Assembly: GCA_963812135.1 (NCBI GenBank)
Contig: CAWETU010000001.1
Coordinates: 160,001-224,000, forward strand
DNA: 64,000 nt
Reading direction: 5' to 3'
DNA from: Vulcanimicrobiota bacterium
GTDB taxonomy: Bacteria > Vulcanimicrobiota > Vulcanimicrobiia > Eremiobacterales > Eremiobacteraceae
Under the pieces are notes generated by a model. That model saw only the letters and a program-made list of their open reading frames with translations, ran no database searches and was not told the origin of the DNA. Below are positions 1-64,000 of this stretch, one piece after another. Every line of letters starts with the position of its first letter. The first letter of the stretch is position 1. The position numbers were made by a program, and so were the translations under genes.

Positions 1-56
1 CAACCCAACGGAGCCTGTCAGTCGGTCTCGTTGGGCTCCTTTTCGACGTAACGCTT

Positions 57-836
57 ATGAGACGGCACAGCATTCGGAACTGCGTGGGAGCGTGCATCGC
101 GCTCTGCGCAGTGCTATTCGGGAGCACGACCGTCGGCGTAGGCGCGAGTGCGTCGCCTGGCACGGTTCCCGCACTCGTGCTGCGAGCTGGTGCCGTTTAC
201 ACGGCCAACGTGCGAGGCATCATCGGCATGCAGCGACACTTCTCTACCGTTGTGCGCGCCGGACCGGTCCATCATACCGAGGTGAGTGACAGCGGGCAAT
301 TGATGAACGACGGGGCGTTCGTGAACATCAAGTACTACAAGATCGCCGACGATGGGAAAGCGTTTAGCGCCCAGCAGATCGCGCAGCGTGACGCGCAGAC
401 GAATCAGGACTGGAGCGTTGGGAAGATCTTCTTCAAGGAGCCCTATGATCCACGCTTTATACACGACTATATCTTCGCTCCACCGCAAGCCTGCACGGTC
501 TGCCCGACGGGGACCGTTGCCGTCACCTTCCAGAGCGGCATTAAAGACGCCCAACATGGCAGCGGAACCATGTGGATCGAGCAGGCGACGGGTCGCGTGG
601 ATAAACTGACATACATCCCGAACGTGCCACCGCCTCATGCGACCTCCGGCAGCGTGACGGAGACGAGCGGAAGTGCGATGCCCAACGTATGGTACGTGAC
701 TCGCATTGACGGCTCGTATCGAGGCAATTCCTTTCCGATGACGGGAACCGGCACGTTTACGGGCGTGTTCGACCAATTCAAGCATTTTTCAACCAAAGCG
801 CAAGGTGAGGCTGCGCTGCAAGCCGGTACGATTTAG
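57..836 (+). CDS. Secreted hypothetical protein, possibly LolA/outer-membrane-sorting-like beta-rich fold
   Basis: 259-aa ORF with N-terminal signal peptide (RRH + hydrophobic stretch + ASA); beta-strand-rich body. Confidence 0.75.
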   Translation: MRRHSIRNCVGACIALCAVLFGSTTVGVGASASPGTVPALVLRAGAVYTANVRGIIGMQRHFSTVVRAGPVHHTEVSDSGQLMNDGAFVNIKYYKIADDGKAFSAQQIAQRDAQTNQDWSVGKIFFKEPYDPRFIHDYIFAPPQACTVCPTGTVAVTFQSGIKDAQHGSGTMWIEQATGRVDKLTYIPNVPPPHATSGSVTETSGSAMPNVWYVTRIDGSYRGNSFPMTGTGTFTGVFDQFKHFSTKAQGEAALQAGTI

Positions 837-2128
837 CCTGGAACTAGCGCGATCACGCCCGTGCCATCGGTCACATACACCGTCACGCCGAGCGCTGGGT
901 CGCTGACGATGACCGGATTGGAAGCGCCAGAGACGCCGCCGTGCCAGATCTCTGTTCCGGTTGAGAGATTCAAGAGATGCAGCGCGTCGAACGACGTGAC
1001 CAGTAGTGTGCTGCTTCCCAGCGCGGCGAACATCGAGCTGGAATATTGGCCGCTGCTTGAAGCTTGCACGGGCGAAGTCCAGACGACTTTGCCGGTCGTA
1101 GCATCGTGTGCCTCGATGCCGCTAAAACCCGACACGATGACGAGCCCGTTGGCAAGCACCGGCGGCGCAAATGAGTATGCGGTCAGACTGACCGACCACA
1201 CTTTTTGCAGATTTGATTGCGAGCGTGCGACGAGGTTGGACGGCTGTTCGACTAGGTAGATGTTGTTCGCGTCGGCGCTCATCTCGGAGAGGGGCGTGGT
1301 TGCGACGTGAGCGATGATCGCCCCGGTCGACGCGTTCAGCGCATAGATGCCTGACGCATTCGGGGACGGATCGCTATAGTTCGCCGCGTAGAACAGCGTG
1401 CCGTTTGAGAGCACGAGTCCGCCGTTGCTATCGTTGGAGTACTTGGTGCTCTTCTGCTGGAGCGCCCGCCAGCGCGCGGCGCCGGTCGAGTCGAGCGAAT
1501 AGACGAAGAGGTCCGCGCCGTCCGCCAGGAACGTGTTCGCCGCGTACAGCCCGGATGGGTCGGGAATCGACTCACCCCACAGATCGAATCCGGTGCCCCA
1601 GGGCTTGCCGGGCACGGACACCACAGCACCGGTGGCGATGTTGAGGAAGCCTTGCTGATCGTCCTGATAGACGACCTCGTTGTTGAAGATGCTTAGCCAG
1701 TGGCCTTCGTCGTAGTCGCGATGTTCGACGTACGTCCACTGATGCGCCCCTGATGTCGACAGACCGTCGTAGGACGGACCGCCCGCGAACACCGTGGTGC
1801 CGTATTGCGACCAGTGGGTGTAGACACCACCGGTCGTCGCAATCGCGCAATAGACTTGGCCGAACGTATTTCCGGCGAGCGGCACCGGATTGTAGCGCCA
1901 CGCCTGTTTGAGCGATCCGGTGAGGCTCGCCGCCGACGCCGATGTGTGTTTGGCGTCGTGCGCGAACGTCACCCAGTTATCGAGAACCGGTTTGCCCGGC
2001 GGCGTCTGGCCAGGGTGCGAGCCGCCGCCGGGAACGGAACCTGCTCCACCGCATGCGGCGAGCGCGATTGCGACCGCGCTCGTGATAAAGACGATGCCCG
2101 CACGGCGAGCGATCACAGTGGCCCACAT
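833..2128 (-). CDS. PQQ-binding-like beta-propeller lipoprotein (BamB-like repeats)
   Basis: Lipobox LAAC; 'W-x-TF-x-HD' start of propeller; repeated 'YAL(N/D)ASTG..W' type blades. Start placed at ATG 2128; the ORF track extends to 2263. Confidence 0.8.
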   Translation of the reverse strand: MWATVIARRAGIVFITSAVAIALAACGGAGSVPGGGSHPGQTPPGKPVLDNWVTFAHDAKHTSASAASLTGSLKQAWRYNPVPLAGNTFGQVYCAIATTGGVYTHWSQYGTTVFAGGPSYDGLSTSGAHQWTYVEHRDYDEGHWLSIFNNEVVYQDDQQGFLNIATGAVVSVPGKPWGTGFDLWGESIPDPSGLYAANTFLADGADLFVYSLDSTGAARWRALQQKSTKYSNDSNGGLVLSNGTLFYAANYSDPSPNASGIYALNASTGAIIAHVATTPLSEMSADANNIYLVEQPSNLVARSQSNLQKVWSVSLTAYSFAPPVLANGLVIVSGFSGIEAHDATTGKVVWTSPVQASSSGQYSSSMFAALGSSTLLVTSFDALHLLNLSTGTEIWHGGVSGASNPVIVSDPALGVTVYVTDGTGVIALVPG

Positions 2129-2209
2129 GAGTCTGTCGTTTTGGCCCCGCCGACCCAGCACCCTGGTCGCGCAAGCGATATGTGCGTTGCGACAACGAAT
2201 CGACCGTGG

Positions 2210-2237
2210 AAAAAGGCCTCGGAAGAATCCGAGGCCT
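2210..2237 (-). terminator. Intrinsic terminator downstream of the VOC gene
   Basis: Perfect 10-bp stem AGGCCTCGGA/TCCGAGGCCT with 4-nt loop, followed by a T-run on the minus strand. Confidence 0.75.
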
Positions 2238-2272
2238 CCTGATTCGTGATGCCGCGCATCCAAGCGCTGAAG

Positions 2273-2662
2273 CTAGTTTCTGCTGACGCCTGCAGGCACC
2301 GCCGAGTGCAATCCATGGATGTTGCCTTCCGAGTCCTTGAACATCGCCCAGCCGCCCCACGGTTCCGTGCGCGGCCGCTCCTCAAATTCGATACCTTTCT
2401 TCTTCAGGTCCTCAAATGTCTGGAAGACGTCGTCGACCTCGATCACGACGCCGCTGAAACCGCCGACCTTATCGGGCGACCAGCTCGGGCCGTCCTTCGC
2501 CAGGGTGAATGCGGTCTGCGCGCCCTTCGGCGCGACGGTCACCCATCGCGAGTCATCGCCCATGGGCACATCCATCGTCTTTTCCCAGCCAAGTTTGTTG
2601 GTGTAGAAGTCGATCGTGCGGTCGATATCGTTCACGTACAGCGTCACTACCGAGATATACAT
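2273..2662 (-). CDS. VOC family (glyoxalase/bleomycin resistance) protein
   Basis: 'V.D.D....FY...LG' and 'F.D..GN' VOC motifs; SD AAGGGAG upstream. Confidence 0.9.
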   Translation of the reverse strand: MYISVVTLYVNDIDRTIDFYTNKLGWEKTMDVPMGDDSRWVTVAPKGAQTAFTLAKDGPSWSPDKVGGFSGVVIEVDDVFQTFEDLKKKGIEFEERPRTEPWGGWAMFKDSEGNIHGLHSAVPAGVSRN

Positions 2663-2794
2663 CGTTCGAGAACTCCCTTTCTTCGCTCACGAGGGACCCA
2701 GGAATCCCACGCCCGTGAAAAATCTTCCTCCGCGATAATCCGCCATTTTGGCGCTGGAACAGGGCGCCGCCTGAGCCGAGTACAAATCTCGCAG

Positions 2795-4444
2795 ATGAAA
2801 ATTTTGCCATTGACGCCGTTGAAGATCGTCTGGGCGCTCGGCATCGCGTGCGTCCTGTCGGCCCATCCAGCTTCGGCTGAGACGCATCGCGTGGCGGATG
2901 TGCCGCCGAACCCCTGGCACAATGTCACACTCGTCGGCCAAAGCGCGCTGTTCAATCGCGGCATGAACGCGGCTCTCGCGATCTACGATCACTACGTATA
3001 TGTCGGCAACCGCACGGACGGATCTGCGACGTGCGTCGGGAGCTCAGGACTTCCCTCGGGCACCACGTGCCCGCACCCGCACGCCGGCGTGCTGATCGTC
3101 GACGTTGTCGATCCGGCGAGCCCGAAGATCGTCGGCGAGATCGGGCGGCCGTACGCGGGCAACCTGGGTATCACGACCCGCGAGCTGCGTGTGTGGCCGG
3201 CGAAGAAGCTGCTCGTCATCATGAACTTCCGCTGCAGCCTCTTGCTGCATGCGTGCCAGCGCGGCACCGACGAGCAGTTCCCTTTTGACATCTCCTTCTT
3301 CAGCTTGAGCGACCCGATCCACCCGAAATTCCTGTCTCGATACGTGCCGACGTCGCGCGCGGGCAAGCCGGTCAAACCGCACGAGATGTTCCTGTGGGTC
3401 GACCCGAGCAATGCCGGACGGGCGCTGCTGTATCTCTCGACGCCGACCATCTCGATCGATCCGGCGTCGCCGAATCTGATCGTCGCGGATATTAGCCCCG
3501 TGCCCGGCGGCGGCGCGGCAACAGAGATCGCCGAAGGAAATTGGAATGGCCTGTATCCCGGCACGCATCAGGCCGACTATCCGCTCGTCGCGGGTTCGCG
3601 CGACAAGTGCGGGGCGTACGACTGCAACCTGTTCGTGCACTCCATAAGCCTCACTCCCGACGGCAAGCGCGCGTTCCTGTCGATGGAGGCCGGTCAGTTC
3701 CTCGTACTCGACACGTCATCGGTGGCGAATGCCGGCGCTCACAGCGCGGTGCTGTCGTTGAACGACGACTTGATCACGTCGCCGGCTGACAGGCCGGTGT
3801 GGGGACAGACGCCGTCACAACCCGATGCGGTGCCGCAAAACTGCGCGAAGGCTTGCGCGAACGGCCACTCGGCGGTGAAAGTGCCCGGCCGTCAGCTGGT
3901 CGTGACCACTGATGAGGTCTATGGCACGTACAGCGACCCGAAATTCGGGTGTCCGTGGGGCTGGGAGCGGCTCATCGACATCTCAAACCCGGCGCATCCG
4001 TCGGTCGTCGGCGAGTACCGGATCGATCGAGATCTGCAGTCGTTCTGCGGCGGTCCTGCCGACGACGCGCGCACCGAACAATACACCAGCTTCTCTTCTC
4101 ACAATCCCACGGTGCTGCCGCATCTCGCGATCGTGACGTGGCATTCCGGCGGCCTGCAGGTGAGCGACATCAGCGATCCCGCGCATCCCGTCCAAGCCGG
4201 CTGGTTCTCGCCGCAGCTGCTCGACACGGTGGCCACCGAAGATCCCGCGCTGACGCGAGGCGCGAGCAAGGTCGTGTTCTGGAGCTACCCCATCATCCGG
4301 AACGGGCTCATCTACGCGGTCGACATCCGCAACGGCTTGTTCATCATGCGATATACCGGTCCGCATGCCGACGAGGTCGATGCCATCAAATTCCTGGAGG
4401 GCAACTCGAACCTCGGCGACGCCGGGCGGCTCGATCGACCGTAG
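2795..4444 (+). CDS. Secreted LVIVD-repeat protein
   Basis: Signal peptide after ATG 2795; repeats GVLIVDVVDPASP, LIDISNPAHP, GLQVSDISDPAHP. Confidence 0.8.
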   Translation: MKILPLTPLKIVWALGIACVLSAHPASAETHRVADVPPNPWHNVTLVGQSALFNRGMNAALAIYDHYVYVGNRTDGSATCVGSSGLPSGTTCPHPHAGVLIVDVVDPASPKIVGEIGRPYAGNLGITTRELRVWPAKKLLVIMNFRCSLLLHACQRGTDEQFPFDISFFSLSDPIHPKFLSRYVPTSRAGKPVKPHEMFLWVDPSNAGRALLYLSTPTISIDPASPNLIVADISPVPGGGAATEIAEGNWNGLYPGTHQADYPLVAGSRDKCGAYDCNLFVHSISLTPDGKRAFLSMEAGQFLVLDTSSVANAGAHSAVLSLNDDLITSPADRPVWGQTPSQPDAVPQNCAKACANGHSAVKVPGRQLVVTTDEVYGTYSDPKFGCPWGWERLIDISNPAHPSVVGEYRIDRDLQSFCGGPADDARTEQYTSFSSHNPTVLPHLAIVTWHSGGLQVSDISDPAHPVQAGWFSPQLLDTVATEDPALTRGASKVVFWSYPIIRNGLIYAVDIRNGLFIMRYTGPHADEVDAIKFLEGNSNLGDAGRLDRP

Positions 4445-4479
4445 CCTAAGCCGCATCTTTGGAGCGAAGGAGGAACACT

Positions 4480-4932
4480 ATGCATCGAGCCATCGCCTTC
4501 GGACTCGTCGTCGTGTTCGCACTCATCGCGACGATAACGGAGCGGCCGCGCGGTCAAGCCGCGCCGGTGACCACCAAATCGTCCGTCACCGGCACGCAGG
4601 CGCTGCAGGCGCTCGACGACGCATCGGGTGAGCTCGACCAGCTCGCACAGATCCAACAGAAGATGATGCAGATCAGCAAACAGCAGGCGAAGATCTATTC
4701 CGCACTGAGCAGCCAGGCCGCTGCGCTTGCCAAGGTCGCGGGAGGTAAGAGCTCGCAAGCGCAGCTCGCGCAGGCGACCCAGAACATGCTAGAGGCGCAG
4801 ATGAGCTTCAATCTTCAATATCTGGGGTTGCAGAACCAGATTCAGAGCGAAAACCGCCAGTTCACGCTGGTCAGCAACGTCATGAAGACCAAGCACGACA
4901 CGGTGAAGAATAGCATCAGCAACATCCGCTGA
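4480..4932 (+). CDS. Secreted helical protein with T3SS needle (SctF)-like C-terminus
   Basis: SD AGGAGG; N-terminal hydrophobic segment; Gln-rich coiled coil; ends SNVMKTKHDTVKNSISNIR. Confidence 0.75.
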   Translation: MHRAIAFGLVVVFALIATITERPRGQAAPVTTKSSVTGTQALQALDDASGELDQLAQIQQKMMQISKQQAKIYSALSSQAAALAKVAGGKSSQAQLAQATQNMLEAQMSFNLQYLGLQNQIQSENRQFTLVSNVMKTKHDTVKNSISNIR

Positions 4933-4950
4933 AGCTGACGTGCGGCTTGG

Positions 4951-5506
4951 TTAGGGCTTGCGCGCGATGGCGAATACCGCGTTGGTCTCCACGCTTCTGA
5001 CATCCAGCGCGGCAAGGCGCGCGAGCGTCGCGTTGCGTACTCGCTCCGCGGCCTCTCGATCGAGTTGTTCGATCGTGCCCCGGTAACCCGATCCGAGCGC
5101 GATACTCCAGAAATCATCGCTGCTGGCCAGCTGCTGGGCGCCGGGCTCTGCAACGACCTCGTCCGCCGGCGCACCGCCTTCGCTCATCACGGCCGCGAGC
5201 GCACCTGGATCGGTGACCGAGTCCCACGGGTTGAAGCTCTTGTAGAGATCCGGTCGCTCGCTGTGCACGGCATCCCAGAACGCCGTGCTGCCGGGCTCGG
5301 CCTTCCGCCCCTACGGTCTGCGCCGCCGGAATCGCGCTCGCTCCCGAGCCGCAGTACGCGTCGAGGACGTGCGCCCCGCGTTTGAGCGACATGCGCTCGA
5401 CCGTGCGGCGTCCGATCCGTTCCCAGAACGCCAGCGGCGCCGCATCGAAAAAATCGGCAGCGGCGTTGTAGGTCGACTCCGCCCGCAGCTTGGGATCGTC
5501 ACTCAT
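4951..5506 (-). pseudogene. Class I SAM-dependent methyltransferase with internal deletion and frameshift
   Basis: N-part has VLDAYCGSG (motif I), then joins out of frame at about 5297 to the C-terminal part EPGSTAFWDAVHSERPDLY; the central motifs are missing. Confidence 0.7.
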
Positions 5507-5554
5507 GCGTGCGAGGGCTTGGCGGCCACTGCGCGCGGCCCCTCGGCCACGCGA

Positions 5555-5848
5555 TCACGCGGTCAGGGCGCGTCTGATCTCGGTTTCAGCCCGGTCCGCG
5601 TACGACTCCACCATTTGGCGCGTCTCGCGGAACCAGCCGAGCAACGCTTCGCTTTGCGATTCGTTCTCCGCGCATTGATCGAGCACGCCCAAAAAACGCA
5701 CGGCCCCGCGCAGGCACGACAGCGTGTCTGACGCGATGCTTTGCTGGAAGTCGGTACAGGCTTTGAGGAACGTGTTGGTGGGTTTCCATCGGAGGCTCAC
5801 GAGCGCTTTCATGTGCTCTTCGATCTCGCTTGTCTCATCGCCGGCCAT
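5555..5848 (-). CDS. Hypothetical protein (about 97 aa)
   Basis: ATG at 5848 preceded by AAGGAG; helical sequence with no recognisable motif. Confidence 0.5.
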   Translation of the reverse strand: MAGDETSEIEEHMKALVSLRWKPTNTFLKACTDFQQSIASDTLSCLRGAVRFLGVLDQCAENESQSEALLGWFRETRQMVESYADRAETEIRRALTA

Positions 5849-5990
5849 CCGCAGCGTAGTCTCCTTCTCGTTCCCCCGCACGTGTATATCATTTCGCAGG
5901 TTGCTTCGTCTGTGCGCGTTGACACTGGAAGGCGTGCGGAGCACCCAAAATCGAGCAAGATTTCCGCGAGCCCCTCGGAACAACTGCCCT

Positions 5991-6527
5991 ATGCGCGGTG
6001 AATCCCGCTTCCGCTTGAACCCGTTGACCGCCGACGACGGGACGGCCGTCGCGCGACTTTTCGAGGCGAGCGCTGACTATTTCCAAATCGTTCTCGGCCG
6101 GCCACCGCGCACCAGCGATGCGCAAGCAGTCTATCATGATGGTCCCGAAGACGGCCGGGCGCCGGACGACAAACTGCTCTTTGGGATCCGCTTACCCGGC
6201 GATGAGGCGCTCGTCGGCGTACTCGACGTATTCGCTGACTATCCCGACCCGGGTGTCTGGTACATCGGCCTTGTGTTGCTCGAGCCGACGGCGCGGACGC
6301 GCGGACTTGGCCGAGCGATCGTCGAGACGTTCGCGCACGACGCTCGCCGCCACGGCGCGACGGAACTGCAAATCAACGTGGTCGAGCAGAACGTAGCGGC
6401 GCTTTCGTTCTGGACGCGACTCGGATTCACCGAGATGCGGCGCTGGCGTCAGCGCTACGGCGAGCGCGAGAGCACGTTCATCCGCATGCGCCGATCGCTT
6501 TCACCATCGCCCGATCAGATCGAATAG
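5991..6527 (+). CDS. GNAT family N-acetyltransferase
   Basis: 'R.RGLG' acetyl-CoA motif and 'N..A..FW...GF'. Confidence 0.9.
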   Translation: MRGESRFRLNPLTADDGTAVARLFEASADYFQIVLGRPPRTSDAQAVYHDGPEDGRAPDDKLLFGIRLPGDEALVGVLDVFADYPDPGVWYIGLVLLEPTARTRGLGRAIVETFAHDARRHGATELQINVVEQNVAALSFWTRLGFTEMRRWRQRYGERESTFIRMRRSLSPSPDQIE

Positions 6528-7792
6528 ACCGCCGGGTTCTGCGCGTCCGCGTAACCCTCATCGAACGCCGCTTGCAGATCTTCGGCATCATTGAAACCCA
6601 TGCTCGTGAGCTTGAGCGGTGACGCCGGCCGGATGATGCGCAGCGTGATCGGCTGCCAATCCGAGGCATTGATAGCCTCTAAGAATCGAGCGATCGGCTT
6701 GCTCAAGCCCTCGCGGGTGTGGTTGCGTGAAAGCAGATTGCGTGCGATCGCGATGCGGACATCGTCTTCGAGCAGCTTGCGTTGTGTGACCGCGAACGAT
6801 GCTTGCAGCAGGGCGGGCAACGTGGTGGGCGGCTTGGAGAGGCCCTCGTTGGGCGCGCTTGCGATGAGCACGGTGACGTCGGCGGCGCCCGCGGCGACAG
6901 CGGTGCTGACCGGCGTGTTGTTCGCCACGCCGCCGTCGACGAACAGATCGGCGCTGCCGTTCTCGGCGACCGGTACCGCCACCGGCTGGAACACGCCGGG
7001 GACCGCTGCCGACGCGAGGACCGCCTTCACCAAGTTGTCTTCCGTGAGGGCGAATCGCTGGCCGGTCGGCTCCAGCGTCCGGCCCATGCCCGTGGTCGAT
7101 GCCAGCGAGATCCGGCGGAGGAAATAGTCGCTGCGCTGCGCAGCCGCCGGGCCGGTGAAATGATAGAACGCGTCAGAGCTGAAGCGCGTCATGTTGGTGG
7201 CGGTCACGATCAAGCTGGTCTGTATCTGAGCCAGGGTGAGCGGATACTTCTTGACCATGCTGTCGATGCCGTCGCTGCTGACGACGCCCATGATGGTGCC
7301 GAGATCTTCCTTCGGGCCCATCGCTTTGAGTTCGCGGTTCGCCCGGCTCAAATAGCTCAGCTTGCGCGGGTACCCATGCTCGGTCGATTCTTGGAAGATT
7401 TGCCCTGCGTTGACCGCGTGTTGCGCCGGCGGCACGAGCTGCAAGATGTTCGCTTGCGGCGTGCTCAACCACAGCTGACCGACTTGCGCGATCGACGCAC
7501 TGCTGGCCCGCGCCGCGAACGCCGCGTTGATAGCGCCGGCTGAGGTGCCGCAGACGAGGTCGTAAGGCGGCCCTTGCGTGTCGATGTCCTTGAAGAGCCA
7601 TTTCAGTGCGCCCGCCTCGTATGCGCCGCGGGCTCCCGCGCCGCTGAGCACGATGGCCCGCGGCGGCACTTTGGGCCGCAGCGGCGGAGGCAATGGGAAC
7701 CACGGCGGCAATGCAGCGTCGGCGCGGTTTGCCGCACCGAAGGCGCCAAGCGCTCCGAGGGCGCCGAGGAAACCAAAACGAGACAGTCTCAT
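6515..7792 (-). CDS. Patatin-like phospholipase with Tat-like signal
   Basis: SGAGARG oxyanion loop, GTSAG nucleophile, DGG motif; N-terminal SRFGFL signal. Confidence 0.9.
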   Translation of the reverse strand: MRLSRFGFLGALGALGAFGAANRADAALPPWFPLPPPLRPKVPPRAIVLSGAGARGAYEAGALKWLFKDIDTQGPPYDLVCGTSAGAINAAFAARASSASIAQVGQLWLSTPQANILQLVPPAQHAVNAGQIFQESTEHGYPRKLSYLSRANRELKAMGPKEDLGTIMGVVSSDGIDSMVKKYPLTLAQIQTSLIVTATNMTRFSSDAFYHFTGPAAAQRSDYFLRRISLASTTGMGRTLEPTGQRFALTEDNLVKAVLASAAVPGVFQPVAVPVAENGSADLFVDGGVANNTPVSTAVAAGAADVTVLIASAPNEGLSKPPTTLPALLQASFAVTQRKLLEDDVRIAIARNLLSRNHTREGLSKPIARFLEAINASDWQPITLRIIRPASPLKLTSMGFNDAEDLQAAFDEGYADAQNPAVYSI

Positions 7793-7984
7793 AAGACCAC
7801 ATGACTCCTATCAGAGCGTGAGCCATAGGGATACGCGGCGCAATCATGCATCGCCTGTGCGCGCCGTGCGGAACCATCCTTCGCGCGTCCCGGTCGCGAC
7901 GGGTCGGCGATGCGTCTCTGCGCAACCGCGCGTCCTCTTAGTCCCACGCACGATTCCCCGCGCGGAGCCGTTCGGAGGCACATC

Positions 7985-8563
7985 ATGGCTATCGCAGCAG
8001 AACTAGTGAAAGTGGTCGCCGATCATTGGTGGGTGCTGCTCTTACGCGGCATCGTCGGCATTATCTTCGGCGCGCTGTTCATCTTCTATCCGGGAATCAC
8101 GCTCGTCGCGTTGCTCTATCTCTTCGGCGCGTACGCGCTCGTCGACGGCGTGTTCGCGCTTGTCCAAGCGTTTCGGCTCGGGATCCACAGCGATCGTTGG
8201 TGGCCGCTGATCTTCGAAGCGGTGATCGGCATCGTGGTCGGCATCGTGTTCTTCCGCTTCACCGGCCTGAGCGCGCTTGCCGTGGCGTTCACCATCGCGG
8301 TGTGGGCCATCGCGACCGGCATACTCGAGCTGGTCGCCGCGTTCCGTATGGGTGGCGGCGGCGGCGCGCCGTGGCTGTTGGGCGTCGGCGGCATCCTGTC
8401 GATCATCGTCGGGATCCTGTTCGCTGTGGCACCGCTGCCCGCGTTGCTGGCGTACGTGTGGGTGCTCGGCATCTACGCGATTGTCTTCGGCGTGATGCTG
8501 ATCGTGTGGGCGTTCAGATTGCGATCGACGACGGTCGTGGGAGGGGCGGCAGCGGCGACCTAG
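7985..8563 (+). CDS. HdeD/DUF308 family membrane protein
   Basis: 'WW..LLRG...I.FG' and about 6 TM segments; SD GGAGG. Confidence 0.9.
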   Translation: MAIAAELVKVVADHWWVLLLRGIVGIIFGALFIFYPGITLVALLYLFGAYALVDGVFALVQAFRLGIHSDRWWPLIFEAVIGIVVGIVFFRFTGLSALAVAFTIAVWAIATGILELVAAFRMGGGGGAPWLLGVGGILSIIVGILFAVAPLPALLAYVWVLGIYAIVFGVMLIVWAFRLRSTTVVGGAAAAT

Positions 8564-9189
8564 ATCGGCGGTGCAGCGGAGCCGTTTTTCGAATAGCGCT
8601 CGATCATGCGCAGTGCTTCGAAATGGCCATGGCGTAACGCCTCACGCCAGTACGTCAGCGCCTGGTCGCGCTTGCCCAGCCGCAGGCTCGCCCAGGCAGC
8701 GTAATCCCACGCGAAATGGTTCGCCGGATCATTTTGAAAACCGCGCTGGCATGCTTCGAGCGCTTTAGGGTAGTTATGACCGATTTCGTAGTAGGTTCGG
8801 CACAGGTCGAAGGCGAGCGCGCCGTTTTTCGGATTGAAGGCGAGGCCTTGCGAAAACGTGTCAATCGCGGTTTGATACATCCCGGGCTCCGAGCGAGCGC
8901 TGAACATCTGCAACAAACCAAGGCCGAGCCAACCGTCGGGGACGCTCTTATCCACCGAAATCGCCTTGCGGTAGTAATGCTCGGCCGTTTTGAAATGGAG
9001 CGTGTGCTCGAAGCTCACGCCGCGATAGTAGACTGAAAATGCGAACAGCGGCCTGAAGATGAACCAACCGCAGACGAGCACGAGGGCTAAGATGATCCAG
9101 CGGTCGTAGGTCTTTATGATGTACGGCCGGGCGTCCGGTGTCGCAACGGGGATCGAGATCGTCTCCAGTCCCGCCTGTTCAGTGCTCAC
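8560..9189 (-). CDS. Membrane-anchored TPR protein
   Basis: One N-terminal TM followed by TPR-like helices (A..YY.KAI..D); GTG start overlaps the ccdA stop (GTGA). Confidence 0.75.
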   Translation of the reverse strand: MSTEQAGLETISIPVATPDARPYIIKTYDRWIILALVLVCGWFIFRPLFAFSVYYRGVSFEHTLHFKTAEHYYRKAISVDKSVPDGWLGLGLLQMFSARSEPGMYQTAIDTFSQGLAFNPKNGALAFDLCRTYYEIGHNYPKALEACQRGFQNDPANHFAWDYAAWASLRLGKRDQALTYWREALRHGHFEALRMIERYSKNGSAAPPI

Positions 9190-9869
9190 GCGATCACCGC
9201 GAAGAAGAGCGCGAGGAAGACCAGGACGTAGCCGGCTGCCATCTCCGCGGCGAGGTGCCATTTCTTCACGCCGGGATGGTTCGTATACCACGGTGCGAGC
9301 ACGCCGACGGCGAACACCGGCAAACTGTGGCCGATTCCGAAGAACAGCATGAGCATCGCGCCAAGACCGATCTTGCCTTGGAAGGTGGACACCGCGAGCG
9401 CGCCTATCATGAATGGCGTCGCATCGGGCGCGATAAGAAATGCGAAGCCGACCCCGAGCAGGAACGCGCCGGCGATTCCGTGTCCGAAATTGGCCAGCAG
9501 CGGGATCTTGATCGGGATCTCGATGAGCCTGATCATCGACAATCCCATGACCAGACATAGCGCGGCGGTGAAATAGTAGAGAAACCCAGTCAGCGAGAGC
9601 AACGCGCCGAACGAACCCGCAAGCGCCCCGACGGCGCAATACACGCAGCAGATCCCGACGACGAACGCCGCCGAGAGCAGCGCCGCGCGCCCTGCACTCG
9701 CCGCCTCGCGGCCCGTATAATTGACGATAGCCACCATGCGAGGGATGGTGGACGGGCTCAGACTGCTCAAGACGCCGCCCAACAGCATCAGCGCCATAGC
9801 GATAAACGGGTGGGCCTGGACGCTGTCGCCGATCTTGTCGGTGAGCGCGTAGATATTGGTGTAATCCAT
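9186..9869 (-). CDS. ccdA: Cytochrome c biogenesis CcdA/DsbD-beta family membrane protein
   Basis: 6-TM pattern with G.LSSLSP and F..G..F motifs; the usual redox Cys positions read SPST and APDA. Confidence 0.75.
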   Translation of the reverse strand: MDYTNIYALTDKIGDSVQAHPFIAMALMLLGGVLSSLSPSTIPRMVAIVNYTGREAASAGRAALLSAAFVVGICCVYCAVGALAGSFGALLSLTGFLYYFTAALCLVMGLSMIRLIEIPIKIPLLANFGHGIAGAFLLGVGFAFLIAPDATPFMIGALAVSTFQGKIGLGAMLMLFFGIGHSLPVFAVGVLAPWYTNHPGVKKWHLAAEMAAGYVLVFLALFFAVIA

Positions 9870-9973
9870 CTATAGAGAGAATATCGGCAGCAAGCGGTCA
9901 AAAAACGCAAGCGTGCGCCGGGACAGCGGCTTAGCGGCAGAGGTGACACCTCCGCCCGCAGAAGCACAGCGGG

Positions 9974-10213
9974 GTGATCACTCCCTTCGAGCTCACCGCC
10001 CTCATCCGACATGCGCTGCCGGACGCACACGTCGAGATATCCGACCGGACTGGGACGCACGATCACTACAATCTGAAAGTCGTGTCGAAGGGGTTTGCCG
10101 GGATGACGCCGCTGCAGCGGCACCGGCTGGTCTATAAGGCGCTCGGCGAGGCGCTCAAAGACGGCAGGTTGCACGCGGTCGAACTGACGACCCTGACCCC
10201 CGACGTGATGTAG
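9974..10213 (+). CDS. bolA: BolA/IbaG family protein
   Basis: 'H....VVS..F.G...LQRHRLVY.AL' and 'HAVEL'. Confidence 0.92.
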   Translation: MITPFELTALIRHALPDAHVEISDRTGTHDHYNLKVVSKGFAGMTPLQRHRLVYKALGEALKDGRLHAVELTTLTPDVM

Positions 10214-10226
10214 AAAGCATACCAAA

Positions 10227-10559
10227 ATGACTGACGACCTCAAAAAGCAGATCGACGACGAGATCAAGGCGCACAAGGTGCTCGTCTACGGCAAAGGGAC
10301 GAAGAGCGCGCCGCGGTGCGGTTTCACCATGGAGACGATCGCGTTCTTCAACCAGTTCGGCTACCCGTTCGAAGTCGTCGACGTCCTCGACGACATGCCG
10401 AAGCGCGAGGCGCTTGCGGAGATGACCGATTGGCCGACGCTCCCGAAGGTTTTTATCAACGGGGCGTTCTACGGCGACACCGATATCCTCGGCCCCATGC
10501 ACGAACGCGGCGAGCTTGCGCCGCTGCTCGACGAGACGTTCAAAGCTCCCGCCCGCTAA
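10227..10559 (+). CDS. grxD: Monothiol glutaredoxin (Grx4 family)
   Basis: KGT...P.CGFT and WPTLP motifs; adjacent to bolA. Confidence 0.9.
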   Translation: MTDDLKKQIDDEIKAHKVLVYGKGTKSAPRCGFTMETIAFFNQFGYPFEVVDVLDDMPKREALAEMTDWPTLPKVFINGAFYGDTDILGPMHERGELAPLLDETFKAPAR

Positions 10560-10568
10560 CGCCCGCGC

Positions 10569-11900
10569 GTGAGCCAGGACGCCGGCTCGGGCGAGGCCGC
10601 GCGCGCGCTCCGTCTCGTCGTTTGGACCGTCGCAGCGACGACCTATTGCACGATGATCGTCGCGCGGACAGGGCCGTCGATCGCAGCGGATCAGATCAGC
10701 GCGGCGTTCGGGATCCCGGCGGTGGCCCTGGGCGCGCTCTTCGGCGCGCAATACTTCACCTACATGTTGTTGCAGCTGCCGAGCGGCGCGTTGGCCGATT
10801 CTGTCGGCCCTCGCTGGATGCTCGGTCTCGGCGCGCTGCTCGGCGGACTCGGCACGCTGCTGTTCGCGACGACGCACAGCTACCACATCGCGACTGCCGG
10901 CCGAGTGATGCTCGGCGTCGGCGACGCATTTATCTATCTCAACGCGCTGCGGCTCATCGGCAACTGGTTTCGCCCGCAGGAATATGCGACGTGGCTCGGG
11001 CTGCTCGGCGTCGCCGGCGGCATCGGCAGCCTGCTCGCGACCGCACCGCTCGCGTTGCTGCTCACGCATGTCGGGTGGCGTGCAGGATTCATCGGCGTCG
11101 CGTGCGCGCTGCTGCTCTCATCGATCGCATGCCTGGCGTGGGTGCGCAACAGTCCCGCTGACATCGACCCGAGTCGCCGGCACCGGAGCGTGCGCGAAGC
11201 GCTGCCTTCGCCACAGCGTTCGTTCGCCGCTGCGCTCACGGTCGCTCGCAACTCGCGTCAATGGACGGCGATCGCCGCCCATGCCGCCCTAGTCGGTCCG
11301 AGCATCGCGTTTTTCGGGGTGTGGGCCGTGCCGATGCTGCTCCAAGAATACGGCCTGTCGCGCGTGAGCGCGGGGATCTTCTTGATGTTCGCCACGCTGG
11401 GCGGGCTGATCGGCGGACCGGTGATCGCATACGCGAGCGATCGCCTTGGCGCGCGTCGCCCGTTGCTGCTCGCGTGCCTAGTGGCTGCGAGCACCTGCTG
11501 GATCGTCGTCGCACTGCTCGGCGGACGCCCGCCGCTGTGGTTTCTTTTCGTGACCGCGACGGTCACCAGCGTCGGAGCGGCGGGGACCGTGCTGGTGTTC
11601 GCGATGGCACGTGAAGTCAACCCGACAAGCTTGACCGGCATTGCCAGCGGCATGGTGAACGTTGGCGGATACTTGTGCGGCGCCATGTTGCAGATCGTGA
11701 TGGGACATGCGCTCGACAGCCACTGGGAGGGCGCGATCGTCGACGGCGCACGCGTCTACACCGCCGGCGGTTTTGCCAATGCGTTCTCGTGGGTCGCTGC
11801 GACATGCGCGGTGCTGACGGTCATCGCATTGCGCGCACCCGAAACGGGACGCCGGTCGCGGCACAGCGAAGGACTGGAGCCCACTCCAGACACTCCATAA
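10569..11900 (+). CDS. MFS transporter
   Basis: 12 TM segments; motif A 'G.LADSVGPR' and 'SDRLGARR'. Confidence 0.9.
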   Translation: MSQDAGSGEAARALRLVVWTVAATTYCTMIVARTGPSIAADQISAAFGIPAVALGALFGAQYFTYMLLQLPSGALADSVGPRWMLGLGALLGGLGTLLFATTHSYHIATAGRVMLGVGDAFIYLNALRLIGNWFRPQEYATWLGLLGVAGGIGSLLATAPLALLLTHVGWRAGFIGVACALLLSSIACLAWVRNSPADIDPSRRHRSVREALPSPQRSFAAALTVARNSRQWTAIAAHAALVGPSIAFFGVWAVPMLLQEYGLSRVSAGIFLMFATLGGLIGGPVIAYASDRLGARRPLLLACLVAASTCWIVVALLGGRPPLWFLFVTATVTSVGAAGTVLVFAMAREVNPTSLTGIASGMVNVGGYLCGAMLQIVMGHALDSHWEGAIVDGARVYTAGGFANAFSWVAATCAVLTVIALRAPETGRRSRHSEGLEPTPDTP

Positions 11901-11902
11901 GA

Positions 11903-13369
11903 ATGGGAATTCGTCCATTGGCCACAACGCCCAGACCGGCATCGCGATACGTGAGGCCGCCCGGCTCGATCACCGCCGGCGTCGTGCTCTTGTGCGCGCT
12001 CGTCGTGTCGGTTATCGGGTCGATGGTCACGTACAATAACGTGCGCTCGGCGTTCGCTCACCTAAACGCATACGATAGCGCTCGCGAGGAGCTCGCCCTG
12101 CTGTTGACGCTGCAGCTCGATGAGGAGACCTCGTTGCGCGGCTTCCTCAGCACGGGCAAGACGATCTACCTCGAACCCTATACAGAAGCATCGCCGCAAT
12201 ACGATCCGGTCTTCCGACAGCTCGTTCAATTCGTCGACACGGCGGGCGTGACGGGGGCATCCGCGCCGATCCTCGACATGCGCACGCAGCACACGCTTTG
12301 GGAACGGCAGATCGCCGAGCCCCTCATCAAGAACCCGAACTCGACCGACGCAGTCCTCATACTCGGTCGCGGCAAGATCATGATGGACCGCGTGCGCAAC
12401 GACTATGCCAACGCCGCCAGCGTCCTCGACGCTGAATCGAAGCGTTTGGTGGACGAATCGTTTTCGCTTTTGCGCCGCGCCGCATTCGTCACCGCCGCGT
12501 TGATCCTCTCGTTCGGATTGATCGCGCTCGTCGCGGATGCGTATCGCAGCCGGTCCCAGGCCGCGTTGGCGCGCGAACGCGCGGTGACCGACACGCTGCA
12601 GCGCGCGTTTCTGAGCGGCTGGGATATGCTGCCGTATCTGCGGATCGGGACCGCCTACGTATCCTCGACCGCCGAGGCTGCGGTGGGCGGCGACCTATTC
12701 GACGTCTACCGGCTCGACGAGAACCGCGCAATGGTCCTCGTGGCTGACGTGAGCGGCAAGGGGCTCGCCGCTGCGGTCGAAACTGCGTTGGTGAAATACT
12801 CCATCCGCACGTTGGTCGAAACGGAGAAGGACCCCGCGGTGGTGCTGCAACGCTTCAACACGCTCTTCGAGCGCTCGGCAGCTGACCCAGGTGCCTTCGT
12901 CAGCGTGTTCCTGGGAATCGTGGACGATCGCGATCTGTCGCTGTGGTATGCGAGCGCCGGTCACGGCTCGGTCTTCGTGCGCCGCGGCAGCCGCGCGTCG
13001 TTGTTGCCCGCAACCGGACCGGTCATCGGTCTCGAGCCGGTGCAGACGTTCAAGTCGGAACGCGTGACGCTGGGGATCGGCGATGTCGTGGTGCTGGCCA
13101 CCGACGGCCTCACCGAGGCTCGCGACCAAGCCGGCATCATGCTGGGCGACGAGCAGTCGCTGCATTGGCTCGAGCGCGGGCCGGCGGATCCACAAAAACT
13201 CGCCGACGAGATCGTCGCCAACGTACGCCGCTACGCCGGTGGGCGCATCGCCGACGACCTCGCGCTGCTCGTCATCAGAGTCCAGCGTACGTCGGTGGCC
13301 GGCACCGACGGGCCGGGGCGGCGCGAGGTCATGCCGACGTCCGCCGACGGCGGAACCGGACGCGCCTGA
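11903..13369 (+). CDS. CHASE3-sensor SpoIIE/RsbU-type PP2C phosphatase
   Basis: TM-CHASE3 (DEETSLRGFL.TG...YLEPY)-TM, then GGDLFD, DVSGKG, TDGLTEA and DD motifs. Confidence 0.9.
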   Translation: MGIRPLATTPRPASRYVRPPGSITAGVVLLCALVVSVIGSMVTYNNVRSAFAHLNAYDSAREELALLLTLQLDEETSLRGFLSTGKTIYLEPYTEASPQYDPVFRQLVQFVDTAGVTGASAPILDMRTQHTLWERQIAEPLIKNPNSTDAVLILGRGKIMMDRVRNDYANAASVLDAESKRLVDESFSLLRRAAFVTAALILSFGLIALVADAYRSRSQAALARERAVTDTLQRAFLSGWDMLPYLRIGTAYVSSTAEAAVGGDLFDVYRLDENRAMVLVADVSGKGLAAAVETALVKYSIRTLVETEKDPAVVLQRFNTLFERSAADPGAFVSVFLGIVDDRDLSLWYASAGHGSVFVRRGSRASLLPATGPVIGLEPVQTFKSERVTLGIGDVVVLATDGLTEARDQAGIMLGDEQSLHWLERGPADPQKLADEIVANVRRYAGGRIADDLALLVIRVQRTSVAGTDGPGRREVMPTSADGGTGRA

Positions 13370-13581
13370 TGGAGCGGGCGGGCTTCGCCTGCGAGGATTG
13401 CGGCGAGGTGTGCTGGCTGGCCCAGGGGGCGACCCATGCCCGCTGGCTGCGGGATCGCGAGCACGTCGCCCGCGAGGTGATGGAGCACTCGTCCGCCGGC
13501 TTGGATCTCTGGATGAGCGAAGGACTGGGGTTCTTAGACGAACATCGCGGGCACAGCGTGCTCGTGGTCACCCAACAGTAA
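13369..13581 (+). CDS. Small hypothetical protein with CxxC and HxxH (possible Zn-binding)
   Basis: ATG overlaps the PP2C stop (TGATG); MERAGFACEDC...FLDEHRGH. Confidence 0.7.
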   Translation: MERAGFACEDCGEVCWLAQGATHARWLRDREHVAREVMEHSSAGLDLWMSEGLGFLDEHRGHSVLVVTQQ

Positions 13582-13592
13582 GGCATGTGGGC

Positions 13593-13628
13593 AGAAAAAA
13601 GAGCGAAGGAACGCTTCGCTCTTCTTTT
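13593..13628. terminator. Bidirectional intrinsic terminator
   Basis: 10-bp stem AAGAGCGAAG/CTTCGCTCTT flanked by an A-run and a T-run, between convergent genes. Confidence 0.8.
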
Positions 13629-13645
13629 CACGCTAGGTTTTTCGC

Positions 13646-13708
13646 CTAGTGTTTCTTTTTGCGGCTCTTCTTTGCTGTTTTCTTGGCCGCTTTTTTCTTC
13701 TTTGCCAT
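13646..13708 (-). CDS. 20-aa Lys-rich peptide MAKKKKAAKKTAKKSRKKKH
   Basis: SD GGAGGTGA 6 nt before ATG; TAG followed by the terminator; below the ORF-track size cut-off. Confidence 0.75.
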   Translation of the reverse strand: MAKKKKAAKKTAKKSRKKKH

Positions 13709-13828
13709 TTCAACTCACCTCCATTCTGCGGAGAAATGGATGTGACTCGCTCTTACTGAGCTTGACGTTGCATTGCTCAGCGCGCGTGACATATCCTTCT
13801 TTCTATTTCGGCGCGATGAAACAGAAAT

Positions 13829-14884
13829 TCACAACGCGTGGATGCGTTCGCCGCTGAGATTTTTGAGTTTCGCGCCGCCGCGATCGAATTTCGTGGCGAT
13901 CATCTCCGCCAATATCGCGACCGCGATCTCTTCGGGAGACTGCGCGCCGATGTCAAGACCGATCGGCGCGTGCACCGCGTCGATCGTGGCTGCGGAGAAT
14001 CCGGCGCGCTCGAGGCGCGCGCGGCGCAGCGCCTGCGTCTTGCGGCTGCCGATCGCGCCGACGTAGCGCACTGGATGACGCAGCACGTGCGCCAGTGTCG
14101 GATCGTCGAACTTGTCGTCGTGCGTCAGCACGGCGACGTACGTGTTCTCATCCATCGGAAGGGCGGGCAACTCGTCCTCCGGCCACCCGACGAGCAGTCG
14201 CGCGGCCGCAGGGAATCTGGCCCGGTTGTTGAGCCGCTCGCGCGGATCGATGACGGTGACTTCGAAACCGGAACGCGCCGCGAGGGCGCACAGCGCCTCG
14301 GCGATGTGGACGGCGCCCACGATGATGAGCCGCGGACTGGGCAACACAGGCATTGCGAACACCTCGTGCTGGCCAGCCGCGCTCGTCGCCGCGACGTTGC
14401 GCCCGAGCGCGGCGCGCCCCAGCGTATCCATGGCCTCGTCGAGCGCGGCGTCGCCGCTGCCGCCGGCGCTCTCCGCGCGCGGATACACGACACGCTTTGC
14501 GCCCACGAACGATGGGCCGCGCACGACCGTGCACAGCGCCGCCGGCTGCAATCCATCGAGGACCGGCCGCCCCCCGTCGAAACGCTCGATGAACACATCG
14601 ATCGCGCCGCCGCACGATAGCCCGACATCCCACATCATATTCTTGTTGATGCCATAGCGCGCGATCTTGGGCACGCCGCTCGCGATGACGCTGCTCGCTT
14701 CGTCGACGACCGCTCCTTCCACGCATCCTCCGCTGACCGAACCCGCGATCGCGCCGTTCGCGGCGATCAGCATCGTCGCGCCGGCGTCGCGCGGCGCCGA
14801 CCCGTCGACGTGGATGACGGTCGCGATGGCGAACGGTTCGCCGGCGGCACGCCAGCGCGCCATGGTCTCCACGACGTCCTTCAC
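13829..14884 (-). CDS. XdhC/CoxF family molybdoenzyme accessory protein
   Basis: GSAPR..G and GSVSGGCVE (XdhC_CoxI), CGG, YVGAIGSR, PIGLDIGA.SPEEIA (XdhC_C). Confidence 0.92.
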   Translation of the reverse strand: MKDVVETMARWRAAGEPFAIATVIHVDGSAPRDAGATMLIAANGAIAGSVSGGCVEGAVVDEASSVIASGVPKIARYGINKNMMWDVGLSCGGAIDVFIERFDGGRPVLDGLQPAALCTVVRGPSFVGAKRVVYPRAESAGGSGDAALDEAMDTLGRAALGRNVAATSAAGQHEVFAMPVLPSPRLIIVGAVHIAEALCALAARSGFEVTVIDPRERLNNRARFPAAARLLVGWPEDELPALPMDENTYVAVLTHDDKFDDPTLAHVLRHPVRYVGAIGSRKTQALRRARLERAGFSAATIDAVHAPIGLDIGAQSPEEIAVAILAEMIATKFDRGGAKLKNLSGERIHAL

Positions 14885-16152
14885 GACGCCACTCCTTGGG
14901 CCCGCACCGGGCGCCGGTCTTCGATCGAATTGAGCAGTTCGGCGAGCTGCATGAGGCTCCGCAAGTTGTGGGCCGACAGGAAATTGTCGATGTACGGCAA
15001 GGCGGCTTGCATGCCGACCGTTTGCGGGCGATAGCGAGACGAGCCCAGCAGCGGATTGAGCCAGATGAGCCGGTACGCGCTGCGCTGCAGCCGGCGCATC
15101 TCGCTCGCGAGCAGGTCGATGTCGCCGCGGTCCCAACCGTCGCTGATGATCAGCACGATCGCGCCGCGTCCGAGCACGCGCCCGGCCCAGCGTAGGTTGA
15201 AAGCGCGCAGGCATTCGCCGATGCGCGTGCCGCCCGCCCAGTCGGCGACGCTGCCTGCGACCTCATCGAGCGCGGCGCGGATGTCGCGATGTCGGATCTG
15301 GCGCGTGATGCGCGTCAGACGCGTGCCGAAGACGAATGCTTCGACTCGACCGACCGAGTGGCGCACGGCGTGCACGAACTGGAGCAGGAGCCGCGAGTAT
15401 CGGTCCATGGAGCCCGAGATGTCGCATAAAAGGACGAGATCGCGCTGCTTGCGCCGGCGTTTTCGCGTGGTGAGCGAGAGCACTTCGCCGCCGCGGCGCA
15501 GGCTCGTACGCAACGTGCGGCGATAGTCGAACGCGCCGCTGCCGGCGCCCGCTTTCGTGCGGCGCGAGCGTTTGGTTCCGAGCTCCCACACGTGACGGCG
15601 CGTGAGCTCGCGCGCGCGATCGGCTTCGACGTCGCTGAGCTGCGAGAATTCTTTTTGGTACAATCCCTCGGCGAAGCTGTAGGTGAACGATCGATCCCCG
15701 TCAAGGGCTTGCGCGCCTTCATCTTGATGCGCGCTCTCCCCATCGCTGCGCACGAAGGTGCTGCGCGATCGTTCGGGCTGCGTGCCGGGCGTGGGGAACT
15801 GCGGCGCCGCGCTGCGTGGATCGCCGTCCACGTCGGGCGGTTGCGGCGAATCGGGCGCGTGATCGGCCGGCGGCTGCGGCATCACCGCTTTGCTCCAGAA
15901 CAGCTCGAACGCGGCGTCGAAGATGGGGATGTCTTCCGGCCGGCGGACGAGCACCGCGCGCGCGGCGGCCTTGACGTCGGCGCGCGAGCGCATGCCGACC
16001 GCGTCGAGCGCCTGGTCGAGCAAGATGATCTTGTCGGGCTGGACCGCGAGACCAAGATCGCGCAACACGCGGCCGAAGATGATGACGTTGCGCCCGAGGC
16101 GCGCGAAGCGCTTGAGGTCGTCTGCGTCGACGACCGAGCTGCGCTCGCTCAT
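14881..16152 (-). CDS. coxE: CoxE-like VWA domain protein
   Basis: MIDAS DISGSM; 'F.FGTRLTRIT', 'DW.GGTRIG', 'ISDGWD', 'WLNP'. Confidence 0.9.
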   Translation of the reverse strand: MSERSSVVDADDLKRFARLGRNVIIFGRVLRDLGLAVQPDKIILLDQALDAVGMRSRADVKAAARAVLVRRPEDIPIFDAAFELFWSKAVMPQPPADHAPDSPQPPDVDGDPRSAAPQFPTPGTQPERSRSTFVRSDGESAHQDEGAQALDGDRSFTYSFAEGLYQKEFSQLSDVEADRARELTRRHVWELGTKRSRRTKAGAGSGAFDYRRTLRTSLRRGGEVLSLTTRKRRRKQRDLVLLCDISGSMDRYSRLLLQFVHAVRHSVGRVEAFVFGTRLTRITRQIRHRDIRAALDEVAGSVADWAGGTRIGECLRAFNLRWAGRVLGRGAIVLIISDGWDRGDIDLLASEMRRLQRSAYRLIWLNPLLGSSRYRPQTVGMQAALPYIDNFLSAHNLRSLMQLAELLNSIEDRRPVRAQGVAS

Positions 16153-17060
16153 GCGCCCGAAGCGACCTTGTGCGCGCGTTCCACGCGCGCGGCGAGCGCG
16201 CTCTCGCGCGCTTTGGTGACGTCCTCTTGGTACTTCAAGAGGCAGCCGATCGTCTCGGCGACGACGCGCTCGTCGAGCGTCGACTTGCCGAGCGCCACCA
16301 GCGCGGCGGCCCAGTCGATCGTCTCAGCGACGCCCGGGTGCTTGTAGAACGAATCGCTGCGCAACCCGGCGACCATCGCCGCGGCCTCGAGCGCGAGCCT
16401 GCGCTCCACGCCCGGCACTTTCGACTCGACGATGCGCGCCTCGCGTTCGATGTCGGGGTAATCGATCCAATGATAGAGACATCGCCGCTTGAGCGCGTCG
16501 TGGACTTCGCGCGTGCGGTTGCTGGTCAGCACGACGAGCGGCGGCGTGGTCGCCCTGAATGTGCCGATCTCAGGCACGGTCACTTGGAAGTCCGACAGCA
16601 GCTCGAGCAGAAACGCCTCGAACTCTTCGTCTGCGCGGTCGATCTCGTCGATCAGCAGGACCGCCGGCGGTCCATCGTGATCCTCGATCGCCTGCAGCAG
16701 CGGACGTTTGATGAGGAACTCAGGTCCGAAGATCTCGCGCTCGGTCTTCGCGCGCTCTTGATCGCCGGCTTGCGCATCGGCGAGCCGGATGTGCAAGATC
16801 TGTTTCGCATAGTTCCATTCGTACAGCGCGTGATTGACGTCGAGACCTTCATAGCATTGCAGGCGGATGAGCCGGCGGCCGAGTCCGGCGGCGAGCACTT
16901 TGGCGACTTCGGTCTTGCCGACGCCTGCCTCGCCTTCGAGGAAGAGCGGGCGTCCAAGCGTCGCCGCGAGGTAGATCGACACGGCCAACGTCCGGTCGGC
17001 GACGTAGCGGTTGTCCGCCAACATCGCTTGCACGTCTTCTATGGATGAAATCGTCTTCAC
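16149..17060 (-). CDS. coxD: CoxD-like MoxR AAA+ ATPase
   Basis: Walker A GEAGVGKT, LQCYEGLD, LLIDEIDRAD, DALKRRC. Confidence 0.92.
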   Translation of the reverse strand: MKTISSIEDVQAMLADNRYVADRTLAVSIYLAATLGRPLFLEGEAGVGKTEVAKVLAAGLGRRLIRLQCYEGLDVNHALYEWNYAKQILHIRLADAQAGDQERAKTEREIFGPEFLIKRPLLQAIEDHDGPPAVLLIDEIDRADEEFEAFLLELLSDFQVTVPEIGTFRATTPPLVVLTSNRTREVHDALKRRCLYHWIDYPDIEREARIVESKVPGVERRLALEAAAMVAGLRSDSFYKHPGVAETIDWAAALVALGKSTLDERVVAETIGCLLKYQEDVTKARESALAARVERAHKVASGA

Positions 17061-17145
17061 AAAGCGCTCATTTCCAGCCGTGGCTGCGACTTACCCGCGC
17101 TCACAGACGCCGCATGCGGCAGGGCCGTCTGCGCGGCGTCGCAAA

Positions 17146-17673
17146 GTGGTGGTCGTGATTCGCTGGATCGTCGGCGCAGTCGTCGCGGTCGCGCTGGTGG
17201 TCCTGATCGCCGCGTACTTCCCAAGCGAGATCGACCAGAGTCGCGGGCCGGCGCAGGTCGTCGGCATGATCGCGCCGGCGCTCACCGTGCCGCTCGTGAC
17301 GGGCGGTGAGATGGACCTGAACAGCCTGCGCGGCCATGATGTGCTGCTCAACGTATGGGCGACATGGTGCGGACCGTGCCGCAGGGAGATGCCTGCGCTC
17401 GAGCGGCTGGCGCGCGAACAAACAGGGCGGCTGGTCGTGATCGCGGTGGACCAAGGCGAGGCGCCCGCGACGGCGCGCGACTTCGCCAAACGCTTCGGCG
17501 TCACGTTTCCGGTGGCCGCAGACCCGGAGCAACGCCTCGGAACGAAACTACATCTGGTCGGCATGCCGAGCTCGTTCTTCATCGACAAGAAGGGCGTGAT
17601 CCGCGAGGCGGTCGACGGCGAGATGACCTATGACGTGATGCTGCGCAAAGCGCAGCAGATCGAGAACATGTAG
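17146..17673 (+). CDS. TlpA/ResA thiol-disulfide reductase
   Basis: N-terminal TM; WATWCGPCRREMP. Start approximate. Confidence 0.9.
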   Translation: MVVVIRWIVGAVVAVALVVLIAAYFPSEIDQSRGPAQVVGMIAPALTVPLVTGGEMDLNSLRGHDVLLNVWATWCGPCRREMPALERLAREQTGRLVVIAVDQGEAPATARDFAKRFGVTFPVAADPEQRLGTKLHLVGMPSSFFIDKKGVIREAVDGEMTYDVMLRKAQQIENM

Positions 17674-17674
17674 A

Positions 17675-18340
17675 GTGAGGATCGCGTTGCTGCGCATACA
17701 AGATCTCCTTCGTTCGCTTCTCGCGCCGCGCGTGCGCCTGACGGTCGCCGTGCTCGTGGCGTTCGGCGTCACGCTGGCGGCCGCGACGGGCGGCTGCTCG
17801 AACTCGGCGACCTCGTCCACTGCGACGCCGACGCCCAGCGCCACGCCGACGGCCACGCCGACCGGTCCAACACCCACGCCGACGGCGCCGCCGCAGAACT
17901 TCATCTCGATCTCGGGTACTATCCCTCCGACGACCGACCCGACCTACGGCATCGTCGACGGGTATGGCGCGCTCGCAGCTGCACCAACGTCCACGCCTCT
18001 GACCACCCCCGCGCCGTCGCAGATCATCACCGTCTCGGCGAATCAGACCATCGTTTTCGTGAATCTCGACAAGAATCCGCACACCGCGTCGCTGCTCGGG
18101 CTGGCGAACGGCATGAACTGGCCCGCCACGTTCACCAACAACAACGGCACCGCCGGCCTTCCAGCAGGCACGGCGATCACCACAGCGGAGTTCTCGACCG
18201 GCACGATCGCGGCGGCATCGGGCGCACCAGTGTTCTCGTTCATCTACAACACCGGGCCGACGACGGGCATGTTCTACTTCGGCGATTTCTTCGGGTATCT
18301 CTCGAATCCGCCGATACGCACGGTCATCATCGTCCAATAA
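17675..18340 (+). CDS. Cupredoxin-fold lipoprotein, degenerate metal site
   Basis: Lipobox-like GGC; Pro/Thr linker; PHTA...FSTG...FYFGDFFGY...RTVIIVQ; paralog of the next gene. Confidence 0.7.
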   Translation: MRIALLRIQDLLRSLLAPRVRLTVAVLVAFGVTLAAATGGCSNSATSSTATPTPSATPTATPTGPTPTPTAPPQNFISISGTIPPTTDPTYGIVDGYGALAAAPTSTPLTTPAPSQIITVSANQTIVFVNLDKNPHTASLLGLANGMNWPATFTNNNGTAGLPAGTAITTAEFSTGTIAAASGAPVFSFIYNTGPTTGMFYFGDFFGYLSNPPIRTVIIVQ

Positions 18341-18342
18341 TA

Positions 18343-18368
18343 TTGTAGCGGTCGAATTTATTCGACCG
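18343..18368. repeat. GTAG-family REP-like palindrome, copy 1
   Basis: TTGTAGCGGTCGAATTTATTCGACCG, identical to 63740-63765. Confidence 0.75.
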
Positions 18369-18383
18369 TCCCCACGCAACTGT

Positions 18384-18415
18384 GGCCTCGGGCGAACGCT
18401 CGAGGCCTCTCCTTT
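18384..18415 (+). terminator. Putative intrinsic terminator
   Basis: GGCCTCGGGC-GAAC-GCTCGAGGCC stem followed by TCTCCTTT. Confidence 0.5.
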
Positions 18416-18536
18416 AATTGGGGTTTCAGGGGGGCAACCTAGGATAGCGATGCGGGAGCGGCGCTGCGCCCTGTCGTCGCCCCCGCGCTCCCTACCTTAA
18501 AAATTTCAGCTTCGGGGTGACCGAAAGGAAATCGAT

Positions 18537-19106
18537 GTGAAGCTCTCTTTCACGCGCGTCGCGCAGCTCGTGGCTGGACTCACGAGCGCTCTTGCGTTGA
18601 TCTCGTTGGCCGGCTGCGGCGGTTCGTACGGCGGCGGTGGCGGTATGGGCGGCTGCGGCATCTATGGTGGGCCCTGCCCGACCACTCCGCCTATGGCCAC
18701 GGATTGCTCCGTCATGGCCGCTGGACCGAACGTGACGATCGATCTCAACTACGGACTCGCGTCGTGCAACGACCAGACCTATTCGGTGATACGTGGATTT
18801 TCGACCGACAACGCGCATTCACAGGTCATCAAGATCCCGATCAATTCCAACGTGACGTTCATGGGGGGCACCGGCGCGCCGCACACCGCGGACCTGCTCG
18901 GCAGCTCGTTCCCGGCGACAGATACGAATCCGGCAACTGCGTCCCCAGCCGGAGCCGACATCAGCAGCGCCAACTTCAGCACCGGCCCGATCGGTTTGGG
19001 CGCGTCATCGGCGGTCTACAAAGCCGGTGTGGCGGGCGTGTACTTTTTCGGCTGCCACTTCCATTACGTCGCCTTTGGCGAGCGTTCGGTGCTCATCGTC
19101 CAGTGA
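18537..19106 (+). CDS. Plastocyanin/azurin-like (cupredoxin) lipoprotein
   Basis: Lipobox LAGC; PHT (His ligand) and YFFGCHFH (Cys, His ligands); SD GAAAGGA. Confidence 0.8.
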   Translation: MKLSFTRVAQLVAGLTSALALISLAGCGGSYGGGGGMGGCGIYGGPCPTTPPMATDCSVMAAGPNVTIDLNYGLASCNDQTYSVIRGFSTDNAHSQVIKIPINSNVTFMGGTGAPHTADLLGSSFPATDTNPATASPAGADISSANFSTGPIGLGASSAVYKAGVAGVYFFGCHFHYVAFGERSVLIVQ

Positions 19107-19479
19107 CGGGCGCCGCCGTCCCCGACAGGTAGATAACGGTCTGATCGCCGCTGACCTCCAAATGGACGGTGCGGCGGCGATCGTCGAACAGGGCGTACGT
19201 CGCTTCGCGTTTCACTTCGTTGAAGACGGATTGCGTGCCGCGCGGCAACATCGCGGCGTACCAGTCGCGAACTTTGTCAAAGCCATCCCACGTGGTGAAG
19301 ATCTCGATCACGTGACCCGCGTTCTTCGCGCGGATCGCCGGCGAGACGGCGACCGCGTTGGCGTGCGGGTACACGGGCAGATGCAGGGCGGAGCGCTCGG
19401 CGTTGTCGTGTCGCGCGCACGCGCCGAGCAGTATGGCGATCGCGAATGCGGCCGCGGCAAGAGCCGCGCGTGGTCTCAC
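19093..19479 (-). CDS. Hypothetical lipoprotein
   Basis: GTG overlaps the mrp stop; lipobox LLGAC; 'LPVYP.A' and 'T.D.FDKV..WY' patterns. Confidence 0.7.
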   Translation of the reverse strand: MRPRAALAAAAFAIAILLGACARHDNAERSALHLPVYPHANAVAVSPAIRAKNAGHVIEIFTTWDGFDKVRDWYAAMLPRGTQSVFNEVKREATYALFDDRRRTVHLEVSGDQTVIYLSGTAAPVTGR

Positions 19480-20516
19480 CCGGGCGTCGGGCTGCTCGTC
19501 GCGAGCGCCGGAAGGACCTTGATGAAGTTGTCCGCGAGCGCATCGTAGTCCGACGACTGGTAATCCTCGACGTTGCCTTCGTCGCACAGCGCGGCGAGGA
19601 CCGGATCGATCGGCAGCTGCGCCAGCAGCGGCGCCCCGCTCTCTACCACCAACTGCACGCCCTTGCTCGCGCCAAAGGGCTCGTGGCGCGCGCCGGTCTG
19701 CGGGTCGATGAAATACGACATGTTCTCGACCAAGCCGAGCACCGGCGTGTTCAACTGTTGGACGAGCTTGATCGCCTTGCTCACGATCATCGTCGCCAAT
19801 CCTTGCGGCGTGCTCACGAGCACGGCGCCGGACACCGGCAGCGCCTGCAGCACGGTCAGTGGGGCGTCTGACGTTCCCGGCGGCAGATCGATCAAGAGAT
19901 AGTCGACCTTGCCCCATTCGAGGTCGTTGTAGAACTGTTTGATGGCGTTCGACACCATCGGCCCGCGCCAGATGACGGCTTGGTTCTCGCTGTCGAGGAT
20001 CAGGTTCATAGACATGAGCTGGATGCCGGTGCGCGTCACCGGTGGATGCGGTTTGCCGTCCGCGCCTTGATACGGCCGCGCGGTGACGCCGAACATCTTC
20101 GCTTGGCTCGGGCCGGTGATGTCCGCGTCGAGGATGCCGACGCTCAATCCACGGCGGCGCAGCGCGACCGCGAGCAGCGCGGTGACCGCCGACTTGCCGA
20201 CGCCGCCTTTGCCGGACATGACGGCGACCACATGCTCGATGCCGGCCTTGCGTTGGCGTTCCATCGGCGGCACGTGGGCGGCGGCCGCCTTGCGGCGCGG
20301 CGGCGGCACGGTGCCGTCGGCGATGAAGCGTTCGAGGTCCGCCATCAGTGCGGCGAGATCGAGGTTGTGGACGCCGGCACCGCCGCGGATGCTCTCGCGC
20401 GTCGAGACATGACAGCCGGCGCACGGCAGGCCGTGCGCGGCGAACACCGCTTCGGCGCCTTTGTGGGTGTCGACGACGTCGCGGATCAGCGTATCGGGCG
20501 AAAGCGTAGAGGGCAT
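19476..20516 (-). CDS. mrp: DUF1858-like domain fused to Mrp/ApbC (NBP35) P-loop ATPase
   Basis: N-terminal VF..HGLPCAGC; SGKGGVGKS, DADITGPS, WRGP, DLPPGTSD and ENMS motifs. Confidence 0.9.
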   Translation of the reverse strand: MPSTLSPDTLIRDVVDTHKGAEAVFAAHGLPCAGCHVSTRESIRGGAGVHNLDLAALMADLERFIADGTVPPPRRKAAAAHVPPMERQRKAGIEHVVAVMSGKGGVGKSAVTALLAVALRRRGLSVGILDADITGPSQAKMFGVTARPYQGADGKPHPPVTRTGIQLMSMNLILDSENQAVIWRGPMVSNAIKQFYNDLEWGKVDYLLIDLPPGTSDAPLTVLQALPVSGAVLVSTPQGLATMIVSKAIKLVQQLNTPVLGLVENMSYFIDPQTGARHEPFGASKGVQLVVESGAPLLAQLPIDPVLAALCDEGNVEDYQSSDYDALADNFIKVLPALATSSPTPG

Positions 20517-20520
20517 CGCT

Positions 20521-21297
20521 TTAACGTTCGACGCCGGCGCGCGCCGAATCTTCTCGGCGCAACAATCCCGACACCTCGGCCATGCGATTTTCGCACGGAT
20601 GCCCGCTATTATAGAAGAAGCGAGCGCCGCCGGCATGGTCCAGCAAGATGACCGCGCTCGACCGGGTGCCATAGCGTTCGTCCGGCCGGTGCACGCACAG
20701 GCCGCCGTCGTTGCCCCGGTCTCCCGGTGCGTGATCCGAAAGCAGCAGATGGAGGCGCTCGACGAGCGCGAGGTCGTCGAGCTGTGCGATCTCGGTCGCG
20801 GCAGCGAGGGCCAATGCGCGCCGCGCCTTCGGATGGCTTTGGTCGTCCAACGACCAGTTCGTCACCGCATGCACCCCGTCCGACAACGGCACGATGCCAA
20901 GTCCGTCGTCGCCCGCTTGCGCGGCGAACCCCGCGTGCGCGTCCATCGCCACCAGCACGAATGGGTTGTACGCGCTTGTGTCTTCCGCGCGCAACGCAGA
21001 CTCGATGTCGTCCAGCGTCGCGCGTTGCACCAGCTCGAGCACAAGTCTGCCGCGTGAGCGCTTGGCTGGGTCGTGGCGTCCGGCGCCGCGCCGGTTGGTG
21101 AGCGCGACGACGATGCCGTGCTCTGAGACCGCAAGCCAGGTGCCGCCCGCCGATTCGTCGCGGCCGCCGACGACGAGCGGATGTTCGCTCAAACGCATCG
21201 GGTCGGACGCGGGCCGGCCTTCGAACTCGTCACGATTGGCGGCGACCACGATCGGGTGATCCGGGTGGCGGTTTTTCCAGACGAGCAGCGTGCACAC
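20521..21297 (-). CDS. NRDE/TANGO2 family protein
   Basis: N-terminal Cys (CTL), AANRDEF, GRD..AGGTW, YGTRSS. Confidence 0.92.
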   Translation of the reverse strand: MCTLLVWKNRHPDHPIVVAANRDEFEGRPASDPMRLSEHPLVVGGRDESAGGTWLAVSEHGIVVALTNRRGAGRHDPAKRSRGRLVLELVQRATLDDIESALRAEDTSAYNPFVLVAMDAHAGFAAQAGDDGLGIVPLSDGVHAVTNWSLDDQSHPKARRALALAAATEIAQLDDLALVERLHLLLSDHAPGDRGNDGGLCVHRPDERYGTRSSAVILLDHAGGARFFYNSGHPCENRMAEVSGLLRREDSARAGVER

Positions 21298-21388
21298 GCG
21301 GATGGGCTTCGGCCCGCAAGGAGGGACTTTCCCGCTCGCGAACCGGACAAGACTTTCATCACGTCCACGTCTGAAGGAGCGAGCTACG

Positions 21389-22636
21389 ATGCATCGTCCA
21401 TGGGTCATGTTCGCGCTGGCCGCCCTGCTCATCGGCGGCTGCGCGAAGCAGTCGAGTTCGACGTCGCCGTCGACGTCCGCGGGCAATGCGGCAGGCAACG
21501 TCATCAAGATCGGCATCGACCTGCCCATCTCAGGTGCGGACGCGTCAATCGGCGTACCAACGCAGTACGGTGCGCAGTTGGCGATCAAGCAGGCGAACGA
21601 CAAGAACCTCGTCCCCGGCTTCACGTTCGAAGCCGACGTGCTCGACGATGCGGTCAACGGGGTCCATGACCCGGCGCAAGGCGCGAAGAACATCGAGACC
21701 TTCGGCGCCGATCCGGCGGTGCTCGGCGTCATCGGACCGTTCAACAGCTCGGTCGCGCGCGCGGAGATCCCGCTGGCGAACAGCCTGCTGCTGCCGCTCA
21801 TCAGTCCGTCGAACACGAACCCCACGCTCACCAAGGGAGCGGATGCGCTCGCGATGCGCAAAGACCATCCGGACGAGATCACCTATTTCCGCGTGTGCAC
21901 GACCGACGACATCCAGGGTCCGGCCGGTGCGACGTACGAGTACACCAAACTCGGCGCCCGGCGCGCGTACGTCATCGACGACAACGAGACCTACGGCAAG
22001 GGCGTCGCCGACCAGTGGGAAGCCGCCTTCAAGAAGCTGGGCGGCACGATTCTCGGCCACGACCACATCACCAAAGGCCAGCAAGACTTCCACGCGCTGC
22101 TCACGCGGGTCGCGAGCACCCATCCCGACATCGTGTTCTTCGGCGGCAACACATCCACAGGTGGCGGTCTGATCCGCAAGCAGATGCCCGATGCCGGTCT
22201 TGGGGCGACGACCTACGCCGGCGCCGACGGGATCAGCGACGATCAGTTCCTCAAAGATGCGGGCGCGACCGCCGACAATGTCTGGGTCACCGTCGCGTCG
22301 GTCAACGCGACCAAGCTGCCCGCGGCCGCGCAATTCCTCAAGGACTATCAGGCCGAGTACCATCAGCCCGTCGGTCCGTACTCCGCGAACTCGTACGCCG
22401 CCGCGTCGGTCTTGATCAACGCGATCGGCGAAGCGGTCAAGGCCAATGGCGGCAAGGCACCCACGCGCGAGCAAGTGCTCGAGCAGCTGCGCAAGACGAA
22501 GGACTTCCCAAGCGTCGTCGGCACGTTCTCGTTCGACCAGAACGGCGACACGACGAACCGCATCATCTCGTTCTACGAAGCAGTCAAAGACAAGTGGAAC
22601 TTCGTCACGCAGCAGAACTTCACGGGCGCGCCGTAA
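21389..22636 (+). CDS. livK: Branched-chain amino acid ABC transporter substrate-binding lipoprotein
   Basis: Lipobox IGGC; IKIG...P.SG; VIGPFNS; ISPSNT; first gene of the liv operon. Confidence 0.9.
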   Translation: MHRPWVMFALAALLIGGCAKQSSSTSPSTSAGNAAGNVIKIGIDLPISGADASIGVPTQYGAQLAIKQANDKNLVPGFTFEADVLDDAVNGVHDPAQGAKNIETFGADPAVLGVIGPFNSSVARAEIPLANSLLLPLISPSNTNPTLTKGADALAMRKDHPDEITYFRVCTTDDIQGPAGATYEYTKLGARRAYVIDDNETYGKGVADQWEAAFKKLGGTILGHDHITKGQQDFHALLTRVASTHPDIVFFGGNTSTGGGLIRKQMPDAGLGATTYAGADGISDDQFLKDAGATADNVWVTVASVNATKLPAAAQFLKDYQAEYHQPVGPYSANSYAAASVLINAIGEAVKANGGKAPTREQVLEQLRKTKDFPSVVGTFSFDQNGDTTNRIISFYEAVKDKWNFVTQQNFTGAP

Positions 22637-22649
22637 GCCGTCTGCCCGC

Positions 22650-23570
22650 GTGGCATATTTCTTCCAGCAGCTGATCAACGGTTTAGCCCAAGGCGGGATG
22701 TACGCGCTCATCGCCTTGGGCTATACCATGGTCTACGGCATCATCGAGCTGATCAATTTCGCGCACGGCGACGTCTTTACGCTCGGCACGTTCTTGTGCA
22801 TCGCGATCCTCGCGCTGATCGGCGTCGCTGAGGGCGGCCATATCATCGGTGGATGGGAAGGCGCCGGCATCTCGCTGCTCGTCATCGTGATGGCGGCCCT
22901 GCTGTGCGGCGTCATCGGCGTGCTCATCGAACGCTTCGCCTACCGCCGGCTGCGCAACGCGCCGCGCCTGGCGCCGCTGATAACCGCCATCGGGGTCTCG
23001 TTCCTGCTGCAGGGCATCATGCGCAACTGGAAGGGGCCCTCCGAAATATCGTTCCCGCAGTTCCTGCCAAACCCGGCGTTCATATATGGCGGCGTGCGCG
23101 TCGACGCGCGCGAACTGCTCGTGGTCGGCGTCAGCATCGTCATGATGATCGCGCTGCAGGTCTTCATCTATAACACCAAGCTCGGCAAGGCGATGCGCGC
23201 GACCGCGCAAGACCGCGACGCGGCGCAGCTCATGGGCATCAACGTCAACTCGACGATCGCGTGGACGTTCTTCATCGGCTCGGCGCTTGCCGGCGTCGCC
23301 GGCTTCATCTCCGGCATGTACTTCGGCTCGGTCGCGTTCACCAACGGCTATCAAGCCGGCCTCAAGGCATTCACCGCCGCAGTGCTCGGCGGCATCGGCA
23401 ACATCGCCGGCGCGATGCTCGGCGGCTTCCTGATCGGCATCGTTGAGGCGTTCACCTCGGGCTATATCTCCGATCAATGGACCAATGTGGTGGTGTTCTC
23501 CATCCTGGTCTTGATCTTGGTCTTCCGGCCAAGCGGCTTGCTGGGCGAACAGTTGCCGGAGAAGGTGTGA
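22650..23570 (+). CDS. livH: Branched-chain amino acid ABC permease
   Basis: YALIALGYTMVYGI..LINFAHG; GLKAFTAAVLGGIG. Confidence 0.95.
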   Translation: MAYFFQQLINGLAQGGMYALIALGYTMVYGIIELINFAHGDVFTLGTFLCIAILALIGVAEGGHIIGGWEGAGISLLVIVMAALLCGVIGVLIERFAYRRLRNAPRLAPLITAIGVSFLLQGIMRNWKGPSEISFPQFLPNPAFIYGGVRVDARELLVVGVSIVMMIALQVFIYNTKLGKAMRATAQDRDAAQLMGINVNSTIAWTFFIGSALAGVAGFISGMYFGSVAFTNGYQAGLKAFTAAVLGGIGNIAGAMLGGFLIGIVEAFTSGYISDQWTNVVVFSILVLILVFRPSGLLGEQLPEKV

Positions 23571-24661
23571 TGGATTTCGTGCGCCGCCGCGTGCGTCTGC
23601 CGCTCGGGTTCGGCGAGGCGACGCTGCTGCAAGCCGTTGGCCTGTTCGCGGTCATCGCGCTGTTCGCGCTGTTCCCGCTGCTCGATCCTAACCAAGGCCA
23701 CGTCTCGGCGGTCGCCGACGCGGGTTACTTCCTCTTATTGGTGTTCGGCTTGAACATCGTCGTCGGTTTCGCGGGCCTGCTCGATCTCGGCTACGCCGCG
23801 TTTTTCGCGATCGGCGCCTACACATACGCGATGGTCGCCTCGACGCAATTCAATCTCCACTTCAACTTCTGGCCGATGCTGATCATGAGCGCATGCGTGG
23901 CTGCACTGTTCGGCGTCATCCTGGGTTTTCCGACGCTGCGCTTGCGCGGCGACTACCTGGCGATCGTCACGCTCGGCTTCGGCGAGATCGTGCCGCAGGT
24001 GTTCCTCAATCTCGACAAGTACACCGGCGGCCCGAACGGCGTCTCAAACGTCGACCAGCCGGTGCTGTTCGGCTACCACTTCGGCTTCCACCCGATCCCG
24101 TATTACTATCTCTACGTCGTCGTGATCCTCATCGCGCTGGTGCTGCTGAACAATCTGAAGCACTCGCGCCTCGGCCGCGCGTGGATGGCGATCCGTGAGG
24201 ACGAGCTCGCCGCGACGCATATGGGCGTCAATCCGGTGACCACCAAGCTGCTCGCCTTTGCGATGGGTGCGTCGTTCGCTGGGCTCGCGGGCTGCATCTA
24301 CGCGGCCAAGCTCACGCTCATCAGTCCCGACGAGTTCAACTTCTCGGTCTCGGTGACGGTCTTGTCGGCGATCGTGCTCGGCGGCATGGGCAGTCTGCTC
24401 GGCGCGTTCATCGGCGGCCTGCTCTTGGCGCTGCTCAACTTCATGGTGCTGCCGCAGGTCACCAACTGGACCCATGCCCTCGGCGCGGCGCTGCACAACG
24501 ACGCGATCCAGAACGCTGACCTGCACTACATCATCTACGGACTGATCCTCGTACTCGTGATGCTCTTCCGGCCCGAGGGCCTGATCTCGAGCGCGTCGCG
24601 GCGCGCCGAGCTGCACCACGCGCAACCGGCCGCGTCCGCCGCGGCGGCGGGTGTCGAATGA
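23570..24661 (+). CDS. livM: Branched-chain amino acid ABC permease
   Basis: GLNIVVGFAGLLDLGY; LRLRGDYLAIVTLGFGEI. Confidence 0.95.
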   Translation: MDFVRRRVRLPLGFGEATLLQAVGLFAVIALFALFPLLDPNQGHVSAVADAGYFLLLVFGLNIVVGFAGLLDLGYAAFFAIGAYTYAMVASTQFNLHFNFWPMLIMSACVAALFGVILGFPTLRLRGDYLAIVTLGFGEIVPQVFLNLDKYTGGPNGVSNVDQPVLFGYHFGFHPIPYYYLYVVVILIALVLLNNLKHSRLGRAWMAIREDELAATHMGVNPVTTKLLAFAMGASFAGLAGCIYAAKLTLISPDEFNFSVSVTVLSAIVLGGMGSLLGAFIGGLLLALLNFMVLPQVTNWTHALGAALHNDAIQNADLHYIIYGLILVLVMLFRPEGLISSASRRAELHHAQPAASAAAAGVE

Positions 24662-25425
24662 GCGCACGTTTGCTTTCCATTGAAAGGCTGACCAAACGCT
24701 TCGGCGGGCTGGTCGCGGTGAAAGATCTGACGCTGCACGTCGACGCCGGCTCGATCGCCAGTCTCATCGGTCCCAACGGCGCCGGCAAGTCGACGGTGTT
24801 CAACGTCATCACCGGTATCTACACCCCAACGGCCGGCTCGATCGTCTTCGATGGCACCTCAATAGTCGGGCTCAAACCGCACCAAGTCGCGGCCGCCGGC
24901 ATCATGCGCACGTTCCAGAACATCCGTCTGTTCGCGTTCATGACGGTGCTCGAGAATGTGATGGTCGGCCAGCAGACGCGCATGCACGCGACGCCACTCG
25001 ACAGCGCGCTGCACACGCCGCGCGCACAGCGCGAGGAAGGCACCGTTGCGGAGCGTGCCATGGAACTGCTCGACTTCGTCGGACTCACGAAATACGCGGG
25101 CGAGTGGGCCCGCAATCTGCCGTACGGCATGCAGCGCCGCCTCGAGATCGCACGCGCGCTGGGGCCGCGGCCGCAGCTGCTTTTGCTGGACGAACCCGCT
25201 GCCGGTGCAAACCCCTCGGAAAAACGCGATCTCATGGAGCTCGTCCGCTCGATCCGCGACCGCGGCGTGACGGTGTTCCTCATCGAACACGACATGAAGC
25301 TCGTCATGGGCATCTCCGATTTCGTCCACGTGCTCGACTATGGTGAGAAAATCAGCGAGGGCCTCCCCGAGCAGGTGCGGCGCGATCCAAGAGTGATCGA
25401 AGCGTATCTCGGCAAGGGCGCATGA
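24658..25425 (+). CDS. livG: Branched-chain amino acid ABC ATPase
   Basis: FGGLVAV, GPNGAGKS, RTFQNIRLF, LLDEPAAG. Confidence 0.95.
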   Translation: MSARLLSIERLTKRFGGLVAVKDLTLHVDAGSIASLIGPNGAGKSTVFNVITGIYTPTAGSIVFDGTSIVGLKPHQVAAAGIMRTFQNIRLFAFMTVLENVMVGQQTRMHATPLDSALHTPRAQREEGTVAERAMELLDFVGLTKYAGEWARNLPYGMQRRLEIARALGPRPQLLLLDEPAAGANPSEKRDLMELVRSIRDRGVTVFLIEHDMKLVMGISDFVHVLDYGEKISEGLPEQVRRDPRVIEAYLGKGA

Positions 25426-26138
25426 GCTCCGTCCTCGCGCTGGACGGCATTGAGACGTTCTATGGGCGCATCCAAGCGTTGCGCGGGGTCAGCCTGGAGG
25501 TGCGCGCCGGCGAAATCGTCGCGCTCATCGGCGGCAACGGCGCGGGGAAGACCACGACGCTGCGCACGATCTCTGGGCTCGTGCGGCCAGCCCGTGGGCA
25601 CGTGCGCTTGGGCGAGCGCGATATCACGACGACGATCCCTGACGAGATCGTGCGCTTGGGCGTCGTCCAAGTGCCGGAAGGCCGGCGCATCTTTCCGCGC
25701 ATGACCGTGTTGGAGAACTTGCAGCTCGGCGCATACGCGCGCTCCGACCAAGCTGATATCAGAACCGATATGGAAGAGGTGTACGCACTTTTTCCGCGCT
25801 TGGCGGAGCGCCAGGCGCAAAAGGGGGGCACGCTTTCAGGCGGCGAGCAGCAGATGCTCGCGATCGGCCGCGCGATGATGGCTCGCCCGAAAATCCTGTT
25901 GCTCGACGAACCCTCGCTCGGGCTGTCGCCGATCTTGGTCGAGACGATCTTCACGGTGATCGCCGACATCAACAAACGCGGCGTGCCTATTCTGCTGATC
26001 GAGCAGAACGCGCGCAAGGCGCTGCAGATCGCGAACCGCGGCTACGTGCTCGAGACAGGCTCGATCGTCAAAGAAGGCCCCGCGAGTGCGCTGCTCGCGG
26101 ACGACGACGTGCGCAAGGCGTATCTAGGCGAAGACTGA
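25422..26138 (+). CDS. livF: Branched-chain amino acid ABC ATPase
   Basis: GGNGAGKT, VPEGRRIF, LSGGEQQMLA. Confidence 0.95.
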   Translation: MSSVLALDGIETFYGRIQALRGVSLEVRAGEIVALIGGNGAGKTTTLRTISGLVRPARGHVRLGERDITTTIPDEIVRLGVVQVPEGRRIFPRMTVLENLQLGAYARSDQADIRTDMEEVYALFPRLAERQAQKGGTLSGGEQQMLAIGRAMMARPKILLLDEPSLGLSPILVETIFTVIADINKRGVPILLIEQNARKALQIANRGYVLETGSIVKEGPASALLADDDVRKAYLGED

Positions 26139-26157
26139 TCCCAACGTGCGTTGAGAA

Positions 26158-27534
26158 CTACGGGGTCACAGGATCCACGCGCAGTTCGAGCCCCGTCGTC
26201 GGCGCGCCGTTCTCGAATAGCGGGAAGCGCGTCATGTTCAGAAACAATAGCGCGTTGCCGGTCGAGATCCGCGCGTTCAACGCGTAGTGGTGCTTCGGAT
26301 CGATCTTCGTGGGGTCGTACCCGAGGCTGAATGCGATCGGCACCTGATGGGTGACCGGGATGTCAACGGCCGAGATCACGACCGCCGGAGCATCCTCAAG
26401 AGTGACATCGTCGATTTCGACGTGCATGACCGCGGTCGCCGGAAGAGCCACACGCTGAACGTACGTCACGACGCCGCTGACCTGCGCTTGTGCCACAGCG
26501 ACGGGCGATGGTGACGGCGACGCCGCAGGCGGCGGCGAGAGCTTGATGACGTAGTCGTCTTGATCGCCGCCATAGGCGATCCACACGCTGTGCGTCTTCG
26601 AATCGAGCGCCAACGTACGAGCGCCCCGAGGAATGGTGACATCGCCGATGCGATCGAAGGCGTCGCCGGTGTCGCCGACGACTGTGAGCAGGCCGGTACC
26701 GGTCGCGCAGTAGACTTTGTTCGCCACCGGATCGTAGACGATCTGGTCGACGCGCGGCGGGATGTCGATCGTCTGCGTGACCTGGCCGGTGCCCAGATCC
26801 ATCACAACGAGCTTGCCGTTGGTCCCTGCGCTGAACAGGCGCCTACCTTTGCCATCAACGGCGATCCCGCGTGGATCCGTCGCGGGCGCTATCGGCCACG
26901 TCGCGGTCACGGTATTGGTGTTCGGGTCGATCACGACCACCGAACTGACCGAGCTGATGTTCTGATAGATCTTGTCGGTTACGGGATCGTACACCATAGA
27001 CTGTGGGCCCTTGGGTACCTGGACCGGGAATTGCATCAGTCGATCGTACTTGCCCACAACGACCCAGTCCTCGGCGCCGTCCGCATGCGCCGCGAACAAT
27101 CTATTGTTCTTCGAGTCGAAGGCCACCGCGCCGACCGGGCCGTTCGTGTAGATGCGCTGGTTCTCGACGAGCCAACGGCGGTTAAGCTGCGAGATGTAGC
27201 CCTCGTCCGTACCGACGAATATCTTGCCGTCGTAGACGTCGACGGCGACGCCGCGGCCCGGGCCGACCGTGACGCGCCGCTCGACTTCGCCGCTGTCGAG
27301 GTTGACGACGAGCAGCTCGTTGCTGCTCGTGTGGGCAGCGATCAACCGCCGGTATTTGTCGTCGATCGTAAGTGAGTCAAAGCGCCCGACGGCGCGCGGC
27401 ACGGGGATCGGCGTTCCCACCGTCATGAGCTGGCGGGGGACGTCGGCCGCGTGACCGGAGCGCGTGTCCGAAAGCGCGGCGAGAGCGACGAGCGACAGTG
27501 CGAGTGCGCCCACCAAAATTCGAGACGTTGTCAT
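26158..27534 (-). CDS. YncE/YVTN beta-propeller with C-terminal YbaY-like domain
   Basis: Signal peptide; YVTN-type blades; SP linker; C-terminal VSG.VTY..RVALP..A......DV...DAPA (YbaY). Confidence 0.8.
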   Translation of the reverse strand: MTTSRILVGALALSLVALAALSDTRSGHAADVPRQLMTVGTPIPVPRAVGRFDSLTIDDKYRRLIAAHTSSNELLVVNLDSGEVERRVTVGPGRGVAVDVYDGKIFVGTDEGYISQLNRRWLVENQRIYTNGPVGAVAFDSKNNRLFAAHADGAEDWVVVGKYDRLMQFPVQVPKGPQSMVYDPVTDKIYQNISSVSSVVVIDPNTNTVTATWPIAPATDPRGIAVDGKGRRLFSAGTNGKLVVMDLGTGQVTQTIDIPPRVDQIVYDPVANKVYCATGTGLLTVVGDTGDAFDRIGDVTIPRGARTLALDSKTHSVWIAYGGDQDDYVIKLSPPPAASPSPSPVAVAQAQVSGVVTYVQRVALPATAVMHVEIDDVTLEDAPAVVISAVDIPVTHQVPIAFSLGYDPTKIDPKHHYALNARISTGNALLFLNMTRFPLFENGAPTTGLELRVDPVTP

Positions 27535-27548
27535 GTTCGTTTGCCTCT

Positions 27549-28193
27549 TTAGGCGACCTTGGCGCCGACGCCCACGCCATCGCCGAGCGGTAGAATAGTA
27601 GCATTCAATGCCGGATGCTGTAAAAACTGTTCGTTGAAAGAGCGGATCGCCGTCGTGGTCGCTTCGTCGTCCGGCCGCGGCGGCGCGGCCGAGCGATGGT
27701 GCCACAACAAGTTGTCGACGATGATCAGCCCGGAACGCTTGACCAGCGGTATCGCCAGCTTGAGATAGGCCGCGTACTCCTCTTTGAGCGCGTCCAACAA
27801 CACGATGTCATAGATGTTTTTCGGCAGCTTGCGCATCACGTCGAGCGCCGGCTGATTCATGATCTCGATCCGATCGGCGACGCCCGCACGCTCGAAGAAA
27901 CTGCGCGCGATATCCGTGCGCGCGCTGTCCGGATCGATCGTCCAGATGCGACCAGTCTCCGGTTGCGCGCGCGCCATCCAGAGCGTGGAGCAGCCGTACG
28001 CGGTGCCGACCTCCAGGATGTTGCCGGCCAGCATGGAGCTCACCATCACCGAGAGGAACCGTCCGACCTCTCGCGAGACGATCGGGATGTTCTCGCGCTC
28101 TCCGCGCGCCTCGAGCTCGAGCATCAACGCATCGGGCTCACCTTGCACGCGGCGCAGGTATTCGAAATCGGGGCCGAGCGCGTGATCCAACAT
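27549..28193 (-). CDS. O-methyltransferase (Methyltransf_3)
   Basis: ILEVGTAYG.S, D..LLDA.K, VDN.LW. Confidence 0.9.
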   Translation of the reverse strand: MLDHALGPDFEYLRRVQGEPDALMLELEARGERENIPIVSREVGRFLSVMVSSMLAGNILEVGTAYGCSTLWMARAQPETGRIWTIDPDSARTDIARSFFERAGVADRIEIMNQPALDVMRKLPKNIYDIVLLDALKEEYAAYLKLAIPLVKRSGLIIVDNLLWHHRSAAPPRPDDEATTTAIRSFNEQFLQHPALNATILPLGDGVGVGAKVA

Positions 28194-29272
28194 CAGGCGC
28201 GCTTCCGCGAAACGCCGAGGCGCACCGCTTTTCCGGAACTCGCCGAGCGGCGCGCGGCGTCGAGCACTTCTTGCACTTTCAATCCATCCTCAAAAGTCGG
28301 AACCGTCGATGGTTTTCCGGCGAGGTGATCGAGCATCTCGCTCACCAACGTGTAGAACGGACCGATCAGGCGGTGGCCAGCGGAGCCCAAACGGCGCGGG
28401 AAACGCGCGGGCGCGGTGACCGGCACCGGATCGCGGCCGGCGCGCAAACCGAAGATCTCGGCATCATCGCGGATCAACAACGCGCCCTTGGAACCGGTGA
28501 TGAAGATCGAGCTGTGCTGGGCGTTGGCGGTCGCGGTGAGGTCGATGGATGCGATCGCCCCGCTCGCTGTCTCCAGCACGACGGCGAAATTGTCGTCGGC
28601 GTCGACGGTCCCCATCGCGCCGTCAGGCCGCGCGCGTTTCTTGATTCGCGTCTGCAGCGTCGCTTTCACTTCGCGCACGTCGCCGGCAAGCCAGCGGCAG
28701 TAGTCGATGTAGTGCGAACCGAGCGCGCCGAGCACGCCGCCGCCATCCGCGCGGCGCGATTGCCATCCGTACCGCAACGTGCTCGACGGGTGCATCCACG
28801 GCGTCGCTTCGTTGATCATGATGCGTTCGACGTCCCCGAGCCAGCCATCGTCCACGAGCGTTTTCGCGCGCAGACGTGCGGGGATATATCGGAACTCGTG
28901 GTCCAACAGACCCACTCGTTTGGCGCGCTTGGCCGCGACAACCATACCGCGCGCTTGCGCGGCCGAGAGTGCGAAGGGCTTCTCGCACAGCACGTGCTTG
29001 CCGGCGCGCAGCGCGGCGAGCGCGATCGGGGCATGCAGGTTGGGCGGCGTGACGATGCTGACCAGATCGACATCGCGCCGCGCGACGCATTTGCGATAAT
29101 CGTCCGTAAAGAACGGTATCTCGAACTGGCTGGCTGCGGCTTTGGCGCGTTCGATCGATCCGGAGCAAACGGCGACCACGTCGGTCTGCGGATGCTCGCC
29201 GAACACCGGCAGCTGCACGCGCGCGCCGAACCCCATGCCCACCACCGCGACGCGGAGCGTTCCTGTTGCCAC
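28193..29272 (-). CDS. Gfo/Idh/MocA oxidoreductase
   Basis: VVG.GFG, AGKHVLCEKP, GGG.L...GSH.ID. Confidence 0.92.
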   Translation of the reverse strand: MATGTLRVAVVGMGFGARVQLPVFGEHPQTDVVAVCSGSIERAKAAASQFEIPFFTDDYRKCVARRDVDLVSIVTPPNLHAPIALAALRAGKHVLCEKPFALSAAQARGMVVAAKRAKRVGLLDHEFRYIPARLRAKTLVDDGWLGDVERIMINEATPWMHPSSTLRYGWQSRRADGGGVLGALGSHYIDYCRWLAGDVREVKATLQTRIKKRARPDGAMGTVDADDNFAVVLETASGAIASIDLTATANAQHSSIFITGSKGALLIRDDAEIFGLRAGRDPVPVTAPARFPRRLGSAGHRLIGPFYTLVSEMLDHLAGKPSTVPTFEDGLKVQEVLDAARRSASSGKAVRLGVSRKRA

Positions 29273-29305
29273 GTGGCCTTTCTTTCGGCCGAATAGAGTC
29301 GGCCG

Positions 29306-31426
29306 CTACAGCATCGAGAGTTGTTCTGGTTCCCCGGCCGCCGCCCGAGCGTCCGCCGGCACGAGCAGGCCGAACCGATTCACGAAATCGGCGACGCGGC
29401 GCAGCAGGTAGTCGCGGTCTTCGTCGTTCGCGTACTCTTCAGACAACGTCAGCTCGCCGCCGATGCGCTGATAGACGCGGACTTTGTCGCCGACGCCGAG
29501 GCCCCTCTCGGCGATCGCTCGGGCCAGCCGCTTGTTCGCCGGCGAGTTGTACGTCTTTGGCGTTATCGACTCGCGGCGGCTGAATTCTTCCACTTTCAGG
29601 TTGCCGTTCCGGATGCGCTCGGCCATATCGGCGACCAAGGGGGCGATATCGGCCGGGCGGTCCTCGAGCAGGGCCAAGGCGATGCCGGATACCAACGTCC
29701 GGCCGAACGGCTCATCGCGCGCCGAACGCAGTGCGGACCCGCGCAGGATGAGATCCCCGCGCTCGCGCTTGAGCGCGTAGTTCTTGGGCATGAGCGAGAG
29801 CATCGCCGGATAGCGCTCTTCAAGGACGAGATGCAAGCCGTCGCCGAGCGTCTCGCCGACGTCAGCCACGATGCGCGCGGGCTGCGTGCCGGGGAGCGGT
29901 TGGAAGAACGCTCCGTCGGTGTCTACTTCGATCACTCGGCCGCCGCGCTCGCGCAAGCCCGCGACCATGCGCTCCATGACCTGGCGCCCCGCTTCGGTGA
30001 CGCGCGCCGCCGCTGCCGGATCGTTGAAATGCAGACCGTTCGTTCCCAAAAACCCATAAAACGAATTGATGAGGATCTTGAACGCTTGAGAGAGCCCGTC
30101 GGCCGACATATGCGCGCGCGCGTCGCCAGCCGCGTGTGCGGACTCGGCGTCGCGCTTGGCTTGCATGCGAAGCTCGCGCAGCCCTCGCAGCATCGGTAAG
30201 AACGTGTCGAGATCATCGTCTTGCGGCTTGATGCCGCGTGCCAACATGAGCGACGGATAAAGGCTTTCGACGTCGCACTTCACGACGTCGTGGAACACAC
30301 CGACCTCGAGCGCGGCGCTGAACGCGCCCTCGATCGGCGCAGCCGTGCGCGGTCTGGGCACCGAATTGCCGCGCGCGAGATACGAGCGCACCATCAGCCG
30401 TTCGATGCGGCTGCCGATGCCGACGAAGGCGAGACCCTGGAACGATTCGGGCACCATCTGGACTTGGTAGAACTCATTCGGCGTCACCAAGCGCGAGAGC
30501 CGGTCGGTATCGCGCGCGTCGTCGAGGCAGTACATCTTGAGGCGCGCGCGCTCGGCTGGGTCCGACCACAGCGCGCGCATATTGGCGGCATCCACGAGCG
30601 TGCGTTCCTCGTCGCCGATGCCCAAATGCCGGACCACGTGCTTGAGTTTGTAGTTGGGCAGCCGGCGCGCGACATCCCAACGCATCACGCTGTAGAACGT
30701 GTCGATGATCTGGCGGCCGGGGATGCGATAGTAGCGCGCGACCATGCCGTTCGGCACGCTGCGTCGCAGGCTTTCGTCCATCCACATGAGAGCGCCGTCG
30801 CGGCCGAGCGTGAGCGGCACGCCTGCACGCCGCGCACGCTCGCCGAGGTACCACAGATCGAAGTTGAAGACGTTGTGGCCTTCGAGCACGTCGGGATCGC
30901 GCTCGGTGACGATGCGCACGAACTCCGCGATCAGCGCACCTTCATTGGGGAAATCGTCGAGCGCAAGCACGCGCTCGTAGCCGCTCGAATCGTGGATGCC
31001 GATCAGGACGATCGCGGCGTCCGGCCGCTCGGGGTAGATGTCGAGCGTCTCGAGATCGAACTGCAGCCGGCGCAGTTCGCCGAACTGTAGGCCACGGTAG
31101 AACGTCTCGCCGCTCGAGACGAGATGCGATGCGATCGGATCGAGATACGCAAGACGCTGGTCGCTTGCGAGCGAGCGCGCGAACTCCATCGCGCGGCCGT
31201 ACGGCGTGACGAGCAGGTGGCGCAGCGGATGGCGGCCTGCCAGTTCGATGCTGTCGTCCATTTGCTTGCGCGCCAGGACCCACGACCGCAGCGGCGTCAC
31301 GAGCCGTTCGACGTTCGATCCCTGGCGGCGAAACAGCGTCGCCGTGCCCGTGGAGCTGTCGGTTTCGAGGGCGACGATGCCCTGGATGCGGCCCGTGCCG
31401 CCGATCAGATCGCCTTCATCAATCAC
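29306..31426 (-). CDS. polB: Family B DNA polymerase with 3'-5' exonuclease
   Basis: ExoI FDLET, ExoII GHN..NFD, ExoIII YC..D; Pol A DVESLYPS, B KILINSFYG, C DTDG. Confidence 0.92.
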   Translation of the reverse strand: MIDEGDLIGGTGRIQGIVALETDSSTGTATLFRRQGSNVERLVTPLRSWVLARKQMDDSIELAGRHPLRHLLVTPYGRAMEFARSLASDQRLAYLDPIASHLVSSGETFYRGLQFGELRRLQFDLETLDIYPERPDAAIVLIGIHDSSGYERVLALDDFPNEGALIAEFVRIVTERDPDVLEGHNVFNFDLWYLGERARRAGVPLTLGRDGALMWMDESLRRSVPNGMVARYYRIPGRQIIDTFYSVMRWDVARRLPNYKLKHVVRHLGIGDEERTLVDAANMRALWSDPAERARLKMYCLDDARDTDRLSRLVTPNEFYQVQMVPESFQGLAFVGIGSRIERLMVRSYLARGNSVPRPRTAAPIEGAFSAALEVGVFHDVVKCDVESLYPSLMLARGIKPQDDDLDTFLPMLRGLRELRMQAKRDAESAHAAGDARAHMSADGLSQAFKILINSFYGFLGTNGLHFNDPAAAARVTEAGRQVMERMVAGLRERGGRVIEVDTDGAFFQPLPGTQPARIVADVGETLGDGLHLVLEERYPAMLSLMPKNYALKRERGDLILRGSALRSARDEPFGRTLVSGIALALLEDRPADIAPLVADMAERIRNGNLKVEEFSRRESITPKTYNSPANKRLARAIAERGLGVGDKVRVYQRIGGELTLSEEYANDEDRDYLLRRVADFVNRFGLLVPADARAAAGEPEQLSML

Positions 31427-31483
31427 TGCGTCTGCGTTCTGCGACGAGCGGTGCAGTCCCGCGCTCTCTCGGCGCGGGCCTCG

Positions 31484-32542
31484 TCAACGCGGCGTGCGCG
31501 TCGGATACGGCGTCGGCGGGCGCATCGGCGGCGAGGCGAGCGGCGCATCGCTGGAAACCGGCAACGGTACGGGCGGCAAGCTGACATCCGGTTCCGGCAC
31601 GGGCGACTCCGAGGGAAGCGGCGAGCTCGAGAAGATGTTGTCGGTCGGAGCGGGGTGCGACAGCTCGTCCGTCGGACCGCCGTGCACGATATTGTCGGGC
31701 GGCGCGGTTTCGATCAACCCGGGCACGCCCGACGGCGCCATTGGGGGCGGCGGCATGAGACCTGCGACGTAGCGCGCGAGCTTGATGGTGTACGTGGCCT
31801 TCATCATATAGGTGCCGGTGTCGCCATGGCGGCTGACCGCGTTGCCCGCGCTGTGTAGCGCATACGTCGAACCGAGCAACAGGCGCTCGCGCGTGTCGAC
31901 GAACGAAAGGCCCGTCACCGATCCGTTGCCGCGCAGCGCCGCGACACCGAACCCGGAGACGTCGACAGAGCCGTGGGTGTCGAACGTACCGGTCGCGGCT
32001 ATCTGCAGCACACCGCTATCGCCTTCCCAAACGGTCGCGGCGTTGGCGAGCCGAAGGAGGGCCGGACCGAACGGCAGCGGCAGCGGGTCACTCGTGTTCC
32101 ATTTCGCGCCGTCGTCGAGCGGCGGCGGCGATGCGCCTCCGAGCACGAGCGCGGCCGGCGCGATCAGGGCCAGCGGTCCGGCGGCGGCAATCGTTCCATC
32201 GGATCGAATGCTGGGACTAGGTTGCAGCGCGCTCGGCGTCGCATCCGCGGCCACCGCCAGTTCGACAACTCCGCCTTCGCCATAGCCCTCGACGGTGAAC
32301 GCGACGCTCTGCCGGTCGTCGCGCGACACGGTTTTGTTGACGACGCTGCCATCAGATGAGCGGAAGCGCACGGCGACGGTTTGGTGGCGCTCGATCAAAT
32401 AGACGTGCTGCTCGCCGACGCCGAAGACGCGGTTGGCGAGAAATGCGTTCGGAACGGAGCCGGGCGCGGGCGGATCGCCAAGCGCAGCCACCGTCATCGC
32501 TGTGGCCGCTGCGAGAGCGCCAAGGCTTGGTACGAGTCTCAC
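31484..32542 (-). CDS. Secreted hypothetical protein with Pro-rich tail
   Basis: Signal peptide; beta-rich core; C-terminal Pro-rich region. Confidence 0.75.
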   Translation of the reverse strand: MRLVPSLGALAAATAMTVAALGDPPAPGSVPNAFLANRVFGVGEQHVYLIERHQTVAVRFRSSDGSVVNKTVSRDDRQSVAFTVEGYGEGGVVELAVAADATPSALQPSPSIRSDGTIAAAGPLALIAPAALVLGGASPPPLDDGAKWNTSDPLPLPFGPALLRLANAATVWEGDSGVLQIAATGTFDTHGSVDVSGFGVAALRGNGSVTGLSFVDTRERLLLGSTYALHSAGNAVSRHGDTGTYMMKATYTIKLARYVAGLMPPPPMAPSGVPGLIETAPPDNIVHGGPTDELSHPAPTDNIFSSSPLPSESPVPEPDVSLPPVPLPVSSDAPLASPPMRPPTPYPTRTPR

Positions 32543-32546
32543 GTCG

Positions 32547-33437
32547 TTATTGGGTGCGCGGTGTCACCGTCGGGAGCGGCACGGGTGAGAGCTCTGTCGG
32601 GACCACCGTCGGCTCCGGCGACGGCAGCGCCGTCTGTTCCGGCGCCGGCGCGGCCGGCGATGCTGCGGCTTGCGGCGTCGTCGAGCGCGCGAACGAGCGC
32701 AAGACGATCGTCACGAGTGTCGAGGAATCCACGCTGCCGCCGGACGTCGCGTCCGATACGCTCGAATCGCTGCGCATCGCTTGTCCGACGAACAGGCCGT
32801 CGCGCTGATCGTAGTAGTAGGTGCCCGACAGGGCGACGCTGGCCTGGACCGGGTCAGCGACAGCGGCGTAATCGCCGCCGCCGACGGTTTGCACGATCAG
32901 CGTCGGCAGACCTTGGAAGGTCTGCTCGCCGCGCAGCGTGCGATTGAACGCGAGGATCATGGGATAGGCCGCGGCGGAGAGACGCCATTGCCAATTCGGT
33001 TGCGCGTGCACGTCGCGCGACGAGATGTCGCGGATGCTCTGATCCGCGAGCGCGATGGTCTGGTCGAGCAGCGGATCGATCGACGACGACGGATGGATCT
33101 CGCCGTTGGGCGCGACCTTGACGGTGAGCGACTTGTGCAAGTTGACCGGTTGCCCGCGCGTGAAGCCGACCAGATCGACCGTGAGATTGCCGTTCGCCGT
33201 GCCGCCTTGGTCGACGCCGACGATCTGCAAAGTCGCCGTGCCGGCGCCGGCGCTCGAATCGCTGCGGTTGCGCGCAGGTGCCGGGCCGCGCTGCGTGGCG
33301 CTGCTCTCGTTCATCTGCACGGTGATATCGTATGTCAGCGTATCGCCTGCCCGCAGGTGCGGCGCATCGGCCAAGCCGGGAGCGCCGATGAGAGCGACGA
33401 TGCAGCACAGCGCGAACGCTGCAGCACGATGGTTCAC
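32547..33437 (-). CDS. Secreted hypothetical protein with Pro-rich tail
   Basis: SD GGAGG; signal peptide (GLA-D); beta-rich core; Pro/Thr tail. Confidence 0.75.
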   Translation of the reverse strand: MNHRAAAFALCCIVALIGAPGLADAPHLRAGDTLTYDITVQMNESSATQRGPAPARNRSDSSAGAGTATLQIVGVDQGGTANGNLTVDLVGFTRGQPVNLHKSLTVKVAPNGEIHPSSSIDPLLDQTIALADQSIRDISSRDVHAQPNWQWRLSAAAYPMILAFNRTLRGEQTFQGLPTLIVQTVGGGDYAAVADPVQASVALSGTYYYDQRDGLFVGQAMRSDSSVSDATSGGSVDSSTLVTIVLRSFARSTTPQAAASPAAPAPEQTALPSPEPTVVPTELSPVPLPTVTPRTQ

Positions 33438-33627
33438 GCCAATCCTCCGGACCGCTGGGCCGCCTCCTTTGAGGGGGCTCCGAGCGGGGCTAGCGCAACG
33501 TTGGCGCTTCGTCTTTCTTAACCATCGGCTTGGAAGGAAAATTCATGAAGAGAACGCATTTTGCCGCGCTATTGCTCGCGGTGACGGCTCTCACTGTCGA
33601 CTTGCCGAAGGCCGATATCATCAGGAG

Positions 33628-34227
33628 ATGGGTCTGTTGACGCGTTTTGGTCCCCTAGCCCTCGCCGCCCTTGCGCTGGTGATGCCCGCGCGAGCGCTGG
33701 CTGACGACGGCTATGACACGAGTTTCGCGCAGGCGGTGCGCGCGGCGACGCAGACGTACCGGCTCGCCATCTGGGCGCGCAGCGCTGACTACGTGCAGAC
33801 GACTGACTACGTCGATGGCGTCGGGTTGATGTACACCAATCACGCGCGCTTCGATCCGCCCGATCTCGCCCACCCGACGATGCTCGTCTACGATGAGAGC
33901 GGCCGGCTGGTCGCCTGCGGCTACCAGTTCGCGAAAACCACGACAGTGCCGGCGGCATTTGCGAGCGTTCCCGCAAACGCGTGGTACGACATCCAGCGCC
34001 ACGTGCATTACAACGCGGTGCAGGCGGGGCAGACGCATTTCGGTCAGGCTCCGTGGGAAAGCGACGAGCAACCCACCGCAGAGGCGCTGCGCGCGAAGGG
34101 TCTTCTACCCGCCGACGCCACGCTGGAGTTCGCGTTCGTGCACCCGGCGGTCAGAGCGTTCTTGGTGTGGGCCTGGCTGCCGAACGTCGACGGACTTTTC
34201 GCGGGAGAGAACGCGCAACTGCCGTAG
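33628..34227 (+). CDS. Secreted hypothetical protein
   Basis: Signal peptide (ALA-DD); G..YTN...P..LVY...LVA..Y...HVH pattern. Start approximate. Confidence 0.7.
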   Translation: MGLLTRFGPLALAALALVMPARALADDGYDTSFAQAVRAATQTYRLAIWARSADYVQTTDYVDGVGLMYTNHARFDPPDLAHPTMLVYDESGRLVACGYQFAKTTTVPAAFASVPANAWYDIQRHVHYNAVQAGQTHFGQAPWESDEQPTAEALRAKGLLPADATLEFAFVHPAVRAFLVWAWLPNVDGLFAGENAQLP

Positions 34228-35343
34228 TCAGACGACTTTTTCGAGTCGCGGGTTTGGCCGGTACGGCCGCCCGACTTTGTGGCACTCCACCATCTCGCCC
34301 TTCTTCTCGGCGAGTGCGATGTCCGCAGTGAAGTCGTAGATGCCGCGCAGCAGCGCGGACCCGACCGCGTAGGCGTCGACCGGGATCTTGCGGTCTTCGA
34401 ACTGCTTGATCTTCGCGACGTCGAATCCGCCCGACACGATGATCCGCACCCAATCGAACCCAGCAGCGTCGAGCCCGCGGCGCACGTTGAGCACCAGCTC
34501 GGGGTTGACGCCGGTCGGTTTGAACGTGCCCATCGAATGCCAGAGGCTTTTGTCGACCAGCGTTTCGGATGTGTCGAGCCGCACGCCCCAGAGCCGGCGG
34601 CCCAGCCGAGCGGCGACGGCGATCGCCGTGTTGACGCAGTCGTTGTCGAAATCGACGAGCGAGATGACGTTGATCGACGGATCTATGTGCTCCGCGAACT
34701 TCTCGGTGGCGAGCACCGTGTCGCCGCCGTATGCGGCGATGAGCCCGTGCGGCACCGTGCCGACGCCTTTGCTGCCCCACCATTCGGCCTGCGCGTCGGT
34801 GCTGACGCCGAGCGCGCCGCTGACGTACGCGGCGTAGCCGTCGCCGGTCTGCACGAGGTGGTGGTCGAAGCGCGCCGGGAAGAACAACACGTTCTTGCCG
34901 TTGGCCGCTGCCACGACGGCGCTCGTGTTGGTCGCCACTTTCGTGCGCCGCGCCAGCACGCCGAGATAGTCGGTCTCGAGATGCGCGAACAGCGAGTAGT
35001 CGCCTTCGATCGTCAGGACGACATCATACGGTGCGATCTTGTCGCCGTCATAGAGCGCGCGGACGTCGAGCTTGGGCCAACCGTCCTCCCACGATCCGTC
35101 GGGCCGCCGCCGGCCGCTGCACAGCTTGAGGATCGCGATCGCCTCGTCGATGCCGCACAGCACAGCGTTCTTCTTCTGAAAGACCTGCATGAGGACGCGC
35201 GGATGGTGGTTGTCGGACTGCAGAATCTGCACGACGCGGTTGAAGTACGTGTCGGAATAATAGCCGTCGCGCATCTTCTCGACGGGCAGGTTGAGGATCG
35301 CAGGATCGAGCCGTTTTCCCTTGGCCGGCGCTTGGGTCGCCAT
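34228..35343 (-). CDS. Nicotinate/quinolinate phosphoribosyltransferase family protein
   Basis: YSD.YF, F.ARFDH, GTVPH, LVDFDN, GVRLDTS, SGGF: type II PRTase of NAD salvage. Confidence 0.88.
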   Translation of the reverse strand: MATQAPAKGKRLDPAILNLPVEKMRDGYYSDTYFNRVVQILQSDNHHPRVLMQVFQKKNAVLCGIDEAIAILKLCSGRRRPDGSWEDGWPKLDVRALYDGDKIAPYDVVLTIEGDYSLFAHLETDYLGVLARRTKVATNTSAVVAAANGKNVLFFPARFDHHLVQTGDGYAAYVSGALGVSTDAQAEWWGSKGVGTVPHGLIAAYGGDTVLATEKFAEHIDPSINVISLVDFDNDCVNTAIAVAARLGRRLWGVRLDTSETLVDKSLWHSMGTFKPTGVNPELVLNVRRGLDAAGFDWVRIIVSGGFDVAKIKQFEDRKIPVDAYAVGSALLRGIYDFTADIALAEKKGEMVECHKVGRPYRPNPRLEKVV

Positions 35344-35411
35344 GAGGCCGCAAGCGTTCGGGCGGGGCGCCGCATTGGCCTTCGAGAATGCGCCTCACCG
35401 GAGGTTCGCGC

Positions 35412-37140
35412 GTGACCAATGACGACATCGCCGCTCGACTGAACGAGATCGCCGCGCTCATGGAGTTCGACGGCGAGCCGTTCTTCAAGACCAAGGCGTA
35501 CGAACGCGCGGCGCGCAGTCTCGAGGACAGCGAAATTCCGGCTCGCGCGCTGATCGAGGCCGACACTTTGACCGAACTTCCCGGCGTCGGAAAAGCGATC
35601 GCGCAGAAGATCGTCGACATCGAAGCCACGGGCACGTGCAAATACCTCGAGGAGCTGCGCGCGAAGTTTCCGCCGACCATTCTCGAGCTGTTGCGCGTGC
35701 CCGGCGTCGGCACGAAGACGGCGATTACGATGTTCCAGACGCTCGGCATCGCCGGGATCGACGATCTGCGACGTTCGATCGAGGACGGCTCGATCGCGAC
35801 GTTGCCGCGCCTCGGCGCGAAGGGAGTCGAGAATCTCAAGACGGCGCTCTCGCGCATGGCGCAGCGCACGCACCGCATGCGGCTCGGCGATGCCTGGGAG
35901 CTCGCGCAGGAGATCACTGCCGCGCTAGAAGCCGCGAGCATCGCCAAGAACGTCGTCGCGGCCGGCAGCCTGCGGCGCATGGAGCCGACCGTCGGCGATC
36001 TCGATTTCATCTGCACGAGCTCGACGCCGGAAAAGGCGCTCGACTTCTTCTGCGCCATGGGTGATGTCGAGCGGGTCACCGCCAAGGGCGACACCAAGGC
36101 GACGGTCTGGCTGCGCAAAGGCATCTCGGCGGACCTGCGCGTGGTGCCGCATCGCTGTTTCGGCAATCTGCTGCAGCACTTCACCGGCAACAAAGACCAC
36201 AACGTCAAGCTGCGCGAGTACGCGATCCGCAAGGGCCTCAAGGTGAGCGAGTGGGGAATCGAAACGGTCGAGACCGGACGCGTCCGCACGTCGGCGACCG
36301 AAGAAGGCGTCTACGAGATGCTCGGCTTGCCGTTCATCCCGCCGGAGATCCGTCTCGGGCTCAACGAGATCGACCTCGCGCGCAAAGGCCAGCTGCCCGA
36401 GCTCGTGAGCCTGTCCGATATCCGCGGCGATCTGCACGACCATACGACGTGGAGCGACGGCACCCGCAGCATCGAGCAGATGGCGCGCGAAGCCGCAAAG
36501 CGAGGGTTCGCATACCTCTCCATCTCAGATCACTCGAGCGGGCGCTCGGTCGGCAACGGATTGTCCGTCGAGCGGCTGCGCCAACAGATCGCCGAGGTGC
36601 GCAAAGCGGCGACATCGTACGGCATCCGGCTCTTGTGCTCGACCGAGGTCGACATCCGCGCCGACGGCACGCTCGATTTCCCGGATGAGGTGCTCGCGGA
36701 GCTCGACATCGTCGTAGCCTCGATCCACTCCGGCTTCTCCGGCGATAAAGAAAAACAGACCCATCGATTGCTGCGCGCCATCGAGAATCCGTACGTGAAC
36801 ATCATCGGACATCCGACCGGTGCGCTGATCGAGCAACGCGAGGGTTACGATTTTGATGCCGATGCCGTGTTTCGCAGCGCAGCAAAAACCGGCACTGCAC
36901 TCGAGATCAACGCGAACCCAGCACGGCTCGATCTGAGTGCCGCCATGGCGCGGCGCGCCAAAGAGCTCGGCTGCACGATCTCGATCGACAACGACGCGCA
37001 CAGCTTCGAAGATTTCGACAACCTACGGTTTGGGGTCGGCACCGCTCGCAAGGCAGGCCTCACCGAAGAGCGACGTGCTGAACACCCGTGACGTGGAGGG
37101 CGTCCTCGCCTTCGTCGCCGCGAAACGAAAGGCTACCTAG
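35412..37140 (+). CDS. polX: DNA polymerase/3'-5' exonuclease PolX, frameshifted near the 3' end
   Basis: HhH GVGK, GSLRR..GDLD, FTG.K.HN, PHP DLH.HT.WSDG; the terminal DVLNT... segment lies in another frame after about 37071. Confidence 0.92.
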
Positions 37141-37936
37141 ACAAGAGACGCGCGAGCAGCTCGGGCGGCGCCTCGAAGTTCGGATTGACATACGGTCCTT
37201 GGAACCAGCCGTGCCAATCGCTGCCGCACGAGTAGAGCTTGCCGCGACGCAACGCGAGTTCGCGCAATTGCGAGCGCCGATCGTCGCCGTACCTAAGGTA
37301 CATGGCTTCAAGTCCGTCGAGTTCGTCGAGCCAGCGCGAGGCGACGCCGGCGTCGACGAGCTCGGCCGGATGCGCGAGGAACGCGACACCGCCCGCAGCC
37401 CGAACGATCGCACCGGCTTGCCCGGGCGTCGGCAGATCGCCATATGCCTCTGGCGGCAGCGCCGCGAAGAACTCGCGGAACGCCGCGTGGCAGCGCTGCG
37501 GATCGCCGTCCGTGAAACCGCGCAGGCACAGTCGCTCGATCAGCACCGGCAGGCGGACGGGCGCATCCGGGAAGTCCCGGTCCCAACGGATCGGCGCTCC
37601 TTGAGATTCGAGCGCCTCGATCCAACGCCGCTGATTTTCGCCGAACACGCGCGAGGCGACGCCGTTCGCGAACGCGAGTTCTTTGTCATCAGTGGCCACG
37701 CCGATCCCAAGGACGTGCACCACGCGGCCGCCGCCGAACGTCGTCATCTCGACGCCGCCGACGAAGCGGATGCCGCGCTCGCTTGCCCGCTGCGCCGCAG
37801 CGGCGTGGCCGGCCGTCGTGTCGTGGTCGGTCAGCGCGACGAGTCCGACGCCTGCAGCCGCCACCGTGTCGATCAGCGCTTCGGTGGCCAACTCACCGTC
37901 GCTGCGATCGCTATGAAGATGCAAATCACAGAGCAT
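37133..37936 (-). CDS. PHP domain protein (TrpH/YciV-like)
   Basis: DLHLHS..SDG, LTDHDT, GVE, LAHP, GSDWHG. Confidence 0.9.
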   Translation of the reverse strand: MLCDLHLHSDRSDGELATEALIDTVAAAGVGLVALTDHDTTAGHAAAAQRASERGIRFVGGVEMTTFGGGRVVHVLGIGVATDDKELAFANGVASRVFGENQRRWIEALESQGAPIRWDRDFPDAPVRLPVLIERLCLRGFTDGDPQRCHAAFREFFAALPPEAYGDLPTPGQAGAIVRAAGGVAFLAHPAELVDAGVASRWLDELDGLEAMYLRYGDDRRSQLRELALRRGKLYSCGSDWHGWFQGPYVNPNFEAPPELLARLLSR

Positions 37937-37993
37937 GCGTGGCGGCTGCTTCGGCGCGGGTGACGCCGCCCCCGCGCGAGAAGCATCCATTTG

Positions 37994-39106
37994 ATGGCAA
38001 CCTTCGTCAAGCTACGCCTTTCGAAGGCCGCGCACACGCTTGCCGGCCGGTACTACACGTCGAATGAGGTGTTCGAGCAAGAGCGCGAGCGCATCTTCAC
38101 GCACGACTGGATCTGCGTCGGCCGCGAGGAGCACCTCGAGCAGTCCGGCAGCTACTTCATCGCGAACGTCGGCGGCGAGAGCCTGATCGTCGTGCGCGAC
38201 GCGAACGGCTCGATCCATGCGCACTACAACGTCTGCCGCCATCGCGGCACGCGCCTTTGCGAGACGGCCGGCGGCAAGTTCACCGGATCGATCGTCTGCC
38301 CGTATCACGCGTGGACGTACGGACTGGATGGACGTCTCATGGCCGCGCGCAATATGCGCGACGTGCCCGATTTCCAGGAAAGCGATTTCCCGCTGCACAG
38401 CGCCGCGATCACCAGCTGGGAAGGCTTCTTGTTCGTCAACTTAGCGGAACGGCCGCAGGCATTTGCGACCGCGCTCGCGCCGCTCGTGGGCCGTTTCGAT
38501 CGTTGGAATATCCGCGCGCTGCGCGAAGCCAAGCGCATCGACTACGAGCTGGCCTGCAACTGGAAGCTCATCTTGCAGAACTATTCGGAGTGTTATCATT
38601 GCCCGCTGGTGCATCCGCAGCTCGATAAAGTGTCGCCGTGGGATAGCGGCCGCAACGATCTCGGGAGCGGGCCGGTGCTCGGCGGTTTCATGTCGCTGCG
38701 GCAGGGCACCGACAGCATGACCTTGAGCGGCCACAGCGCGCGCCCGGCATTGCCGGGGTTAGATGCCGAGGACCGCGAGCGCGTCTACTACTATGAGATC
38801 TTCCCATCGCTGCTCTTGAGCCTGCACCCAGACTACATCATGGCGCATTATCTGACGCCGGTCGCGGTCGACCGCACCCGCGTGACGTGCACGTGGCTGT
38901 TCGACCCGGCCCAGATGGCGCAGCCCGATTTCGATGCGAGCGATGCGGTCGAGTTCTGGGATATGACGAATCGGCAGGATTGGCACGTCTGCGAACTGTC
39001 ACAGCTCGGCGTGAGCTCGCGCGCGTACACGCCGGGACCCTACGCGCATGCGGAGGGTCTGCTGCACGCGTTTGACACACACTACTTGGGCGTTATGGAG
39101 TCGTGA
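37994..39106 (+). CDS. Rieske non-heme iron oxygenase alpha subunit (choline monooxygenase/GbcA-like)
   Basis: CRHRG...CPYHAW Rieske ligands; NWK...NYSECYHC..VH; QD..VCE..Q.G. Confidence 0.92.
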   Translation: MATFVKLRLSKAAHTLAGRYYTSNEVFEQERERIFTHDWICVGREEHLEQSGSYFIANVGGESLIVVRDANGSIHAHYNVCRHRGTRLCETAGGKFTGSIVCPYHAWTYGLDGRLMAARNMRDVPDFQESDFPLHSAAITSWEGFLFVNLAERPQAFATALAPLVGRFDRWNIRALREAKRIDYELACNWKLILQNYSECYHCPLVHPQLDKVSPWDSGRNDLGSGPVLGGFMSLRQGTDSMTLSGHSARPALPGLDAEDRERVYYYEIFPSLLLSLHPDYIMAHYLTPVAVDRTRVTCTWLFDPAQMAQPDFDASDAVEFWDMTNRQDWHVCELSQLGVSSRAYTPGPYAHAEGLLHAFDTHYLGVMES

Positions 39107-39612
39107 TGCGGTTCAATTCGAAAATGCTGGTCGCTCTCGCGCTGTGCGCCGTCGTGCTCGGTGCGCAGGTTCAGACAGCACGCGCGGCGGCGGGCGGCAG
39201 TTTGTCCAGCATGGCGTTCATGCTCGGAACGTGGCTGTGCACGAGCAAGGCGCTCGACGGCAGCACGATCCACACGACGCTGGTCACCCGGCTTTCCAAC
39301 GACGGCACACGTTTGGTCACCCGCGACACGCAGGGGGCGGGCACGACCACGATGTGGTGGGATCCGGCGAAGAAGCAATGGATGCAGACCACCGCCACGA
39401 GCAAGGGCTCAGGCGTTCAGACGTCGCCCGGTTGGACGGGCAACTCGTTGGTGTTCGTCGGAACCCAAGAGGTGAACGGCGTCCCCGTCGGTTTTCGCAA
39501 CACCACGACGAAGGTGAGCGACACGCAGATGCAGGCGATGGACGAGCTTTCCCCGCCCAGCACCGGCCAGTGGGTGACGGTCGATACGACGGTGTGCGCG
39601 AAAGCGCACTAG
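39103..39612 (+). CDS. Secreted hypothetical protein (DUF1579-like beta barrel)
   Basis: Signal peptide; 'F.LGTW.C' and a terminal Cys suggesting one disulfide. Confidence 0.7.
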   Translation: MMRFNSKMLVALALCAVVLGAQVQTARAAAGGSLSSMAFMLGTWLCTSKALDGSTIHTTLVTRLSNDGTRLVTRDTQGAGTTTMWWDPAKKQWMQTTATSKGSGVQTSPGWTGNSLVFVGTQEVNGVPVGFRNTTTKVSDTQMQAMDELSPPSTGQWVTVDTTVCAKAH

Positions 39613-39619
39613 GCGAAAG

Positions 39620-40360
39620 TTAGCGGCCGAATCGACGCTGGCGGCGTTGGAATTCGGCGACCGCCATTCCGAAGTGATCGCGCGAGAAGTCCGGCCAGCA
39701 CACGTCGGTGACGTAGAGCTCCGTATACGCGCATTGGTAGAGCAAGAAGTTCGAGAGGCGGTACTCGCCGCCGGGCCGGATGAGCAGGTCGGGGTCCGGC
39801 ATTCCCTTAGTATAAAGGTAGGCGCCCAGCGTCTGCTCGTCGATGGTATCCGCGTCCAGCACGCCGCTGCGGACGTCGCCTGCGAGCGCGTGCACGGCAT
39901 CGCGCAGCTCGGTACGCGCACTATAGTTGACTGCGATGTTGAGCACGGTGCCGTCGTTCGCGGCTGTCTTCTCCATCAGGTTCTCGAGCGCGCGGCGCGG
40001 CCGCTCCGGCAACGCCTCATACTTGCCGATCACCTGTACCCGCACGTTGTCGCGACGCAGCCCTTCGAGCTCTTGATACGCGAACGCGCAGCACAGGTCG
40101 AATAAGACCGAGATCTCGGTCCATGGCCGCGACCAGTTCTCTTCCGAAAAGCCGTAGACGGTGAGCATGCCGACGCCGTAGTCGCGGCAGGCGCGCACCG
40201 TTTCCCGCAGCGTGGCGATGCCGCGCCGATAGCCTTCGGCGACGGGCAGGTTGTGCTCGCGCGCCCAGCGCCGGTTGCCGTCCATGATGATGGCGATATG
40301 CGCGGGGATCGGCGCATCGGCGAGTTCGATCAGTGTTGGTTTGGGTTTGCTCGAGATCAT
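39620..40360 (-). CDS. uppS: Cis-prenyltransferase (undecaprenyl diphosphate synthase)
   Basis: HIAIIMDGNRRWA, FS.ENW.RP, PDLLIR.GGE.RLSNFLL.Q, RRFG. Confidence 0.95.
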   Translation of the reverse strand: MISSKPKPTLIELADAPIPAHIAIIMDGNRRWAREHNLPVAEGYRRGIATLRETVRACRDYGVGMLTVYGFSEENWSRPWTEISVLFDLCCAFAYQELEGLRRDNVRVQVIGKYEALPERPRRALENLMEKTAANDGTVLNIAVNYSARTELRDAVHALAGDVRSGVLDADTIDEQTLGAYLYTKGMPDPDLLIRPGGEYRLSNFLLYQCAYTELYVTDVCWPDFSRDHFGMAVAEFQRRQRRFGR

Positions 40361-40402
40361 CGTGAGGACCTGACGTGCCTTTCGGTTGAGCGTGAGCGCA
40401 TT

Positions 40403-40825
40403 TTAGGTGGTCGCCAGCCGCGCTGCGGAGCGGCCTTCCGCGTTCGCGTGGCTTTGCGCTTTGGCGTGCACTTCGCGGACGACGGACTCGAGTTCGTCGA
40501 TGTACGAGAGAAAACGCGTGCGGCCGGCGTTGGTGATGCGGCAGATCGTGGTCGGGCGGCCATGGCCGCTCTCTTTGGTGATGGTGACCACGCCCATGTC
40601 GGCGAGCGCCGTCAGGTGCCGGCTCAGGTTGCCGTCGGTGAGACCGCACGCGTCCTGAAGATCGGTGAAGCTCAAACCTTCGGGGTGCGCCACCAGACAC
40701 GTGCACACCGCGAGCCTGCCGCGCTCGTGGAAGATGCGTTGCAGTCCGGCATAGGCATACGGCGCCTCGCGCGTGCCGGTACGCACCGGTTTCTTGGCGC
40801 TCTTGCGAGCGTTTGTTGAGTTCAT
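40403..40825 (-). CDS. Winged-helix transcriptional regulator (HTH_34/ArsR-MarR-like)
   Basis: FHE..RL, F..L....LTDGNLSRHL..L, RP.T....T..GR..F..Y. Confidence 0.9.
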   Translation of the reverse strand: MNSTNARKSAKKPVRTGTREAPYAYAGLQRIFHERGRLAVCTCLVAHPEGLSFTDLQDACGLTDGNLSRHLTALADMGVVTITKESGHGRPTTICRITNAGRTRFLSYIDELESVVREVHAKAQSHANAEGRSAARLATT

Positions 40826-41457
40826 GAGGAAGTCTCCGAGAGAGCGCCGCTCTGTTCCACGCCCTCAAGCGCGATGAGCCAAGCGATCCAGAATTGTCCG
40901 ATAGCGAAGCCGAGAGCCATCACCCACCACGCCAGCGCGGGCCATTGATTGGGCATGAGCAGCAACGCGGCGCCGACGAGTCCGAACATCGCCGAGACCG
41001 GCAACACTCCTTTGGGCAGATGCGTGCGCGAGGCGAAGAGGCCAAGACCGTAACATGAGAACCAGATGCCGGGCAGCATCGCGGGCACGCCTTGCAGGTA
41101 CACCGCAAGACTCAGCACCGCGCCCAGAGCAAGCGCAGGCAGAATGCTCAAGCTGACTGTCTTCGATTGATACCGCGCCTGGCGCCCGTTGTTACGCAAG
41201 TACCAGCCGAGCAGGTTTCCATAGTAGACGGCGAGCGCGGCAGCGAGGCAGCAGAGCCAGATGGCGACATATGCCCGCACGTCCGATGTCGAGCTCGGGT
41301 GCGGCACGATCCGCGATTGCACCAGTCCGCCCGCGAGCGCGATGCCGCCGCTCAGCGCGGCGACGCGGCTCGAATAGCCGCGGAAACGCTGCACGCTTGC
41401 TAGGCGGTCCCGGACCTCGGTAAGATCCGCTAAGGCGCGCTCGACCTCGACGTTCAT
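40822..41457 (-). CDS. Multi-TM membrane protein co-transcribed with the regulator
   Basis: About 6 TM segments; 'AL.DL..VR' N-terminus; stop overlaps the regulator start. Confidence 0.8.
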   Translation of the reverse strand: MNVEVERALADLTEVRDRLASVQRFRGYSSRVAALSGGIALAGGLVQSRIVPHPSSTSDVRAYVAIWLCCLAAALAVYYGNLLGWYLRNNGRQARYQSKTVSLSILPALALGAVLSLAVYLQGVPAMLPGIWFSCYGLGLFASRTHLPKGVLPVSAMFGLVGAALLLMPNQWPALAWWVMALGFAIGQFWIAWLIALEGVEQSGALSETSS

Positions 41458-41464
41458 GCTTTAT

Positions 41465-41481
41465 ACTTTGTACCACAAAGT
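41465..41481. promoter_or_regulatory. Palindromic operator ACTTTGT-N3-ACAAAGT
   Basis: Perfect 7-bp inverted repeat 7 nt upstream of the ATG of the membrane protein-regulator-uppS operon. Confidence 0.7.
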
Positions 41482-41516
41482 GATGGAGAATGCAACGGGC
41501 AAAGGACCCAGGACGA

Positions 41517-42698
41517 TCACCCCGAGTGATGCTCGCAACTGGACGCCGGGGAGTGCTCGTCCTGCGGTTTTGAGCGGGCCGCCCACCACAGCAGCCCGAG
41601 GACCAAGGCGGCGAACACGATATTGAGGACGGTCGTGTAATTCAGGCTGATCTGCTCGACCTCCATGAGCAGGTTGCTCGTCATCTGCGGGATGTGCCCG
41701 CTCCACGCGAAGAGCAGCTCGACGATGAGACCCGCGACGACCATCGCGAGATAGAACACGCCTGTCATCGAGAGCGCGAGCTTCCAGCCGTAGTACTTTC
41801 GGTAGATATCGATGAGCGGCAAGACGATGAGATCGGCGTATAAGAACGCGACGACGCCGCCGAAGCTCGAGCCGCCCTGCCACAAGACGGCGGCCAGCGG
41901 TACGTTGCCGATCGAGCAGACGAAACTCAGGACCGCGATGATCGGGCCGACGAGCGCGTTCTCGAGCGTGCGCCACAATGGCGGCGCGCTCGTGATGAAG
42001 AGATGCTGCCACCACGTGTTGGGCACCGCCACCGCCAGGAAGCCGGCGATCACGAATCCGAGGATCAGGTCGTTCTGCAGCATCGACCAATCCATGCGGA
42101 AATAGTGCGCGACGTAACGCCAGCCTATCGGAGATCGCAATTTTTCGAGCAGCGTCGCGCCTGGCGCGATCATATCGCCGTGATCGTGCTCGTGCGGCCC
42201 CCCGTCAGTCGCCTCCACATGTGCTCGGCCTTCTTCGATCAGACGCGGTGGTATCAGCAGCCGGGCCAACACGACGAAGACGGCGATCAGAACGAGGCCG
42301 CCGATCCATTCCGCGATCACGAACGGCCAGCCCATGAGGCGCCACAGGACAAGCCCAAGTTCGATCACCAGATTCGTCGAGGCGAACATGAAGACCATCG
42401 CGGTGGTGAACGCCGCGCCGCGTTTGAAAAGCGATTTGGCGGTCGCGGCCGCAGCGTAGCTGCACGACGAGCTGGCCGCCCCCAAGACCGTCGCAAGCCC
42501 GATTTCGCGCAATCCCACCTTGCCGAGCGCGTGGCTCAGACCATCCTTGGGGACATACGCTTGGATCATCGCTGAGATGAGAAAGCCGAGCAGCAGCGAC
42601 CATATGACGGTCCAGAACATCGCCGCCGACGCGAGCGCCCAGTGCCAGGCGAAAAGGCCCAGCCCCGCAAGAGTGATGGCTGCAAGGACGGTCGACAT
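41517..42698 (-). CDS. Permease (ArsP/DUF318 family), probable metal transporter
   Basis: SSSCSY and FVCSIGNVP motifs; His-rich loop HEHDHG; C-terminal CEHH. Confidence 0.88.
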   Translation of the reverse strand: MSTVLAAITLAGLGLFAWHWALASAAMFWTVIWSLLLGFLISAMIQAYVPKDGLSHALGKVGLREIGLATVLGAASSSCSYAAAATAKSLFKRGAAFTTAMVFMFASTNLVIELGLVLWRLMGWPFVIAEWIGGLVLIAVFVVLARLLIPPRLIEEGRAHVEATDGGPHEHDHGDMIAPGATLLEKLRSPIGWRYVAHYFRMDWSMLQNDLILGFVIAGFLAVAVPNTWWQHLFITSAPPLWRTLENALVGPIIAVLSFVCSIGNVPLAAVLWQGGSSFGGVVAFLYADLIVLPLIDIYRKYYGWKLALSMTGVFYLAMVVAGLIVELLFAWSGHIPQMTSNLLMEVEQISLNYTTVLNIVFAALVLGLLWWAARSKPQDEHSPASSCEHHSG

Positions 42699-42906
42699 TT
42701 GGCTAGCGGCTGCCCTTTCGGTGCGTCGAAATGCTGGCCACGTGCACGGTCAAACGCGCGTGGCCGCGTCGTATATTTGGAGGGAAGTGGCTTTCTGGAC
42801 GACGCTTGCTCAACCCGCTGGCGCGTCCGGTTTCGCGCGAGCGAGGGCAGTGCCGTCGTTGTGCGGAAAGTCGTTCGTAGGCTGAGCTGATAGGAGAGAG
42901 CACGGA

Positions 42907-43881
42907 ATGGACCTCGACAAGCTGATCATCTACCGCGGTGGCGAGTTCGTACCGTACGCCGACACGAAGGTCGGCGTCCTTGCGCACGGGCTCAACTATG
43001 GTACCGGATGTTTCGAGGGCATCCGCGGCTACTGGAACGCCAAGGCCGGACAACTCTATTTCTTCAGATTGCTCGAGCACTACGAGCGCCTCGCGTCCTC
43101 TGCCAAACTGCTGTTGATGGATCTGCCAGAGTCGCCCGAACGGTTGTGCGCGCGCACGGCCGAGCTTGCGCGCCTCAATAACTTCCGGCAGGATCTCTAC
43201 GTCCGGCCGCTGGCCTATAAGAGCGCCGAAGAGATCGGCGTCCGGCTCCACAACGTCTCGCACGAATTCACGATCACGGCCGTCCCTCACAAAGCCTACT
43301 TCGATTCATCGATGGGCCTGCGGGCTTGCATCTCATCGTGGCGGCGCATCGACGACAACGTGGCGCCGGCGCGCGCCAAGCTCACCGGCGTCTACGTCAA
43401 TTCGGCGCTTGCCAAGACCGAAGCAGTCTCGAACGGCTTCGACGAGGCCATCATGCTCAATAAGGAAGGCCACGTCGCCGAGGGCAGCGCGCAGAACATC
43501 ATGATCGTGCGCAACGGAACGGTGATCACGCCGCCGGTGAGCGACGGGATCCTCGAGGGCATCACCAGACGCACTATTATTGAACTATGCCAAAAGGATC
43601 TCAACGTCGAAGTCGTCGAGCGAAGCATCGATCGCAGCGAGCTTTATGTCGCGGATGAGGTGTTTTTGGTAGGGACAGCCGTCGAAGTGACTCCGGTGAT
43701 CGAGGTTGACCACCGCCCGGTCGGCAGTGGCAAGGTCGGCCCGAAGGCTACGAAGCTCCGCGAGATGTACCGCAAAGCCACTGTTGGCGAGCTTTCCGGC
43801 TACCGCCATTGGCTGACCCCAACCTACGATGTCGGCAATAGCGCCAAAATCCACCAGGCGGAAAGAGCGGCAGCTTCCTAG
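42907..43881 (+). CDS. ilvE: Branched-chain amino acid aminotransferase
   Basis: LNYG.G.FEG, AK..G.YVNS, EG...N, LEGITR, GTA.E.TP; SD AGGAG. Confidence 0.95.
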   Translation: MDLDKLIIYRGGEFVPYADTKVGVLAHGLNYGTGCFEGIRGYWNAKAGQLYFFRLLEHYERLASSAKLLLMDLPESPERLCARTAELARLNNFRQDLYVRPLAYKSAEEIGVRLHNVSHEFTITAVPHKAYFDSSMGLRACISSWRRIDDNVAPARAKLTGVYVNSALAKTEAVSNGFDEAIMLNKEGHVAEGSAQNIMIVRNGTVITPPVSDGILEGITRRTIIELCQKDLNVEVVERSIDRSELYVADEVFLVGTAVEVTPVIEVDHRPVGSGKVGPKATKLREMYRKATVGELSGYRHWLTPTYDVGNSAKIHQAERAAAS

Positions 43882-43899
43882 TTTCTTCCCAGAACGTTC

Positions 43900-43949
43900 T
43901 TGCGGGAGCTTGTTTGCCCCACCTATAATGAAATGTGAGCAGCGTCACG
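43900..43949 (+). promoter_or_regulatory. Sigma70-like promoter with downstream CRP/FNR-like box
   Basis: TTGCGG-N18-TATAAT (43900-43929), then TGTGA-N6-TCACG (43934-43949). Confidence 0.5.
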
Positions 43950-44181
43950 TCTAAACGCTGTAACAAACGATATCAATTGTTAGTCGCGGTCACTCTTGCG
44001 AAACTGTTTGGCAGAACATATCCAAGACGCGATTTGAATGGTATCGTCGGAACACTTGGGGGGCTGATTCCACATCTTGAGCTTTAGAGAGTCGTAGAAA
44101 ATGCGACCGCACCGCCTGGCAGAGGCGGTGCGATCTAAGGCGTTGTGGCGTCCTCTCCGAGTTCGCAGCTGGAGGCTAACC

Positions 44182-44358
44182 ATGCACGAGCTAGGTGGAT
44201 TCCCTCACGCCTTTTCTTTACACATCGGCTTCTATCTGAGCCAACTCGCTGGTTGGGCACATGAGCTTGAGACGTTGATCACAGCAGGGCCAGCGCACAC
44301 TGCTGAGACTCTCATTACAGCCAACGTGCACACCGCCGAAACGCTGATCACGCAGTAG
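44182..44358 (+). CDS. 58-aa putative signalling/precursor peptide with three H-x-x-ETLIT repeats
   Basis: SD GGAGG 6 nt before ATG; MHELGGFPHAFSLHIGFYLSQLAGWAHELETLITAGPAHTAETLITANVHTAETLITQ; repeats differ at synonymous sites. Confidence 0.8.
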   Translation: MHELGGFPHAFSLHIGFYLSQLAGWAHELETLITAGPAHTAETLITANVHTAETLITQ

Positions 44359-44373
44359 CGACATCGGATTAGC

Positions 44374-45696
44374 CTACGCGATCTCGCGGCACAGCAAGTC
44401 GACAAGAGCTGGGTCGTATTGGACCCCGGCGCGTGCCGCGATGGTGCTTAGAGCTTCTTGTTTGCCAAGAGCCCTAGCGTTGTTATGTCCAGTCAGAAGT
44501 TGTAGGTAGTCGCGGGCGATCGCGATTATGCGCGAAGGCGCGGGGATGCGTGAACCCCGCATTCCATGCGGGTACCCACTGCCGTCGAACGCCTCGCACT
44601 GGTGCTCAACCGCGTAAGAAACATCCTCAGGAATAATCTTGGTAGCCTTGCGTAGGACCTGTGCTCCTAGCATAGGATAACGCAGGGCTTCGCTTTGCTG
44701 GGCCGGCGTTAGATTGACGCCTCCACGCACTTCGGGTCCTAGCTTGCATTTGCCGATCTCGTGGAACTCCGCTGCCCACCCAAGGCTCTCCAATTCAGTT
44801 TTGGACATCTGTATTTTCCGACCGATTTGCATGGCAAGATAGCGTACGTCGCCTGCAAATTGTGCGTCTTCGGGACTCATGAGACCGACGAATTCGCGAA
44901 TCATCTCGTGGAACTGGTTCGCCACGAACTCACGCTCGTCACGGGCTTCAACTGCTTGAATAATACGCTCGAACATTCTCGTATGGGCTACGACGTAGTA
45001 AAAGACGATGGCGCCAAGAATCCCGCCGAACGTGTACATTCCGGCTAAGAGATACGCCCATAGCGCTGCAACGAATCCGGCTCTCCAGTACCGCACAAAC
45101 GAAGCAGGCTGCCCGAGAATCGCGAATCCGGTGATCACGAGCCCGTTGTTTACAGTCTGCCAGACCATCCCAATGCCGACGATCCCGACGAACACCAGGA
45201 TAGTGGAAAGAAAATGAGGCGCGTGAGGAATGATTGCCGACACCGCGGAGTAGCTGTAGATCATCGCGTAGATCGCGAGCACTGTGATCCCAAGTTGCCC
45301 GGCCAATGCGTTCACAGCCGCTCCAAGCGGACGGCCTGCCTCCCTCAATCGGACGTGAACCGCACTGAGGCCTATGATCCCTAATGGTAGAGCCCACCAG
45401 CCGATGGTAGCCGCAGCGGCCGCCAGAATCGCAGCGACGGGAGCGTGGACCGCCCGGAAGCTCTCTTGCGGGCGTTCATTTAGCGCGAGAAAAACAGCGA
45501 CGACGGCAACAGTAAAGAGCGTCATTGGCGAAAAGAAATCGAAGTGCGGCGGAGCTACCTTAAGCAGCACCGCGCCAGCCCCTAACAACGCCCAGTAATA
45601 GGCTGCTTTGACTCCCTGGCGCCACGCGACTACGTCTCGTGTTTGAACGCCAGCTGTGCCGATCCGATCGAGTTGCGCCTGCCCTGCCATGGCCAT
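44374..45696 (-). CDS. Multi-TM membrane protein with degenerate HD-GYP domain
   Basis: About 7-8 TM segments, then FHEIGK, HQCEAFDGSGYP, IP..SRIIAIA, G.QYDP. Start uncertain (45690/45696/45750). Confidence 0.85.
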   Translation of the reverse strand: MAMAGQAQLDRIGTAGVQTRDVVAWRQGVKAAYYWALLGAGAVLLKVAPPHFDFFSPMTLFTVAVVAVFLALNERPQESFRAVHAPVAAILAAAAATIGWWALPLGIIGLSAVHVRLREAGRPLGAAVNALAGQLGITVLAIYAMIYSYSAVSAIIPHAPHFLSTILVFVGIVGIGMVWQTVNNGLVITGFAILGQPASFVRYWRAGFVAALWAYLLAGMYTFGGILGAIVFYYVVAHTRMFERIIQAVEARDEREFVANQFHEMIREFVGLMSPEDAQFAGDVRYLAMQIGRKIQMSKTELESLGWAAEFHEIGKCKLGPEVRGGVNLTPAQQSEALRYPMLGAQVLRKATKIIPEDVSYAVEHQCEAFDGSGYPHGMRGSRIPAPSRIIAIARDYLQLLTGHNNARALGKQEALSTIAARAGVQYDPALVDLLCREIA

Positions 45697-45796
45697 GACG
45701 CTCACCAGAACCTTTCGTCGGTACGCTACGCCCGGATAACGAACGGTCACACGAACGTTAAATGGGCTCGCGACCCTGTGTATAGTTTATCGAACA

Positions 45797-45854
45797 TGTG
45801 ACCCGCGTCCCCGCATGATTGTGACGCGGCTAACACAGTATGACGCAAGTCACG
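45797..45854. promoter_or_regulatory. Tandem CRP/FNR-like boxes upstream of the HD-GYP gene
   Basis: TGTGA-N6-TAACA (45820-45835), TATGA-N6-TCACG (45839-45854) and a weaker TGTGA-N6-TCCCC (45797-45812). Confidence 0.45.
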
Positions 45855-45887
45855 CACATATGTTCGACGAACGGACTTTGTGTATAA

Positions 45888-46865
45888 CTAATTTGAGGGT
45901 GAAGGGTCGGGGCTCGCCATCAGGTCATCAGGGCTCGAGGTCGGCTGGGCTTGAGGAGCCGCATCAGTTTCCGCAGCGAGGAAAGTGTCGTAGGTGGCCT
46001 TCGAGGCGCGCCGGATGAAACGGGCCCCGTCATCGAGGTCCTCGAGGTGGGTCGTGATCACGCAGATGATGTAGGGCGACCCCTCGAGGTTGACAATGCC
46101 GACGTCGTTGAGCGTGTCGTGCAGCGTCCCCGTCTTGTGTTCCACGACGACGCCCCTGGGGAGCGGCTTCGGCAGCAGATCGTTATGCCGCTGGCCGGCC
46201 AAGATCGAAAGCATCAGGTCGCTCGCGGTTTCATTCACCAGCCTGCGTGCGGCGATCATGGAGAGCAGCCGCATCATATCGTTGGTGCTCGTGCGCAGCG
46301 TCCGAATGCTGCGATCGGACGCGTGAATGCTGTCGCCGAGCCGCGTCTGCGTTAACCCAAGCCCGTCCATCGTCGCGTTGATGTTCTGCCGACCGACCAG
46401 CCGGATCAGCATATTCGTCGCGGTGTTGTCGCTGTTCGCGATCATGATACGGACGAGGTTGAGGACCGAGAAGCGCATGCCGGCGTCCATGTCGCACAAC
46501 GCGCCATATCCGCAGTCTCTATCTTGCGGCAACAGCGTCACCTGGCGTTCGAGCCCGAAACGGCCGAGCCATACTTGACGCATGACCTCGACCATCACCG
46601 CGAGTTTGATGACGCTCGCAGCCGGTAGGTTCTCATCGCCGTTGATGTCGATCGGCGTCTGGCCGTCCGCGTCAGAGACAGTGATTGCCACTAATCCGGG
46701 GGTGTCATTCGCGAGGCGACGCAATTGCGGTTCGAGCACATGCAGGCGCACTTCGAGCGCGGTCCGCGGTGAACCAACGACCTGCAGATCTGAACCGGTC
46801 GACGCACTGCTGACGGCAGCAACCAGTGCCGCCGCGATAAGCACTGCCAAGAATGCGAAACGCAT
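45888..46865 (-). CDS. Class A beta-lactamase-related serine hydrolase
   Basis: Signal peptide; SVIK, SDN and KTG motifs. Confidence 0.9.
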   Translation of the reverse strand: MRFAFLAVLIAAALVAAVSSASTGSDLQVVGSPRTALEVRLHVLEPQLRRLANDTPGLVAITVSDADGQTPIDINGDENLPAASVIKLAVMVEVMRQVWLGRFGLERQVTLLPQDRDCGYGALCDMDAGMRFSVLNLVRIMIANSDNTATNMLIRLVGRQNINATMDGLGLTQTRLGDSIHASDRSIRTLRTSTNDMMRLLSMIAARRLVNETASDLMLSILAGQRHNDLLPKPLPRGVVVEHKTGTLHDTLNDVGIVNLEGSPYIICVITTHLEDLDDGARFIRRASKATYDTFLAAETDAAPQAQPTSSPDDLMASPDPSPSN

Positions 46866-46950
46866 AGCTGTAGACGTGCCTTCCCGCCCCAAAATGTGGC
46901 CGCCTCCGTCCGTGCAAGAATCGAGGCCTACGTCACGAACCGACCAGCCG

Positions 46951-47850
46951 ATGCCCGATGTGGATATTATCGGCGTGCCGATCGATTATGGTGCCGGCCG
47001 TCACGGCGTTCGGCTGGGACCTGACGCGGTGCGCGAGGCCGGCCTCACGGAAAACCTGGAGAAACTCGGCCTCAAAGTCCATGATTGCGGCAATGTCGCC
47101 GTGCCCGAATCCAACGAAACCGCGCCTGGCGGACCGAATAAGCCGCGCCACGCGATGGCGGTGCGCACCGCCGTCGAGCACACGGCCCACGCGGTCGAGC
47201 GGTCGGCACGAGACGGTCGTTTTCCGCTCGTCATCGGCGGCGACCATTCCATGGCCATCGGCGTGCTCTTCGGCCTGGCGCGCGCACTCGGGCCCCAAGG
47301 CGTCATCTGGATCGACGCGCACGCCGACTTGAACACCCCTGCCACCAGCCCGACCGGCAATATCCACGGCATGTCGGTCGCAGCGGCGCTCGGAGAGGCG
47401 CCCGAGCTGTTCCCGCCCGGCCGTTTCCCCGTCCCCTCGGTCGACGTGTCGCGCTGCGTGTTTGTCGGCCTGCGCGATCTTGACCCCGGTGAACGCCGTT
47501 CGTTGCGCGAGCGCGGGTTTACGTGCTTCACGATGAGCGACATCGATCGCCAGGGGATGGGAGACGTGATCGAGCAGGCCATCACGATCGCGAGCCGCGG
47601 GCCGAAAAGCGTGCACGTGAGCCTCGACATCGACTCGCTCGACCCGAGCCTCGCTCCGGGCACCGGCACGCCCGTGCCTGGTGGACTCACCTACCGAGAG
47701 GCGCACCTCGCGATGGAGATGATCGCGTTGAGCGGATGTGCCAACTCGCTCGAAGTCGCCGAGGTCAACCCGGTGCTCGACGAGCACAACCGCACGGCCG
47801 CGATCGCGGTCGAGCTGATCTGCTCGGCCCTCGGCAAGAGCATCCTGTAG
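46951..47850 (+). CDS. rocF: Arginase
   Basis: GGDHS, DAHADLN, S.TGN.HGM, SLDID.LDP..APGTGTP, EVNP. Confidence 0.93.
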   Translation: MPDVDIIGVPIDYGAGRHGVRLGPDAVREAGLTENLEKLGLKVHDCGNVAVPESNETAPGGPNKPRHAMAVRTAVEHTAHAVERSARDGRFPLVIGGDHSMAIGVLFGLARALGPQGVIWIDAHADLNTPATSPTGNIHGMSVAAALGEAPELFPPGRFPVPSVDVSRCVFVGLRDLDPGERRSLRERGFTCFTMSDIDRQGMGDVIEQAITIASRGPKSVHVSLDIDSLDPSLAPGTGTPVPGGLTYREAHLAMEMIALSGCANSLEVAEVNPVLDEHNRTAAIAVELICSALGKSIL

Positions 47851-47861
47851 GAGGAGCGGCG

Positions 47862-48848
47862 ACGCACGACTGGCTCGTCATCGCGATCGTGGTGAGCGCG
47901 CTCGCGTTCAATGTGATCGCGGGCATCAACGACGGCGGCAACCTGCTCGCCTCGGCCGCTTCGAGCCGCACGATTCCGGTCGTCATCGCGTTCGTCATCA
48001 TTATCCTCTGCGCGTTCGCCGGACCGCTCGTCTTCGGTACCGCGGTCGCTGCGACGTTGGGTGCGGGCATCGCCGATTACTCGCACGTCGGTCTGCCGTT
48101 CTTGCTGGCGGCCGTCGCCGCATCGCTCATGGTGGTCTTCGTTGCGAACCGCATCGGTTTTCCGACGTCGATGTCGTTAGCGCTCGTCAGCGCGATGGTT
48201 GGATCGCTCGTCGTCGGCGCTGGCCCGCAGACGGTGCACTGGTCCGGCGTGATCAAGGTGGTTGGCAGCGCGTTCGGGTCGGCCTTCGTGGGCTTCCTGA
48301 TGGGCGCGGCCGTGTACGGTGTGCTTCACCTGCTGTTGCGGCCGGTTACGCGCCGGGTCGGCGATCGCATCATGCAGCTGCAGTATGGCACGGTGGCGCT
48401 GCAGGCGCTCGGGTACGGCGCCAACGATGCGGAGAAGATGATGGGTTTCATGGCCGCGGCGGTGTCGGTGCACGCGCCCGGTCAGCCTTTCACCGTGCCA
48501 CTGTGGGCGATCGGGGCTGCCATCGCCGCATTCGCCGTCGGCATGGTGCTGGGCGGCATGCGGGTGGCCAAGACGATCGGCGGCAGGCTGTTCACCATCA
48601 GACCGGAGTACGCGCTCGCATTCCAAGCCGCCGCCGGCATCACCGTGATCGGCGCGTCGCTCGCCGGAGCGCCGCTGAGCACCACCGAAACGACGGCCAG
48701 CGCGATCGTCGGCACGGGCGCGGCGGCTCGTCCGCGCCGCGTCCACTGGCAAGTGGTCGGGCGCCTCGTGAGCGCTTGGTTCATCACAGTGCCCGCCGCG
48801 CTCGCCGCCGGCGCCATCGCTGGAGTCGTGTTGCGGTTGATCCATTGA
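47862..48848 (+). CDS. pit: PiT family inorganic phosphate transporter
   Basis: GINDGGN and GANDAEK signature motifs; best SD (AGGAGGAG) precedes an ACG codon at 47862; first canonical start is GTG 47889. Confidence 0.85.
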   Translation, partial: THDWLVIAIVVSALAFNVIAGINDGGNLLASAASSRTIPVVIAFVIIILCAFAGPLVFGTAVAATLGAGIADYSHVGLPFLLAAVAASLMVVFVANRIGFPTSMSLALVSAMVGSLVVGAGPQTVHWSGVIKVVGSAFGSAFVGFLMGAAVYGVLHLLLRPVTRRVGDRIMQLQYGTVALQALGYGANDAEKMMGFMAAAVSVHAPGQPFTVPLWAIGAAIAAFAVGMVLGGMRVAKTIGGRLFTIRPEYALAFQAAAGITVIGASLAGAPLSTTETTASAIVGTGAAARPRRVHWQVVGRLVSAWFITVPAALAAGAIAGVVLRLIH

Positions 48849-48867
48849 ACGCGAGGGGATTCTCATC

Positions 48868-49488
48868 ATGATGTGGCTATCGGACATCCTCACCGCCCGC
48901 AAGCAGAAGCATTTCTTGCTATTGCACTTGGAGCATTGCGGCTTGTTGCTTCGCGCGGCCCAGACGCTTGAGCGATTCATGCAGAGCCCGACGGCCGATG
49001 CAGCCGACCAAATAGCGCAACTCGCCAAGGAGAGCGACCGCGTGCTCAAGGAGACCATCAGGGCGCTTGCCGACACGTTCGTCACCCCGTTTGACCGTCA
49101 GGACATCTACGGTCTCGCGATCGACATCGACGACATGATAAGCTATCTTGACAGCGCCGCCGGGGAGATAATGCTCTTCAAGGTCGAGCCGACGCCGCAG
49201 ATGGTCGAGATCGCCAAGCTCATGGCCGGCGCGGCGGCAGAGATCAACACGAGCCTTCAATTGATCGAGCGCGAACCGCTCGCGGCCGTCGATCACGCGA
49301 CCCGCGCGAGCGACGCCGAGAATCAGGTCGAGGATATCTATCGTCATGCGCTCGCGGGACTGTTCGAAACCACGGACGTCCAGCGCATCTTCAAGCTGCG
49401 CGAGATCTACCGGCACCTCAGCAACGTCGCCGATCGCGCGGACTCGATCGGCAAGATGTTGGGCAAGATCGCCGTCAAGGTCGCCTGA
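48868..49488 (+). CDS. DUF47 (PhoU-like) phosphate transport regulator
   Basis: TFVTPFDRQDIY.LA..IDD; adjacent to pit. Confidence 0.9.
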   Translation: MMWLSDILTARKQKHFLLLHLEHCGLLLRAAQTLERFMQSPTADAADQIAQLAKESDRVLKETIRALADTFVTPFDRQDIYGLAIDIDDMISYLDSAAGEIMLFKVEPTPQMVEIAKLMAGAAAEINTSLQLIEREPLAAVDHATRASDAENQVEDIYRHALAGLFETTDVQRIFKLREIYRHLSNVADRADSIGKMLGKIAVKVA

Positions 49489-49508
49489 CCGGGCTCAGCG
49501 AGCGGGGA

Positions 49509-50246
49509 TCACACCAACGCGAGCCGGTTGAGCTTGCCGGTGAGCGTTTCGCCGGGTTTGAGATCGATGATCTGCAGTCCGTCGATGTCTGTGGTGAGCG
49601 CGCGTAACTGGTCGGGCGTGCCGGTGAGCACCGGGAATGTCCCATAGTGCATCGGCACGACGATCTTCGTGCCGAGCAGCCGGATCGCATAAGCCCCCTG
49701 GACCGGGTCCATCGTGTACAGGTCGCCGATCGGCAGCAGCGCGATGTCGGGATCGTAGAGCTCGCCGATGATCTTCATGTCGCTGTGCACGCACGTGTCG
49801 CCGGCATGATAGATCTTCACGCCGTTCTCGAACGTGATCACGTAGCCGCACGCCTCGCCGCCGTAGATGACTTGATCGCCGTCTTGGATGCCGCAGCTGT
49901 GCGCCGCGTGCACCATCGTGATCTTCATGCCATCGTGCTCGATCGAGCCGCCCTTGTTCAACCCGATCACCTTGGAGACGCCCTTCTTCCCCAACCACAG
50001 CGCGGTTTCAAAGATCGCGACGCATGTCGCGTTGTGTTTTTTCGCGATGCCGACCGCATCGGCGATGTGGTCACCGTGCCCGTGCGTGATCAGGAGCGTG
50101 TCGACCTTGGCCGGGTTCTTCAGACGCGGCGGACAGGCCGGATTTTGTTCCAGCCACGGGTCGATGATGACATGCTTGCCCGAAGGCGTCTTGAAACTGA
50201 ACGCGGCGTGGCCGCAAAAAGTGATTTCGAGCGATCCGAGATCCAT
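49509..50246 (-). CDS. Metal-dependent hydrolase, MBL fold (UPF0173)
   Basis: IDPW, THGHGDH, YHAGDT, PIGD.YTM, PMHYGTF. Confidence 0.92.
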   Translation of the reverse strand: MDLGSLEITFCGHAAFSFKTPSGKHVIIDPWLEQNPACPPRLKNPAKVDTLLITHGHGDHIADAVGIAKKHNATCVAIFETALWLGKKGVSKVIGLNKGGSIEHDGMKITMVHAAHSCGIQDGDQVIYGGEACGYVITFENGVKIYHAGDTCVHSDMKIIGELYDPDIALLPIGDLYTMDPVQGAYAIRLLGTKIVVPMHYGTFPVLTGTPDQLRALTTDIDGLQIIDLKPGETLTGKLNRLALV

Positions 50247-50336
50247 GATACAGCGTTTTCCTCCGAGGCGGTTGGGGCGGGCCTGCCACCTTCGCCTGCC
50301 CAAGGCGCAACGACTGCCTACAGCGTAGCGGTCGGC

Positions 50337-51068
50337 ATGGCTTTTGAGGCGGAGGCGGGCGACGTCGCACGACGCTTGCGCGCAGCCAAGCGCGCTGCCG
50401 CCTTGTCGGGCGCGGGGATGTCGGTCGAAAGCGGCTTGCCGACGTTCCGCAGCGGCTCAGGCGCGCTTTGGCGCGACCGGGACCCGATGACACTCGCGAC
50501 GCCGGAGGCCTTCGCGCGCGATCCCGCGCTCGTCTGGGAATGGTATCGAGAGCGGCTGCGAGCCCACGCGGCCGCGGCGCCCAATCCAGGCCACCTCGCG
50601 TTGGTTGAATTCGAGCGGCGCGTGCCGTCGTTCACGGTGATCACGCAAAACGTGGACGGCTTGCACCTGCGCGCCGGTTCCACCGACGTCATCGAGATCC
50701 ACGGCAACGTGCGCACGTCGCGCTGCACCGCATGCGGACGCAGCATGACGACACCGCTCGAAGGCGAGGTCCCGCCGCGTTGCGAGTGCGGCGCGCCGCT
50801 GCGCCCGAACGTCGTGTGGTTCGGTGAAGCCCTGCCGGCGGGAGCGTTCGATCGTGCGCGCGAGGCGGCGAGCAGCGCTGAGGTGTTCATCGTCGCCGGC
50901 ACCTCGGCCATCGTCTATCCGGCGGCGGGCTTGGTCGAAGTCGCGCGCCAAGCCGGCGCGTTCGTCGTCGAGGTCAATCCCGATGAGACGCCGGCGAGCG
51001 CGAGCTGCGATCTGTCAGTCCGCGCGCCGTCAGGCGCTTTCTTGCGCCTCGTCGCCGAAGCGCTGTAG
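50337..51068 (+). CDS. cobB: NAD-dependent deacylase (sirtuin)
   Basis: GAG.S.ESG.PTFR, TQNVDGLH, HG, CxxC/CxC, VVWFGE, GTS..VYP. Confidence 0.93.
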   Translation: MAFEAEAGDVARRLRAAKRAAALSGAGMSVESGLPTFRSGSGALWRDRDPMTLATPEAFARDPALVWEWYRERLRAHAAAAPNPGHLALVEFERRVPSFTVITQNVDGLHLRAGSTDVIEIHGNVRTSRCTACGRSMTTPLEGEVPPRCECGAPLRPNVVWFGEALPAGAFDRAREAASSAEVFIVAGTSAIVYPAAGLVEVARQAGAFVVEVNPDETPASASCDLSVRAPSGAFLRLVAEAL

Positions 51069-52223
51069 CGCGAGCCCGACCTCTTCGCGGACCCAGGCGT
51101 CCGGCTCGCGCGCCTGCAGCTCGAGCAGCGCGGCTTTGGCGCGCGCCAGGAGCTCGCCCGCGCAGACCTCGCGGAGCCGGCCGAGCGCCCATGCCGCATG
51201 CCCGCGCACCAGCGCTTTGCGATCGGCGAGCGCTTCGATCAGCGGCTCGACCGCTTGTGGATCGCGCGAGTTGCCGAGCGCCACGGCGGCGTTGCGCTGT
51301 AGTACCGCCTTGCCGCGCCATGCCATCGACGTCGGGCCGAACCACGCGCGGAACTGCGACTTCGTCATTTGCAGGACCGCCGGCAAGTCCATCGCCACGC
51401 CGACGTGCGGCAGTGGGGCGAATTCCTCACGTGCCCTCGCTTTTGCGGCTAGCGACTTGCGTTCGTTGACCGGACACACCGTCTGGCAGTCGTCGCAGCC
51501 CCAGAGACGATTGCCGATCGACGCCCGCAGTTCGCGCGGGATGGGCGATTTCAGTTGGGTCAGATCGGAGATGCAGCGTCTGCCGTCCACTCGGCCATCG
51601 GGTCCGATCGCGCCGGTCGGACAGCGCACGATGCACTCGACGCACTGGCCGCACGACTTCGACAGCGGCTCGTCCGGCGGCAGCTTGAGCGTCGTGATGA
51701 GCTCGCCGAGTAATACCCACGATCCGAACTCACGCGTCAGCACGTTCGCGTTCTTGCCGAACCATCCGATGCCGGCGCGCACCGCTGCCGCGCGGTCCAC
51801 CATCGGCCCGGTGTCGACGCATGGCACGCAGCGCTCGCCGGGAAATGCGTCGACGATGAAGGCCGCGAGCCGGCGCAAGCGATCGCCGATCGTGCGATGG
51901 TAGTCGCGGCCCCACGCGTGAGCGGAGACCGCCCCTTTGAGACCTGGCGCATATGGATCGTGCGGTTCAAACTCGGTCAGATACGACGTCGCCGTGCAGA
52001 TGATCGACTTGGCGCCGGGCAGTGAGCGTTGCGGCTGGCATAAGCGTTCGACGGTCTCATCCGGGTAGGACCAGTTTGCGAGCAATCCATCGGCGACGCG
52101 CTGCTTGAAGACCGGCTCGACATCGGAGAGCGCATCGGCGGTCGTCACGCCGACGATATCGAACCCGATCTCCCTGGCGCGCGCGAGGATGCGCTCTTTC
52201 GGCGATGCCTCGAGCGAGATCAC
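51030..52223 (-). CDS. queG: tRNA epoxyqueuosine(34) reductase
   Basis: GRDYH, VDTGP, GW.GKN, CGQC..C...CPTGA, CIS, GCD.CQ.VCP.N; HEAT-repeat tail. Confidence 0.93.
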   Translation of the reverse strand: MISLEASPKERILARAREIGFDIVGVTTADALSDVEPVFKQRVADGLLANWSYPDETVERLCQPQRSLPGAKSIICTATSYLTEFEPHDPYAPGLKGAVSAHAWGRDYHRTIGDRLRRLAAFIVDAFPGERCVPCVDTGPMVDRAAAVRAGIGWFGKNANVLTREFGSWVLLGELITTLKLPPDEPLSKSCGQCVECIVRCPTGAIGPDGRVDGRRCISDLTQLKSPIPRELRASIGNRLWGCDDCQTVCPVNERKSLAAKARAREEFAPLPHVGVAMDLPAVLQMTKSQFRAWFGPTSMAWRGKAVLQRNAAVALGNSRDPQAVEPLIEALADRKALVRGHAAWALGRLREVCAGELLARAKAALLELQAREPDAWVREEVGLALQRFGDEAQESA

Positions 52224-53017
52224 GTCGTGGCGGTGGCCGCTTGCGGGATGTCGATCGTGCAGGTGCCATGCACCGGCAAGCCGTTGAGCGTCGCAGGCTT
52301 ATAGGTCGATTTGCGCGCCGCGTCGATGGCAGCCGCGTCCAGCACGGCGTCGCCCGACGATTGCACGATGCGCACGCTGAGCACGTCGCCGTCGGGGCCT
52401 ACTTCGACTTCGAGCCGCACGTGGCGGCCGTTGGGAGCGCTTGCGGGGCTGCCGGTCAGCGAAGCGACGGCGAGCACGCGCGGCGGGTTGTCGTCGCCCC
52501 AGACGACCGTGCCCGACACTCTGCTCTTGTCCGCCCCGGTATCCGCCTGCGCGGTCTGGGCGTGCGGCGGCGAGGTGGCCGGGATGACATCGGTCGCGGC
52601 GGCGGCGTCGGGTCCTGCGGTCGGACTCGGGCCGACCTCCGGATGAACGGAAAGCATCGAGGTGCGGCGGGCCGGCGGTCTGATCGCGCGACGAATCGAA
52701 TTCGAGCCGAATTCAAGGTACTTCAGCGGCGCGAGGTTCGCGATCGTACGGCGGAAGATCTTCGGCGGCGGCGTTGGTGTCGGTGTGGGCTTGACCATCG
52801 CGAGCTTGGCGCGCGACAGGGTGATGATCGAAACGCCTTGCTCCGGCGTGTCGGGCGTACGGAACATCGGCGACATCGCCGTGACGGTGGGACCCATGGT
52901 CAGATGCACGGCGAGCGACAAGATGATGAACGACCACAATACGATAAATGCGCGCCGTCGGAATCGCGCGGCGCTGCCGGGAGATGTCGGGATGTAGCCT
53001 GTCTCGGGTTTGCTCAT
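52220..53017 (-). CDS. TonB C-terminal domain protein
   Basis: TM with S...H motif, Pro-rich linker, V...G.V.......SSG...LD.AA..A. Confidence 0.85.
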   Translation of the reverse strand: MSKPETGYIPTSPGSAARFRRRAFIVLWSFIILSLAVHLTMGPTVTAMSPMFRTPDTPEQGVSIITLSRAKLAMVKPTPTPTPPPKIFRRTIANLAPLKYLEFGSNSIRRAIRPPARRTSMLSVHPEVGPSPTAGPDAAAATDVIPATSPPHAQTAQADTGADKSRVSGTVVWGDDNPPRVLAVASLTGSPASAPNGRHVRLEVEVGPDGDVLSVRIVQSSGDAVLDAAAIDAARKSTYKPATLNGLPVHGTCTIDIPQAATATT

Positions 53018-53063
53018 TGCGAACCACCCACGGCGCCCTGGAGGAGCGGAACTTCGCGACCCG

Positions 53064-53855
53064 CTAATTGGCCGCCTTTGGCCGCGCTGCCGCTTGCATG
53101 TCGAGGAGCTCCTGGTACTTCTTCGGCATGCCGGGCTCGTAGGTCAGGAACGAGGGGATGGGGTAACGGATGCCGCCCTTCTGGGTGCCCTCGAGGCCGG
53201 CGATGAGGTCCTCGATCTTGTGCCAGGGCAAGCTGAACGCCATCTCGTCGTCCTGGGCGCCAGCGAAGATACGATCGCCGTTGCAAGGGAGGATGACCTG
53301 GTAGTCGTCCGTCCGCAGCGGCACGACGAGGTGATCCGAACAATCCATCCGGGCTGCGAACGTCGAGGCGATGCGCCCGCCGTCTTTCCACAGGGCGGCA
53401 GCGACCAAGCGCATCACTTGCGCTGCGTTTCCATAAATGATAAGGACGTGCGGCTCGTACTCTGCTCGAGCAAGCGGTCCGAAGACGATCGCATCGATCT
53501 CGCCGGGCGCGAATTTCTCGACCGACGCCTCGCTGCGCGCGCCTGCGGCTTCGTCTTTGGTGTACATGCCGGCGCACAAGTTCCCATCTTCATAATAGGC
53601 GTTGGGCGCGGCAAACCCGGCGACGAGCGCGCCGAGCGGACATTTCATGTCTTCGGCACGCAAGACGGTCGTCCAACCGTACTTGCGCGCGATGCCCCAT
53701 CCTTGGCACACGGTGACATGGCGATCCATGTCCGCAAGCGGCCGCTTGGCTTTGGGCGGCGGCGCCTCGCCGTTTCGCAAGAATCGAACGGCGACCGGGA
53801 AGGTCGTGGGGCGGATGAATTCCTCGAGCTTGGCAGTAGCTGTCGCTGTGTCCAT
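53064..53855 (-). CDS. DUF169 family protein
   Basis: PVAV.F, CQ....AR, C..G....G, CS, PC.G.R, DE motifs. Confidence 0.85.
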   Translation of the reverse strand: MDTATATAKLEEFIRPTTFPVAVRFLRNGEAPPPKAKRPLADMDRHVTVCQGWGIARKYGWTTVLRAEDMKCPLGALVAGFAAPNAYYEDGNLCAGMYTKDEAAGARSEASVEKFAPGEIDAIVFGPLARAEYEPHVLIIYGNAAQVMRLVAAALWKDGGRIASTFAARMDCSDHLVVPLRTDDYQVILPCNGDRIFAGAQDDEMAFSLPWHKIEDLIAGLEGTQKGGIRYPIPSFLTYEPGMPKKYQELLDMQAAARPKAAN

Positions 53856-53894
53856 CGTTGCGCCGCATTCGACTGCCGGCGGCCAGCTTCCGGC

Positions 53895-55244
53895 CTAGTA
53901 TTCGGCGGCGGCGCTCGATCCGACGTCGAAGAACGAGAAGTCTTGCATATCCGTGGGATAGTTGAAGTCCGAAAACGCGTAGGTCAGGCCGTCATACCCG
54001 CGCGACGACGTCCCCTCCGAAAGCCCGCCAACGCGCAACGTCGCGCTCGTGGTCTCCTCGGCCATGAGCCAGTAGCCGCGCGCGATCGTGTAGGTGACGG
54101 TCCAGGGCACGGTTGAGGCGGGCCCCTTTGGGAAGATACCGGCGCTGACGATCTTCCATGGCACGAACGTCTGCGTGTCGACGAGCATTTCGCGCAGCCG
54201 GTATTCGTCGGGGCTCTGGCGGGGCACGAGCTTCAGATGGTAGACCCAACGCACGCGGAATTTCTCGACGCCCACAAGTGTGACGTCGTAATCCTGCTCG
54301 GTGGCCTCGACGCGGCCAAGCGACCGAAGATCGGTCGGCTCGGGCTCCGGCGTCGGCATCAAAGGAAGCGACTCGCCGATCGGCCGCAGGCCGAACGAGT
54401 AGAGCGGCGAGATCTGCGGCACGCCGAAGGGCTCTTCTTGATATCCTTTGGTGTGCGTCGGGAAGGTGAACCCCAAGATCGCGATGTTGGTGCCGTACGG
54501 ATTGTCCGGCTTGCTAGTGCTCTCGATCGGCGTCTTGTGCGTGAGCACGATATCGTCTCTCGAGCGCACGATCGACCGGAACGATTCGAGGAACGGCTTG
54601 CCGCCGGTGTTCGAACGCGCGTGGACGATGAACGAGATGAATGTGGGATAGCGCACGGTGCGCAAGACGTCGCGCGAGCGATCGAAAACGGCCTGACCCA
54701 CCATGGTCGCCGCGGCGCCGGTCGGCGGCAGGTCGGGCGTATCGGCGAAATCGCCGAAGGCGTCGAGCGCGGTGGCGGCCTCGGTGGTGAAGAACCCGAC
54801 ACGTTCGGTGAGCTCCTTCGGGCAGCCGGGCGATTCCATCGTGCGCACGACGAAAATGAGCTCGTATGTGGTCGAGGCCGCTAAGTTCTTAGGTGAAATC
54901 GCGCCGAGGGCCGCCGGCTTGCCGTACAGCGATGTGAATTCGATCCCGCTTAGCGCGTCCGGACGAGAGGACACGTCTTGCGGGCGCAAGTCGAGGGCCT
55001 TGCCCGAGTCTGGGACGAGCCGGACGCGCTCGACCGCGCCGAAGTTGTCGGCATCGGTGGCGACGACCAATCGCGGCGCCTTGAACGGCACGTCGGTCGC
55101 GTCTTCGGCCGGAGCGACGAGGCGGAACAGCGGCTGCGGCACGACGAATGAGGGGTCGCACGTCGCTGCGGCGACCTTCGAGCACACGGCGATAGCGGTG
55201 GCGGCCGCGACACACGCAGCCGCGCTTCGCGCATACGTATTCAG
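53895..55244 (-). CDS. Secreted hypothetical protein (N-terminal Ig-like, C-terminal LolA-like region)
   Basis: 430-aa ORF from GTG 55187; the open frame and signal-peptide-like sequence extend upstream to CTG 55244. Confidence 0.7.
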   Translation of the reverse strand: MNTYARSAAACVAAATAIAVCSKVAAATCDPSFVVPQPLFRLVAPAEDATDVPFKAPRLVVATDADNFGAVERVRLVPDSGKALDLRPQDVSSRPDALSGIEFTSLYGKPAALGAISPKNLAASTTYELIFVVRTMESPGCPKELTERVGFFTTEAATALDAFGDFADTPDLPPTGAAATMVGQAVFDRSRDVLRTVRYPTFISFIVHARSNTGGKPFLESFRSIVRSRDDIVLTHKTPIESTSKPDNPYGTNIAILGFTFPTHTKGYQEEPFGVPQISPLYSFGLRPIGESLPLMPTPEPEPTDLRSLGRVEATEQDYDVTLVGVEKFRVRWVYHLKLVPRQSPDEYRLREMLVDTQTFVPWKIVSAGIFPKGPASTVPWTVTYTIARGYWLMAEETTSATLRVGGLSEGTSSRGYDGLTYAFSDFNYPTDMQDFSFFDVGSSAAAEY

Positions 55245-55271
55245 GTGGCGCTTGGCTCCGTCTACGAAGCG

Positions 55272-56588
55272 TTAGGCGTAGATGCCGCGCGTCTGGTAAC
55301 ACTCGACGACGCGGCGGATCGCCAGCATATACGCCGCTTGGCGCAGCGGCGCTTTGTAGCGCTCGGCCATCTGCCACACTTCGTCGAAGTTCTCGCGCAA
55401 GAGGTCTTTCAGACGCTCGTTGACCTCGCTCTCGCGCCAATAGTAGCCCATGCGGTCCTGTACCCACTCGAAGTACGAGACCGTGACGCCGCCGGCGTTG
55501 GCGAGGATGTCGGGGATGATCGTAACACCCGCATCTGAGAGGATGCTGTGCGCTTCGGGCGTCGTCGGACCGTTCGCTCCCTCGGCGATGAGAAACGCCT
55601 TGATGCGCTTCGCGTTCTTCTCCGTGATCTGGTTCTCGATCGCAGCGGGCACGAGGATGTCGCAATCGAGCTCGAGCAGCTGCGTATTGCTCACCTGATC
55701 GGGGCCGGGGAAGCCTTCGAGGCTGTGCTTGGTGTTCTTCGGATCACCGAGGTAGGCGATCGCAGCGTTCGGATCGATTCCCAGTTTGTTGTGCAATCCG
55801 CAGAACGCATCGCTGATGCCGACGATCACGGCGCCTTGCTCGTGCAGCAGGCGTGCGGTGATCGAACCGACGTTGCCAAACCCTTGGACCACGACGCGCT
55901 GCCCGCGCAGCTCCTTGCCCATCTTCTCGAGCGCCGCCTGGATGCAGATCATGACGCCGCGGCCGGTCGCTTCGACGCGCCCGCGCGACCCGCCGACGCA
56001 CAGCGGCTTGCCGGTGACCACGGCCGGCGTGTGCGCGCGCAGGTGCATGGAGACCGTATCCATCACCCACGCCATCGTCTGCGCGTTGGTGCCGACATCC
56101 GGCGCAGGCACGTCCTTATCGGGGCCGATGACTTCGATGATCTCCGCGGTGTAGCGGCGCGTGAGACGCTCCAGCTCGCCGAGCGACAGCTTCGATGGAT
56201 CGCAGGTCACGCCGCCTTTGCCGCCACCGAACGGGAGGTCGACGACCGCGCACTTCCAGGTCATCCAAAACGCGAGGGCCGTGACTTCGTCCAGCGTCAC
56301 ACCGGGATGGTAGCGGATGCCGCCCTTGGCGGGACCGCGCGCGAAATTATACTGCACGCGATATCCGGTAAACACCTCGAAATCGCCGTTGTCGCGCTGG
56401 AACGGGATGGAGATGATCACCTGGCGCGACGGATGCGTGAGGATACGGCGGATGGTCTTTGGCAGGTCAAGGCGATCGGCAGCTTCATTGAAATATGCGA
56501 TCGCCTCGCCGAATACGCCGGGCTCATGCGCGTAACGCTCTTTGGTCTGAAGACCGGCGGGCTGGCTGTTCTCGACTTTGGTTGCCAT
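55272..56588 (-). CDS. gdhA: Glu/Leu/Phe/Val dehydrogenase (glutamate dehydrogenase)
   Basis: GPAKGGIRYH, GGGKGG, VPAPDVGT, GFGNVG, EGANGP, NAGGV.VSYFEW. Confidence 0.93.
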   Translation of the reverse strand: MATKVENSQPAGLQTKERYAHEPGVFGEAIAYFNEAADRLDLPKTIRRILTHPSRQVIISIPFQRDNGDFEVFTGYRVQYNFARGPAKGGIRYHPGVTLDEVTALAFWMTWKCAVVDLPFGGGKGGVTCDPSKLSLGELERLTRRYTAEIIEVIGPDKDVPAPDVGTNAQTMAWVMDTVSMHLRAHTPAVVTGKPLCVGGSRGRVEATGRGVMICIQAALEKMGKELRGQRVVVQGFGNVGSITARLLHEQGAVIVGISDAFCGLHNKLGIDPNAAIAYLGDPKNTKHSLEGFPGPDQVSNTQLLELDCDILVPAAIENQITEKNAKRIKAFLIAEGANGPTTPEAHSILSDAGVTIIPDILANAGGVTVSYFEWVQDRMGYYWRESEVNERLKDLLRENFDEVWQMAERYKAPLRQAAYMLAIRRVVECYQTRGIYA

Positions 56589-56598
56589 GTTCGATTCC

Positions 56599-57690
56599 TT
56601 ACACGTTGAACCTGAAGTTGACCACGTCGCCCTCTTGCATCACATAGTCGCGGCCCTCGGAGCGCAAGAGGCCTGCTTCGCGGACGGCTGCTAGACTGCG
56701 TAGGCGCGCGAGGTCGTCGTACGACGCGATCTCTGCGCGGATGAACCCGCGCTCGATGTCGCTATGGATCTTGCCGGCGGCCTGCGGAGCTTTGGTGCCG
56801 CGCTCGATGGTCCAGGCGCGCGTCTCTTTTTCGCCGGCGGTGAGAAACGTCATCAGATTGAGAAGCCGGTAGGCGCCGAGGATCAGGCGATCCAGACCGC
56901 TTTGCTCCACTCCCAACTCTTTCGCGTACGCCGACGCTTCATCTGGCGGGAGCGCCGCCAGCTCGGCTTCGAGCTTGGCGCAGACGACGATGCTCTCGGC
57001 CTGCTCCGAAGCCGCTCGAGCTCGCACGGCAGCGACAGGCGCTGAATCGACGTTGAGGTTGGCTTCATCGACGTTCGCGACGTAAAGAATCGGCTTGGCG
57101 GTGAGCAATGTCAGTTCCTTTGAGAGGGACAGCTCGAGCTCATCGCGAGCGATCGCGCGCGCGGGCTTGCCTTCGTTGAGTCCCGCGCTCAACCGCTCAA
57201 GCGCACCGACTTCTGCCGCCAGCTTCGGGTCTGCTTTGGCGCGCGGCCGCGATTTCTCGAGCCGCTTTTCAACCGTCGCGAGATCGGCGAGCGCCAGCTC
57301 GACCGTGATGATGTCGATGTCGCGCAGCGCGTCGGGCTGCTCCTCGACGTGCACGACGTTGCGATCTTCAAAACAACGCACCACCATCGCGATCGCGTCG
57401 ACCTCGCGGATGTGCGACAGGAATGCGTTGCCGAGTCCTTCGCCTTTGGAAGCGCCGCGCACCAAGCCCGCGATGTCGACGAACGTCGTCGTCGACGGCA
57501 CGATCTGCTTGCTCGCGAAGATGTCCGAGAGCACTCCCAAACGCGGATCGGGCACCGGCACAATGCCGACGTTCGGATCGATCGTGCTGAACGGATAGTT
57601 GGCGGCGGCGACGCTGCTGCGCGTGATCGCGTTGAACAACGTCGACTTGCCGACGTTCGGCAGACCGACGATGCCGCAGGCGAGCGACAT
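56599..57690 (-). CDS. ychF: Ribosome-binding ATPase YchF
   Basis: GIVGLPNVGKSTLFN, NYPF.TI.PN, DIAGLV.GAS.GEGLG, TGS tail FRFNV. Confidence 0.97.
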   Translation of the reverse strand: MSLACGIVGLPNVGKSTLFNAITRSSVAAANYPFSTIDPNVGIVPVPDPRLGVLSDIFASKQIVPSTTTFVDIAGLVRGASKGEGLGNAFLSHIREVDAIAMVVRCFEDRNVVHVEEQPDALRDIDIITVELALADLATVEKRLEKSRPRAKADPKLAAEVGALERLSAGLNEGKPARAIARDELELSLSKELTLLTAKPILYVANVDEANLNVDSAPVAAVRARAASEQAESIVVCAKLEAELAALPPDEASAYAKELGVEQSGLDRLILGAYRLLNLMTFLTAGEKETRAWTIERGTKAPQAAGKIHSDIERGFIRAEIASYDDLARLRSLAAVREAGLLRSEGRDYVMQEGDVVNFRFNV

Positions 57691-58557
57691 CAGGCGGGAG
57701 CCGTCGGGTTCGAAGGCGGCGCCGGCTGCGGTGCGGGCGCGTCGCCGTTGAGCCAGCCCTTGGCTTGCAGCGCGGCAGCGATGCGTTCGCGCAGCGGCCC
57801 TTCGTCGACGTCGATGAGCGCCGTGCGGATGGAGATGCGGAACACCGCTTTGTTCGTGTCGAAGTCGTCGAGCGACACTTTCACGCCGTCCGCGTCGATC
57901 TTCGCCTCGATCGCGCCCGGCGGTCGCGTCTTTGAGGATCTCGCGCTTCATCGCGTCGACGGTGCCGCGCCACGGCAGCGAGAGCACGATATCGAGCCGC
58001 CGGACGCCTTTGCTCAGATTGGTCGAGGCGTAGATGTTGCCGTTGGGGATGAACACCGTGCGCCCGTAGCGGTCGACGAGGCGCGTCGTGCGCAAGCCGA
58101 TCGCCTCCACGACGCCGGCGATCTGGCTGTTGATGCCCGTCGTGATCTCGATGCGATCGCCCACGTCGAATTGATTCTCCGCGAAGATCGAGTAGCCCGC
58201 GAGCAGATCGCGCACGACCCACTGCGCGCCGAACGCGAGGACCGCGGTGATCGCGCCGGCCGACCAGACCGCAGGGCCGATGTTAACATCCCAAATGTTG
58301 AGCAGGATGAGCCCAGTCACCAGCAGGACGATGAATCCGGTGATCGACTTGATGGGGCTCAGATATGTCGAGATGCGGGGATGGCGCAGCAGCAATCGCT
58401 TAGCGAAAAAGCGGTCGATGCCGGCGTAGGTGAGCCGCCATACGACAAAGCCAGCGACGAGCGCGATGGCCGTCTCGTAGCCTTGTACGATGATCGTGGC
58501 ATGTGAGGACCACGGCGTGGTCGATAGCGCCGCGTTCGGCGAAGGTGTCGCTTGCAC
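57690..58557 (-). CDS. mscS: MscS family mechanosensitive channel, +1 frameshift at about 57918
   Basis: FGAQ..V.D..AG..I..E.QF.VGD, GLRTT.L, FIPNG; C-terminus (KVSLDDF...) in another frame. Start approximate. Confidence 0.85.
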
Positions 58558-58657
58558 GGCCCGCGGCCTTCCAGAGCGCCTCCGAGCGGTCCTGCGCCGC
58601 ATCTCGGGTGACGATAGGAACCGCCAATTTTTGGCGCGAAGGCCGCGTCGATTTCCA

Positions 58658-59137
58658 ATGCGCCAAATGAAAGTGGATAAACTCGGCATCGACCTGCTCA
58701 CGCATGATCCTGTCGTCATTTTGAAGGACCTTGAAGGCAGGCGATACTTACCGATCTTGATCGGAGCGTTCGAGGCCACCGCGATTCAACTCGCGCTCGA
58801 AGGCCAGGCGGTGCCGCGTCCGCTCTCACACGATTTGATGAAGTCGATGCTCGACAGCCTCAACGCCAAGCTGACCAAGATCGTTATCCACGACATCCGC
58901 GACAGCACGTTCTTCGCCAAGCTCGTGCTCGAATGCAACGGCGAGGATCAGGAGATCGACGCTCGGCCGAGCGACTGCATCGCGCTCGCGTTGCGCGCGA
59001 ACGCGCCCATCTATGTCAGCGACAAGATCGTGCTCGAGGAATCAGTGTACGACAAAAAGGCTGAGGAAGAAGAGATGCAGCGCTTCAAAAAATATATCGA
59101 AAGCCTCAAGCCCAGCGACTTCAAGACCGAATCCTGA
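58658..59137 (+). CDS. Bifunctional nuclease family protein (DUF151)
   Basis: LPI.IG.FEA.AI, RPLSHDL, IDARPSD.IALALR. Confidence 0.93.
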   Translation: MRQMKVDKLGIDLLTHDPVVILKDLEGRRYLPILIGAFEATAIQLALEGQAVPRPLSHDLMKSMLDSLNAKLTKIVIHDIRDSTFFAKLVLECNGEDQEIDARPSDCIALALRANAPIYVSDKIVLEESVYDKKAEEEEMQRFKKYIESLKPSDFKTES

Positions 59138-59140
59138 CGC

Positions 59141-59944
59141 GTGAAACATACGGCCGAGATCGGCGTCTTCGGTGGCTCGGGATTCTATGCGCTGCTCGAA
59201 GGCATGCAAGAGGTCAAAGTCGAGACGCCCTATGGCGCGCCCTCAGACGTCGTCGCGATCGGCGAGATCGGCGGGCGGCGCGTCGCGTTCTTGCCGCGCC
59301 ACGGCAAGACGCACTCGTTGCCGCCGCACATGATCAACTATCGTGCGAACCTGTTCGCGATGAAGGAGCTCGGCGTCACGCGCATCATCGGGCCTACCGC
59401 TGCGGGGTCGCTGCAGGGCTGGGTCAAGCCCGGTGATTTCGTCGTCTCGGATCAGCTCGTCGATCGCACGAATGCGCGCAAGGATACCTTCTTTGACGGA
59501 CCGGTGACGACGCACGTCTCGTTCGCGCATCCGTATTGCCCACAAGTCCGCGACTTGGCGATCGAGGTGATCGGCAAGCAAGGCATCCCGGTGCACGAGC
59601 ACGGTACCGTCGTGTGCATCCAAGGTCCGCGCTTTTCAAGCGTAGCGGAGAGCCGATGGTATGCGGCGGCCGGCTGGGAAGTCATCAACATGACCCAGTA
59701 TCCGGAGGCGTACCTGGCGCGCGAGCTCGAGATCTGTTACGCGAACATCGCGCTCATCACCGACTACGACGTGGGGCTCGAGGGCGAGGAGGGCATCGAG
59801 CCGGTGACGCACGAGGGCGTCATCAAAGTTTTCACCGAGAACAACGAGCGCGTCAAGCAGGTCATCAACGAGATGGTCGCGCGGATGCCCAAGGAACGCA
59901 CGTGCCATTGCGGCACGGCGCTGCAAGGCGCGCGGCTAGGATAG
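59141..59944 (+). CDS. mtnP: S-methyl-5'-thioadenosine phosphorylase
   Basis: GGSG, TPYG.PS, LPRHG..H, NYRAN, GPRFS, NMT..PEA.LARE, TDYD. Confidence 0.93.
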   Translation: MKHTAEIGVFGGSGFYALLEGMQEVKVETPYGAPSDVVAIGEIGGRRVAFLPRHGKTHSLPPHMINYRANLFAMKELGVTRIIGPTAAGSLQGWVKPGDFVVSDQLVDRTNARKDTFFDGPVTTHVSFAHPYCPQVRDLAIEVIGKQGIPVHEHGTVVCIQGPRFSSVAESRWYAAAGWEVINMTQYPEAYLARELEICYANIALITDYDVGLEGEEGIEPVTHEGVIKVFTENNERVKQVINEMVARMPKERTCHCGTALQGARLG

Positions 59945-61516
59945 TCCGTAGCGGCTCAACTCGTTCGCGATGCGCGTTCCCTGGTAGCGCGCGAGGGTCA
60001 TCACCGAAAGCATCGGGTTCGCGCCGCACGACGTCGGGAACACCGACGCATCGCAGACCACAAGATTGCGCACCCCATGCGTCTCACCGCGCGAGTTGAC
60101 GACCGATCGTTTCGGGTCTTCGCCCATCTTGAGCGTCGCTTGGCAGTGCGCCGATGTGATCAGCGTCTGAAACGGTAAGAACTCGAGCTTGTCGCACTGC
60201 GCCGCGTCTTGCCGTTTCTTGAAGATCGTCGCCGCCATCGTGCCGGGGCGCTCCTCCGACGTCAACAGCGCTTCATTCGCTCCCGCGGCGAGCATGATCT
60301 CGATCCCGACACGCGCGGCGTATCGCAGGCGCGCTTTGTCGGGCTGCGTCAAGCGATAGCGGATAGCGGGCCGGCCGGTGCTGGCATCCCAATCGACGCG
60401 GTTCGCGCTGTCGGGCGTGTCGACGAGCATCGCGCCGAAGCCAGCGAGCTTCGAATATTGCGACATGATCGCGAAGTGGTCGGCTCCGATCCCCGGGATC
60501 GCGATCGCGGCATTCATCGGATGATCGAAAAGGCACTCGTAATAGAAGCCATGGCTGCCGTAGAAGTGATCGCTATAGATCGACCCGGTGATGCCGCGAT
60601 AGTTGACGAGCTGGCGGTCGAAGGTGCCGCCGATCGGCAGACTTGGGTGCAGCACCAGACCCTTGCCCATCAATTGCTGAGGGTCCGGGATCTGAGATCT
60701 TTGCAAGAGGGCTGGTGACGCGATCGCACCGGCGCTGAGGATGACGAGCTTGGCGCGGATGTCCAGCGGCCCGCGATCCACCGAGTTGGCCTCCGAGCCC
60801 GGCGTTGTCGGCCGAACGACGGCTTGCACGCCGGTCGCGAAGCGATCGTTGCCGCGCGCGGCGAAACCGATGCGCTGCACGTCGCAATGGTGCACGAGCT
60901 GCACGTTGCGGCGCTGCGCATCGCGCACATACGTCACCATCGTGCTCAGCTTTCGGTCGTACGAGCAACCTTGTCCGCAGAACCCGCAGCCGATGCAGTC
61001 GATCATGTTGAGCTCGAAGCGCTTGGTCGGTATGCCATTGGCCTTGCAGCCGGCCGCGAACAATTTGTTGTTGTCATTGATCTCGGCATCGCTCGGCGCA
61101 TGCACGTTGATGCGCCGGCGCACGTCGGCCAGACAGGTCGCCATGTTAAGGCCGGTGATGCCGAAGTCGTTCGAACCGCGGTCGAACGAGAACGGCCCGA
61201 CGCCGAACGCGCGCTTCCAGCCGTTCCAGACGTCTCTGATCGGATCGAACGAGAGGGCGTAGTTCACCGTCGTGCCGCCACCGACGCACTCGCCCCCGGT
61301 CACGGGTATCGCGCCGTCCACCGTCGTCCGCGCGCCCCGTTCCGCGAGGAGCACCGTCATGTCGAGCTCGCGCTGGTCGAAGAACTCGTGGGTGAAGTGG
61401 CCGCCCTTTTCAAGGAGGACGATCCGCTGCCCGGTATGCTCGGCGAGCGTCGCCGCCAGGACGCCGCCGGCCGCTCCCGATCCGATGATTACGATATCGG
61501 TCTCGAGCGCGCTCAT
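59936..61516 (-). CDS. GMC family oxidoreductase
   Basis: IIGSGAAG...LLEKG, VGGGT.VN, CIGCG.C..GC, D.S.FPTS.GANP. Confidence 0.92.
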   Translation of the reverse strand: MSALETDIVIIGSGAAGGVLAATLAEHTGQRIVLLEKGGHFTHEFFDQRELDMTVLLAERGARTTVDGAIPVTGGECVGGGTTVNYALSFDPIRDVWNGWKRAFGVGPFSFDRGSNDFGITGLNMATCLADVRRRINVHAPSDAEINDNNKLFAAGCKANGIPTKRFELNMIDCIGCGFCGQGCSYDRKLSTMVTYVRDAQRRNVQLVHHCDVQRIGFAARGNDRFATGVQAVVRPTTPGSEANSVDRGPLDIRAKLVILSAGAIASPALLQRSQIPDPQQLMGKGLVLHPSLPIGGTFDRQLVNYRGITGSIYSDHFYGSHGFYYECLFDHPMNAAIAIPGIGADHFAIMSQYSKLAGFGAMLVDTPDSANRVDWDASTGRPAIRYRLTQPDKARLRYAARVGIEIMLAAGANEALLTSEERPGTMAATIFKKRQDAAQCDKLEFLPFQTLITSAHCQATLKMGEDPKRSVVNSRGETHGVRNLVVCDASVFPTSCGANPMLSVMTLARYQGTRIANELSRYGLS

Positions 61517-62152
61517 TGCGGACGCGGATGGAGCAGCGGGCCGGCATACCCGATGACCGGCCACGATGCGTCAAGCGAATAGGTCGCCACCATGACCAGC
61601 GTCTTCATCGAACGATAGAATCGCCGGCGAACCGCAAGCGCGCTGCGTGCCCAGAGCATCATGTAGGCGCGCTGGTCCGCCAGTCCAAGCTCCGTGAAGT
61701 GCGCGATTCCAGCCGGCCACCGAGCAGTCAGCGCCTGATACGCGCCGGCATCGCGCGTCGACTCGCACGCTCAGCGGCGCAACGGCATCTTTGTCGGACG
61801 CGCTGACGGGGAATTGATCGTTCTCGGCGGCGATCAGCGCCGGCGGCGGAGCCGTGAACAGTCGCAGGTCGTCGAACAGCACGAGGTTCGATTGCACGCC
61901 CGCGTCTTTGTCGATCGAAAAGATATTGTTGGCGCGGTGCTCGATGGTCTCCGGCGCCACCGCGGCGAAGCGAGGATCGTCTGACGGCAAGACCGCCCGC
62001 ACGATCGCGCCGAACACGTCCGGAGCTGCATTGGATACGGTGACCGCGTTGCGATCCAAGGCGACGCGCAGCAGACCGCCGTCGTGCAACCACTGCACCG
62101 ACGATGCGGCCGCGGCGAGCGCTCCAGCCACGACGAACTCTTTTCGATCCAT
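61513..62152 (-). CDS. Gluconate 2-dehydrogenase subunit 3-like Tat partner, frameshift at about 61758
   Basis: MDRKEF Tat-like start; after the shift the frame reads DAGAYQ...K.LV...Y....W..IGYAGP and its stop overlaps the GMC ATG. Confidence 0.7.
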
Positions 62153-63246
62153 CACAAACTGCGCAGTTGGATCTGAAGCCAACCCAACGTGGTCGCCGGC
62201 GCGACATTGGTATTGGCGAGTCGCGCCGCCTCGTTGATCGCATCGATCGCGTCCGCGGCACGCCGCGCGGCCGGCGCCCCGAGCGCCTCGACGGTCTTGC
62301 GGTATTCGCCCTCGGCCGATGCGTCGAACAGGAACTGCGTGCCGCCGAGCGCGTTGACCATGACGTCGCGCGCGGTCAGGCGCGCCTGGCGCAGCACTTC
62401 ATCCAGTTGGCGGCGCGCGGTCTCGCGATCGTCCTTCTCGAACTCGGGCATCGGCGGAAGTTTGTCCGGCGCGCGCAAGCACGCCAGCAGCCACTCGCGC
62501 GCCGCGCGCCGCAGGCCAGCGGATGTTTCGTCGAGCTCGGCGATCGCGTCACCGAGGCTGCCTTGCGCACGGCGTGCGATCGCGGCCGCCCGTTCTCGAG
62601 GCTGGCCGTACTCCGATATCAGCTGGCTCTCGATGTCTTCATCACTGATAGGTTCAAAGCGTACGGTGACGGTTCGCGAGCGGATCGTCTCGATGATGCT
62701 CTCGAGATGTTCGGTGGTGAGGAGGAAGAGCTTCCCTGGGTTCGGCTCTTCGAGCTCCTTGAGCAGCGCATTGTAGGTCGCGTCGTTGGTGACGTTGTCG
62801 AAATCGGGCAGAATCGCGACAAGCTTGTCGCCCTCGTAGCTCTTGAGGTTCATGAGCTGGATGATGCGGCGCGACGCCTCGATCCCGATATCTGCCGTCT
62901 TACGCTCTGGATTCCCGGCTAACGCATCGGCCGCGCGCACGAAGTCTTCGTTGACGATAATCGTGTCGCCCGAGCTCCCCGCGAGCCCGCGTTTGCAGGC
63001 GCCGCATTCCCCGCAATAGCCGGTTGGAAACGATTCCGGGTCCTCGCAGTGAAGTGAAAGCGCCAGCGCCAGCGCAAACGTTTTCTTACCCACCCCGCGT
63101 GGCCCATAGAAAAGATACGCATGGGCCAGATTGTCGCGGCCGACCCGGCGGAAGTATTCCACCACGTGGTTTTGATTGACGAAGCGCTTGGGCGCTTGCG
63201 GCCTCGGCGGCGCCTCGATAACGGCTTCGGTCTTGCGCTTCGGCAC
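62152..63246 (-). CDS. holB: DNA polymerase III delta' subunit
   Basis: HAYLF.GP.GVGK, Zn module C..C..C, NALLK.LEEP, TIRSR; near tmk. Confidence 0.88.
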   Translation of the reverse strand: MPKRKTEAVIEAPPRPQAPKRFVNQNHVVEYFRRVGRDNLAHAYLFYGPRGVGKKTFALALALSLHCEDPESFPTGYCGECGACKRGLAGSSGDTIIVNEDFVRAADALAGNPERKTADIGIEASRRIIQLMNLKSYEGDKLVAILPDFDNVTNDATYNALLKELEEPNPGKLFLLTTEHLESIIETIRSRTVTVRFEPISDEDIESQLISEYGQPRERAAAIARRAQGSLGDAIAELDETSAGLRRAAREWLLACLRAPDKLPPMPEFEKDDRETARRQLDEVLRQARLTARDVMVNALGGTQFLFDASAEGEYRKTVEALGAPAARRAADAIDAINEAARLANTNVAPATTLGWLQIQLRSL

Positions 63247-63338
63247 GCGTTGCGATTTCGGCGAAACGCAAGGGCCGGCCTCGTCTCTGGTTTAGGGCGC
63301 GACAGGATGGGCACGTGTATCACACCAGGAGAACCATC

Positions 63339-63737
63339 ATGATTCGATTCTCGAGGCTCTTCCTTATTTGCGCCGGCTTCGCGCTTCTGCCCCTTCCCTC
63401 GCTGGCGGACACCAGTACGCCCGACTTGCATTTCATCGTCAACATCACCCCGCGACTTCTCGGCGGCGTCCCATGGACCGGCGAACTCACGTTCCATGTG
63501 AGTCCGGACGGGATCATCAACGGCACCTACAAGAGCACGTCGGTGAAACCCGACCCCTTCTACGGCAAGATCATCACCGTGACTGGAGCGCTGAGCCAGA
63601 AGAACATCAGGCTCGAATTCGGCTTGCGGGGCAATTTCGCCGTCGACGGCACGTACGAACCTGGAGTGGGGATCGTCGGCACGGCGCTCTCGGCCGGTGG
63701 GGCATGGTACGATTTCGTCGCGAAACAAGTGAAGTAG
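63339..63737 (+). CDS. Secreted hypothetical protein
   Basis: SD AGGAG; signal peptide SLA-D; beta-rich body. Confidence 0.75.
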   Translation: MIRFSRLFLICAGFALLPLPSLADTSTPDLHFIVNITPRLLGGVPWTGELTFHVSPDGIINGTYKSTSVKPDPFYGKIITVTGALSQKNIRLEFGLRGNFAVDGTYEPGVGIVGTALSAGGAWYDFVAKQVK

Positions 63738-63739
63738 CC

Positions 63740-63768
63740 TTGTAGCGGTCGAATTTATTCGACCGCTA
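63740..63768. repeat. GTAG-family REP-like palindrome, copy 2
   Basis: TAGCGGTCGAA-TTTA-TTCGACCGCTA; 26 nt identical to 18343-18368. Confidence 0.75.
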
Positions 63769-64000
63769 AGCGCCGGCGCGGCGGGTGAGGATCACCTCGC
63801 GCACCTGCGAGGCGAGCTCCTCTTCCGGTCGCGTGCCATCGAGGACGATCACGCGACCGGGGTCGGCCGCTGCGACGCGCCGGTAACCTTCGGCGACGCG
63901 CTCGTGGAAATCGCGTTTCTCGCGCTCCATGCGGTCCGTCGTACGTTTGCGGCCGCGAAGCCGCTCGCGCGAAATCGAGACGGGGATGTCCAGCAGAAAC
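63766..64000 (-). CDS. tmk: Thymidylate kinase, 3' part (truncated by the window)
   Basis: Manual translation FLLDIPV..SRERL...DRMERE..DFHERVAEGY...PGRVIVLDG; not in the ORF track. Confidence 0.9.
   Translation of the reverse strand, partial: FLLDIPVSISRERLRGRKRTTDRMEREKRDFHERVAEGYRRVAAADPGRVIVLDGTRPEEELASQVREVILTRRAGA

Follow-up and report, generated by a model that had tools for sequence, protein, structure and literature searches.

Two convergent genes, one for a small repeat-containing peptide and the other for a membrane protein ending in a degenerate HD-GYP domain, lie within the 64,000-nt stretch of Vulcanimicrobiota DNA analyzed here (hereafter the window), and they raise the question of whether they encode a peptide signal and its receptor. 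An earlier reading of the same DNA (the original prediction) proposed a peptide signaling module placed on an AT-richer island between ilvE and a serine hydrolase gene. Our preferred answer, which we hold with reasonable though limited confidence, is that the pair comprises a strain-specific peptide pheromone and a receptor that signals without catalysis: the two genes co-occur and are swapped as a matched set, and therefore they probably form an undescribed cell-to-cell signaling system.

Layout and distribution of the two-gene locus

The two genes are convergent, with stop codons 15 nt apart as described before (Table 1). Both neighbors were also correctly named, ilvE by its Aminotran_4 match and the serine hydrolase as a class A beta-lactamase-like protein. 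For the receptor, an alternative ATG is located two codons downstream of the likely start.

Table 1. Coordinates of the features of the peptide-receptor locus in the window
Feature	Position	Strand	Remarks
Predicted sigma-70-type peptide promoter	43900..43929	+	TTGCGG-18 nt-TATAAT; TATAAT at 43924-43929; -35 assigned by eye
CRP-type palindrome	43934..43949	.	TGTGA-N6-TCACA type; spans the predicted transcription start
Predicted structured 5' leader	43934..44181	+	~250 nt; hairpin 44105-44135 with tip UGGCAG at 44117-44122
Ribosome-binding site GGAGG	44171..44175	+	AGGAGG matched at 4-5 of 6 positions before ATG in 25/25 loci
Small ORF, 58 aa	44182-44358	+	Precursor gene; GGAGG 7 nt upstream
Precursor leader, aa 1-29	44182..44268	+	His-rich amphipathic helix; no Lys or Arg
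Core region, three ETLIT(A/Q) copies	44269..44358	+	Copies at 44269, 44305 and 44338; stop codon ends at 44358
Receptor ORF, 440 aa	44374-45696	-	438 aa from the later ATG; convergent with the peptide ORF
Linker helix and degenerate HD-GYP domain, aa 239-440	44374..44982	-	Pfam HD_5; ends at the stop codon
Receptor membrane domain, aa 23-238	44983..45630	-	~8 segments; MASE9-related, predicted ECF S-component fold
Likely receptor start codon	45694..45696	-	MAxAG start conserved in relatives; gives 440 aa
Receptor promoter region	45780..45854	-	Three weaker CRP-type boxes at 45797-45812, 45820-45835 and 45839-45854

The receptor profile matched 26 of the 32 genomes of the host family, including 16 of the 18 near-complete ones, and the profile of the membrane domain alone matched 16 of 17 family genomes and none of 233 other genomes of the phylum. 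Those close relatives of the receptor that carry names are labelled Eremiobacteraeota or Vulcanimicrobiota. In a profile search among 1.84 billion representatives, about ten strong full-length or near-full-length members were listed before the generic HD-GYP matches, and a profile scan of the genome contigs returned mostly generic HD-GYP genes. A convergent ORF of 35-58 aa with a ribosome-binding site faces the receptor in all 25 complete genome loci, namely the window and 24 relatives in which the receptor 3' end and the downstream DNA are both present; two of these loci, L008 and L019, belong to genomes marked unpublished, and no conclusion depends on either alone. In one genome (G002), a second receptor locus has its own peptide ORF. 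Each of the 26 matches to the peptide profile in 151 genomes of the class is next to a receptor gene, and 119 genomes from other families gave no match; the positives of this profile are circular, the profile having been built from those ORFs, and its negatives are not. Among 28 metagenome loci, 10 of which nearly duplicate genome loci, the peptide is present in 26; of the remaining two, one contig stops inside the receptor gene, and in the other (L168) the receptor gene is disrupted and the peptide is missing. Both the small ORF expected next to homologous receptors and the linkage of the two genes in other genomes were thus confirmed.

Six family genomes gave no receptor match: three of them are also without ilvE, in one the contig stops at ilvE, and another (G030) is 55% complete. 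In G011 (97% complete), ilvE and the beta-lactamase-like gene are kept with other genes between them, and peptide and receptor are both gone; since both flanking genes remain, the two genes were lost jointly. The beta-lactamase-like neighbor was considered as a processing enzyme and rejected, as it is present in all five receptor-less genomes tested.

The hand counts of G and C made for the original prediction (23/60 and 34/60) were exact on recount, and the 2-kb stretch indeed has a low GC content (55.9% vs 64.1% for the genome), within the lowest 0.8% of 5,567 genome windows, as a recently acquired island of foreign DNA might. However, the proposed insertion did not survive comparison with relatives. 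The site is not empty in them: ilvE adjoins the pair in 25/25 loci, and the gene order around it is conserved in the family over ~18 kb, and therefore this is a fixed family locus rather than an island. The low GC content is likewise a family trait, because the receptor gene is GC-poorer than its surroundings in 19 of 20 relatives, by 5 points on average. With the receptor confined to one family, recent foreign acquisition appears extremely improbable.

Peptide precursor and receptor domains

The three repeats reported for the 58-aa peptide are borne out: ETLIT occurs three times, each copy preceded by H-x-x, and the copies differ at synonymous positions. Any 5-mer was repeated even twice in only 387 of 100,000 shuffles. 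Core copies number three in each of the six genus members, two in L017 and one in the remaining members, and in a close variant (P0216) D replaces E in the last copy. A short core initiated by Asp or Glu could be assigned in all 38 precursors, with boundaries set by eye, mostly three residues after a His. Because Asp/Glu is the residue common to the family, the released unit more likely starts there (ETLIT...) than at His; hence, of the pheromone repeat HTAETLITA originally put forward, the repetition stands and the His start is the less likely one. Purifying selection (dN/dS 0.31; pN below pS in 18/18 disjoint pairs) supports the ORF as a real gene, and all five peptides looked up are already listed by gene callers as unnamed or hypothetical. 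Searches of Pfam and NCBIfam assigned the peptide to no family, and its Atlas score was just 0.77. The 424-aa members of one peptide's cluster were examined as possible fusions and rejected as unrelated proteins.

The leaders of the family are 25-32 residues long, amphipathic and His-rich, with a maximal hydrophobic moment at 100 degrees (z > 2 for 31 of the 38); 35 of 38 contain no Lys or Arg, and many are fairly hydrophobic (mean up to 0.7). The leader is without the basic N-terminus of a Sec signal. Neither mark of the double-glycine peptides exported by C39 transporters was found: Gly-Gly is absent from the core boundary in all 38 precursors, and genome G000 (98% complete) has no C39 transporter match. 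No protease or exporter is conserved near the locus in the family gene neighborhoods, and G000 carries five M50 protease genes.

For the receptor, a protein with seven or eight membrane segments and an HD-GYP domain had been predicted, and this is what was obtained: the model (pLDDT 84 for the whole, 82 for the membrane part) shows ~8 membrane segments that a long linker helix joins to an HD-GYP fold, and the HD_5 match has an E-value of 1.7e-23. Alignment of the membrane domain by hhalign with an independent MASE9 profile (25 rows, grown from four Pfam-labelled seeds) gave a probability of 93% and an E-value of 2.6e-7 over 194 columns, with six controls at 7% or less, and the Atlas feature score to MASE9 clusters was 0.91. 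The Pfam MASE9 family (PF20972) matched none of the 32 proteins at E-values up to 10, and none of 32 genomes. Judged by these profile comparisons, the membrane domain is a remote MASE9 relative and not a member of the Pfam family. In a structural search, ranks 1-15 were all ECF S-components (Z 13.2-8.2 vs 4.9 at rank 50), the best with an rmsd of 3.4 over 181 aligned residues and a Z of 13.2, a value near 13 being borderline for helical bundles; Foldseek gave no E-value below 0.001. The modeled membrane domain matches the S-component fold over most of its length. The receptor has no TPR match. Complex prediction for receptor residues 18-275 with the full precursor scored 0.01 (mark 0.32) and was weighed neither way.

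The S-component fold is shared with the 5TMR-LYT sensors (BtsS and LytS type) and with the ECF S-components NikM and CbiM, the receptor differing from the former in having no 5TMR-LYT Pfam match. Known ligands of both groups are small molecules. Receptors are described as using this fold with a ligand-binding site close to the outer face (PMC11109136), in a paper that does not mention MASE, HD-GYP or quorum.

The term "pseudo" proved apt for the HD-GYP domain. Its fold matches 4mcw, 4r8z and 9rbz, Pfam HD_5 is found in 32/32 receptors, and the Tyr of GYP is retained in 26/32. Of the seven metal-ligand positions, which we take to be H, HD, H, HH and D in this numbering, six are changed in the window's protein, and five of these six are altered in nearly all 32 rows. 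The first ligand H is replaced by F in 32/32 proteins, HD by HE in 30/32 and the next H by Y or F in 32/32; within the HH motif, the second H has become C, S, G or R in 32/32 and the first has become Q in 18/32, and the last ligand D is R in 29/32 and H in 3/32. The guanine-binding motif RxxK is gone, with Y or H in place of R in 32/32 and K lost. Thus, compared with an active HD-GYP phosphodiesterase, as defined by published motifs including RxxK (10.1101/2021.11.05.467447), the fold and GxGYP are present and the metal ligands and RxxK are not. The replacement residues are themselves conserved (Phe in 32/32, Tyr in 30, Arg in 29), which points to a retained non-catalytic role.

Regulatory sequences of the two genes

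CRP-type boxes had been noted before both genes, and they were recovered as one box at the peptide gene and three weaker ones at the receptor gene. In the 36 of 38 loci with enough upstream DNA, the peptide box has at least 8 of 10 matches (at least 9 in 35 of them) and is located 205-306 nt before the ATG, and in 33/36 a TATAAT-like hexamer precedes it by 3-7 nt. This position of the box, just after the hexamer, suggests that it acts in repression. The receptor boxes have 8-9 of 10 matches, and the same three occur in 5/5 genus loci examined; at least one receptor box of 8 or more was found in 16 of 20 loci, and in two of the other four the upstream DNA is short.

The 5' leader of the peptide gene is predicted to be strongly folded (z -4.5 in the window, median z -3.5 across loci, z below -2 in 27/36), and a hairpin tipped by UGGCAG occurs in 29/36 leaders. 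Two-sided changes were found in 7 of 18 named base pairs of the leader in the 18-row non-g1 alignment, a number reached by 0/500 shuffles, the structure itself having been derived from the alignment used for this test. In many members, a predicted hairpin covers the ribosome-binding site. A search of Rfam with 12 loci gave three chance-level matches, none in a leader. Genome-wide, the UGGCAG hairpin has 9 sites, 4 of them outside crude gene calls, compared with 0-2 for five control loops.

The strict CRP-type motif has 158 occurrences in 32 genomes (strands counted apart) vs 5 for a reversed control. Other genes near the motif were surveyed at 40 hand-picked sites, with 47 of 67 flanking ORFs scanned, in categories that overlap and with orthologues that repeat: 11 sites lie upstream of type IV pilus genes (identified by Pfam at 7 and by eye at 4), 7 precede genes with TonB or carboxypeptidase-regulatory domains, 4 stand before CheR-like genes, 3 before GGDEF genes, and 2 lie inside prepilin peptidase genes. 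The best motif sites of G000 are found upstream of a pilin-like operon, and a further site stands ahead of the major pilins, whose cluster also includes a CRP gene. The CRP of this pilin cluster may bind the box, and the receptor may in turn feed back on it.

Exchange of core and receptor, and its interpretation

Comparison of the loci at the sequence level shows that the core and the receptor gene are inherited, lost and exchanged together. The loci L016 and L155 are 93-99% identical in ilvE, in the leader RNA and in the gene downstream, and 49-81% identical in the cassette, where identity drops near peptide codon 9 and recovers near receptor codon 18; their cores are DTVGWF and DTAVWG, respectively. 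The same dip is seen in L150/L157, identity is uniform in the same-core pairs L020/L021 and L016/L023, and in L014/L015 the dip is confined to intergenic DNA after ilvE. Due to the convergent layout, the variable core and the receptor form one block between conserved starts. Joint recombination is expected of adjacent genes whatever their function.

Among 28 loci with ilvE, 23 pairs (with shared members) have ilvE at least 85% identical. Identity in helices 1-6 is 80-96% in the 6 same-core pairs and 41-61% in the 17 different-core pairs; divergence is highest in outer loop 5 and helix 6 (0.29 and 0.43), and helices 7-8 remain at 0.82-0.84. Sharing a core also goes with a closer ilvE, at 92-98% identity, than is seen in most different-core pairs, and just three different-core pairs (ilvE 91-99%) break this confound. 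The partial rank correlation of core with membrane domain, given the HD domain and ilvE, was -0.01 for all pairs of the 28 loci and 0.21 (p 0.24) for 112 within-clade pairs, and similar cores with distant receptors exist (L150/L154, 48%). Consequently, the covariation anticipated for peptide and membrane domain holds in the form of joint cassette exchange and not in the form of a significant partial (Mantel) correlation.

The locus might instead encode an accessory subunit, a small membrane protein that stays uncleaved, binds the receptor of its own cell and tunes it, with no cell-to-cell signal. The hydrophobicity of many leaders, the lack of a processing or export gene linked to the locus and the small upstream ORFs of distant MASE9-HD-GYP genes (L055, L069) are compatible with such a subunit, and covariation is also expected of binding partners. 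However, tandem cores with variable spacers (6/6 genus loci and L017) fit a dose-dependent released product better, the two genes are separately transcribed, and the exchange of alleles among nearly identical strains points to selection for different specificities, for which a private subunit would have little need; we consider the accessory role unlikely. If, on the other hand, the peptide were a toxin or bacteriocin acting on membranes (in the manner of type I toxins or PSMs) and its partner conferred immunity to it or sensed it, this would account for the amphipathic helix rich in His and Gly, for the polymorphic cassette, and for the long 5' leader, which is predicted to fold and, in many members, to cover the ribosome-binding site with a hairpin, a feature also of type I toxin mRNAs. 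Yet it is the helix that is conserved and the short tail that varies with the receptor, the partner retains a conserved signaling domain, no bacteriocin exporter was found in the locus neighborhoods (nor a C39 one in G000), and no toxin family was matched in Pfam or NCBIfam, which together make a toxin quite improbable.

The two genes could also be mere neighbors, the receptor sensing a vitamin, a metal or another small molecule and the peptide having some other role. Solved S-components do bind vitamins and metals, and the co-evolution correlation is not significant, but the one-to-one occurrence, the joint loss and the shared promoter box would then be coincidental, and a 50% difference between strains with 99%-alike flanks is not expected of a sensor whose metabolite is fixed; this independence we regard as very improbable.

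Under the preferred reading as pheromone and receptor, a CRP-family regulator acting over the transcription start and the folded leader would control precursor synthesis. The amphipathic leader would guide the precursor to the inner membrane. Cleavage there by an intramembrane protease of general function, probably of the M50/Eep type, and further trimming would free a short peptide starting with Asp or Glu, up to three per precursor in the window's genus. The secreted peptide is envisaged to occupy an outward-facing S-component-like pocket formed by helices 5-6 and their connecting loop, from which the conserved helices 7-8 and the linker helix would relay the change to the catalytically dead HD-GYP domain. 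The latter may act by binding a partner protein or a nucleotide, with a possible c-di-GMP output, and the downstream process would likely be the pilus/c-di-GMP program that carries the same promoter box. More tentatively, and with somewhat less than even confidence, the locus may represent peptide quorum sensing of a new class, in a bacterium with two membranes, that combines an unmodified peptide, a MASE9-type receptor with the S-component fold, a dead HD-GYP domain, a loop through CRP and type IV pili, and strain dialects.

In its way of working, the cassette resembles the agr/comQXP or SHP systems, and it belongs to none of them. The agr and comQXPA loci encode a small precursor and a polytopic membrane receptor that are exchanged as an allelic cassette. 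Peptide and sensor are likewise exchanged as a cassette here, whereas the locus has no histidine kinase, response regulator or modifying enzyme, its genes are convergent, its output is a pseudo-phosphodiesterase, and the host has outer-membrane (TonB-type) genes. With the Rgg-SHP and Rap-Phr systems (RRNPP), it shares the two-gene unit, a short hydrophobic core starting with Asp or Glu and tandem repeats in the precursor. The layout of an adjacent small propeptide is that of RRNPP loci, the C-terminal core being the presumed signal. SHP pheromones are reported to start with Asp or Glu and to be cleaved by Eep, those of group III being convergent with their receptor (PMC13361665), and some Phr precursors are described as holding tandem signals (PMC5199041). 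Unlike in RRNPP systems, the receptor is a polytopic membrane protein without a cytoplasmic TPR domain, so that re-import of the peptide would be unnecessary.

The receptor is also similar to the MASE9-HD-GYP proteins (T. maritima TM1467; S. venezuelae HdgA and HdgB) in having an eight-segment membrane domain followed by HD-GYP. The ligand of MASE9, in which eight segments precede the HD-GYP domain, is described as unknown and proposed to bind within the membrane (10.1101/2021.11.05.467447), and HdgB is reported to be membrane-bound and degenerate (PMC6205966); the available text of these papers mentions no peptide for HdgA, HdgB or TM1467. In contrast to those proteins, the receptor studied here lacks a Pfam MASE9 match, keeps GYP while losing the metal ligands, and has no active partner gene alongside; no DUF5317 partner was found in G000. 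G000 has another TM-HD-GYP gene, which scores weakly against MASE9 (E 0.02) and has no precursor-like small ORF nearby. Degenerate HD and HHE motifs are shared with the inactive HD-GYP regulators HnoD of S. oneidensis and ECA3548 of P. atrosepticum, which are soluble REC or PilZ fusions, whereas the input here is a membrane domain; HnoD, which inhibits an active phosphodiesterase, and HdgB provide the precedent for an inactive HD-GYP domain with a function.

A literature search, outside which most subscription journals lay, found no paper that connects HD-GYP receptors of this phylum with peptides encoded next to them, and nothing on DUF5317 or on Eremiobacter with HD-GYP. If the proposed reading is correct, a soil phylum joins the bacteria that signal by peptide dialects, a fold known from vitamin transporters is put to use as a peptide receptor with a pseudo-phosphodiesterase as its output, and peptides are suggested as general ligands of the orphan MASE9 domain. 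For this domain of unknown ligand, the locus offers a candidate ligand together with natural matched and mismatched alleles (e.g., L016 and L155), which allow specificity to be tested with synthetic peptides for an uncultured organism.

Variant, broken and absent copies of the pair

In genus g3 (loci L014, L015, L017 and L018), the receptor has an extended C-terminus, whose coding sequence overlaps the oppositely oriented peptide gene. Genome G002 carries a second ilvE-peptide-receptor locus, of the genus g3 type, on a 2.9-kb contig (C32, locus L127), which is possibly mis-binned. The receptor genes of three loci (L006, L023 and L025), whose genomes consist of few contigs, are frameshifted, probably as a result of sequencing indels. 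The L168 receptor ends after approximately 300 residues and is followed by unrelated DNA, and no peptide gene was found at this locus. The pair is absent from G011, where two near-duplicate ORFs of 126-144 aa and a glutathione-transferase-like gene lie between ilvE and the beta-lactamase-like gene.

Receptor relatives and their neighbours

The second membrane-bound HD-GYP gene of genome G000 is partly degenerate, has a weak score for MASE9 (PF20972, the membrane sensor domain remotely related to that of the receptor), and has no small ORF resembling the peptide precursor near it. Among distant MASE9-HD-GYP genes, two are immediately preceded by small ORFs with ribosome-binding sites (31 aa at L069 and 19 aa at L055), which suggests that peptides may be common partners of MASE9. 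Two other MASE9-HD-GYP genes directly follow genes of ~550 aa, whose products, judged by eye, resemble proteases of the subtilisin type and end in a repetitive tail.

Other features of G000 and the window

Genes for a membrane protein, a winged-helix regulator and a cis-prenyltransferase lie upstream of ilvE in the window and are conserved there in most relatives; no evidence ties them to the peptide-receptor system. The type IV pilus cluster of G000 comprises pilT, pilC, a sigma factor, two pilins, a prepilin peptidase and pilMNO-like genes (named by eye), and contains a CRP-family gene; a CRP-type box precedes the pilins. Three additional UGGCAG-tipped hairpins were identified in G000, all outside the crude gene calls.

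Locations of the features described
Feature	Location	Strand
Second HD-GYP gene	G000:C1:1050786-1052129	-
31-aa ORF	L069, upstream of 707	
19-aa ORF	L055, upstream of 1969	
~550-aa genes	L059:2378-4028; L076:336-1998	
G011 genes between ilvE and the beta-lactamase-like gene	L207:2525-3347	
Genes upstream of ilvE	window 39620-41457	-
Type IV pilus cluster	G000:C1:1491820-1501107	
UGGCAG-tipped hairpins	G000 C1:968966; C1:578334; C5:136743

Follow-up and report, generated by a model that had tools for sequence, protein, structure and literature searches.

A gene for a 58-residue peptide and a convergently transcribed gene for a membrane protein with a degenerate HD-GYP domain form a cassette that is exchanged as a block within the Ca. 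Eremiobacteraceae. The arrangement suggests that this uncultured soil-bacterial family has a hitherto undescribed system of signalling in peptide 'dialects'. The small protein is probably the precursor of an exported and processed peptide signal that is sensed by the cognate membrane receptor, with its output passing through a pseudo-phosphodiesterase. In the accessible part of the literature, in which subscription papers were largely uncovered, we found no description of such a peptide/membrane HD-GYP system. We studied the cassette in a window of 64,000 nucleotides, the whole stretch of DNA analysed here, from a 2.79-Mb genome that is 98% complete (G000). An initial annotation of the window had read the 58-residue frame as a multi-copy pheromone precursor; this peptide reading is partly supported, while the partner, the convergent membrane HD-GYP gene that supplies the main evidence, had been missed.

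The genes are arranged in the order ilvE (plus strand), a promoter with a leader of about 245 nucleotides, the peptide gene (plus strand), the membrane protein gene (minus strand) and a beta-lactamase-like gene (minus strand), with the following features:

42907-43881, plus strand: ilvE, branched-chain aminotransferase, a flank outside the cassette (found without the cassette in G011 and G025)
43900-43929, plus strand: putative sigma-70-type promoter, TTGCGG at 43900-43905 and TATAAT at 43924-43929
43934-43949, no strand assigned: CRP/FNR-type palindrome TGTGA-N6-TCAC, just 3' of the -10 element
43937-44181, plus strand: structured 5' leader of about 245 nucleotides with a hairpin at 44105-44135 (folding z = -4.2; putative start site)
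44171-44175, plus strand: Shine-Dalgarno sequence GGAGG, with the ATG 6 nt downstream (GGAG/GGAGG in 19/20 ortholog loci; weaker GAGGGG in L012)
44182-44358, plus strand: peptide precursor gene P0001, 58 aa and stop, one copy in G000 by the family profile
44182-44268, plus strand: peptide leader, aa 1-29, His-containing, without Lys/Arg, H-x-L directly before the first core
44269-44283, plus strand: core copy 1, ETLIT, aa 30-34, at the site of the single core of other genera
44305-44319, plus strand: core copy 2, ETLIT, aa 42-46
44338-44352, plus strand: core copy 3, ETLIT, aa 53-57
44374-45696, minus strand: candidate cognate receptor, 440 aa, stop 15 nt from the peptide stop (alternative GTG start 9 nt further up)
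44917-45636, minus strand: N-terminal all-helical membrane domain of the receptor, aa 21-260, varying with the core, no Pfam family
44404-44847, minus strand: degenerate HD-GYP domain (Pfam HD_5, E 1.7e-23)
45888-46892, minus strand: class A beta-lactamase-like serine hydrolase (bla; below the bla_class_A cut-off), a flank outside the cassette (found without the cassette in G011 and G025)

The evidence confirms the 58-aa ORF as a genuine gene under selection. Its translation contains the repeats AHELETLITA, AHTAETLITA and VHTAETLITQ, and the ETLIT codons are as initially annotated, with all differences between the cores synonymous. The three cores differ by a minimum of six changes, 6/6 of them synonymous (P = 3.6e-4, analytic), and an all-synonymous outcome arose in 206 of 200,000 simulated neutral trios. 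As the ETLIT core was chosen post hoc, the ortholog data weigh more than this P value: Nei-Gojobori dN/dS is below 1 in 19/19 chosen ortholog pairs (0.07-0.72, one pair saturated), and a check for orthologs retaining frame and repeat found both kept, so that the proposed purifying selection on the peptide is upheld. The GGAGG sequence 6 nt ahead of the ATG was confirmed, as was the moderate hydrophobicity of the 25 N-terminal residues (mean Kyte-Doolittle 0.40), of which the best 19-residue window, at 0.75, lies below the level of a membrane helix. ETLIT occurs three times in the six frames of the genome, every time within this ORF. Neither Pfam nor NCBIfam gave a match for the peptide, and its best match in the ESM Atlas scored only 0.77. 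Two other frames were rejected, namely an 85-aa version from the upstream ATG at 44101, a start that the ortholog frames do not share (the Shine-Dalgarno sequence precedes 44182), and an overlapping minus-strand ORF of 48 aa, an unsupported antisense frame.

The pairing of the two genes is strict. A small ORF stands at the equivalent site in all 20 ortholog loci, tail-to-tail with the receptor gene in 20/20, and the peptide profile matches in 72 of 78 partly redundant loci, the six misses comprising two truncated loci and four with peptides that appear diverged by eye. The peptide and the receptor membrane domain have an identical distribution, being found in 20 of 301 genomes of the phylum (G000 and 19/21 family members), with one copy of each gene per genome and two of each in G002. 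The 279 other genomes yielded no membrane domain and one weak peptide match (E 0.003), inside a 229-aa frame; the cassette was found only in the Ca. Eremiobacteraceae. Among 62 loci recruited mostly by the HD domain alone there was no membrane-domain match, and the only peptide matches, L101 and L129, are family loci. In the 97% complete genome G011, ilvE and bla lie on one contig with unrelated genes between them and both cassette genes are absent, while in L086 and L093 the pair adjoins an EAL gene in another context without ilvE or bla. Peptide and receptor are lost or relocated as a unit. As G022 lacks both flanks by these queries along with the cassette, its case is likely a gap. Two unpublished genomes, G013 (L007) and G016 (L017), are counted in the 20/20, 19/21, 18-ortholog and 26/32 tallies given here and enter 2/19 dN/dS pairs, with L017 in 4/42 of the locus pairs considered below; a third, G010, enters only the genome tallies, and the three swap pairs, the AU tests and the G011 result involve no unpublished genomes.

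Several loci depart from the common arrangement. The second ilvE-peptide-receptor locus in G002 (L044, G002:C32:1-2945) is of the type of another genus and lies on a 2.9-kb contig; it is probably binning contamination, with an acquired second cassette as the other option. A diverged cassette subfamily lies downstream of an EAL gene in L086:3760-5192, L093:1528-3300, L092 and L094; in L086 the receptor is preceded by a LuxR-type HTH gene, and L092 and L094 have identical leaders and different cores. In place of the cassette, G011 (L264:1200-3100) has a tandem pair of small paralogous genes together with a glutathione transferase-like gene between ilvE and bla, and G025 has a glycosyltransferase-like membrane gene whose frame contains a TAG codon (labels by eye in both cases).

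The peptide profile recovers 96 proteins, most of them of 35-42 aa with a leader containing two GGVL turns and one core. The core has the consensus [DE]-x-hydrophobic-hydrophobic-x and is single in most genera and present in 2-4 copies in two. Its first position is acidic in 96/96 peptides (89 D and 7 E; the anchor itself was picked by that pattern), its second is variable (T, S, Q, W, C, Y), and in single-copy relatives it is usually preceded by H-x-[LFM]. The orthologs bear out the initial view of a multi-copy precursor: in the genus of the window 11/11 precursors carry 3-4 near-identical cores, each repeating its own word, with ETLIT, ETIIA, ESLVN, DQMIN, DSLIN, DSLIA and DYLIH as the lineage cores. 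Furthermore, the core was independently duplicated in a second genus, where DTGVF occurs three times in P0023 and twice in P0029 and P0038. In P0056, P0058 and P0068 part of the leader is duplicated, giving a third GGVL turn, and not the core. The minimum core-to-core distance is 7 residues (G002, P0126), with spacers down to 2 residues, and copies so close together imply a conserved unit of 5-6 residues, which speaks against the 8-11-mer products initially envisaged. Nor does the first repeat appear to encode a second specificity, as had been suggested, since its core is identical and the difference is limited to the three preceding residues (HEL versus HTA); first copies in the genus retain the ancestral H-x-[LMF] context, so that this difference is positional. 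Variant cores elsewhere occupy the last copy (ETLIC in G005, DQLIN in G006).

A leader followed by repeated cores rich in Thr/Ser and Glu/Asp could also belong to a multi-core RiPP precursor whose enzymes are encoded elsewhere (which might introduce Thr/Ser-Glu/Asp cross-links, for instance), the membrane protein being its sensor. We regard this as very improbable. Unlike multi-core RiPP precursors, the peptide has no tailoring enzyme clustered with it: 0/11 scanned neighbour proteins is one (Pfam; 2/11 without family), and the 20 ortholog loci, where the sequence reaches, contain ilvE, peptide, receptor and bla only. Moreover, the variation of core position 2 leaves no fixed modifiable residue, and the core changes when the receptor alone is swapped. 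The absence of an adjacent modifying enzyme and the preference for a pheromone over a RiPP, both put forward at the outset, are thereby sustained.

The hydrophobicity of the family raises another alternative. There is no K or R among the first 10 residues in any of the 96 peptides, so that the leader departs from a canonical Sec signal, and 76/96 reach a Kyte-Doolittle value of at least 1.6 over 19 residues, enough for a membrane helix. Together with the absence of a processing gene from the cassette, these features would also suit an uncleaved, cell-autonomous partner, the whole peptide resting with its amphipathic leader in the inner membrane and regulating the neighbouring membrane protein of the same cell through its acidic tail; small-protein regulators of sensor kinases offer a model. 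This is unlikely in our opinion, for the best window of the 58-aa peptide reaches only 0.75, and the cores have been multiplied 2-4x, with spacers down to 2 residues, independently in two genera. Moreover, alleles with 56-59% identity persist in near-identical genomes, and it is not evident why a private partner should maintain them.

The candidate receptor retains the HD-GYP fold and has lost its catalytic motifs. By the motif definitions in the accessible text of Galperin and Chou (10.1101/2021.11.05.467447), HD has become HE, HHE has become QCE, the first metal-binding His is replaced by Phe, the RxY[KR] motif is absent and GYP is retained; the signature of an active phosphodiesterase (H...HD...HHE, RxY[KR]) is thus lacking. 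Across the orthologs HD is found in 0/18, HHE in 0/18 and GYP in 14/18, and an invariant Phe replaces the first His. The best fold match is DvhD (9rbz, Foldseek E 1.6e-6), and at E <= 0.001 Foldseek matched the HD domain alone. Family scans detected no TPR, HTH or kinase domain. DvhD is itself a catalytically dead, non-hydrolysing HD-GYP receptor according to the accessible text of PMC13090378. The candidate receptor resembles DvhD and HnoD (PMC13090378 and 10.1101/2021.11.05.467447, accessible parts), which are membrane-linked or response-regulator HD-GYP proteins without the HD/HH ligands that signal by c-di-GMP binding or protein contact. DvhD differs from the candidate receptor in its dCache and PAS domains and in its control of an adhesin protease, and the accessible text of PMC13090378 describes no peptide gene partner for it. 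The receptor is in two frames in G005 (L006:2405-2500) and in two pieces in G047 (L064). As the ilvE end of G005 is apparently shifted too, assembly indels are likely; its HD-domain identity of 20% is a frameshift artefact and was left out, and L006 (frameshift) and L020 (partial) stand outside alignments A1 and A2, the latter being that of the receptor membrane domain.

The membrane domain is more isolated. A search of its profile against 1.84 billion representatives gave 20 matches, and a PDB sequence search gave two, at E ~2. The helices of the model (pTM 0.49) and the charge distribution are compatible with about eight membrane segments and a short hairpin. By ESM features the domain scores 0.93 to its nearest ESM Atlas clusters, in which 11-13% of members carry MASE9. 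In MASE9-HD-GYP proteins such as T. maritima TM1467 and S. venezuelae HdgA the ligand has been proposed to bind within the membrane (Galperin and Chou, 10.1101/2021.11.05.467447, accessible part); the word 'peptide' is absent from the accessible main text of that paper. Our candidate may share with these proteins, as described there, a membrane domain of about eight helices with a short hairpin ahead of the HD-GYP domain, and it differs from them in having no PF20972 match and in the loss of the catalytic motifs. MASE9 (PF20972) was found in the membrane domain of 0/18 members, nowhere in the own genome and in 0/21 family genomes, hhalign against six MASE9 proteins returned a probability of 0.1, and DUF5317 was found in none of 32 family genomes; kinship with MASE9 is a lead and not a demonstrated relation. 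A paralogous membrane protein (27% identity), whose tail is HD-GYP-like, is encoded at G000:C1:1050843-1051973 (L039), with a two-component pair and a small gene for a cupredoxin-like protein as neighbours, and among the matches listed no peptide of the family lies near it.

The relation between peptide and receptor is most evident where closely related strains differ. In the sister pairs G005/G006, G003/G002 and L077/L156 the flank proteins are 90-98% identical, the cores differ and the receptor membrane domains are 56-59% identical. DNA identity falls only between the start codons of peptide and receptor: in G005/G006 it is 79-95% outside and 47-83% between them, and in L077/L156, with the cores DTAVW and DTVGW, 95-100% outside and 48-78% inside. 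The tree of the flanks joins G005 with G006 and G003 with G002 (100/100 support), whereas the receptor tree sets G002 and G006 apart from the rest (100/100), which corresponds to a division of Asn-ending from ET-type cores. AU tests, whose groups were named after the trees had been seen, reject the flank and receptor topologies on each other's data (p = 2.9e-7, 1.1e-4 and 6.7e-5). Of the 78 loci, 57 with both genes and enough of the membrane domain were kept, reduced to 39 without identical rows and to 37 when L200 and L204, which duplicate L149 and L156, were dropped. In 42 pairs with flanks 80-99% identical, which are non-independent through common ancestry and in some cases have one flank only, receptor-domain identity is 81-97% where the cores agree (10 pairs) and 50-76% where they differ (32 pairs). 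Linkage bears on this comparison, as jointly recombining neighbours co-vary whether or not their products bind. Between core types the first membrane helices are 41-54% identical, the HD domain 70-83% and the last two helices 82-98%; the deepest divergence thus lies in the first helices, at the gene end far from the peptide, which would be expected of a region that reads the ligand. Judged from sequence, the co-exchange and the core-receptor co-variation are the signature of a putative peptide-receptor specificity cassette.

Toxin-immunity pairs, too, would be expected to have deeply divergent alleles that are exchanged as cassettes, and the long folded 5' leader, the repressor-like site and the convergent gene resemble the setting of type I toxin mRNAs. 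The peptide might accordingly be bacteriocin-like or type I toxin-like, and the membrane protein might protect from, or recognise, the matching allele in a toxin-immunity or self/non-self pair. We hold this to be decidedly unlikely, since selection and repetition concern the 5-residue acidic core and not the amphipathic part, the partner has a conserved cytoplasmic signalling fold, the peptide matches no bacteriocin or toxin family, and no C39 exporter was found. The C39 peptidase transporter (PF03412) was sought in the 98%-complete genome with 7/14 controls positive, and its apparent absence also sets the peptide apart from double-glycine peptides (ComC, class II bacteriocins).

For the favoured reading, a peptide signal, we propose the following mechanism. 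The leader would carry the pre-peptide out of the cytoplasm, and a cut before the acidic residue, after H-x-[LAQF], would release peptides of 5-7 residues starting with Glu/Asp (here ETLIT and 1-2 further residues), three per precursor. Such a peptide, perhaps passing from cell to cell, would be bound and read by the convergently encoded inner-membrane protein via its variable membrane domain. As the HD-GYP domain is without metal ligands, the output would occur by conformation or protein contact and not by hydrolysis. It would probably feed into cyclic di-GMP signalling, a link weakened by the absence of the RxY[KR] c-di-GMP motif; a motif search of G000 found five GGDEF-motif frames, one EAL and one intact-looking HD-GYP. 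The core/receptor alleles would constitute specificity groups (pherotypes), recombined as one block between conserved promoters. Prediction of a complex between membrane domain and peptide gave scores of 0.00 and 0.31 against a mark of 0.32, with controls that were unfolded, and weighs neither for nor against the proposal. No protease or transporter gene lies within the cassette; the genome has five M50 protease genes and five Rce1-like matches, none linked to it. Omp85 gives the host a diderm look, and the one cultured member of the phylum, which falls in the other order, has a Gram-negative envelope (PMC9758169, accessible part). The host is probably diderm, which would require the signal to cross an outer membrane and counts against the peptide-signal reading.

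In Rap-Phr and NprR-NprX the signal may be duplicated within its gene, at times with one copy diverged, and this duplication accompanies specificity change (Even-Tov et al. 2016, PMC5199041, accessible text). The cassette is reminiscent of these systems, as far as that text describes them, in its small pre-peptide beside a receptor gene, a signal of probably 5-6 residues, duplication, co-divergence and horizontal exchange. The short C-terminal signal of RRNPP systems, sometimes duplicated, has its counterpart in the 2-4 cores found in two genera, which we take as candidate mature signals. The RRNPP receptors are cytoplasmic TPR proteins, whereas here the partner is a polytopic protein of the membrane whose HD-GYP domain is dead; phr lies behind rap, co-directional and with a secretion signal (PMC5199041, accessible part), whereas here the genes are convergent in 20/20 loci, the leader is without a basic N-region and the host is diderm in appearance. 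In Rgg/SHP systems the mature peptide begins with a conserved Asp/Glu followed by hydrophobic residues, and the route comprises PptAB export, Eep trimming and Opp re-import (review PMC13361665, accessible part). Like these, the cassette combines a hydrophobic precursor, a core with Asp/Glu first and the lack of a dedicated exporter in the locus, and group III genes are convergent as well (PMC13361665, same part); in our case the cleavage is presumed. Rgg/SHP differs in that Rgg is an HTH-TPR regulator of the cytoplasm, to which the peptide gains access through re-import, and in that SHPs are of about 22-23 aa with one core (PMC13361665, same part). No sequence relation to Rgg/SHP was detected. 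By analogy, the cassette would work like Rap-Phr and Rgg/SHP and is a member of neither, its receptor being different. In ComQXPA, Agr and ComCDE the sensor domain of a membrane receptor and the peptide are exchanged as a polymorphic block between conserved flanks, and this joint exchange is also what we observe. The receptors of those systems are histidine kinases that come with response regulators and dedicated processing and export genes; unlike them, our cassette has no kinase, response regulator, processing or export gene between ilvE and bla.

To our knowledge, the receptors characterised so far in peptide quorum sensing are either histidine kinases or RRNPP proteins of the cytoplasm, and almost all come from Bacillota. 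If our proposal is true, the cassette would provide a third type of peptide receptor, one from a diderm phylum, and would link the HD-GYP fold to peptide signalling. Orphan membrane sensors with a fused HD-GYP domain would also gain a class of candidate ligands; should the membrane domain be a diverged MASE9, these peptides would be the first ligands of that orphan sensor class. It would also be an independent instance of signal duplication, to be compared with Phr. The more specific picture is that of a new family of unmodified multi-copy 5-7-mer pheromones in an uncultured soil lineage of diderms, which a membrane pseudo-phosphodiesterase reads directly in place of a histidine kinase or an RRNPP protein, with dozens of naturally swapped specificity groups and a CRP-type operator that pilin-like genes share; it seems to us evenly poised between right and wrong. 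The claim is open to a culture-free test, with predicted peptides of 5-7 unmodified residues and natural cognate/non-cognate pairs in near-identical genomes (L077/L156, G005/G006, G003/G002).

The region ahead of the peptide gene is likewise conserved. Most ortholog loci have TATAAT or TATACT followed by the palindrome; the putative promoter of the window, with its 18-nt spacer and weak -35 element, is not among the calls of a consensus promoter scan. GTGA-N6-TCAC stands at the equivalent place in 19/20 loci (L001-L020), with GTAA in the remaining one, and the strict pattern gives 49 sites in 26/32 family genomes against one for the reversed control. From its consensus, we take the palindrome to be a putative CRP-type site, and its position is likely that of a predicted repressor site. 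In G000 an operator weight matrix gave five matches versus 3-5 in shuffles and a loose pattern seven versus 2-8, neither above the shuffles, so that a regulon is not shown in this genome and the support for the site is the cross-genome count. Upstream of the beta-lactamase-like gene (45815-45880) several GTCAC/TCACA half-sites occur, with full palindromes in L013, L014 and L018. The 5' leader folds strongly in 4/4 genera (z = -5.1, -4.4 and -3.5 in the three others), and 9/53 pairs of its consensus structure show two-sided change among seven sequences of the genus; Rfam searches of 12 loci gave nothing credible, and the leader matches no Rfam family.

Thirteen loci surround operator sites away from the ilvE-linked peptide gene; two sites precede Pfam-supported pilin-like genes, one a pilin-like N-terminus and two TonB-system genes, and the operator link to pilin-like genes is a lead only. 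At G000:C1:1850063-1850151 (L196) two CRP-type palindromes 73 nt apart lie upstream of a duplicated pilin-like gene set (1846948-1853391), the site being the strongest of the genome by the operator matrix. A type IV pilus cluster (L211, G000:C1:1491820-1499133) encodes a PilT-like ATPase, PilC-like, pilin-like, prepilin peptidase-like and PilM-like proteins and a sigma-70-family factor, and holds a CRP-family regulator gene (G000:C1:1497044-1497805) and a TGTGA-N6-TCAC site at 1495049. Elsewhere in the window, a winged-helix regulator gene (HTH_34) overlaps that of a 211-aa membrane protein without a Pfam family at 40403-41457, and a 169-aa secreted-looking protein, also without a Pfam family, is encoded at 39103-39612 between a Rieske oxygenase gene and an isoprenyl-transferase-like gene.
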